This document shows positions 1 through 32,000 of a DNA stretch of 32,000 nt, piece by piece. The DNA comes from Candidatus Helarchaeota ASGARD archaeon Hel_GB_B (GTDB lineage: Archaea > Asgardarchaeota > Lokiarchaeia > Helarchaeales > HEL-GB-B): NCBI GenBank assembly GCA_005191425.1, contig SUPR01000034.1, forward strand, positions 1,471-33,470, written 5' to 3'. The position numbers and the translations under genes were made by a program. The notes beneath the pieces are model-generated. The model saw only the letters and a list, made by a program, of their open reading frames with translations, made no database searches and had not been told where the DNA came from. Numbering within the stretch: position 1 is the stretch's first letter; every line of letters starts with the position of its first letter.

Positions 1-220
1 TTGCATCAATAATATCATAAACATAAAGGACTTTAATTTGTGGATATTCCTTTTTTAATTTATCTGCAAACTTATTAGGATTTTTACATGTAATAATAGC
101 GCTTACTTTTTCGACTTGCCCTTTTTCTATATCTCTAACTTCAACCCTAGCTTCTTTCTCAGCCATTTTTTGTAATTTTTCTACAAACTTTTTATTTCTG
201 AATGCATTCAAATTTGCCAT
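1..220 (-). CDS. 5' part of a CDS running off the left edge; possibly an I9-type (subtilase-like) propeptide
   Basis: Not in the ORF track. Read manually from ATG 220-218, it is open to the edge: MANLNAFRNKKFVEKLQKMAEKEARVEVRDIEKGQVEKVSAIITCKNPNKFADKLKKEYPQIKVLYVYDIIDA. The strand-helix-strand pattern (SAIITC...KVLYVYDII) recalls I9 prodomains. The product call is weak. Confidence 0.55.
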   Translation of the reverse strand, partial: MANLNAFRNKKFVEKLQKMAEKEARVEVRDIEKGQVEKVSAIITCKNPNKFADKLKKEYPQIKVLYVYDIIDA

Positions 221-724
221 ATAAACCACAAATATTAAATCTATCTAAACTACTTGACCATTAAATTACTTTAAGTATATATTCAGAATTTTTATAAACT
301 TTAGGTATTTGACAAATTAAGTTTTTTTTCTAAATTTTAAATATTTTGATTTTTCAATTTATTCCTTGTACCTTTTTTAATTAATAGAGAACAAAATATC
401 TGCTTTAAGTTTAATTTTTTATTTTTTACTTCAAAATTGAGAATAAAATACTTTACATTATTATTATAATATTTTTCTTTAAAATTCTCACATATTTTTT
501 TCTTAGAATCAAAGACATGAAATATAATTAATTTTTTATATAAATGAAAATAAAGACATGTCCGAAGATATTAAATTTGTAATTTGATGATTTGATGATT
601 TCTTATTTTATACTTTAAAATGATTTTTGGTTATTAGTAATAAATTACAAAAAAAATATAACAAAAAACGACTATTTTTTAATTTGAACATTAATTTTAA
701 AATTTTAATTGAGGAAGAAGGAAT

Positions 725-1249
725 ATGGACTTCGAAAAGGTTGTTAAAAATAGATTTTCTATTCGCTCATTTAAGGAAGATAAGGTTTCAGACCAAATTA
801 TCATAGGACTATTAAATTTAGCTATACGTGCACCATCAGCTGGAAATATACAATCTTGGGAATTTATCATTATAAAAAATAGAGAAACTATAGAGAAACT
901 TGCAAAAGCCGCTTTAAATCAAATGTTTATTACTCAATGTAGTCATCTTATTGTAGCTTGCGCGAATCAAGAGTTATCATCAAAAATTTATGGAAAAAGA
1001 GGATGGGATTTATATTCAATTCAAGATGTATCTGCTGCAATTATGATACTTTTATTAGGAATTACAAATGCAGAATTGGGAGCGTGTTGGGTGGGTGCTT
1101 TTAATGAAAATGAGGTGAGAAAAATTTTAAAAATTCCAGATGGCATTAAACCGGTTGCTTTAATTCCAATAGGAATCCCAACAGGAATTGAAAAAAGTGG
1201 ACCAACAAGAAAAAAACTCGAGATGAAATTACACTTTGAAACTTATTAA
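725..1249 (+). CDS. Nitroreductase family protein
   Basis: N-terminal RFSIRSF, then APSAGNIQSWEF and LGACWVGAF, the typical FMN-binding nitroreductase motifs; GAGGAAG RBS-like sequence upstream. Confidence 0.93.
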   Translation: MDFEKVVKNRFSIRSFKEDKVSDQIIIGLLNLAIRAPSAGNIQSWEFIIIKNRETIEKLAKAALNQMFITQCSHLIVACANQELSSKIYGKRGWDLYSIQDVSAAIMILLLGITNAELGACWVGAFNENEVRKILKIPDGIKPVALIPIGIPTGIEKSGPTRKKLEMKLHFETY

Positions 1250-1253
1250 TTTA

Positions 1254-1988
1254 TTATATAGAATCATTATTAAAAGGTCTTTTAAGAAGGTTCATAAATT
1301 TACAAATATATAGCCCACATCTTGAAATTATACTATTTTTTTTACCAAATGGAATAGTCCTTCCTTTTTTAATTTCTTCAATTATTTGGTCTAATGAAAT
1401 TGAGTCTAACTCAAAACCAGTAACTCCATTTCCAATGTCAAATGCCCAGTGAGCATCGCTTGAACCAATACCAGGAATATTCAAAGTGGCGGCTAGTTTC
1501 CTTGCGCGTTCATTTTTATGATAGCCAATACTTGCGTTAAAAGTTTCAATTCCATCAAAATTTTTTTTACGAGGTATTTTTTTAATAAAATTACCATTTA
1601 CACTATTTCTTGTTATATGTAAATAGGGGTGCGCAGCAATAGCAATACCACCTGCTTCGCGGATTTTTTCAATAGTTTCTATAGCAGATAGATTTGGTTC
1701 TATGTCCTCAGTAATTCCAATTGCTACAATATCACCATCTGCGCTGGAAATTTCCGAACCAGGTATTACTTGAAATCCATTTCTATTTTCCATTTCTTTA
1801 AGAATTTTTATACCCATTAATCCCCCTTTAACATTGTCATGGTCAGTAATTGCAACACCATTTAACCCTTTTTTCATTGCAACACTTATAATTTTTTTAG
1901 GTGTTGCTAAAGCATCTTTTCCCCAAATAACGTGATGGGAATAACAACTATGTACATGTAAATCAATAAATTTAAGAGGCTTTTCCAT
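1254..1988 (-). CDS. PHP-domain metal-dependent phosphoesterase
   Basis: DLHVHS, ITDHD, GSEIS, AHPY and GSSDAH metal-ligand motifs of the PHP family. Confidence 0.92.
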   Translation of the reverse strand: MEKPLKFIDLHVHSCYSHHVIWGKDALATPKKIISVAMKKGLNGVAITDHDNVKGGLMGIKILKEMENRNGFQVIPGSEISSADGDIVAIGITEDIEPNLSAIETIEKIREAGGIAIAAHPYLHITRNSVNGNFIKKIPRKKNFDGIETFNASIGYHKNERARKLAATLNIPGIGSSDAHWAFDIGNGVTGFELDSISLDQIIEEIKKGRTIPFGKKNSIISRCGLYICKFMNLLKRPFNNDSI

Positions 1989-2201
1989 AATTTTTCAGCC
2001 ATTAATTTTGGTTTTGTTAAATTATAGTTTTTAGAAATATTGTTTTAATTATAAAAATCAAGTTAATTTTTAAGTGTTTCTCAATAAATACCTTTATAAT
2101 GTTAATTAAATAAAAAAAATTGAATAATTTGTAAAATTTTGTTATTATTTTTATTCAATTTTTTGTAATAAATTTTTGACAAAATTAAAGGTGAAAATTT
2201 A

Positions 2202-3218
2202 ATGAAAATATCAAATCTTAATGAGCAAATAATTCTCAAAATTTTTAGGAAAAATTTTATTACAATGCCAAATATTTTTTTGGGAGTAAATAAGAACTTA
2301 GGAGAATTTAATGACGCAGGAGTTATAGAATTAGATAATGGAGCGTTATTAGTTGTTACTACAGATATGATTGGGTTAAAAACGCATATACCGGATATTG
2401 CTACACCGGAACAAGTAGGAAAAAAGGCAATTACTGTGAATGTCAGTGATTTAGCAGCAATGGGAGCAAGACCAATTGGTATGGTAATATCGGTCGGAAT
2501 ACCTCAAGATATAAATGTAGAATTTTTAGAAAAAGTTGCAATGGGAATGAATAAAAGTGCAGAAGAATACGGGACATGTATTTTTGGAGGAGATATTAAC
2601 AAAACAGATGACTTAATAATAGCAGGGACAGCACTTGGACTAACTACTAAAAATAAATTAATTACAAGAAATAATGCAAAAATTGGAGATATAGTCTGTG
2701 TGACGGGGACTTTGGGAGATTCTGCAGCCGGGTATTTCGCATGGAAAAATAATCTTAAATTGCCAAAAAATATTCAAGATGTACTTTATCCGAAATTTTT
2801 AGAACCAATAGCTAGAATTAAAGAGTCTTTAATTTTAAAAGATCTGGGGATTGTTTCATCTTGTGGAGATATTAGTGATGGACTTGGATGGGAATTGTAT
2901 AAGACAAGTCGAGCAAGTAAGGTAAGTTTTGTTATTTATGAGGAATCTCTTCCAATTCAAAATGAAGTATTTTATGTGGCAAATAAATTGAAACTTGACC
3001 CTTTAGACCTAATTTTATATTATGGAGAAGATTTCGAATTATTATTAACTATATATGGAGATAAATGGAAAGAAAGTATTAAAAAAGCCCATAAACTCGG
3101 AGTAAATTTAATTAAAATTGGCGAAGTTTCCAATTATAAAGAAAATAATATATTATTGCGGAAAGACAACACAGAGTACAAAATAAAAAATGTTGGTTAT
3201 GACCAATTCAAATCATAA
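2202..3218 (+). CDS. thiL: Thiamine-monophosphate kinase
   Basis: DAGVI, TTDM, NVSDLAAMGA, GGD, VTGTLGDS, DISDGL and GEDFELL motifs; AGGTGA RBS upstream. Confidence 0.93.
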   Translation: MKISNLNEQIILKIFRKNFITMPNIFLGVNKNLGEFNDAGVIELDNGALLVVTTDMIGLKTHIPDIATPEQVGKKAITVNVSDLAAMGARPIGMVISVGIPQDINVEFLEKVAMGMNKSAEEYGTCIFGGDINKTDDLIIAGTALGLTTKNKLITRNNAKIGDIVCVTGTLGDSAAGYFAWKNNLKLPKNIQDVLYPKFLEPIARIKESLILKDLGIVSSCGDISDGLGWELYKTSRASKVSFVIYEESLPIQNEVFYVANKLKLDPLDLILYYGEDFELLLTIYGDKWKESIKKAHKLGVNLIKIGEVSNYKENNILLRKDNTEYKIKNVGYDQFKS

Positions 3219-3399
3219 TAAATTTGTAATTAAAATTTTTCAAATTAAATTAGGAAACTTCCTTAAAGAAAATTAGAGGAGAATAATAAAAAAAAATTTT
3301 AAAAAAAATTTATTTAAATTATTTTTTGACATAATTTTTATTTTCTACAAACATATTTCAATTATTTTGAATAAAATATAAATTGTAAGAAAAAAGAAA

Positions 3400-3876
3400 A
3401 TGAAACAAATGAATATCAGAATACGAGAATATATTCCTATTGACGAGAAAAGCGTATATAAAATCAATAAAGAGACGTTAGAAGTAAGTTTTAAGTCATT
3501 ATACAATATTTTTCATAGGAATAATCCAGATTTATTTCTCGTTGCAGAAGATTTAATTTCAAATAAGATTGTCGGATTTATCCTTGTAACTATTACTAAA
3601 AAATTTGAACCAAGAGATTCAGGAATAATATATGCAATAGCGATCAGTCCAAACTACCAAAATAAAGGAATTGGAAGAAAATTAATTGAAAAATTGTCTG
3701 AAAATCTCGTAAGAAGGAATATTTTTACTCTTTATCTTCATGTTAAAGAGTCAAATTATAAAGCGATCCAATTTTATTCTAATTTGGGGTTTAAAAAACT
3801 TGAACTGGTTAAAAAGTTTTATTCCTGGGGTGAATCAGCCTTTAGAATGAAATTAAATATTCAAAAAAATAATTAA
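3400..3876 (+). CDS. GNAT N-acetyltransferase, RimI/Ard1-like
   Basis: IAISPNYQNKGIG acetyl-CoA loop, LHVKESNYKAIQFY and FYSWGESAFRM, matching the RimI/Ard1 pattern. Confidence 0.88.
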   Translation: MKQMNIRIREYIPIDEKSVYKINKETLEVSFKSLYNIFHRNNPDLFLVAEDLISNKIVGFILVTITKKFEPRDSGIIYAIAISPNYQNKGIGRKLIEKLSENLVRRNIFTLYLHVKESNYKAIQFYSNLGFKKLELVKKFYSWGESAFRMKLNIQKNN

Positions 3877-3889
3877 TATGGGGACTTAA

Positions 3890-4588
3890 TTGAATAAGAT
3901 TTTAAAAATTTATGATGGAATATATTTGATTGGAGGGCCAGGAATTTCTGGAGATGGAGATTGTTTGATATATCTTATTTCAAGCAATGATGAATTAATA
4001 TTAATCGATTCAGGGGTAGATGAAAATTCTGTTGATAATATCATAAAGAATATTAAAAAATTGAATCTTAATCCAAATAATCTTAAATATTTAATATTGA
4101 CACATTGCCATATCGACCATATAGGCGGCGCATCGGCATTACAAAGAAAATTTGATATAAAAGTTGTTGCACATGAGATAGAATCTCCAATTATTGAAGG
4201 TAGAAAAAACCCAGAAAGAACTGCAGCATTTTTTTATGGAGTCGAATATGAACCATGCAAGGTAGACATTAAGTTAAAAGGAGAATTAAATATGATCGAA
4301 TGGAAAGGAGATACCATTAAAATTTTATTTACGCCGGGTCATACTCCTGGTGGTATATCGCTATATATTGATATTAATGATAAACGAGTACTTTTTGGAC
4401 AAGATATTCACGGCCCGTTAATGAAAAGTTTTGGTTCCAACTTAAAAGATTATTTAAAATCAATGAATAAATTATTGAAATTAGAAGCGGACATTTTATG
4501 TGAAGGCCATTTTGGTGTTTTTGAACCAAGAGAAAAAGTGATAAAATACATTCAAGGGTATATTGAACAATATTCGCGTAAATTATAG
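3890..4588 (+). CDS. Metallo-beta-lactamase fold hydrolase
   Basis: LIDSG, THCHIDHIGG, TPGHTPG, GQD and CEGH motifs. Confidence 0.93.
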   Translation: MNKILKIYDGIYLIGGPGISGDGDCLIYLISSNDELILIDSGVDENSVDNIIKNIKKLNLNPNNLKYLILTHCHIDHIGGASALQRKFDIKVVAHEIESPIIEGRKNPERTAAFFYGVEYEPCKVDIKLKGELNMIEWKGDTIKILFTPGHTPGGISLYIDINDKRVLFGQDIHGPLMKSFGSNLKDYLKSMNKLLKLEADILCEGHFGVFEPREKVIKYIQGYIEQYSRKL

Positions 4589-4759
4589 GACTTTTTCTTC
4601 ATTTTTCTTAATTAATTTTATATTAGCGGGATCAATTTGGAGGTTGAGAGTTTTAATTATTTTCTTTTTAATACTATAAATTGTGTCATTATCATCAATT
4701 TCAATTTCGATGATCCCATTGTTTTCTGGTTTTCCGAAAATTTTAAACTTGTACTTCAT
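4583..4759 (-). CDS. Small ubiquitin-like (beta-grasp) protein, apparently C-terminally truncated, 58 aa
   Basis: EIEIDDNDTIYSIKKKIIKTLNLQIDPANIKLI parallels ubiquitin [31 protein letters not shown]. I prefer ATG 4759 (1 nt after the upstream stop) over the track start at 4774. No C-terminal GG. Confidence 0.6.
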   Translation of the reverse strand: MKYKFKIFGKPENNGIIEIEIDDNDTIYSIKKKIIKTLNLQIDPANIKLIKKNEEKVL

Positions 4760-4760
4760 T

Positions 4761-5867
4761 TTATGTCGCAACATACTCCAGATAGGCTTTTTGAAATTTA
4801 ATGTAAAAAGAAATTCCTAATGCAATGGATAAAATAGAACTAAAGACATAAATCAAAAAATCAGAAATACCACTTAAAATAAGATTAGTCAGCTCGACTT
4901 CACCCCCATGCATTGCGCCCATCATTAATGTAGAAATATACCAAGTTTCATATATCCATGAAACTCCAAAAATTATAAAAAATAAGCCAATGATAGTCTT
5001 TTTCCCTTTTGAGATATAACCACCAAAAGATTGAAGGGTATAAATTAAAGCTCCAAGGACTATTAAAAGGTCAAATATAGATATTGTGGGTATCCAGCCT
5101 CTAAAATAACTTACAGCATAGATAATTATCCTTATTGGAAGATAAAATTGATATCCAAAACAGATTAGAAAAAAACCTGAAATATATAAACTAACACTAA
5201 ACATTTTTTTAAAAAGAGAAATGGTAGTAGTTATAATCGCTGTAAGAAAAATACCTAAATTAATAAAAAATAAACTATCAACTGGATAAAATGGATAGAC
5301 AGTCATTACAAGAGGTTTTAATTCGGAAATGATTGGATAAGATAAGAAAAAAAGAATAGAAATAATAACACAAAATATTATGCTAAGAGATATTTTCCAT
5401 TTATAATTTGGGATACTTTCATTAATCCATTCAGATGTAAATTTACTAAAAAAGTTTATCCCAATAGCTTGAAAAACTAACCATGCATAAACACAAATAA
5501 TTACAATTATTGTAATATATATGGTAAAAACTCTATTAATTATTTCATTAAAAAAAATAAAGAAAATTAATGTGCCAAAAATCGTAAATAGAGGAGCAAT
5601 AATGCCCCGCCATTTTGATTCTAATAAAAAATCTCTTACTTTTTCGTGAGTAAAAGAAAGTAATGCCAAAACAAAAAACGAATGAGCAAAACTTAAACCA
5701 ATCATTACTGTAATAGACATAACTGCATGGGGCTTTATAACAAATAAATTAAATGAACTTATAGTTAAAACTAGTGTAATAATTATAAAAGATATTGAAT
5801 AATATCTATATTCTTTACCAAAAAGAAATTTTAAACCAGAAAAAAATTTCTCAATAATAGAAGACAT
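4761..5867 (-). CDS. Polytopic membrane protein of unknown function (about 10 TM helices)
   Basis: 368-aa ORF made of about 10 hydrophobic segments of roughly 20 aa with short polar loops; no family motif recognised. Confidence 0.8.
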   Translation of the reverse strand: MSSIIEKFFSGLKFLFGKEYRYYSISFIIITLVLTISSFNLFVIKPHAVMSITVMIGLSFAHSFFVLALLSFTHEKVRDFLLESKWRGIIAPLFTIFGTLIFFIFFNEIINRVFTIYITIIVIICVYAWLVFQAIGINFFSKFTSEWINESIPNYKWKISLSIIFCVIISILFFLSYPIISELKPLVMTVYPFYPVDSLFFINLGIFLTAIITTTISLFKKMFSVSLYISGFFLICFGYQFYLPIRIIIYAVSYFRGWIPTISIFDLLIVLGALIYTLQSFGGYISKGKKTIIGLFFIIFGVSWIYETWYISTLMMGAMHGGEVELTNLILSGISDFLIYVFSSILSIALGISFYIKFQKAYLEYVAT

Positions 5868-5928
5868 CTGAAATATTCCTATATTTGAATTTATTATAAT
5901 CTATCTTTACTTAAGCAATACTATTTAA

Positions 5929-6852
5929 TTAAAGCAACCCACTTTTTACTAGCAATTGAAATTCTTCCAAAGTGAGGCGTTTCCCTTCTTTTACTTTTTC
6001 TAATGCTTTTTTTACTCTAGTTTCTACAACTTCACTTATTTTATTAATGTCATTTCTTTTTTGAATTAATTTCTTTTTCAAAATTCTAATCCTAGGAATT
6101 AGCATGCTCAAATTTTCATGATTTTGATCAGCCAATTTTCTACAACTTAAAAATTTTTGGTGTGCTTTATCAGCTTCAGGTCGAATTTTAGTATCAATTT
6201 CATTATAAATATCGACCATTTTCTGATGATGGATTTGACTTTTTTGAGCAATATTTACAATTTCTCTCTGTTTTTTCTTCAATTCTTTTTGTATTTCTTT
6301 AATTTTATTTAATTGGTCTTCGAGTTGATTCAATAAAATTAATAGGTCTTTATTACCTTCTAATGTTTTTTCTAATCGGTCAATTTGACCAATAATTTCT
6401 TTTTCTTCATTTGTATTTATAACATTGGTTTGGTATTTCCACTCGAGACTTTTAATTTGTTTTCGTATTTTCATAATTTTTTTTAAGTCTTTACTAGATA
6501 TACTATCTAAATCCTTTTTTATTTGATTTGCATTTTTTTGATATTCGTCTAATTTTTCCTTTATTGCTTCTTTTTCTTTTTTTAGGTCTTTTACTTTTTT
6601 ATTGAATTTGTCCCTCAATTTTTTTTCAGCTTGAGCTTGATTTAGGAGTTCTCCCACTTTAGAGTTAAGATAATCTCTTTTTTTAGCCCATTCTCTCGCT
6701 TCAGCTTGAAATTTATCCCTTTTCTCTTCAAATATTCTGGCTTTTCTTTGCAATTCTACTAATTCGACAGTAATATCATAACAATCTTCTTTTATATATA
6801 TCACACTCGTATTTAAAAGACATCTATTATGTTTGAAGTCAAATTTATTCAA
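5929..6852 (-). CDS. Archaeal long coiled-coil protein (COG1340-like)
   Basis: Continuous heptad K/E/Q-rich sequence with LEWKYQT in the middle, ADKAHQKF, and the C-terminal GKRLTLEEFQLL typical of this family. The start codon is uncertain. Confidence 0.8.
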   Translation of the reverse strand: MNKFDFKHNRCLLNTSVIYIKEDCYDITVELVELQRKARIFEEKRDKFQAEAREWAKKRDYLNSKVGELLNQAQAEKKLRDKFNKKVKDLKKEKEAIKEKLDEYQKNANQIKKDLDSISSKDLKKIMKIRKQIKSLEWKYQTNVINTNEEKEIIGQIDRLEKTLEGNKDLLILLNQLEDQLNKIKEIQKELKKKQREIVNIAQKSQIHHQKMVDIYNEIDTKIRPEADKAHQKFLSCRKLADQNHENLSMLIPRIRILKKKLIQKRNDINKISEVVETRVKKALEKVKEGKRLTLEEFQLLVKSGLL

Positions 6853-7140
6853 AAATATAAAATTTTTTCTACATATTGATAATTTCTCAAGTTATTCAAT
6901 CTCAAAATGCCGTTTTAATTATTCTTTATTAAAATTCTAAAATTTATCATTATCTAGACTATTTAATAATTATTTTTAAATATTTTCAAACTATTATGAT
7001 ATAAACTATAATTAAGGCATTAATATTTTAGATTAACGACTCTCAAATCATTATAAATATTATCTTAATGTGATTAAGATATTATATACTTTTTTTAAAA
7101 ATATTAGTGAGATTCATAATTAAAAAAACGAGGAATCATT

Positions 7141-8463
7141 TTGCAAAATTTATTATATAATCGAAATGCTAAATTAGAAATTTCTCAGTCAAATGTTCAA
7201 TTAGATTTTAGACCATATAATAAATTTTTGCATAAATTTAATTTCACGAAAATTTCAGAAAATGTCCTAAATAATTATTTACAGAATCAATTTAAATTTT
7301 ATTCAGATTGTAATTATAACCTTAATACCTTGTTCAAAAGTTTCATACAATTATTTGCAAAATCATTAACAAAAAATAATAAGTTAGTAGTGGAACTGCC
7401 TGAAATTCAATGCACTTTAATAATTCTTGATTATTTTAAATTACTTGATATTAGAAGGATTATTAATAAGGACAAAATGAATTATTACAAATTGTTTCTT
7501 GGGTTAGATAGATTATTATTCATAGATAAAGTAAATAAAAGAAATATCCCGAGGGAAATAAAATTTTCTAAAGGTGCTTTATCACTATTAGACCTGATAG
7601 ATGAACAGATAAATTATGACCTAAATCAAAAAATGAAAAATAATAAAAAATCTATTAAAAAAAATTTGAAAAGTGAAATTATCAATTCAATAAAATTATT
7701 ATCTATTTTGTTGACAAACTATGAAAACTCAAACATAGTACTCGATAAAAATATTAAAAACGCTACCTTAATTTTACATGAACTATTATTCCAAATACCA
7801 CCTATTTATTATTACTCATTATTTGACCTATATCGAATAAGGTATACCGATAAATTTAAAAATATGGTAAAAATTAAGATCCCTGAGTTATTTAAGAGAG
7901 ACTTTATAAATTCAAATTTATATAAACTACAAAAAATGGTTTCTAAACAATATCCGAGTTATGAATTACAAAATATAGGGTTAAATAATAGACCTATTTC
8001 TACATTAATATTTCATTTATTTATATTAGTAAATGTTAATGTTCATAATAGAGAAAATAATTTAGAAAAAGGATTTAATGATATACTTAATATTGCAATC
8101 GACCTTTTTAACAACAAATCAGTCCCTTTACAATTTTTATCTAAGTCTAACAAAATTACAAAATATAATTTTCAGAACAAATTATCTGACTTTTTTAGAT
8201 ATGGCCTCAAAAAGTTCTTTTCTCCAGATGCTTTAAACTTAATTTTGTATCTCAAAAATTTTATTTATACAATTTTTGAAAAAAGTTTTGGGAGAAAAGA
8301 AATGTTATTTTCATATTTACATCTTCCTCAACAAATAATTTCTTTTATAGTATTATTATCATTAATGGTTAACTTTAATTATAATGGAAAAAAAGTGAAC
8401 ATTGAAGATGTATGTCAAGGAATTAGAATATATGCATTTCTCTTGTTGGACATAAATTTTTAA
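7141..8463 (+). CDS. Hypothetical protein; candidate highly degenerate MCM-like AAA+ core (pseudo-ATPase)
   Basis: Colinear relics of MCM motifs: IPREIKFSKG (cf. APRAVYTSGKG), LDK-x9-HELLFQ (cf. FDK-x9-HEAMEQ), LIFHLFIL (cf. SRFDLIFIL) and PQQIISFIVL...VNIEDVCQGIRI (cf. PRQLESLIRL...VTEEDVKEAIRL). GAGGA RBS before the TTG start. The confidence refers to the family call; the ORF itself is likely real. Confidence 0.5.
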   Translation: MQNLLYNRNAKLEISQSNVQLDFRPYNKFLHKFNFTKISENVLNNYLQNQFKFYSDCNYNLNTLFKSFIQLFAKSLTKNNKLVVELPEIQCTLIILDYFKLLDIRRIINKDKMNYYKLFLGLDRLLFIDKVNKRNIPREIKFSKGALSLLDLIDEQINYDLNQKMKNNKKSIKKNLKSEIINSIKLLSILLTNYENSNIVLDKNIKNATLILHELLFQIPPIYYYSLFDLYRIRYTDKFKNMVKIKIPELFKRDFINSNLYKLQKMVSKQYPSYELQNIGLNNRPISTLIFHLFILVNVNVHNRENNLEKGFNDILNIAIDLFNNKSVPLQFLSKSNKITKYNFQNKLSDFFRYGLKKFFSPDALNLILYLKNFIYTIFEKSFGRKEMLFSYLHLPQQIISFIVLLSLMVNFNYNGKKVNIEDVCQGIRIYAFLLLDINF

Positions 8464-8735
8464 TTAAATCATGATAAAATAAAAGAATCAAAAAAATGAT
8501 TTTTAAAAATTTAAAAGAGAAGATTACCCAGTTTTTATGAATTCCAAAAGAATTTAAGAGAAATTGAAATATTATCTGAAATTTTAAAATAACTTTTAAT
8601 GGCGTTCTACAATAAATTTTATATAATTTATTCTTTAGAGGAATTTCGCTGGTATTATATGGGAAATATTTATATTCAGTTAATATTTATAGTCATTTTG
8701 ATTATAAAAATAGAATTTATAAAAAGAAAACGAAA

Positions 8736-9566
8736 ATGATAATTTCAGTCGAGCTGCTTTTCGTAGGAAATGAATTATTGAACGGAAAAATTATAAATAC
8801 AAATGCACAATTTTTATGTGAGAAAATCACAAATATTGGAGCCCAAGTTAGACGCATTATAACCATACCAGATGATGTTGATATTATTTCAGATACTATA
8901 AAATACATTTTAAAAAGTAAACCTGGTTTCTTAATTATTTCAGGCGGTTTAGGACCTACCTTCGATGATATGACATTAAAAGGAGTAGTTAAAGCACTAG
9001 GAAAAGAATTTGAACTTAAATTAAATCAAGACGCCTTAGATATGATAGAAAAGCAATACAAACTTGCGGAAAAATTGAATATTTTAAAAAATAAGGGATT
9101 AAATGAACATAAGATCAAAATGGCAACTATTCCATCAAATAGTATTCCCCTGTATAATTCTGCTGGAATAGCTCCAGGAGTCCATATTAAATATTTTGAT
9201 AATATAGAAATATTTTGTTTACCAGGCGTTCCGAAAGAAATGAAATCAATATTTAATAGCTCGATAAAATCAATAATTATGAATAAAGTATCTCAAACTG
9301 GTCTAAAATTTTCAAAAACAGGTTTTATTGTACAAGACTGTGTTGAATCTGAAATCGCGCCATTTGTAAACCAGATAATGAGTGAAATTTCAAATGTTTG
9401 GATAAAAACTCAACCGCGATTAAAAAATGGAAAGCCTTGGGTTGAAGTATTTATTACATGTCTTGATAAACAAGAAATTTCAAAAGATAAAGTTTCGGAC
9501 GCTAAAAATAGACTAATTAAATTATTAGAATCTAATGATAAATCTATTAAATTAATAGATGAATAA
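8736..9566 (+). CDS. CinA-like / molybdopterin-binding-fold protein (archaeal competence/damage-inducible protein A family)
   Basis: VGNELLNGKIINTNA, SGGLGPTFDDMT, NSAGIAPG and LPGVPKEM motifs, with a short C-terminal domain containing ESEIAP. Confidence 0.9.
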   Translation: MIISVELLFVGNELLNGKIINTNAQFLCEKITNIGAQVRRIITIPDDVDIISDTIKYILKSKPGFLIISGGLGPTFDDMTLKGVVKALGKEFELKLNQDALDMIEKQYKLAEKLNILKNKGLNEHKIKMATIPSNSIPLYNSAGIAPGVHIKYFDNIEIFCLPGVPKEMKSIFNSSIKSIIMNKVSQTGLKFSKTGFIVQDCVESEIAPFVNQIMSEISNVWIKTQPRLKNGKPWVEVFITCLDKQEISKDKVSDAKNRLIKLLESNDKSIKLIDE

Positions 9567-9579
9567 TTAATATTATTAA

Positions 9580-10359
9580 GTGAAAAATATGATTTTTCAA
9601 TTTATTATAGGGACAGCGGGCTCGGGAAAATCGACATTATGCAGTGCATTAAGTAATTACATGAATTCACAAGAAGAAATTGATGCAATAACAGTTAACC
9701 TTGACCCAGGTACTAAAAATTTGCCATATAGGCCAGATATTGACATTAGAGAATTTATAAATACTGAAGAGATAATGCTCCAATATAACCTTGGTCTGAA
9801 CGGTGGAATAATTGCGAGTGTTGACATGATAATTAATTATATTAATGATTTAAAAGATGAAATTGAAATATTAAAACCAGACCACGTTATTATTGATACA
9901 CCAGGACAGATGGAATTATTTGCATATAGAAGTATAGGAAAATTTTTAATTTCCAATTTGATAGATAAAAATGGTGGAATTCTATACTTAGTTGACCCTA
10001 ACCTGGCAAAAACACCATCAGGTTATTTATCTACACTGCTATTAGGTCTTTCAGTTCAAATTAGATACCATGTCCCTCAAATTTATTTATTATCAAAAAT
10101 AGATATTTTGTCAGAAAAAGAATTTGAAAATATATTAAATTGGTCAAATAATGAAGACAAACTAAAAAATGCGATTGAATCAGAAAGTATAGGTGAAAAA
10201 AGGGAATTTAATATTGCAGTAAATAGTCTTCTCAATAAAATAAATTTATGTGGGTCTTTACTCCCAATTTCTTCGTTAAGACCTGAAACTATGTTAAATC
10301 TATATGCAGAAATTTCGAGAATTTTTTTAGGTGGTAAAGATTTTGATGAAGAGTTTTAA
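9580..10359 (+). CDS. GPN-loop GTPase family protein (motif reads GLN here)
   Basis: GTAGSGKS P-loop, NLDPG, LGLNGGI at the GPN position, DTPGQMELF and SKID. An alternative start is ATG 9589. Confidence 0.92.
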   Translation: MKNMIFQFIIGTAGSGKSTLCSALSNYMNSQEEIDAITVNLDPGTKNLPYRPDIDIREFINTEEIMLQYNLGLNGGIIASVDMIINYINDLKDEIEILKPDHVIIDTPGQMELFAYRSIGKFLISNLIDKNGGILYLVDPNLAKTPSGYLSTLLLGLSVQIRYHVPQIYLLSKIDILSEKEFENILNWSNNEDKLKNAIESESIGEKREFNIAVNSLLNKINLCGSLLPISSLRPETMLNLYAEISRIFLGGKDFDEEF

Positions 10360-10413
10360 AATAATAAAAAGTAATAGAAATAGAAAATAAAATTTAATTA
10401 AAATTTTAGTTTT

Positions 10414-13080
10414 TTATGATTTTGCTTGTCTCTTTAAGTCTTCAGCAGTAGCTTTAAAGCCTTCTGCGATATCTTTTTCGCCTAATTGCTGTGATATTTT
10501 TGATGCTTCCATATAGAATTGTGCAGCCCGTTCAAGATTACCATCAACTGTTGCTGCCTCTGCTTCAATAATGGCTTTTCTACGTTGTTCTTCAAGAGAT
10601 GCTCGAGAAGTTTCCAATTCAGACTTTTTCCTGAATTCATTTGCTTTATTTTTGTAAGCGATAGACATTTCAGAATCGCCCATATCCGCGGCAATCTTAC
10701 TTGCTATAGTGTAATATTGAGCTGCGTCTTCCCAACGTTCTTCAGTTATTGCGACTTCTGCAATTTCAATTGATTCCTTCAATTGTGATTCTAACTGCTC
10801 TATTTTTTCAGCTTGCCTAACACGTTCTAATTCAGTTTTTCTTCTACGCCTTAATTCAGCTTCTCTTCGCTTGGCTTCTTTTGATTTTTCGTTTAATTCT
10901 CTTGCCATTTCTTTATCACCAATTTCAAGAGACAATTTTGAGGCGAGTTTATAGTGTCTGCTTGCATCTAATAGATTTCCTTGGTTTTCTGCTTCAGCTG
11001 CCATGTCTAGAACCTTTTTACGTTCTTTTTCTAATGATTCTCTTTGGGCGGCTAATTCTTTTCTGGTGCGTTCTTCTACTTCTTTTTTACGTTCTATTTT
11101 CCATTTTTTCTTTAGCTCGTCCGTTTTACCCTGCAAAGTATATGCTCGACTGGCATATTCAGCTGCTCTATCTTCATCGGACAATTCTACTGAAATCAAT
11201 GCAGCTCTCTGCCACTTTTTAGAGGCATCAGAAAATCTTCCTTGTTTATACAGTTTTTCTGCTTCTTTTACAATATTCTGTCTTATAATGCGCTTTCTTT
11301 CTTTGGTCTTTTTCTTCTTTTTACCTTCGAAATGGATTCTTTTATAGGCATAAACTGGAGTGAAAAGAACTAATATAGTCGCAATTGTAAAATAGAGTAT
11401 AAAAATCAAAAAAGGTTCAGTTAAACCCCCAAAAATTGTTAAAATTTGACCAATTGTAAACGATCCAAAAATTTGAGTATCTTGGACTCCAAGCATATTA
11501 ATTAAATTAATAAAATAATCAATAACATCAGTTTTTAAATAATGACCGACTTTCCATGGGGCTAAAGTTATTAAGATTAAAGCAGTTATCCCTACTGCGC
11601 TCAATAACGGTATTAGAGCGCTGTATTCTAATTTCTTTTCAATATCCTTTTGTAATGGAGGTAATAAATATACTGTTTCAGCTTTTTTAATATTTTTAGA
11701 GGGGCCACGAGTTCTAATTTTTCCAAACCATTTAGCAAAAGTTGGATAGGTAAACTTCCCTGAGAAATATTTCATAAGATTTTCACTAGTCCCTTCGATT
11801 ATTACATCAGTTTTTACAGATTCACCCCTAGTAATAGTTGCTTCACCTTCTCTAAAATTTACAGTTAAAGCACCAATATCCCAAATTTTAATTACTACAG
11901 TAAATTCGCTACCCCAACTGAAAACTTCAGAAGCAATTTGTGGTTCCATTAATCTTAAAGTTATTACAGCTCTTACAGCTCTTGCAACTCTGTCCAATAG
12001 TTCATCTCTCTTTTGTTTTTCTTTGGTACGGCACTCATCAGCTTTTAATTGAAATTCCTTAGCTTTGTCTTTTTCTCCTGCATCTTTTGATAATTCTGCT
12101 GCTTTAATAAATATTCTAGCCGCTGCTAAATATTCTTCAGATTCAAGAAATTTATCGCCTTTATTAAGTAGATTTTCACGAATAACTCGAATAACTTTGC
12201 GTTTTTTCTCCATACGCCATTCGGCTCTTAATTGAGGTTCTTTTTCTCTAATATCTCTGGCTTGAGCTGTAAATCCAGTTGCGACCTCTTTTTCTCCTAA
12301 ATCTAGTGATAGTTTTGCTGCTGTTTCATAGGCTTCTGCCGCTGCTTTAAATTGACCTCTTTCGAGCATTTTCTCTGCTTTACCTAACATTTTAGCTCTT
12401 TGGTCTTCTAGTCTGATACGCTCTTTTTCAAGTTCTGCTCTTCTTCTTTCTTCCTCTTCTCTTTTTTCAATATCTTTGGCAATTTCACGCATCTCTTCTG
12501 CTCTGGCACTAAACATTGCAGTCCGCTCTGGTTGTGCCATATCTTCCGATATTTTTGCAGCCTCTTCATATAGATCACCTGCTTTTCTATATTGTTCTTT
12601 TGCAACAGCATCTTCCGCTTTTCTCAAGACTTCTCTCCGCTTAACTTCCAACTCTTTTACTTTTTGTTGTAATTCAAATTTTCTTCTTAATTCAGCTTTT
12701 TTACTTGTTAAATCATTTACTTTGTTCCGATATTCGCTAATCATGTCTTTGTCATTAATCTGTTTACTAAGTTCAATTACTTTATTATAATCTTTGATAG
12801 CATCATCAAACCGACCTTCGTTAACAGCTGCATCACCAGATTCTATTAACATTTCTCGTTCTTGTTCGATTTCGGCTTTACGTCTATCTAATTCCTTTTG
12901 CTTTTTGATTTCCATTTCTTTTTTAGAAAGTAATTTTACTTTTTCTTCAAAGATTTTTACTCTATCTTTTTCATTTAATTGTTCACTAAGATCTCTCGCA
13001 ATAGAATAAAATTTAAGAGCTTCAGAAATATTCCCTTTTGACTCAGATTCTTCTGCGGAAGCAATTACTTTTTTTCTCTG
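10414..13080 (-). repeat. Intragenic protein-level repeat: nine ~66-87-aa units
   Basis: Approximate consensus R-xx-[VL][LI]-xx-A-xxxxxx-G-x-[FY]-xx-A-xxx-Y-xx-A-xx-[IL]S-xx-[LM]G-[ED]-x-[ED]-xxxx-F-xxx-A, each unit followed by an E/K/R-rich coiled-coil spacer. It is visible only at the amino-acid level. Confidence 0.8.
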
Positions 13081-13164
13081 TTCTTCCAATTCTTTACGTT
13101 TTTGTTCTAATTCCCGTTTCTTTTCTTCTTCACTGAGTTCTTTTTTTTCTCCTTCGTCACTCAT
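10414..13164 (-). CDS. Membrane protein with 5 + 4 MIT/SNAP/TPR-like helical repeats flanking an SCP2-like lipid-binding domain and two TM helices
   Basis: Repeat cores begin near aa 30, 103, 177, 256, 329, 628, 715, 795 and 861. The SCP2-like segment spans aa ~395-503 (VVIKIWDIGALTVNFREGEATITRGESVKTDVIIEGTSENLMKYFSG...GKIRTRG). Hydrophobic helices lie at aa ~514-537 and ~585-607. Confidence 0.8.
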   Translation of the reverse strand: MSDEGEKKELSEEEKKRELEQKRKELEEQRKKVIASAEESESKGNISEALKFYSIARDLSEQLNEKDRVKIFEEKVKLLSKKEMEIKKQKELDRRKAEIEQEREMLIESGDAAVNEGRFDDAIKDYNKVIELSKQINDKDMISEYRNKVNDLTSKKAELRRKFELQQKVKELEVKRREVLRKAEDAVAKEQYRKAGDLYEEAAKISEDMAQPERTAMFSARAEEMREIAKDIEKREEEERRRAELEKERIRLEDQRAKMLGKAEKMLERGQFKAAAEAYETAAKLSLDLGEKEVATGFTAQARDIREKEPQLRAEWRMEKKRKVIRVIRENLLNKGDKFLESEEYLAAARIFIKAAELSKDAGEKDKAKEFQLKADECRTKEKQKRDELLDRVARAVRAVITLRLMEPQIASEVFSWGSEFTVVIKIWDIGALTVNFREGEATITRGESVKTDVIIEGTSENLMKYFSGKFTYPTFAKWFGKIRTRGPSKNIKKAETVYLLPPLQKDIEKKLEYSALIPLLSAVGITALILITLAPWKVGHYLKTDVIDYFINLINMLGVQDTQIFGSFTIGQILTIFGGLTEPFLIFILYFTIATILVLFTPVYAYKRIHFEGKKKKKTKERKRIIRQNIVKEAEKLYKQGRFSDASKKWQRAALISVELSDEDRAAEYASRAYTLQGKTDELKKKWKIERKKEVEERTRKELAAQRESLEKERKKVLDMAAEAENQGNLLDASRHYKLASKLSLEIGDKEMARELNEKSKEAKRREAELRRRRKTELERVRQAEKIEQLESQLKESIEIAEVAITEERWEDAAQYYTIASKIAADMGDSEMSIAYKNKANEFRKKSELETSRASLEEQRRKAIIEAEAATVDGNLERAAQFYMEASKISQQLGEKDIAEGFKATAEDLKRQAKS

Positions 13165-13635
13165 TATAAATACCTTCGAATTAAAAATGATTAAAATTCA
13201 AATACGAATATACCTTTTTTAAAGTTTTAATTTTCAAATATTTAATAATTTCCTTTCTTAATTTGAATTTTTTTTTATATTTCCCTCAATACAAATTTTA
13301 AAGGTTTTTTAATTATAATAAAAAGATAGTTATGGAAAATGTTCTTTTTTTAAAAATTTTAATTTATTTTTATAGGTCAATTATTTTTAAATAATAAAAT
13401 TTTAATTTGATTAATTAACTGAGAGTTTTAAATAAAAATAATCTTTAATTTTAGAAATTGAGTTTTAATTCGCTATTAATTTATTTATAAATAAAAATTT
13501 ATTTAAAAGTGAAAAACTTAATAAAAAATCATTAAAAATATTTTTTCAGTTTAATTAATTAGAAGGTTTCGAGAAAAAAATAAAGAGAAAATTGATTAAT
13601 TAATAAAATAACCGATTTAGGTAGGTAAGATAATT

Positions 13636-14409
13636 ATGGATATGTTTTTAAAAGGAAAAGTTGCTTTTGTAACAGGTGGTGCTTCAGGAATTGGAAGACA
13701 AGCATGTTTAACATTTGCAAGTGAAGGAGCAAATGTGGTCGTTGCAGATAAACAATATGAAAAAGCTGAAGAAGTAGCCGAAGAATGCAAAAAATTAGGT
13801 GTAGATGCAATTGCACCACATTGTGATGTTACTATCCTTGAAGAGTCATCTGCAGCTGTAAAGTCTGCGATTGATCATTTTGGAAAAATTGATATTTTAG
13901 TCTGTTGTGCAGGAATATTAAGAGATTCAATGGCACATAAAATGACAGAACAACAATGGGATGAAGTATTGAATGTCCATTTAAAAGGACATTGGTGGTT
14001 ATGCCATGAAGTTATTCCCCATATGAAACAAGAAAAATATGGTAGAATAGTCTTTATTTCATCAACAGCTTTTAAGGGAAATAGAGGACAAGCTAATTAT
14101 TCTTCAGCAAAAGCAGCAATGGTCGGATTGGCGAAAACATTGGCTGAAGAATTGGGCTATTTAGGAATTACAGCTAATGTTGTTGCTCCAGGGCTAGTAC
14201 ATACACCTTTAACAGATGCTTTTATAAAAAGTGATAAGAGTAAACCAATGATAAATTCAATTTTATTAAAAAGAAGAGAAGATATAGGTCCACTTTTTGG
14301 TACTACACAAGATATTGCAAATGCAATTGTCTTCCTTTCATCAGATAGAGCATCATATATTACAGGACAAGTATTGGTAGTTGCCGGTGGCGCATATAAA
14401 ATAGCATAA
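13636..14409 (+). CDS. fabG: Short-chain dehydrogenase/reductase, 3-oxoacyl-ACP/CoA reductase-like
   Basis: TGGASGIG, CCAGILRD, and YSSAK catalytic YxxxK following GNRGQANY; NVVAPG. The symbol is a family-level label. Confidence 0.88.
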   Translation: MDMFLKGKVAFVTGGASGIGRQACLTFASEGANVVVADKQYEKAEEVAEECKKLGVDAIAPHCDVTILEESSAAVKSAIDHFGKIDILVCCAGILRDSMAHKMTEQQWDEVLNVHLKGHWWLCHEVIPHMKQEKYGRIVFISSTAFKGNRGQANYSSAKAAMVGLAKTLAEELGYLGITANVVAPGLVHTPLTDAFIKSDKSKPMINSILLKRREDIGPLFGTTQDIANAIVFLSSDRASYITGQVLVVAGGAYKIA

Positions 14410-14615
14410 TTAATAAAAACAATATCTGTTTCACTTTTTTTTTATTTAATAGTTTCTTTTTCATTTATATTATATTTTGGAAAAATTTTGTCTCTAATTA
14501 TGACAATATAGTTATTTTGACTTTATTAGATTATTTGAAGACTTGTTAGATATAAAAATTAAAAAAAAATAATAACTTTTTAAATTATAGATTATTATTT
14601 AATATTGAACAAAAT

Positions 14616-15188
14616 ATGGAAAAAATAAGCGAACCTTATACTAGATTAGTCAATTTTGATAACCATGAACTTTTTAGTAAAATCATTTTGGAACAAATTG
14701 TAAAAATAAAAAAATATTTACTGATAGGAACTTACAATTTACAAGATATTCGCTTAAATTTGAATAATAAATTTATTTCTCTTTCAGATGTTTTAATTAA
14801 CTTGGCAAATAAAGGTGTAATAATCTATTTTTTAATACAACCTCGAGCCTATAAAACAAAATTAATTACAAAATTACGAAATAATATAAAGAATGGTAAT
14901 TTAAGAGTTAAATCTTGCTCTCGTATACATCTTAAAACAATAATTATAGACTTAAAATTAGTATATCTTGGGTCAGCAAATTTGACTGGTTTTGGTCTGG
15001 GTACTCGTTCAGCTATGAAAAGAAATTTTGAAATTGGACTTGTAACTACTGAAGAGAGTTTGATAGCCCAAATTACTCGCAATTTTTTAAATATTTTTGA
15101 TGGAAAATATTGTAATAAAAAAACATGTTACTATTATAATAATTTTAAATCAAAAAGACCTTGTTATGGAATAAATCATCAAAATTGA
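14616..15188 (+). CDS. Phospholipase D superfamily protein with a single HKD motif (Nuc-like endonuclease or PLD)
   Basis: HLKTIIID (HxKxxxxD), followed by GSANLT and RNFEIG; C-terminal C-x4-C-x11-C tail. Confidence 0.85.
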   Translation: MEKISEPYTRLVNFDNHELFSKIILEQIVKIKKYLLIGTYNLQDIRLNLNNKFISLSDVLINLANKGVIIYFLIQPRAYKTKLITKLRNNIKNGNLRVKSCSRIHLKTIIIDLKLVYLGSANLTGFGLGTRSAMKRNFEIGLVTTEESLIAQITRNFLNIFDGKYCNKKTCYYYNNFKSKRPCYGINHQN

Positions 15189-15271
15189 TTTTGAAAATGA
15201 ATTTTAATTACGCTAAAGAAATAGATTAAAAATTTTAAAAATGGTTTAAAAAAATAAAGGATTTTAAAAAT

Positions 15272-16390
15272 CTATAATTTAAATGGCTTTATAATATTTT
15301 CTGCAATATATTTTATTGCGCTCTTTTTGTCCGGGCCAATGGGTGAACCTACAACTACCTGATTAACGCCAATTTTTTCTAGGCCTTTAATTCTTTCAAT
15401 ACAATAATCTGCATTTCCAGCTATAGTGAATGCTTCAAACATTTCGGGAGTCACTGACTGAGCTACAGCACCAAAATCGCCTTTACCCAGTGCTTCATTA
15501 ATTTTGTCAACATCTTCTTTTTTAATACCATGACGGTCTAGAACAATGGGAGGACTTCCAACGGTTATAAAAGCCACTACAATAGCTGCTGCATTTTTTG
15601 CAGCATTAGAGTCTTGGTCTGCAGAGAAGCTTGCATAAGCAGTAATATCAATGTCATTTAAAGATCGTCCAGCGCTTTCAGCACCTTCTTTAATATTTTT
15701 AATTGCAGATTCGAAGTCTTTAGGGTGTGATGCATTAATAAGGACGCCATCAGCTAATTGTCCAGCTAAAGCAAGCATCTTTGGTCCTTGTGCGCCCATA
15801 TATATTGGAATTTTATTTATGATTGTGTCAGTGGTTATTGGTTTCCCGCAAACATCGCAGACCATTGGTTCACCTTTTCCTTTTGCTGCTTTTTTTGCTG
15901 CTTTTACTGCTTTATTTTTTAACATTGCACCACAGTTGTGTTTTGGAGTTTGGAAGCCAAGTTTTGCACCTTTAAAAGTAAAAACTGAACCTTCAAAATC
16001 TAATTTTTTCCCTTGATGGAGAGTTTTTATGGCTTGAACTGCTTCTTTAATCCGAGTTAATGGTTTTTCAAAAGAAAGACCAAGTTTCGCAAAAGTTGCT
16101 TTATCTCCTGCTCCAATACCTAAGATTGCGCGTCCCTTTGAAATTTCATTTATTGTCTGTATTGCTGCTGCAGTCCATGCAGGAGATATTAGAACAGCAT
16201 TAGTGACTCCAGTCCCCATTTTTATTATTTTAGTATTTAATGCAATAGCCGTTAACGTAGCGTATACATTCCTATTATTATAATGATCCGTAATCCAGAC
16301 ATTTTCAAACCCATTTTCTTCAGCTAATTGTGTAAGTGCCACAATTTTTGAAATGTTAGAATCAGGAACAAATTCAATTCCAAATTTCAT
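15272..16390 (-). CDS. mer: F420-dependent 5,10-methylenetetrahydromethanopterin reductase with an internal insertion
   Basis: MKFGIEFVP, WITDHYNNRN, GVTNAVLISPA, GIGAGDKATF, IPIYMGAQGPKML, LINASHPKD and VVVGSPIGPD match Mer. I prefer ATG 16390 over the GTG at 16402, which looks like part of the RBS. Confidence 0.9.
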   Translation of the reverse strand: MKFGIEFVPDSNISKIVALTQLAEENGFENVWITDHYNNRNVYATLTAIALNTKIIKMGTGVTNAVLISPAWTAAAIQTINEISKGRAILGIGAGDKATFAKLGLSFEKPLTRIKEAVQAIKTLHQGKKLDFEGSVFTFKGAKLGFQTPKHNCGAMLKNKAVKAAKKAAKGKGEPMVCDVCGKPITTDTIINKIPIYMGAQGPKMLALAGQLADGVLINASHPKDFESAIKNIKEGAESAGRSLNDIDITAYASFSADQDSNAAKNAAAIVVAFITVGSPPIVLDRHGIKKEDVDKINEALGKGDFGAVAQSVTPEMFEAFTIAGNADYCIERIKGLEKIGVNQVVVGSPIGPDKKSAIKYIAENIIKPFKL

Positions 16391-16849
16391 TTTTTTTTTC
16401 ACTTTTTTAATTTAATTGAAGATTTCTAATAAATAACATAAGATTTTATTATTATAAATTTTCCCCTTTTATGATAAATTTACTTAAAATCAAGGTTATT
16501 TTAGTTAATTTCTGAAGAATTTCCAATAAATGTTAGTTCCATAACTTATAATAATAATTATTTACCTAAAAATTAGTAAATTTATAATTTAAATTAATAA
16601 TAAATTAAAGATAGTCAATAAAAATTAAAATATTTATTTTATGCGTCAATATAAACGGAAATAAATAATCTTGACTTGTAAAATGGAATGATATCACCCA
16701 TTAATTAAAATATATCCATGTTATATAACAGTACGAAATATAAAATTGTTTTGAAAAAATTTTACTAAATTTAATTAGAAACAATACTTTTTTATTAAAA
16801 TCATTAATTTATATACATAATTTAAACTAATTTAGTAAATTGATTATCT

Positions 16850-17293
16850 ACGGAAAATTTAGACAATTTAAAAAAAAGATTATAGAATTGTTAAAGAAAG
16901 ATGCACGGGCGTCTTTTTCGAAAATTTACTAATGACCTAAATGTTTCGGAGTCGAACATTAGAAAACGAGTGAATAAATTAGTTAAAAATGGAATTATCA
17001 AGAATTTTACAATTGTATTAAATCCAGAAGCTATGGAAAGGTCTATAATGTCATTTTTAACAATTATTCCAAAACAATCAAATAAATTAGTTAAAGAAAT
17101 TGCAAACAGAATTATAGATTTTCCGGAAGTTTCTGAAGCATATTATATGAGTGGTAAATACGGGCTTTTAGTCAAGGTTTCAGTACAAAACTTGTCAAAA
17201 CTCGATGAATTTATTGAGCGAATTCGGAATATACAAGGTATAAACGAGATTGAATCATGTATTGTATTAAAAGAACTTAAAGATGAATATTAA
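16850..17293 (+). pseudogene. Lrp/AsnC family transcriptional regulator with a disrupted 5' end
   Basis: The HTH start is split over frames: ACG-GAA-AAT-TTA-GAC-AAT-TTA (16850-16870, xENLDNL); then KIIELLKKDARASFSKI in another frame (16876-16926, stop TAA 16930-16932); then TNDLNVSESNIRKRV in the track ORF frame. The C-terminal RAM domain is intact. This could be a real pseudogene or an assembly error. Confidence 0.65.
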
Positions 17294-17356
17294 TTTTGAA
17301 ACAGCTATTTCTACAAGAAGAAAAAAAATAGATACGAAGAATTTAATTACTGAGTT

Positions 17357-17518
17357 TTATTCGTTAGCTTTTATTCTGTTCCATAGTTCAGATTTTAGTA
17401 AGTCTCTAACGGCTACTCTAATTAGTTCTGATCGGTTTGGATAGACTCTTTTTTTTACCAATTCTTCAATTCCTTCTAAATATGAAACAGGTAAATGTAA
17501 TGTAATTAATTGCATCAT
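17357..17518 (-). CDS. Ribbon-helix-helix (CopG/Arc/MetJ; COG3609/CdrS-like) transcriptional regulator, 53 aa
   Basis: Not in the ORF track. Translated manually as MMQLITLHLPVSYLEGIEELVKKRVYPNRSELIRVAVRDLLKSELWNRIKANE, with the ITLHLP strand and YPNRSELIR signature; GTGA RBS-like sequence upstream. Confidence 0.88.
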   Translation of the reverse strand: MMQLITLHLPVSYLEGIEELVKKRVYPNRSELIRVAVRDLLKSELWNRIKANE

Positions 17519-17612
17519 TTTCAAGATCACTTATTAATTGTTTTTTATTCGGTTTAATTATTATTTTTGATTATGTTATAATTGAGTTCGCTAAGTGTTA
17601 TTAGTGTATATA

Positions 17613-17664
17613 TTACGGGGATAATACATCTCTACGTATTCTTCTAGTAGTATTCTCTCCGTAA
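17613..17664. promoter_or_regulatory. 15-bp inverted repeat upstream of the RHH gene (operator or RNA hairpin)
   Basis: TTACGGGGATAATAC (17613-17627) and GTATTCTCTCCGTAA (17650-17664) are reverse complements at 13 of 15 positions, with a 22-nt spacer holding a third GTATTCT (17636-17642). A TTTATAAA box lies at 17673-17680. Confidence 0.5.
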
Positions 17665-17741
17665 GAATGGGGTTTATAAAGATATTTTAAAACTTTTTAA
17701 TATTCAAAAATATTAAAGTGAATAATGAATTTACAGCGAAA

Positions 17742-18776
17742 TCAAAGTCTTACAAAATATGATGCCCCTTTAACGCCTGCATTTGATAAAGAACCTTTAA
17801 TAATGGGGATTTTACGATGCTCTGGATAAACAGATGATTTAAAAGAGGACATCATTTCATTTTTAAATAGATCATAGGCGTTCATAATAGAGCCCTCTAA
17901 AATTAAAATATCTGGGTTGAAATTAGTTATAAAAGCTGCAATTGCATAACCTATATGCTTACCAAGATTTTTATAAGTTAATAAACAATTTTTATCTACA
18001 TTAAAATTAGCAAATGCGGGATAGTTTTGTATAAATTCTTGGTTTTTAGTTGACCGAGCAAATTGCTCTATCATCCAAGCTCGTTCTTCTTTTCGAGTTT
18101 TTATAATTTGATTAGAAACAATTTTTGATGATGGACCACCAAATATTTTCATTAATATTGGATAAACTGCCATACCACTGGCAAAATCTTCAAGATTTGA
18201 GCCAATTCTTGCTTGTACCTCATCCTTATTACTCCCAAAATATGGTGTTTTAGATAATTCAACAGCTAAATACCCAGTCCTTTTTCCGCCCCAGTAAGGC
18301 ATTCCATTTAATATCATAGCTGCACCGAGGCCTGTTCCAGGTGCTATTAACCCAAGTGCACTGCATTCCAGTCCTTGTTCTTTATTTGGAGCATATTTAT
18401 AATATCCCAAGGCAATTGCTTCACAATCATTAATTAGCGAGACTTTTTCAGCAGGAAATGTTTCCTTTATTCTTTTTTGTATATTATATTCGCCACAGCC
18501 AATATTTTCAGGTGAATATAATATGCCATCTATTGTTGAAAGTGGGCCAGCTGAGCCTATACCAATTTTAACTTTTAAATCAGGAAATAATTTTGCAAAA
18601 TTATTGATTAAATCATCAAGACATTCGAATAAACATTTTTCGAAAATTTTTTTGCTCCTTTTTGATGGAAATTTAATTATTTTTAGGTTATCAATAATAT
18701 TTCCATAAGAATCAATTATAGCACCCCGAATTTTAGTACCCCCAATATCTAACCCAATTGTTGGTCTGTTGTCCAT
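17742..18776 (-). CDS. ROK family sugar kinase
   Basis: IGLDIGGTKI, GIGSAGP, INDCEAIALG, PGTGLG, LEDFASG and NAGVKGA motifs; AGGTGA RBS upstream. Confidence 0.88.
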   Translation of the reverse strand: MDNRPTIGLDIGGTKIRGAIIDSYGNIIDNLKIIKFPSKRSKKIFEKCLFECLDDLINNFAKLFPDLKVKIGIGSAGPLSTIDGILYSPENIGCGEYNIQKRIKETFPAEKVSLINDCEAIALGYYKYAPNKEQGLECSALGLIAPGTGLGAAMILNGMPYWGGKRTGYLAVELSKTPYFGSNKDEVQARIGSNLEDFASGMAVYPILMKIFGGPSSKIVSNQIIKTRKEERAWMIEQFARSTKNQEFIQNYPAFANFNVDKNCLLTYKNLGKHIGYAIAAFITNFNPDILILEGSIMNAYDLFKNEMMSSFKSSVYPEHRKIPIIKGSLSNAGVKGASYFVRL

Positions 18777-18865
18777 TTAATCTCACCTGTTCTAAATTAT
18801 ATTTAAAATAAAATATTTAATATGGAGGAAAAAACAAAATAAAAAAATAATAGATAATTTTAAGA

Positions 18866-19327
18866 TTATTTCATCATAAGTATGGTTGCAACACCATCTG
18901 CAGCTACTTTACCATTATGATTCGGGTCATAGACACAGTTATCGATAATTACTTGCGTTTTAATTTCCAAAAATTTTAGTTTACCATCTTTTTTAGTATA
19001 TTTTTTTATGACTTCAGCGTGTGCAGTTACGGTATCTCCAAAATGAACTGGCGCAGTAAATCGAATTTCTTGCCCACCATATATACATCCAGGGCCGGGT
19101 AATTTCATTCCCAATACTGCGCTTATTAAAGCTGATGTAAATGCGCCATGTACAATTCGAGTTTTAAATTGCGTGCTTTTTGCATATTCTTCGTCGATAT
19201 GGACTGGATTAAAATCGCCACTTATGCCTGCAAATAATGTATCATCAGTTTGAGTTATAGTTTTTGTGAATTCTGCTTTTTCACCAATTTGAATATCATC
19301 AAATGTTCTTTCATTATATTTTCCCAA
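18866..19327 (-). CDS. MaoC family (R-specific enoyl-CoA hydratase-type) dehydratase
   Basis: FAGISGDFNPVHID catalytic motif, RIVHG, LPGPG and FTAPVHFGD. Confidence 0.92.
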   Translation of the reverse strand: MGKYNERTFDDIQIGEKAEFTKTITQTDDTLFAGISGDFNPVHIDEEYAKSTQFKTRIVHGAFTSALISAVLGMKLPGPGCIYGGQEIRFTAPVHFGDTVTAHAEVIKKYTKKDGKLKFLEIKTQVIIDNCVYDPNHNGKVAADGVATILMMK

Positions 19328-19543
19328 ATGGATCTAACTCCATAAGTTTGTAATTTAACTTTAAAAATGATGATTAAAAAGATTTCTTTTTTTTAAAAAT
19401 AATCAATTAAAAGATATTTAAATAAAAAACTTAGGTCAATTTGTCAAACTATATATGATTTTTAATGAATAGAATTAATTTTTAATTGGTTATTAAAGAA
19501 TATGTTTTATATAAAAATCAGTTCAATAGTATTGTAAAAAATT

Positions 19544-20884
19544 TTAAAGTTCAACAGGTTTGTCCATTAAATAGGGGTCAGATGCTTTTTGGCCGGTGAT
19601 TTTATAAACTATTTCCCAGAATTTCGCAGGTCTAATTCCACGATATGACTCTCTTATCTTCTTTTTGATCAATTTCATTGTATTTAATGCCTCTTGTTTT
19701 GTAAGTTTAGATGGTTCGCTTTTAACTTCACTAAGAATCTGTTCAATTTGGGTATCAGATGCATTTATTCCCGCTTGATTTAATAAATATCTAATTGTAG
19801 TTCTGCCGCTATATTTACCCATATAAAAGTACCTATTTCTACCAATTTTACGTGGATTATATGGCTCAATAGTCCACGGACCACCAGAGATCATAGCGTG
19901 AATATGAAGTCCAGATTCATGAGAAAATGAATTTACTCCAACAATTGCTTTATGAACAGATAGAGGCAGACCAAAATAAGCTTCGGTCAACTCTGCTAAC
20001 TCATAAAGGTGCTCTGTTTTGACAGTTTTAATACCATACAAACAATCAAGGGCCATAACTACTTCTTCTAAAGCAGCATTTCCACTGCGCTCGCCAAATG
20101 CATTCACTGTAACGTGAGGATAATTGGCGCCTTCCTCAAGAGCAGCTAATGTATTTGCTGTAGCTAATCCGAAATCATTATGACAATGAGGAGATATAAT
20201 AATGTCTTGAGGAATATCGGGGTGATTTATTATTTTATTTATCAAATATTTCATTGATTTTGGTCGAAGATACCCCACCGTATCTGCAATATCAATTTTA
20301 TTAGCACCAGCATTTATAGCAACTTTACAAAAGTCAATAAGACTATCTAAGGGAGTACGAGTAGCATCTACTGGAACGAAGTCCGCAACTATACCATGAT
20401 CAACAACATATTGAATAGACTGTTCGATTCGGTTTAATGCTTCCTCTTTTTCTATTTTCAGGACCCTTTTTAATGATAAATCTGAAATTGGGAAAAAAAC
20501 TGGGACTTCATCAACTTCGCATTCTACAGCGACTTGAACATCTTTTAAATGAGCTCTAGCGGGAGCTGCTATTTTTGTATTAAATTTTTCTTTTGCAATT
20601 TTGGAAACTATGAATTTATCGTTATCACTTACAGCTGGATATCCAACGACAACAACAGCGATGCCCATATCGTCCATTATTTTAATTATATCTAGTTTTT
20701 GATTTAAACTTAATTGTACACCAGGAGTTTGTTCCCCATCTCTGAGAGTTTCATCCCATATTTTGATGTCCTTTTTCATTTTTTCTGGTCTGTTTATTTC
20801 TAAGTTGTTATAGTTAAATAATAATTTTTTACCTGCTTTAAGTTCGTTGATCTTTTCTACAATTGCCTTTTTATCATCATTCAA
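19544..20884 (-). CDS. 2-isopropylmalate/homocitrate/citramalate synthase family (DRE-TIM) enzyme without a C-terminal regulatory domain
   Basis: DETLRDGEQTPG, DTVG, HCHNDFGLATAN, GERSGNA, HESGLH and GKYSG motifs. Substrate specificity cannot be assigned. Confidence 0.88.
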   Translation of the reverse strand: MNDDKKAIVEKINELKAGKKLLFNYNNLEINRPEKMKKDIKIWDETLRDGEQTPGVQLSLNQKLDIIKIMDDMGIAVVVVGYPAVSDNDKFIVSKIAKEKFNTKIAAPARAHLKDVQVAVECEVDEVPVFFPISDLSLKRVLKIEKEEALNRIEQSIQYVVDHGIVADFVPVDATRTPLDSLIDFCKVAINAGANKIDIADTVGYLRPKSMKYLINKIINHPDIPQDIIISPHCHNDFGLATANTLAALEEGANYPHVTVNAFGERSGNAALEEVVMALDCLYGIKTVKTEHLYELAELTEAYFGLPLSVHKAIVGVNSFSHESGLHIHAMISGGPWTIEPYNPRKIGRNRYFYMGKYSGRTTIRYLLNQAGINASDTQIEQILSEVKSEPSKLTKQEALNTMKLIKKKIRESYRGIRPAKFWEIVYKITGQKASDPYLMDKPVEL

Positions 20885-21070
20885 TTTAATACCTCAAAAA
20901 ATACGGAATACAAACTACTAATAAAACTTTTTTTAATAGTAAATTTCTATAATTAGTCATATCTCAAATATATCAATAAAATTAATTTAAAAAAAAGTCA
21001 TGAATTTTAACAAGATTTTAAAATATTTATAGAAATGTACAATGAATAAAATATTTCAAGGTGAACAAAA

Positions 21071-21553
21071 TTGGCTTCAGAAAAAATTAGAATTAGGGAA
21101 TATAAAAAAGGCGATTATCTTTATACCAAGAGATTGATGCAACAATTGACTGCAAGCGTTGGAAGAGAATTTGAGGAAGATAGATGGAAAAAACATATCA
21201 GTATAAGGTTGAGTAGTGGACTGGGTGGTATGTTAATAGCTGCAGATGAGGACGACCATTGTTTTGGTATGGCTTTTGTAGAGGTCAGGACCAAGCCAAC
21301 AGGTCAGTATTATCAGCACCACCCTAGGACAGATAAATATGGATATATAACAAATGTGATTGTCGATGAAAAGTGGCGCGGAAAAGGTATTGGAGAAAAA
21401 TTGATAAGAAAAGCTATTGAAGAATTAAAAAATGCAGGCATTGAAATCATAAGAATAAATGTCAGAGAAAATGCAACAGAAGCTAAGAACCTTTATAAAA
21501 AAATAGGTTTTAAAGAGTCCTATACAGTAATGGAATATGAAGTAAAAGATTAA
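21071..21553 (+). CDS. GNAT N-acetyltransferase
   Basis: VIVDEKWRGKGIG and NATEAKNLYKKIGF motifs; AGGTGA RBS before the TTG start. Confidence 0.88.
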   Translation: MASEKIRIREYKKGDYLYTKRLMQQLTASVGREFEEDRWKKHISIRLSSGLGGMLIAADEDDHCFGMAFVEVRTKPTGQYYQHHPRTDKYGYITNVIVDEKWRGKGIGEKLIRKAIEELKNAGIEIIRINVRENATEAKNLYKKIGFKESYTVMEYEVKD

Positions 21554-21621
21554 GCAAAAATCTTGCTAATTAGAAATATTTATTTAATTTTTAGGCTAAA
21601 ATCTTAATTTTTGATGGAACT

Positions 21622-22143
21622 ATGTTTTCAATTATTTTTGCACCAGAAGAATTTTATTTAGAATTACAACAAAAACATTTGAAAATACCAATCTTAGATT
21701 TGATTAGAAATAAAATTAAGGAATTGAGATCGATTGATTTAATTATAAAAACACTCATTGATGAAGAGCATACAATAACCAGTGAGAATTTTCAAATTAT
21801 TTATTTGATCAACCATAATTTATTAAAAAGTTTTAAATTAGGTAAATATACATGGACATTGAGTGATGATGATATAAAAAAAGTATTGAATGGAACTTCT
21901 ATTTTATTTTTAACCGAACGGAAAATTTTTATACCAATTAAGAAAGTAAGCAAAATGATGAAGGGAATTATAGAAGAAAGAGGTATCAATATAAAAATTG
22001 AAAAAAATGGTTTTTATGATGGATTAAATAATGATGATGATGATAAAATAAAAATAGAAGTAATATCCCGTAATGATGAAAGATTTAATATTCTGGCTGA
22101 TGAGTGCAATGGTAAATTATTAATTTTTTATTTAAACGTTTAA
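21622..22143 (+). CDS. Hypothetical protein
   Basis: 173-aa ORF with no overlapping real gene, ending 2 nt before the next gene; no motif confidently recognised. Confidence 0.7.
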   Translation: MFSIIFAPEEFYLELQQKHLKIPILDLIRNKIKELRSIDLIIKTLIDEEHTITSENFQIIYLINHNLLKSFKLGKYTWTLSDDDIKKVLNGTSILFLTERKIFIPIKKVSKMMKGIIEERGINIKIEKNGFYDGLNNDDDDKIKIEVISRNDERFNILADECNGKLLIFYLNV

Positions 22144-22145
22144 TT

Positions 22146-22790
22146 GTGAAAATCATGATAGTACATAAAAAATTGTATTCTATTTTATGTTATATTGAAA
22201 TTACCTTAGGAATACTCTTAATTATCTCTACGATTATTGAAATTTTTTTTCTAAAAGTCCTCTATGATGATAATTTAGTTGAGAATATATATGTCATATT
22301 TTTAGGAATTGGAGGATTTGCAACCCTATTTGGAGGTTTATTTAGCTTAGGTATTTTACCAATTGCTAGTTGCACGCCTTCATTTATTTGTATGTTATTA
22401 CTATTAAATAATGAAGATTTTTGGGCAGTATTCAGACCAGATATTTTAGTTTTTTTAATATTATCTTTAATAATTGGTGTCCTTTTAATTATTTTTTATC
22501 AAGAATTTATCCCTGAAAAACGAAATGAACTAAAAGATTTATTATTAAAAGAATTGGGCGGTATTAAAAATAAACAAATAGAAAAATTAAATATGATAGG
22601 AATAGAAACTCTTAATGAGTTAATTGAAGAGAAGGAGAATCTCAAAGAAATTGCAAAGTTAACAAATATTGATAGAAAAATATTAAAAAAATGGATAGAT
22701 AAAGCAGAAGCTTATGAAAAAGAATATCAAGATTACCAAAAAGAAAAATTGAAAAAATCATATTGGAAAAGTAGAAAAAATAAGAGATAG
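22146..22790 (+). CDS. Membrane protein (about 4 TM helices) with a C-terminal helix-hairpin-helix (DUF4332-like) domain
   Basis: About four hydrophobic segments in aa 10-120, then LGGIKNKQIEKLNMIGIETLNEL...LKEIAKLTNIDRKILKKWIDKA. Confidence 0.75.
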   Translation: MKIMIVHKKLYSILCYIEITLGILLIISTIIEIFFLKVLYDDNLVENIYVIFLGIGGFATLFGGLFSLGILPIASCTPSFICMLLLLNNEDFWAVFRPDILVFLILSLIIGVLLIIFYQEFIPEKRNELKDLLLKELGGIKNKQIEKLNMIGIETLNELIEEKENLKEIAKLTNIDRKILKKWIDKAEAYEKEYQDYQKEKLKKSYWKSRKNKR

Positions 22791-23290
22791 TCCGAAAATA
22801 AATATATAAATTTCAGTTTTATCGTTATTGAAAGTACCTTTTAAGAAAAATCCTAATTTGATTAATTTTTTTGTGAAAACTGAAGAAAATTGTATAAAAT
22901 TTGGATCGGGCATGCTAACTTAATGGATTAATTTGAGTTTATAATTGATAATTGTAGTTTTAATGATTTAATTTTAATAAAGACGACACCGAAAAATTAA
23001 AATTTTTAGTTAAAATATTCGATAATATAACATTTCATTAAGTTCTGGATAAAAGTTTGGAACATCTAACAAAAATATATAAAGATAAAGTTTAATATCA
23101 ATATTAATTTCATTATATGATATTAGTTTCAAAAATCCTTAATATAATATATTAAAACATAAAAAACTAAAATATATTATAATTTAAAATAAAAATTGTA
23201 GAAATTAAAAATAGCAATGACAAATTTTTTATTTATAAATTTTTTAGCCTAAAAAAATGTTATTTTAAAAATAATTGATGGTGGGTTTTA

Positions 23291-24148
23291 TTGGCAATTA
23301 ATAAAATAATGAGTTTAAAAGAAGCAGTTTCTCAATACGTAGAAGATGGTGATCTGGTTGGTATTGGTGGACTGTCATTTTGGAGAAAGCCAATTTCAGC
23401 GATAAGAGAAATAATTAGACAAGGAAAAAAGAATTTAGGAATAGTCACATTTGTTGGGGGACTTGATGTCGATTTATTAGCTGGAGCAAATTGTATAAAT
23501 AGAGTCCGTGCCAGTTTTGTTGGTATGGAATTATTTGGTTTGGCACCAAGATATAGAGAGGCTGTTGAAAGTGGAAAATTGAAGGTCATAGAGGAAACTG
23601 AGGCGTCTATTGCATTAGGACTTAAAGCAGTTTATTTAAGATTACCATTTATGCCATTAAAAGGGATTATTGATACAGATATCTTAAAGGTACGGGATGA
23701 TATTAAAGAATTTGTTGATCCATTAAAAAATGAGAGATTAGTAGCTGTTCCACCAATTAAGCCAGATGTTGCAATAATTCATGTCCCTTATGCTGACGAG
23801 AAGGGTAATGGAAATATTGCCGGTGCTGTTTGGATTGATGACGATCTATCGAAAGTTGCAAAGAAAGTCATTATTACTTGTGAAAAAATTGTTGAAACTG
23901 AAGATATTATTAGATTACCTGGTAAAGGACAAATCCCTATGCAGAAAGTAGATGCAGTAGTTAGAGTTCCTTTTGGAGCACACCCGACCAGTTGTTATCC
24001 GTTTTATACTTTTGACCCAATTCACATTAAAAATTATATGAAGATCAACTATGATGAATATTTTAATACATTTATTAAACCTGAAAATATTGGAGACTAC
24101 TTGGAAAAAGTTGGAGGTATAAAATCTATTTTAAATATAATTACATAG
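23291..24148 (+). CDS. Family I CoA-transferase subunit A (glutaconate CoA-transferase A-like)
   Basis: VEDGDLVGIGG, DVDLLAGA, PDVAIIHVPYADEKGN and VPFGAHPTSCYPFY motifs. Confidence 0.9.
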   Translation: MAINKIMSLKEAVSQYVEDGDLVGIGGLSFWRKPISAIREIIRQGKKNLGIVTFVGGLDVDLLAGANCINRVRASFVGMELFGLAPRYREAVESGKLKVIEETEASIALGLKAVYLRLPFMPLKGIIDTDILKVRDDIKEFVDPLKNERLVAVPPIKPDVAIIHVPYADEKGNGNIAGAVWIDDDLSKVAKKVIITCEKIVETEDIIRLPGKGQIPMQKVDAVVRVPFGAHPTSCYPFYTFDPIHIKNYMKINYDEYFNTFIKPENIGDYLEKVGGIKSILNIIT

Positions 24149-24157
24149 GTGATAATT

Positions 24158-25021
24158 ATGGATTATTCAATTGATGAATTAATTACAGTCTTAATGGCAC
24201 GAGAAGTTACAAATACGGATGTAATGATAGTTGGAGTTGCGACACCTTGTGTTTGGTCTGCATTTACATTAGCAAAAGTCACCCACGCGCCTAATGCAAT
24301 TTTTCATTATATAATGGGTAATACATTTGTGTATGAAGCCCGAAGAGTTTCATTATTATGGCTAGAAAATACAGCTATATCGCGATGCCATCGGATCCAT
24401 AATAGCGGAGAATGTACCCTTGAATTGCTGCCCCATGACACTCTTACAACAATCGAATTTTTCAGACCTGCACAAATTGATCAATATGGAAATACGAATA
24501 ACACATGTATTGGATCGTGGGACAACCCAAAAGTAAGGTTACCAGGAGCCGCTGGAATTCCGGATTTCTCTGGTTTTTATAGTAGAGGACAGAGTCTTTA
24601 TGTTACTCGTCATGATAGACGAACTTTTGTACCTTCTGAAAAATTGTTTTTTAGGTCAGGTGTTGGGTACGTCAATGGTCAAATGCCAGTTGCAGGAGGA
24701 GCAGGCCCTAAATTTATCATAACAGACCTTGCATATCTTGATTTTGACGAAAAAACTAAAAAAATGCGAATTAAAACGCGACATCCAGGAGTTTCAATCG
24801 AAGAAATCCAAGAAAAAACAGGTTTTGAATTAATTGTTCCTAACAAAGTTCCTGAGACCAAACCACCAACAGACCATGAGCTAAAAATGTTAAGAGAAAA
24901 AGTAGACCCACTTGCTATTAGACGTCTTGAAGTTCTAACAGGGAAAGAACGAGACGAACATTTACAATATGTTATTGAAAATGAAATAAAAATGGAAAAA
25001 AGAGTTATGGAACGCATTTAA
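24158..25021 (+). CDS. Family I CoA-transferase subunit B (glutaconate CoA-transferase B-like)
   Basis: PAQIDQYGNTN, RLPGAAG, ITDLAYLDF and HPGVSIEEIQEKTGFEL motifs. I prefer ATG 24158, which follows an AGGTGA RBS overlapping the subunit A stop. Confidence 0.9.
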   Translation: MDYSIDELITVLMAREVTNTDVMIVGVATPCVWSAFTLAKVTHAPNAIFHYIMGNTFVYEARRVSLLWLENTAISRCHRIHNSGECTLELLPHDTLTTIEFFRPAQIDQYGNTNNTCIGSWDNPKVRLPGAAGIPDFSGFYSRGQSLYVTRHDRRTFVPSEKLFFRSGVGYVNGQMPVAGGAGPKFIITDLAYLDFDEKTKKMRIKTRHPGVSIEEIQEKTGFELIVPNKVPETKPPTDHELKMLREKVDPLAIRRLEVLTGKERDEHLQYVIENEIKMEKRVMERI

Positions 25022-25055
25022 TTCGGAAATTACAAATTTATAGAGCATATCACCA

Positions 25056-25835
25056 TTATTTTTTTAAAATTATTTTTTCAAAATTCCTTTGTAAATTTTC
25101 AATAACAAAATCTTTTTGTAAATTTTTTATCTCTACAATATCTTTAATTATCGTTGGAATAAGAGATGGTCTACCAATTATGTTTAACTTTTTATAATTG
25201 ACAGGGCCGTCTGATTCAGTTAATAGCCGGTTAATAGGAGTTAATTTTACAAGATTTCTAACATTTTTTGAATATTTAACAGAAAAATTTATTGAATAGA
25301 AAAAACCATTATCAATACCTTTTTTAATCAATTTTTCGTTTGCTGAATACCAATGAATTATTATTGGACTGATTTTATACGTTTCTAATATCTCCATTAT
25401 TTCAGATTCAGCATTTTTACCGTGAACTGTAACACCTAATTTATGTTTTTCAGAAAATGATAAAAATTTATTAAAAATTGATTTTTGTTTTTCCCATATA
25501 TTTGGATCTTTTGTATAATATCTATCTAGACCAATCTCGCCAATAATTTTTATTATTGATAGATTTTGTTCAATTAATTTAATAACCGTTCCGAATAAAT
25601 TTTCTATATCAGAATTAGAATTTATTGTAATAGGGTGTATACCTAAAGCAGGTAAAATTACATCCGGAAATTGGTGATATAATTCCAATACTTTTTTATT
25701 TTCCTCTTTAAACATTGAAACGACTACTACTTTTCTAACAGATTTATCAATTGCGTCTTTAATAACATTCTTAACTTCTTTAAATTGCGTTAAATGACAA
25801 TGAGAATCGTGATAATAGCTCATTTTGAAAATCAA
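25056..25835 (-). CDS. tatD: TatD family deoxyribonuclease
   Basis: DSHCH, GIHP, GEIGLD, VH, IHW and TESDGP motifs. An alternative start is ATG 25823. Confidence 0.92.
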   Translation of the reverse strand: MIFKMSYYHDSHCHLTQFKEVKNVIKDAIDKSVRKVVVVSMFKEENKKVLELYHQFPDVILPALGIHPITINSNSDIENLFGTVIKLIEQNLSIIKIIGEIGLDRYYTKDPNIWEKQKSIFNKFLSFSEKHKLGVTVHGKNAESEIMEILETYKISPIIIHWYSANEKLIKKGIDNGFFYSINFSVKYSKNVRNLVKLTPINRLLTESDGPVNYKKLNIIGRPSLIPTIIKDIVEIKNLQKDFVIENLQRNFEKIILKK

Positions 25836-25847
25836 AATATTATTTTA

Positions 25848-26492
25848 TTATTTTTTTAAATTTAATTTTGGATGTTTATTTAATGTTTCAAGGACTTTTT
25901 CAAACCGTTCATTGTATTTTCCAGCCAGTTTTACAACTTTAATATTCCAATCGTTAATTATTCCTTTTATCATTTCATCTATTTCAATTTGAAATTGTAG
26001 GTTCACAGACCTAAAATTATCATTTTCAATAGGGTAATTTGTTCTTTGTGTATAAAATAAAAAATCATATGTTTCAGCCCAATTTCTACAAATTGTTTCT
26101 AAAACATGGAGGTTCTTTTTTGAAATTGAATTTTTATTTGCAGATCTTTTAGCATAAGCAAAATTGTCGATAACTGTCCTGTCAGTAACTACAACATTGT
26201 TATTACTTTGTCTTTCGATTTCTTTATTTATTTGAGCATTAATCACCCAATATTGAGACAAAAAGGCGGAAAGGTCATTAACTGATGCAGGTATATCTCT
26301 TACAATTTCTCCGACCCAACCTACTATAATATGGTTTTCTTTTAAATATGACATGATTGTATGTCCTAAAGTGGTTTTTCCAGTTGAATGCGTACCTAAA
26401 ATTCCAATTTTAATATAATTCTTCTTATCTCTTTCAAAATAGGCAATTAATTTCTTTTGAACAGTTCTTTTTAAAGTAGTTGATTTGTTCAA
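25848..26492 (-). CDS. P-loop NTPase of the NadR/AAA_28 nucleotide-kinase-like type
   Basis: GILGTHSTGKTT, EIVR, DRTVIDNFAY, YDFLFY and DNFRS follow the AAA_28/dNMP-kinase-like pattern. Confidence 0.78.
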   Translation of the reverse strand: MNKSTTLKRTVQKKLIAYFERDKKNYIKIGILGTHSTGKTTLGHTIMSYLKENHIIVGWVGEIVRDIPASVNDLSAFLSQYWVINAQINKEIERQSNNNVVVTDRTVIDNFAYAKRSANKNSISKKNLHVLETICRNWAETYDFLFYTQRTNYPIENDNFRSVNLQFQIEIDEMIKGIINDWNIKVVKLAGKYNERFEKVLETLNKHPKLNLKK

Positions 26493-26657
26493 AAAGGATC
26501 ATCTGGGAAAATTTTGTTTAATTGATATTTAGGATTATTAATTCTAAAAAACCACTCATAATAATTTTCTGTTAGAAGCTAATAAATGTTTTCTATTTAA
26601 ATATATATAATCTATTAGCAATAAAAATGGAAATTGAGATCGATTAAAATAAGCTAA

Positions 26658-28376
26658 TTATTGTTTAATTAATTTATTTGCGTCAAAAATTTCAAGAAAA
26701 GCAATATCCCGCTTTAATGATTTTTCATCTTCAATACTTTGGTTATATACAATAGTATAAGCTTTTTTAATATTAATATAATTACTCCTTATACGCCCTA
26801 ATGACTGTTCATAACGCTCTAAGGATAAAGTTGTCCCATAATAAATTGCAACATCTGCTTCAGGTAGATCAGTCCCTTTCTCAATTAATCGCTCAGAAGC
26901 AAAAAGAATTTTAGCGGTACCTTTCTTGAACTTCATTATCTGTGCGTGTTGTAAATTGCCAGACATTTTACCATGAACATAAGTGCTCTCGATATTTCTT
27001 TGAACCATTATATTATGTAAATACTGGGTCATATTTACAAATCTACACAGGACTAAGACCTTTTTCCCCTCTTTTATAAAGCGTTCTAGCCAAAATAAAA
27101 GGCGTTCTTCTTTTTTAGATAGATATAATTTGTTAGATTCTTTAATTTCTTTTATTTTTTCGTTCATCTGCTCTTTTATATATTGAAAATTTTCATTATT
27201 TAATAAAAATGAATTTTTTATTTTATCGATAAACCTAACAAATGCCCTAAATGTATTTTCGAGTAGAGTTTGGCGGGCAATAGTCATTAAAAGAAAAGAA
27301 CTTGCATGAGTTAACGATTTATTCAAAAAGTCTTCATCGGTTCTTTCTTTTATTTTCTCTTGTAAATTCTTTTTCCCTAAAATATCATTAATAAATAATA
27401 GGCTTCGGTTCGCAGGAATTTTTTCTCGATTTGTTAAAATTTTATATGTTTTATTAATTACAGATAAATTTTGAAGTTTAATTTCTTGGATTTTTTTGTC
27501 TATATCAATTACCCAATCATCAAATACTTGAATTCTCTTTAATTGGATCTTAGGTCTGTAATTCTCAAAATCGTCACCGGTAGGGAATATTTGGACAGCC
27601 CTTGACTCTCCAAATGTCTTAATTAATAAATTTCTTTTTTCTTTTTGTGCTATAGATGCAGTTAACCCAACTATAATTCTATCAGAATTTTCATCAAATA
27701 CGCCTAATAAATTTAAAAGAGGCTCAAATCTTTTATTTAGGCGCCAATATTTAGATGAAAACTCCCGTAATACGAAATTTTCAATATCTTCTTTTTTTAT
27801 TTCATTATATTGTTCCATTAACTCATTTATAATATCATCGAATGACCGTCCCCAAGTTGTTTCAATATAACGGATTGTCTCTTCTTTTGTCCGTTTTTTA
27901 CCATAACTCTGAGCGAAAACATCTAATATCTCGTCAATAACTATTAATTTCACTTTATTTATTGTTTCCTTATCAATCATTTGAGTTCTTGGCGTTTTTG
28001 CAATTAATGAATTTAATAATAAAACAGGTGTAGCATATATTATCTTGGAAATCCTGGCATGGTCTCTGCTCATTCTAGCAGGAATTTCATTCCGTTCCGG
28101 TAATAAAAATAAATTTCCATGACGCCCTAACCCATAATCTTGGCTCATTTTAAATAATTGATGTTTTAATTTCCGATCTGCTACTAAATATAATATCTTT
28201 TCATCTTCTTTTATTTTCCCATTTTCAATTAGTCCGTCTACAATTAAACATGAGATTAATGTTTTTCCCATTCCAGTAGGTAATAATATTAGAATAACAT
28301 TTTTTCCTTCATCTATTTTCAATATTGCTTGATCTCTCGCATTAGTCTGATAATTTCTCGGAACAATTACATTCAT
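26658..28376 (-). CDS. SF2 helicase, Hef/FANCM-like, with divergent motifs and no nuclease domain
   Basis: PRNYQ Q motif, PTGMGKT, YATP, DEILD (motif II), GLTAS, KGTDLP and QSLGR. Confidence 0.8.
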   Translation of the reverse strand: MNVIVPRNYQTNARDQAILKIDEGKNVILILLPTGMGKTLISCLIVDGLIENGKIKEDEKILYLVADRKLKHQLFKMSQDYGLGRHGNLFLLPERNEIPARMSRDHARISKIIYATPVLLLNSLIAKTPRTQMIDKETINKVKLIVIDEILDVFAQSYGKKRTKEETIRYIETTWGRSFDDIINELMEQYNEIKKEDIENFVLREFSSKYWRLNKRFEPLLNLLGVFDENSDRIIVGLTASIAQKEKRNLLIKTFGESRAVQIFPTGDDFENYRPKIQLKRIQVFDDWVIDIDKKIQEIKLQNLSVINKTYKILTNREKIPANRSLLFINDILGKKNLQEKIKERTDEDFLNKSLTHASSFLLMTIARQTLLENTFRAFVRFIDKIKNSFLLNNENFQYIKEQMNEKIKEIKESNKLYLSKKEERLLFWLERFIKEGKKVLVLCRFVNMTQYLHNIMVQRNIESTYVHGKMSGNLQHAQIMKFKKGTAKILFASERLIEKGTDLPEADVAIYYGTTLSLERYEQSLGRIRSNYINIKKAYTIVYNQSIEDEKSLKRDIAFLEIFDANKLIKQ

Positions 28377-28726
28377 TTTGTTCGACTTATCTTGATCTGA
28401 TTAATTTGATTAATTTAGTTTATATTCTTTATATTACATATATTTTTTTAAAAATAAAATATATGTCTTATTTTTTCCTAAAATCCCTTTAAAATTTGAA
28501 ATTTTCAAAATCTATTTAAATAATAATTTATTAACATAAACATTTAAAAAAATGACTTGATTGGAACAAATTTTTATATATTTTGCCGATATAAATATTA
28601 CATAAAATAATTGAATTCAATTTTAATATTATAAAATGAAAAAAGGTTTCAACTTGATGAACCCAAAAAAAAGTGGTTTTTTGATTCAATTTAATGATAT
28701 AGATAATTTATGTAGGTGAACTACTT

Positions 28727-29245
28727 TTGTTGATTTCAGATCAAGATGAATTTTATATTAATATTATCCAACAAATTCTTGGTGGCGATTCCACAATTAT
28801 GGATATTGTAAGAGAATTAGAGATCGAAAAAGAATTAACTGATGAGCAAATCGCCGCAAGATTGGGTATTCGCTTGAATGATATAAGAAGAATTTTATAT
28901 CAACTATATGAAACAAGATTAGCGGATTGCCGAAGAGTCCGAGACGAGAAAACTGGCTGGTATGTCTTTTTTTGGCATATGGTCCCTGATAGAATAAATA
29001 ATGCTATTATTAAGAAAAAAAAGGCAGTATTAAATATTCTAAAAGAGCGCTTGAACTACGAAGAATCACACATCTTTTTTAAATGTAATAACCCGAATTG
29101 CGCCAGAATTCCATGGGAAATTGCAACAGAATCTGGCTTTAGGTGCCCTATTTGTAATAATGACCAGTTGGAGAGTGTTTCAAACCAAGATATTATCGAA
29201 TTTCTTAAAGATCAAATTTCAAATCTTGAAAAATCTATTAAATGA
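28727..29245 (+). CDS. tfe: Transcription factor E (alpha subunit)
   Basis: Winged helix (LTDEQIAARLGIRLNDIRRILYQL...RDEKTGWYVFFW) plus zinc ribbon CNNPNC...FRCPIC; AGGTGA RBS before the TTG start. Confidence 0.95.
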   Translation: MLISDQDEFYINIIQQILGGDSTIMDIVRELEIEKELTDEQIAARLGIRLNDIRRILYQLYETRLADCRRVRDEKTGWYVFFWHMVPDRINNAIIKKKKAVLNILKERLNYEESHIFFKCNNPNCARIPWEIATESGFRCPICNNDQLESVSNQDIIEFLKDQISNLEKSIK

Positions 29246-29697
29246 TCAATAATTTAAAATTATTTATATTTTCATTTTCATCTCTTAAAGTCATTTTTAC
29301 CAAAAAAAATCATTTATTTCTATTATTCCTTTAATTTCTATTCATATTTCATTGTAAATTATAAATATATCCATTTTTAACAATGAAACTTTATTAATTT
29401 TTATTAAATTTGGATTTTTTAAAATTATAATTAGTAATCACTTCAATTACTTGTTCTTATTTTTTTCAATTAAAATTTTCAATCTTCATAATTCATTTAG
29501 TCTATATGTCCATTTTTTTTAATTCGTTCTATATTTTTAATTAATATTTCAATTATCATTTATTTGATATATTACAAAAATAATTAAAACATAAACTGTT
29601 TTCCTATTTTGAATAAAAATAAATTATTTCCTTTAGGATAAAATTTAATCTTTTATTAAAATAATTTAAAAAATAATTTATTAATAGGTAAATTAAA

Positions 29698-30903
29698 ATG
29701 CCTTCCGAGACATTAAAGACTATTACAGTCAAATTTTGGAAAATAGAAGCTGGACCAGACGATATTAAAAATAGAGAATTAGATACTCATAATAAATATT
29801 CTAATTTAGACAAAGATATGTTTTTATTTGGAGAATTTTTGATTGATGACCAATTTGGAGGGACTTTTGGTAAAAAAGTGGAAGCATGGTCTATAAATAA
29901 AAATAAACCTATAGATATTGACGATATAGAATACAATATCTACAAAATTTTTGATGAAAATAATAAATGGGCTGGAACAATTCAAGAGCTACTTATCGAT
30001 GAAATTTGTCAATCATATAAGTCAGACCCAAAAATTATTTTTTCAGTAGACTTAAAAGGTGGTAAAAATATTTTTAATTTAATACAGCGCCCTGATTTCT
30101 TTATTTTTCCATTTATATTAAACCCCAAGTCAAAAGATGTTGAATATTTTATTCTTAAGAAAAAAAGTATTTCAATTGGTACAGATTGGGATTTAAAAAG
30201 GTGTATCCTTGGAGATGTTAAAGTCGCCGAAATTGATTCTAAAAGAGGAGGTAAAAAAGTTAAAATCTCAATCTATAACGAAGACCTCGCAAAAAATGAC
30301 CTATTTTTGAAATATATTATTTTGTTTACCATAACAATTCCATATCAAGAAGAAATTAAATCCAGAATAAAATTATATTCAAATTCTATTAAAGAAGGGA
30401 CACTTATTCTACATATTTCAGATAGTGTTCTAAAACTTTCAGCTCAAAAAGTCATTCCAGATTCAAGTCAACCTGCGACTTCTAAAAAAGTTTCTAAGAA
30501 GGTTAAAAAGAAAACTATAGAAAAAGAGACCACACCTAAAAGGATATCTAAAGAAGAACTTAAAGAGTCTATCAAAAAAGATTTATCTAAAAAAGAGCGC
30601 GCCCAATTATCTAATGTACAGGAGCAATTAGGACTAGAACAGGAAGAGAGCTCTATTAAGCAACCTCAAAAAGAGACTAATTCCGCGTCAACTGAACTTT
30701 CCTTTAAAATTGAAGACCCTATTGAAAAAGCACCTGGTATTGGTAAAAAAACTGGAGCTCGTTTTAGAGAACTAGGTATTAATACAATCGGTGATTTTAT
30801 TAACGCAAATATTGATGAACTCCACGAAAAATTGCCTGTAACATGGATCACGAAATCTAAGTTGAAAAAGTGGCAAAATATCTGTATTGAGCATATTATT
30901 TGA
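29698..30903 (+). CDS. Protein with a tubby C-terminal/LURP-one/scramblase-like beta domain, a low-complexity linker and a C-terminal HhH (DUF4332-like) domain
   Basis: FILKKKSISIGTDWDLK...VAEIDSKRGGKKVKISI...LFLKYIILFTI resembles the LURP-one/tubby strand-and-helix ending. A K/E/S-rich linker spans aa ~250-335, followed by IEKAPGIGKKTGARFRELGINTIGDFI...KLKKWQ. Confidence 0.6.
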   Translation: MPSETLKTITVKFWKIEAGPDDIKNRELDTHNKYSNLDKDMFLFGEFLIDDQFGGTFGKKVEAWSINKNKPIDIDDIEYNIYKIFDENNKWAGTIQELLIDEICQSYKSDPKIIFSVDLKGGKNIFNLIQRPDFFIFPFILNPKSKDVEYFILKKKSISIGTDWDLKRCILGDVKVAEIDSKRGGKKVKISIYNEDLAKNDLFLKYIILFTITIPYQEEIKSRIKLYSNSIKEGTLILHISDSVLKLSAQKVIPDSSQPATSKKVSKKVKKKTIEKETTPKRISKEELKESIKKDLSKKERAQLSNVQEQLGLEQEESSIKQPQKETNSASTELSFKIEDPIEKAPGIGKKTGARFRELGINTIGDFINANIDELHEKLPVTWITKSKLKKWQNICIEHII

Positions 30904-31144
30904 TTAGTTTATTTTGATTTTTATTCATATAATAGCTTGAATTGATATTATTTATCATTCCTTTTTAATATCTTTGATTTATTTTCTCAATTTTTAATTT
31001 TTACTTTTTCTAGCACAAAATAAAAATATACTAATTGAAATTAATTTCTTACACCTTTTTTATTTAAAAAAGCAATTTAAAAAAAAACAAAAATGACAAA
31101 TAATTCATTATCTCAAAAAAACACCACTCAGGAGGTATATGAAT

Positions 31145-31429
31145 ATGGATAAGTCAGAAGAAAATGTAATCTTTATTGGAAGAAAGGCAGCCATGAACTA
31201 CGTAATGGCTTGTTTCACCGTCATTCAAAGCGGTGTTAAAGAATTGGTTATTAAAGCCAGAGGAAAATCTATATCAAAAGCTGTTGACGTATTGGAAATA
31301 TTGAAAAATAGATTTATGAAAGACCAGATTGTTATTGACAAAATTGAAACAGGTACCGAACAAATAGAAAGTAAAGATCGCGGAACTTTTAGCGTATCTA
31401 CTATCGAAATCACTGCTAAAATAAAATAA
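31145..31429 (+). CDS. albA: DNA/RNA-binding protein Alba
   Basis: VIFIGRKAAMNYV, IKARGKSISKAVDV and VSTIEI motifs. The GGAGGT RBS (31131-31136) favours ATG 31145 over 31139. Confidence 0.95.
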   Translation: MDKSEENVIFIGRKAAMNYVMACFTVIQSGVKELVIKARGKSISKAVDVLEILKNRFMKDQIVIDKIETGTEQIESKDRGTFSVSTIEITAKIK

Positions 31430-31882
31430 TTAAAATACAAAATAAAAAATCAAAATTTATTATCTGTTCTTTTTATTTTTTTTTACAAAATGTGAAATAG
31501 CCATTTTCAATAGTCTTAATTTTTGCAATAAAATATATAACTTTTAATATTGTCAGATTTTATAAGGTTTTCCAGAACGCATTAAGACAAAACATCGTTT
31601 TTTTATTATATATTAAAACTTTTTATCTAAAAATTTTAAACATTTTTAAAATTCAATTTAATAAAGGTAAATCGGTACTAAAAATAAATTAATTCTTATT
31701 TGAAATTTGCACAGTCCTTGTTTTTTATTGAAAATTTAATTTTTAGAGATTTTTCAAATTCCACTTTTCGACAAAAATATATAAATGTTAATTCTATTTT
31801 TTCGGAAATATATTTTTTGATAAGATTTTTATATATCTAGTGATATACAAGAGGTTGACACATTTCTGAGGTAATTTAGAAG

Positions 31883-32000
31883 ATGACTTCTAACTATAAA
31901 TATTACGAAAGATTAATATACCGTGTCAATAGTACGAATGGCATTCTTGATATGCCAATCCTCTGTCCAAATACCAATAATGGGTGTTCTTCATTGAATA
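31883..32000 (+). CDS. 5' part of a CDS running off the right edge
   Basis: Not in the ORF track. A GAGGT RBS-like sequence precedes ATG 31883, and the frame is open to the edge: MTSNYKYYERLIYRVNSTNGILDMPILCPNTNNGCSSLN. Confidence 0.55.
   Translation, partial: MTSNYKYYERLIYRVNSTNGILDMPILCPNTNNGCSSLN

Follow-up and report, generated by a model that had tools for sequence, protein, structure and literature searches.

A membrane-anchored Helarchaeales protein with two arms of TPR-like three-helix knots and a predicted SCP2-type domain beside the membrane

An open reading frame of 916 amino acids (P0001) occupies positions 10414..13164 on the minus strand of the window, the 32,000-nucleotide stretch of Helarchaeales DNA analyzed here, and every protein feature given below lies on the same strand. 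The gene is monocistronic, with the flanking genes both on the plus strand. Its neighbors are housekeeping or metabolic genes that offer no functional hint, and no GTPase, longin or ESCRT genes were found in the window. A MoCF_biosynth gene together with a GPN-loop GTPase gene, and an SDR gene, recur near the orthologues in varying order and orientation, and some other orthologues have an RPA-like gene in their place; a functional link to the MoCF_biosynth, GPN-loop GTPase and SDR genes was rejected because orientation and order change and the gene is opposite in strand to both neighbors. DNA of the gene was found in public runs from marine-sediment and hydrothermal-vent metagenomes, and no RNA run with this gene is listed among them.

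The family is present in six of seven Helarchaeales genomes and in 2 of the 69 genomes of the largest sister family, and a shorter version of the protein occurs in a few Lokiarchaeia. An exhaustive search of 1.84 billion representatives returned only two related clusters; one representative match, P0033 (752 aa), was discarded as a repetitive false positive. All named database relatives are annotated as "hypothetical protein", neither Pfam nor NCBIfam has a family that includes it, and a phmmer search of the PDB with the whole protein found nothing below E 0.05.

Repeat alignment revealed nine units of ~50 residues that align without gaps, five in an N-terminal arm (unit 1, aa 29-82, 12919..13080; unit 2, aa 102-154, 12703..12861; unit 3, aa 175-227, 12484..12642; unit 4, aa 255-307, 12244..12402; unit 5, aa 327-379, 12028..12186) and four in a C-terminal arm (unit 6, aa 624-676, 11137..11295; unit 7, aa 711-763, 10876..11034; unit 8, aa 791-843, 10636..10794; unit 9, aa 857-909, 10438..10596). 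They start at residues ~33, 105, 178, 258 and 330 in the N arm and at 627, 714, 794 and 860 in the C arm, with spacings of 72, 73, 80 and 72 and of 87, 80 and 66 residues, respectively, and their positions are unchanged in all orthologues tested. The assignment of the units rests on this alignment and on cross-arm HMM searches, and the spacings match those given in a preliminary description of this DNA. The cross-arm test is non-circular, the profile being built from one arm and searched in the other: in the N arm the HMM of the C arm found five units and no others (32.7-48.5 bits, E 3e-12 to 4e-17), that of the N arm found exactly four units in the C arm (37.6-46.6 bits), and the maximum among 100 shuffles of the N arm was 6.5 bits.

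In AF2 models each unit is predicted to consist of a single TPR motif plus a capping helix, together forming a three-helix knot with a long-short-long pattern (residues 12-42, 46-62 and 66-116 for unit 1) in which the middle helix is only 17 residues long. The charged spacers between units, rich in Glu, Arg and Lys, had been described as coiled coils; in the models they are instead continuous single helices, each joining helix 3 of a unit to helix 1 of the one that follows, and show no sign of pairing. A conserved REKEP kink follows the third helix of unit 4, and the third helix of unit 5 continues directly into helix 1 of the domain described below. The model of units 4-5 reaches a pLDDT of 96.4 and that of the whole protein a pLDDT of 78.9 with a pTM of 0.38, a value so low that the relative position of the arms and the core is undefined; the full-length model predicts no confident pairing of the arms.

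Between the arms lie two hydrophobic blocks, residues 512-539 and 571-607, which accommodate predicted transmembrane helices TM1 (aa ~514-537, 11554..11625), just preceded by a conserved LPPLxK linker, and TM2 (aa ~583-607, 11344..11418). The predicted extracytoplasmic loop between them (aa 538-582, 11419..11553) varies in both length and sequence (conservation 0.48) and is predicted to hold an amphipathic helix and a short hydrophobic one. TM2 adjoins a Lys/Arg-rich juxtamembrane stretch, KRIHFEGKKKKKTKERKR (aa 608-625, 11290..11343), which leads directly into unit 6. Across 16 orthologues, six to eight of the 15 residues after TM2 are Lys or Arg, versus zero to four in the inter-TM loop, and there is no signal peptide, the N-terminus being highly charged. 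This distribution fits a topology in which both arms would be cytoplasmic (N-in, C-in), an assignment drawn from the positive-inside rule. The two TM helices, the missing signal peptide, the basic stretch after TM2 and the cytoplasmic location of both arrays, all proposed beforehand, are thus borne out or supported; of the proposed helical hairpin the two helices remain, separated by a poorly conserved loop of ~20-45 residues. A three-TM topology, in which the second block would contribute two helices, was rejected, because a Gly/Pro turn ends the first part of that block after only ~10 residues in most orthologues and because export of a highly charged N arm of 500 residues without a signal peptide is unlikely.

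The earlier architecture of arms and membrane hairpin is supported, but it lacked a domain of ~115 residues between unit 5 and TM1 (aa ~385-500, 11665..12012), for which both homology and fold point to a bona fide α/β lipid-binding domain of the SCP2 type. In hhalign, the central domain of the family matches stand-alone Asgard SCP2 proteins, themselves recognized by Pfam SCP2 at E~1e-13, with 97.2% probability (E 4.4e-11), and the SCP2-like domain of MFE-2 and SCP2 rank first when the domain profile is compared with the PDB. Foldseek returned UbiJ-SCP2 (TM 0.65-0.72, rmsd ~3 Å), AF1534, human SCP2 and the SCP2 domains of alkylsulfatases, and all 10 structural neighbors in the Atlas carry SCP2. 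AF2 places five strands with flanking helices at residues 408-499, a fold that appears complete and is well conserved. As a single sequence the domain scores 15.6 bits with Pfam SCP2 (PF02036), below the cut-off of 21.3, and that of P0032, a distant relative of 790 aa, scores 20.4. It contains an invariant polar hairpin, FxEGEATITRGE, is predicted to be rigidly joined to unit 5 through the shared helix, and ends 13 residues before TM1. A preprint on Asgard lipid-transfer (START) proteins mentions SCP2 only as a class (PMC12139934).

Conservation is highest in the lead-in helix of the SCP2 domain (residues 380-407; 0.94), followed by unit 6 (0.89), unit 4 (0.86) and unit 7 (0.85), and lowest in the TM helices and their loop (0.48-0.61) as well as the distal units, unit 2 being the least conserved of the nine (0.59). 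A peak on the cytoplasmic side of the membrane fits a protein with an anchor and a core that works in the cytoplasm. In unit 4, helices 2-3 are almost invariant among the 16 orthologues, even at surface positions, as would be expected for a binding site. P0032 retains the five N-arm units at identical positions, which suggests that the geometry of the arm is under selection.

The preliminary description likened the units to MIT and SNAP domains, a resemblance that holds at the level of the fold (Z 7.8-9.8) and fails at the level of sequence. When the model of units 4-5 was compared with known structures, the tandem MIT of calpain-7 ranked first (Z 9.8, 129 residues aligned) and Sec17/α-SNAP second (Z 9.7, one knot superposing on three consecutive Sec17 helices with an rmsd of 1.4 Å over 59 residues), with eight further MIT-type domains at Z 7.8-8.9 making nine MIT-type entries among the top 50; helical bundles commonly yield Z scores below ~13, and the same 7.8-9.8 is also reached by many ordinary TPR proteins. 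Single MIT domains of Sulfolobus Vps4, katanin, MITD1 and spartin superpose with an rmsd of 1.6-2.4 Å over 62-70 residues, multi-TPR proteins give an rmsd of 10-22 Å over both units, and a plakin (spectrin-repeat) fragment of plectin (2odv) can be aligned across 143 of the 161 residues (Z 8.3). A Foldseek search of the PDB with units 4-5 had no match at E <= 1e-3, and a shape search of the Atlas returned only generic TPR-containing or unnamed clusters. The MIT three-helix fold is therefore present in the models but not discriminating, since TPR proteins score alike.

By sequence profile the units belong to the TPR class. The unit profile retrieves consensus TPR (CTPR) and LGN/Pins proteins from the PDB, with no MIT chain among the best 60 matches listed. 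Pfam TPR_2 scores 28.3 bits on the N arm alone (cut-off 27), with its best match in unit 2, and 24.9 on the whole protein. Pfam MIT (PF04212), whose cut-off is 30 bits, scores 14.0, and 16.7 on unit 1 when the genome is scanned. Several other TPR-like proteins encoded there do as well or better, while the true Vps4 MIT of the same genome reaches 55.8 in that scan. Pfam SNAP (PF14938) gives 19.2 bits against a cut-off of 25; with this score and a single knot aligning locally, the units do not qualify as α-SNAP members. A canonical TPR from the same genome matches the unit in hhalign with 92% probability over 27 columns. The Vps4 MIT of this genome is matched over all three helices with 60% probability (E 8e-5), in an alignment that needs two gaps because helices 2-3 of the unit are shorter. 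Each unit carries the 34-residue TPR motif, and the AF2 models lack the stacking of at least three repeats into a superhelix. Together, profiles and models describe the unit as MIT/SNAP-like in shape and TPR-class in sequence.

The knot is spread well beyond this gene. The unit HMM matches 31 open reading frames in the genome, some of which are generic TPRs since the HMM partly matches canonical TPR proteins. Knot-bearing proteins include three Arf/Roc-type GTPases with a C-terminal unit (full-length hhalign match 92.8%), membrane proteins, giant ones included, with the unit in cytoplasmic tails, and one soluble protein of six units.

As the preliminary description anticipated for Asgard archaea, ESCRT components are encoded in this genome: Vps4 and two ESCRT-III proteins, the latter with a conserved C-terminal helix that reads as MIM1-like. 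These genes lie on contig C128 and the 916-aa gene on C112. Of the 41 genomes of the class, 37 carry ESCRT-III, and the 916-aa family is confined to Helarchaeales and the two sister-family genomes, which argues against a general ESCRT partner. Co-folding of the N arm and C arm with the C-terminal 70 residues of ESCRT-III scored 0.00 against a mark of 0.32, in one run without a control and with an uncertain fold of the partner, a score that counts neither for nor against binding. A survey of ESCRT proteins makes no mention of this family (PMC10936438).

The reading that we favor, at a probability of roughly 0.45, is a lineage-specific membrane scaffold on the inner face of the membrane, in which an SCP2 lipid-binding domain would be combined with docking sites formed by the knots. 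The two TM helices would anchor the protein with both termini inside. The N arm would extend through the cytoplasm as five knots on continuous charged helices with a fixed pitch of ~73-80 residues, closed by the SCP2 domain, which would lie against the membrane ~13 residues from TM1, and the second arm of four knots would begin right after TM2. The SCP2 domain is probably central to the function of the protein and may bind or extract a membrane lipid or another hydrophobic molecule. The knots would hold cytosolic partners beside it, the likeliest docking sites being the membrane-proximal units 4-7 and the candidate partners the other knot-bearing proteins of the genome, including the Arf/Roc-type small GTPases.

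Other readings of the same architecture differ mainly in what they make of the knots. The isolated TPR-like knots could be purely structural, and the protein a sub-membrane skeleton or spacer of semi-rigid rods, like spectrin/plakin or EzrA, without specific docking. The predicted continuity of helices between bundles, the plectin alignment, the charged linkers, and an N-arm pitch and unit number strictly conserved even in P0032 are all consistent with a rod. The surface of a pure spacer should drift, however, and conservation in units 4, 6 and 7 and the linkers belonging to them stands at 85-89%, with long runs of invariant residues; a rod moreover gives the SCP2 domain no role and makes no sense for single knots on GTPase C-termini and membrane-protein tails, so that we regard this reading as unlikely. 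Still less credence is given to a generic TPR co-chaperone or assembly factor, anchored in the membrane like LapB/YciM, whose central domain would be a structural connector and no more, with a degenerate SCP2 fold. The TPR-class signature speaks for it, as does the polar hairpin, atypical as the lining of a cavity, but the units are modeled as isolated knots and not as a TPR superhelix, and the completeness and conservation of the SCP2 fold do not suggest degeneration.

The knots might, alternatively, be functional MIT/SNAP-like domains that bind Vps4, SNARE-like proteins or the MIM tails of Asgard ESCRT-III, in which case the protein would be a membrane receptor or adaptor with two arms for remodeling machinery. 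Consistent with this are the MIT shape, with calpain-7 tandem MIT bound to IST1 as the top structural match, the three-helix alignment to the Vps4 MIT, the MIM1-like helices of the ESCRT-III proteins, and the attachment of the knot to many unrelated proteins, as in eukaryotic MIT. Against it stand the low Pfam MIT scores, a profile that picks TPR proteins, the gaps in the Vps4 alignment, Z scores common for helical bundles, and the separate contig and different phyletic spread of the ESCRT genes. The tether or adaptor for ESCRT/SNARE remodeling put forward in the preliminary description thus gained no positive evidence, its gene lying among housekeeping and metabolic neighbors and away from the ESCRT cluster, and we consider it improbable. 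Similarly slim is the chance of a more far-reaching scheme, in which the knot would be an Asgard-wide docking module, the functional counterpart of eukaryotic MIT, wiring together membrane proteins, Arf/Roc GTPases and possibly ESCRT-III, and the present protein a membrane hub gathering trafficking-type machinery around a lipid-extracting or -transferring SCP2 domain; if true, it would be a prokaryotic forerunner of eukaryotic membrane-anchored lipid-transfer and tether proteins.

Returning to the inner-face scaffold, its folds are all known (the TPR/MIT-like bundle, SCP2 and TM helices), but their combination has not been described. A conserved single-copy gene of Helarchaeales would here encode a rigid scaffold of conserved length that positions a lipid-binding domain at the membrane. 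If the knots dock partners, the protein offers a route into the organization of proteins and lipids on the inner face of the Asgard membrane, a matter relevant to how eukaryotic trafficking arose; if they do not, it is just an unusual TPR-like rod with a membrane anchor.

Compared with known systems, the unit shares with the MIT domains of Vps4, calpain-7, NRBF2, USP8, spartin, MITD1 and katanin p60 a small asymmetric three-helix bundle equivalent to 1.5 TPR repeats, and, like eukaryotic MIT, the knot turns up on many otherwise unrelated proteins of the genome. In contrast to MIT, its helices 2 and 3 are shorter, and helix 3 extends as a rod into the next unit. With TPR proteins (TPR_1/2/7/8; CTPR, LGN/Pins and the SHNi-TPR of sNASP) it shares the G8/A20/Y24/A27-type signature of helices 1-2, but each unit contains a single motif of 34 residues and a cap, a charged helix of ~20-35 residues lies between one unit and the next, and the stacked superhelix that forms the usual TPR groove is absent from the models. 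α-SNAP forms a single, unbroken twisted sheet of helical hairpins that ends in a globular bundle, whereas the present units are predicted to be separate knots on rods. In spectrin/plakin rods and in bacterial EzrA, which is membrane-anchored, consecutive bundles are joined by an unbroken helix, helix C of the first carrying on as helix A of the second. The arms resemble these proteins in carrying three-helix bundles on uninterrupted helices, with a membrane anchor as in EzrA, but the bundles are short knots, the connecting helix is exposed, and there is no sequence relationship. The SCP2 domain is fused to a helical module, as it is in UbiJ and the alkylsulfatases, and differs from known SCP2 domains in adjoining the membrane, with a TM helix beginning 13 residues past the last domain helix, in its invariant polar hairpin, and in a single-sequence score below the Pfam cut-off.

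The nine repeat units of P0001, the 916-aa protein encoded by the single open reading frame at 10414..13164 on the minus strand, align without gaps at 27% mean pairwise identity and follow the pattern R-x3-[LIV]-x2-AE-x5-G-x4-A-x3-Y-x2-AA-x2-S-x3-GEKD-x4-F-x3-A. The spacings proposed in the preliminary description were borne out (72, 73, 80 and 72 residues in the N arm, units U1-U5; 87, 80 and 66 in the C arm, units U6-U9), as was its count of five N-terminal and four C-terminal repeats. To keep the test non-circular, the units of each arm in eight orthologues were used for an HMM of their own: the model of the C-arm units recovered five units and no more in the N arm (32.7-48.5 bits), that of the N-arm units recovered four and no more in the C arm (37.6-46.6 bits), and 100 shuffled N arms never scored above 6.5 bits. 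Nine units lie at matching positions in all eight family members tested. P0032, a distant 790-aa relative with ~34% identity in the core that was left out of the unit model, has seven: its N-arm units lie at residues 31, 104, 177, 257 and 331, at essentially the positions and with the pitch seen in P0001, and its C arm is reduced to two.

AF2 modeling with the family alignment yielded a strict pattern of long helix (~50 aa), short helix (17 aa) and long helix. The last part of one long helix, the short helix after it and the first part of the following long helix together make up each three-helix knot, so that adjacent knots have one continuous helix in common. U4-U5 modeled separately gave a pLDDT of 96.4 and a pTM of 0.72, and a conserved proline kink (REKEP) lies between these two units. 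Judged by sequence, the unit is one TPR motif with a capping helix added: among PDB chains its profile matched consensus TPR and LGN/Pins, with MIT chains absent among the best 60 matches listed, and hhalign against a canonical TPR encoded in this genome gave 92%, limited to 27 columns. The MIT domain of the genome's own Vps4 reached 60% probability in an alignment needing two gaps. In an exhaustive structural comparison, where Z values of the range obtained are common for helical bundles, the best match was the calpain-7 tandem MIT (Z 9.8) and the next best Sec17/alpha-SNAP (Z 9.7, 1.4 A over 59 residues), followed at Z 7.8-8.9 by NRBF2, USP8, katanin, Atg1, spartin, MITD1 and two Vps4 MIT domains; TPR proteins (Rap, LGN, Tom70 and others) scored level with the MIT domains, and a plectin spectrin-repeat fragment reached the same level (Z 8.3 over 143 residues). 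P0001 fell below the Pfam cut-offs for both MIT (14-16.7 bits against 30) and SNAP (19.2 bits against 25). The earlier designation of the units as MIT/SNAP-like therefore holds for shape but not for family membership, which is not demonstrable; the unit has an MIT shape with a TPR sequence.

Between U5 and the first membrane helix (TM1), residues ~385-500 form an SCP2-type alpha/beta domain, which the preliminary description of the repeats does not mention. The single P0001 sequence matched Pfam SCP2 weakly (15.6 bits, cut-off 21.3) and P0032 gave 20.4 bits; a phylum-wide whole-genome search with the region retrieved stand-alone proteins of 113-166 aa from another Asgard family, and all four that were scanned belong clearly to Pfam SCP2 (E about 1e-12 to 1e-13). 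Profile-profile comparison of the P0001-family domain with the stand-alone SCP2 alignment gave 97.2% probability (E 4.4e-11), and the SCP2-like domain of MFE-2 and insect SCP2 topped the list when the family profile was compared with solved structures. Foldseek with the full P0001 model matched UbiJ-SCP2 (TM 0.65-0.72, rmsd ~3 A), AF1534, human SCP2 and the helical-plus-SCP2 part of alkylsulfatases, and SCP2 was found in 10 of 10 structural neighbors of the ESM Atlas model. The first SCP2 helix is an uninterrupted extension of U5 helix 3, the junction (380-407) having the highest conservation in the whole protein (0.94), and a conserved LPPLxK linker follows the last SCP2 helix, with TM1 starting 13 residues on. 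Several of the stand-alone SCP2 genes adjoin a large conserved gene of ~490 aa, and others a ~360-aa gene or what looks from its sequence like an acyl-CoA synthetase-type gene.

The hydrophobic blocks of P0001 (512-539 and 571-607), present in all 16 aligned orthologues, overlie AF2 transmembrane helices at 509-534 and 583-618, which are separated by an amphipathic helix and a short hydrophobic helix. A signal peptide is absent, the N-terminus being strongly acidic and basic, and in the same 16 orthologues the 15 residues past the second block include 6-8 Lys/Arg, against 0-4 in the loop, in agreement with the membrane segment as originally described, namely two helices, no signal peptide and a basic stretch after TM2. 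The accompanying proposal that both arms face the cytoplasm is favored by the positive-inside rule, by which both would probably be cytoplasmic. Because the membrane helices and loop are the least conserved parts of P0001 (0.48-0.61 mean column conservation), they look like an anchor rather than a sensor.

The gene lies on contig C112 of a 3.5 Mb genome that is 94% complete, in an AT-rich window (GC 23-33%), and is monocistronic, since both neighbors, a GPN-loop GTPase gene ending at 10359 and a short-chain dehydrogenase gene starting at 13636, are on the plus strand. Its nearest database relatives are labeled 'hypothetical protein, Candidatus Helarchaeota archaeon', and the DNA occurs in marine-sediment and hydrothermal-vent metagenomes. 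A MoCF_biosynth (CinA-like) and GPN-loop GTPase pair (8736-10359 here) adjoins the P0001-family gene in at least three genomes, in varying relative orientation, and in two of these a cis-prenyltransferase gene lies at a distance of a few kb. Two genes from P0001, a 190-aa PLD-like/HKD-motif protein is encoded at 14616-15188 (+).

The same knot occurs elsewhere in the genome, where the unit HMM matched 31 ORFs, a count that includes weaker matches to ordinary multi-TPR proteins and agrees with a six-frame search. A soluble 530-aa protein (C142:2661-4253), consisting over almost its whole length of six or more units with charged linkers, is in effect a free version of the P0001 arms. One multi-TM protein has two units immediately past its last TM helix, and a 408-aa bitopic protein (C128:42141-43367) has a single-unit tail. 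In this 408-aa protein and in a 348-aa membrane protein (C107:48910-49956), a basic stretch and then one or two units come immediately past the last TM helix, a layout shared with the stretch of P0001 from TM2 to U6. Two giant membrane proteins for which Pfam holds no family (1966 aa, C5:4088-9988; 1666 aa, C106:26849-31849) have a hydrophobic segment at the N-terminus and a TM helix late in the chain, with one or two units in the C-terminal cytoplasmic tail. Three Arf/Roc/Ras-type small GTPases of 377-450 aa (C4:6782-8050, C179:3681-4814 and C142:15286-16638), each with a ~120-residue N-terminal extension, end in one unit, and one of them gives a full-length match to the unit profile (92.8%). 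A 574-aa protein (C128:10189-11913) joins an N-terminal ~400-aa domain lacking a Pfam match through an acidic linker to two C-terminal TPR-type units.

Conservation drops along both arms with distance from the membrane (N arm: U4 0.86, U5 0.77, U3 0.75, U1 0.70, U2 0.59; C arm: U6 0.89, U7 0.85, U9 0.80, U8 0.75). Helices 2-3 of U4 and parts of U6 and U7 are invariant among orthologues only 55-58% identical overall, which exceeds the need of fold maintenance; a purely structural spectrin/EzrA-like rod, a reading that the plectin match would suit, is unlikely. The gradient, the invariant stretches and the fixed N-arm pitch of P0032 despite its shortened C arm together point to a working core next to the membrane, composed of the SCP2 domain and U4-U7 on the anchor, with the distal knots as extensions. 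We therefore tentatively regard P0001, with a probability of about 0.45, as a scaffold that links protein docking to the binding of lipid or a hydrophobic ligand at the inner face of the membrane: the two TM helices would anchor the core, the SCP2 domain may bind the ligand, and the knots would dock partner proteins. In this picture the architecture, the folds, the conservation and the distribution are demonstrated, and the topology, ligand binding, docking and partners are inferred. A generic membrane-anchored TPR factor would accord with the sequence class of the units and appears improbable beside the SCP2 domain.

The preliminary description had instead proposed an adaptor for ESCRT- or SNARE-type membrane remodeling, which the MIT and Sec17 shape matches might suggest and which we now consider improbable. 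The genome does encode a standard Asgard ESCRT cluster, comprising a Vps4 that has a genuine MIT domain (55.8 bits) and two ESCRT-III proteins, each with a conserved C-terminal helix that is, in our reading, MIM1-like; however, this cluster lies on contig C128, unlinked to the P0001 gene on C112. Of 41 genomes sampled from the class, 37 encode ESCRT-III, whereas the P0001 family was found in six of seven Helarchaeales genomes and only two of 69 from the largest sister family, with no further occurrence in the 301 Asgard genomes searched. When 1.84 billion representatives were searched exhaustively with the SCP2-TM core in HMMER, two real clusters were all that emerged. This phyletic pattern argues against a general ESCRT/SNARE role, for which we obtained no positive evidence. 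P0001 combines a TM pair, a juxtamembrane SCP2 domain and nine isolated TPR/MIT-like knots along two rods, an architecture for which Pfam, NCBIfam, the PDB and the literature searched offer no described counterpart; every individual fold is already known.
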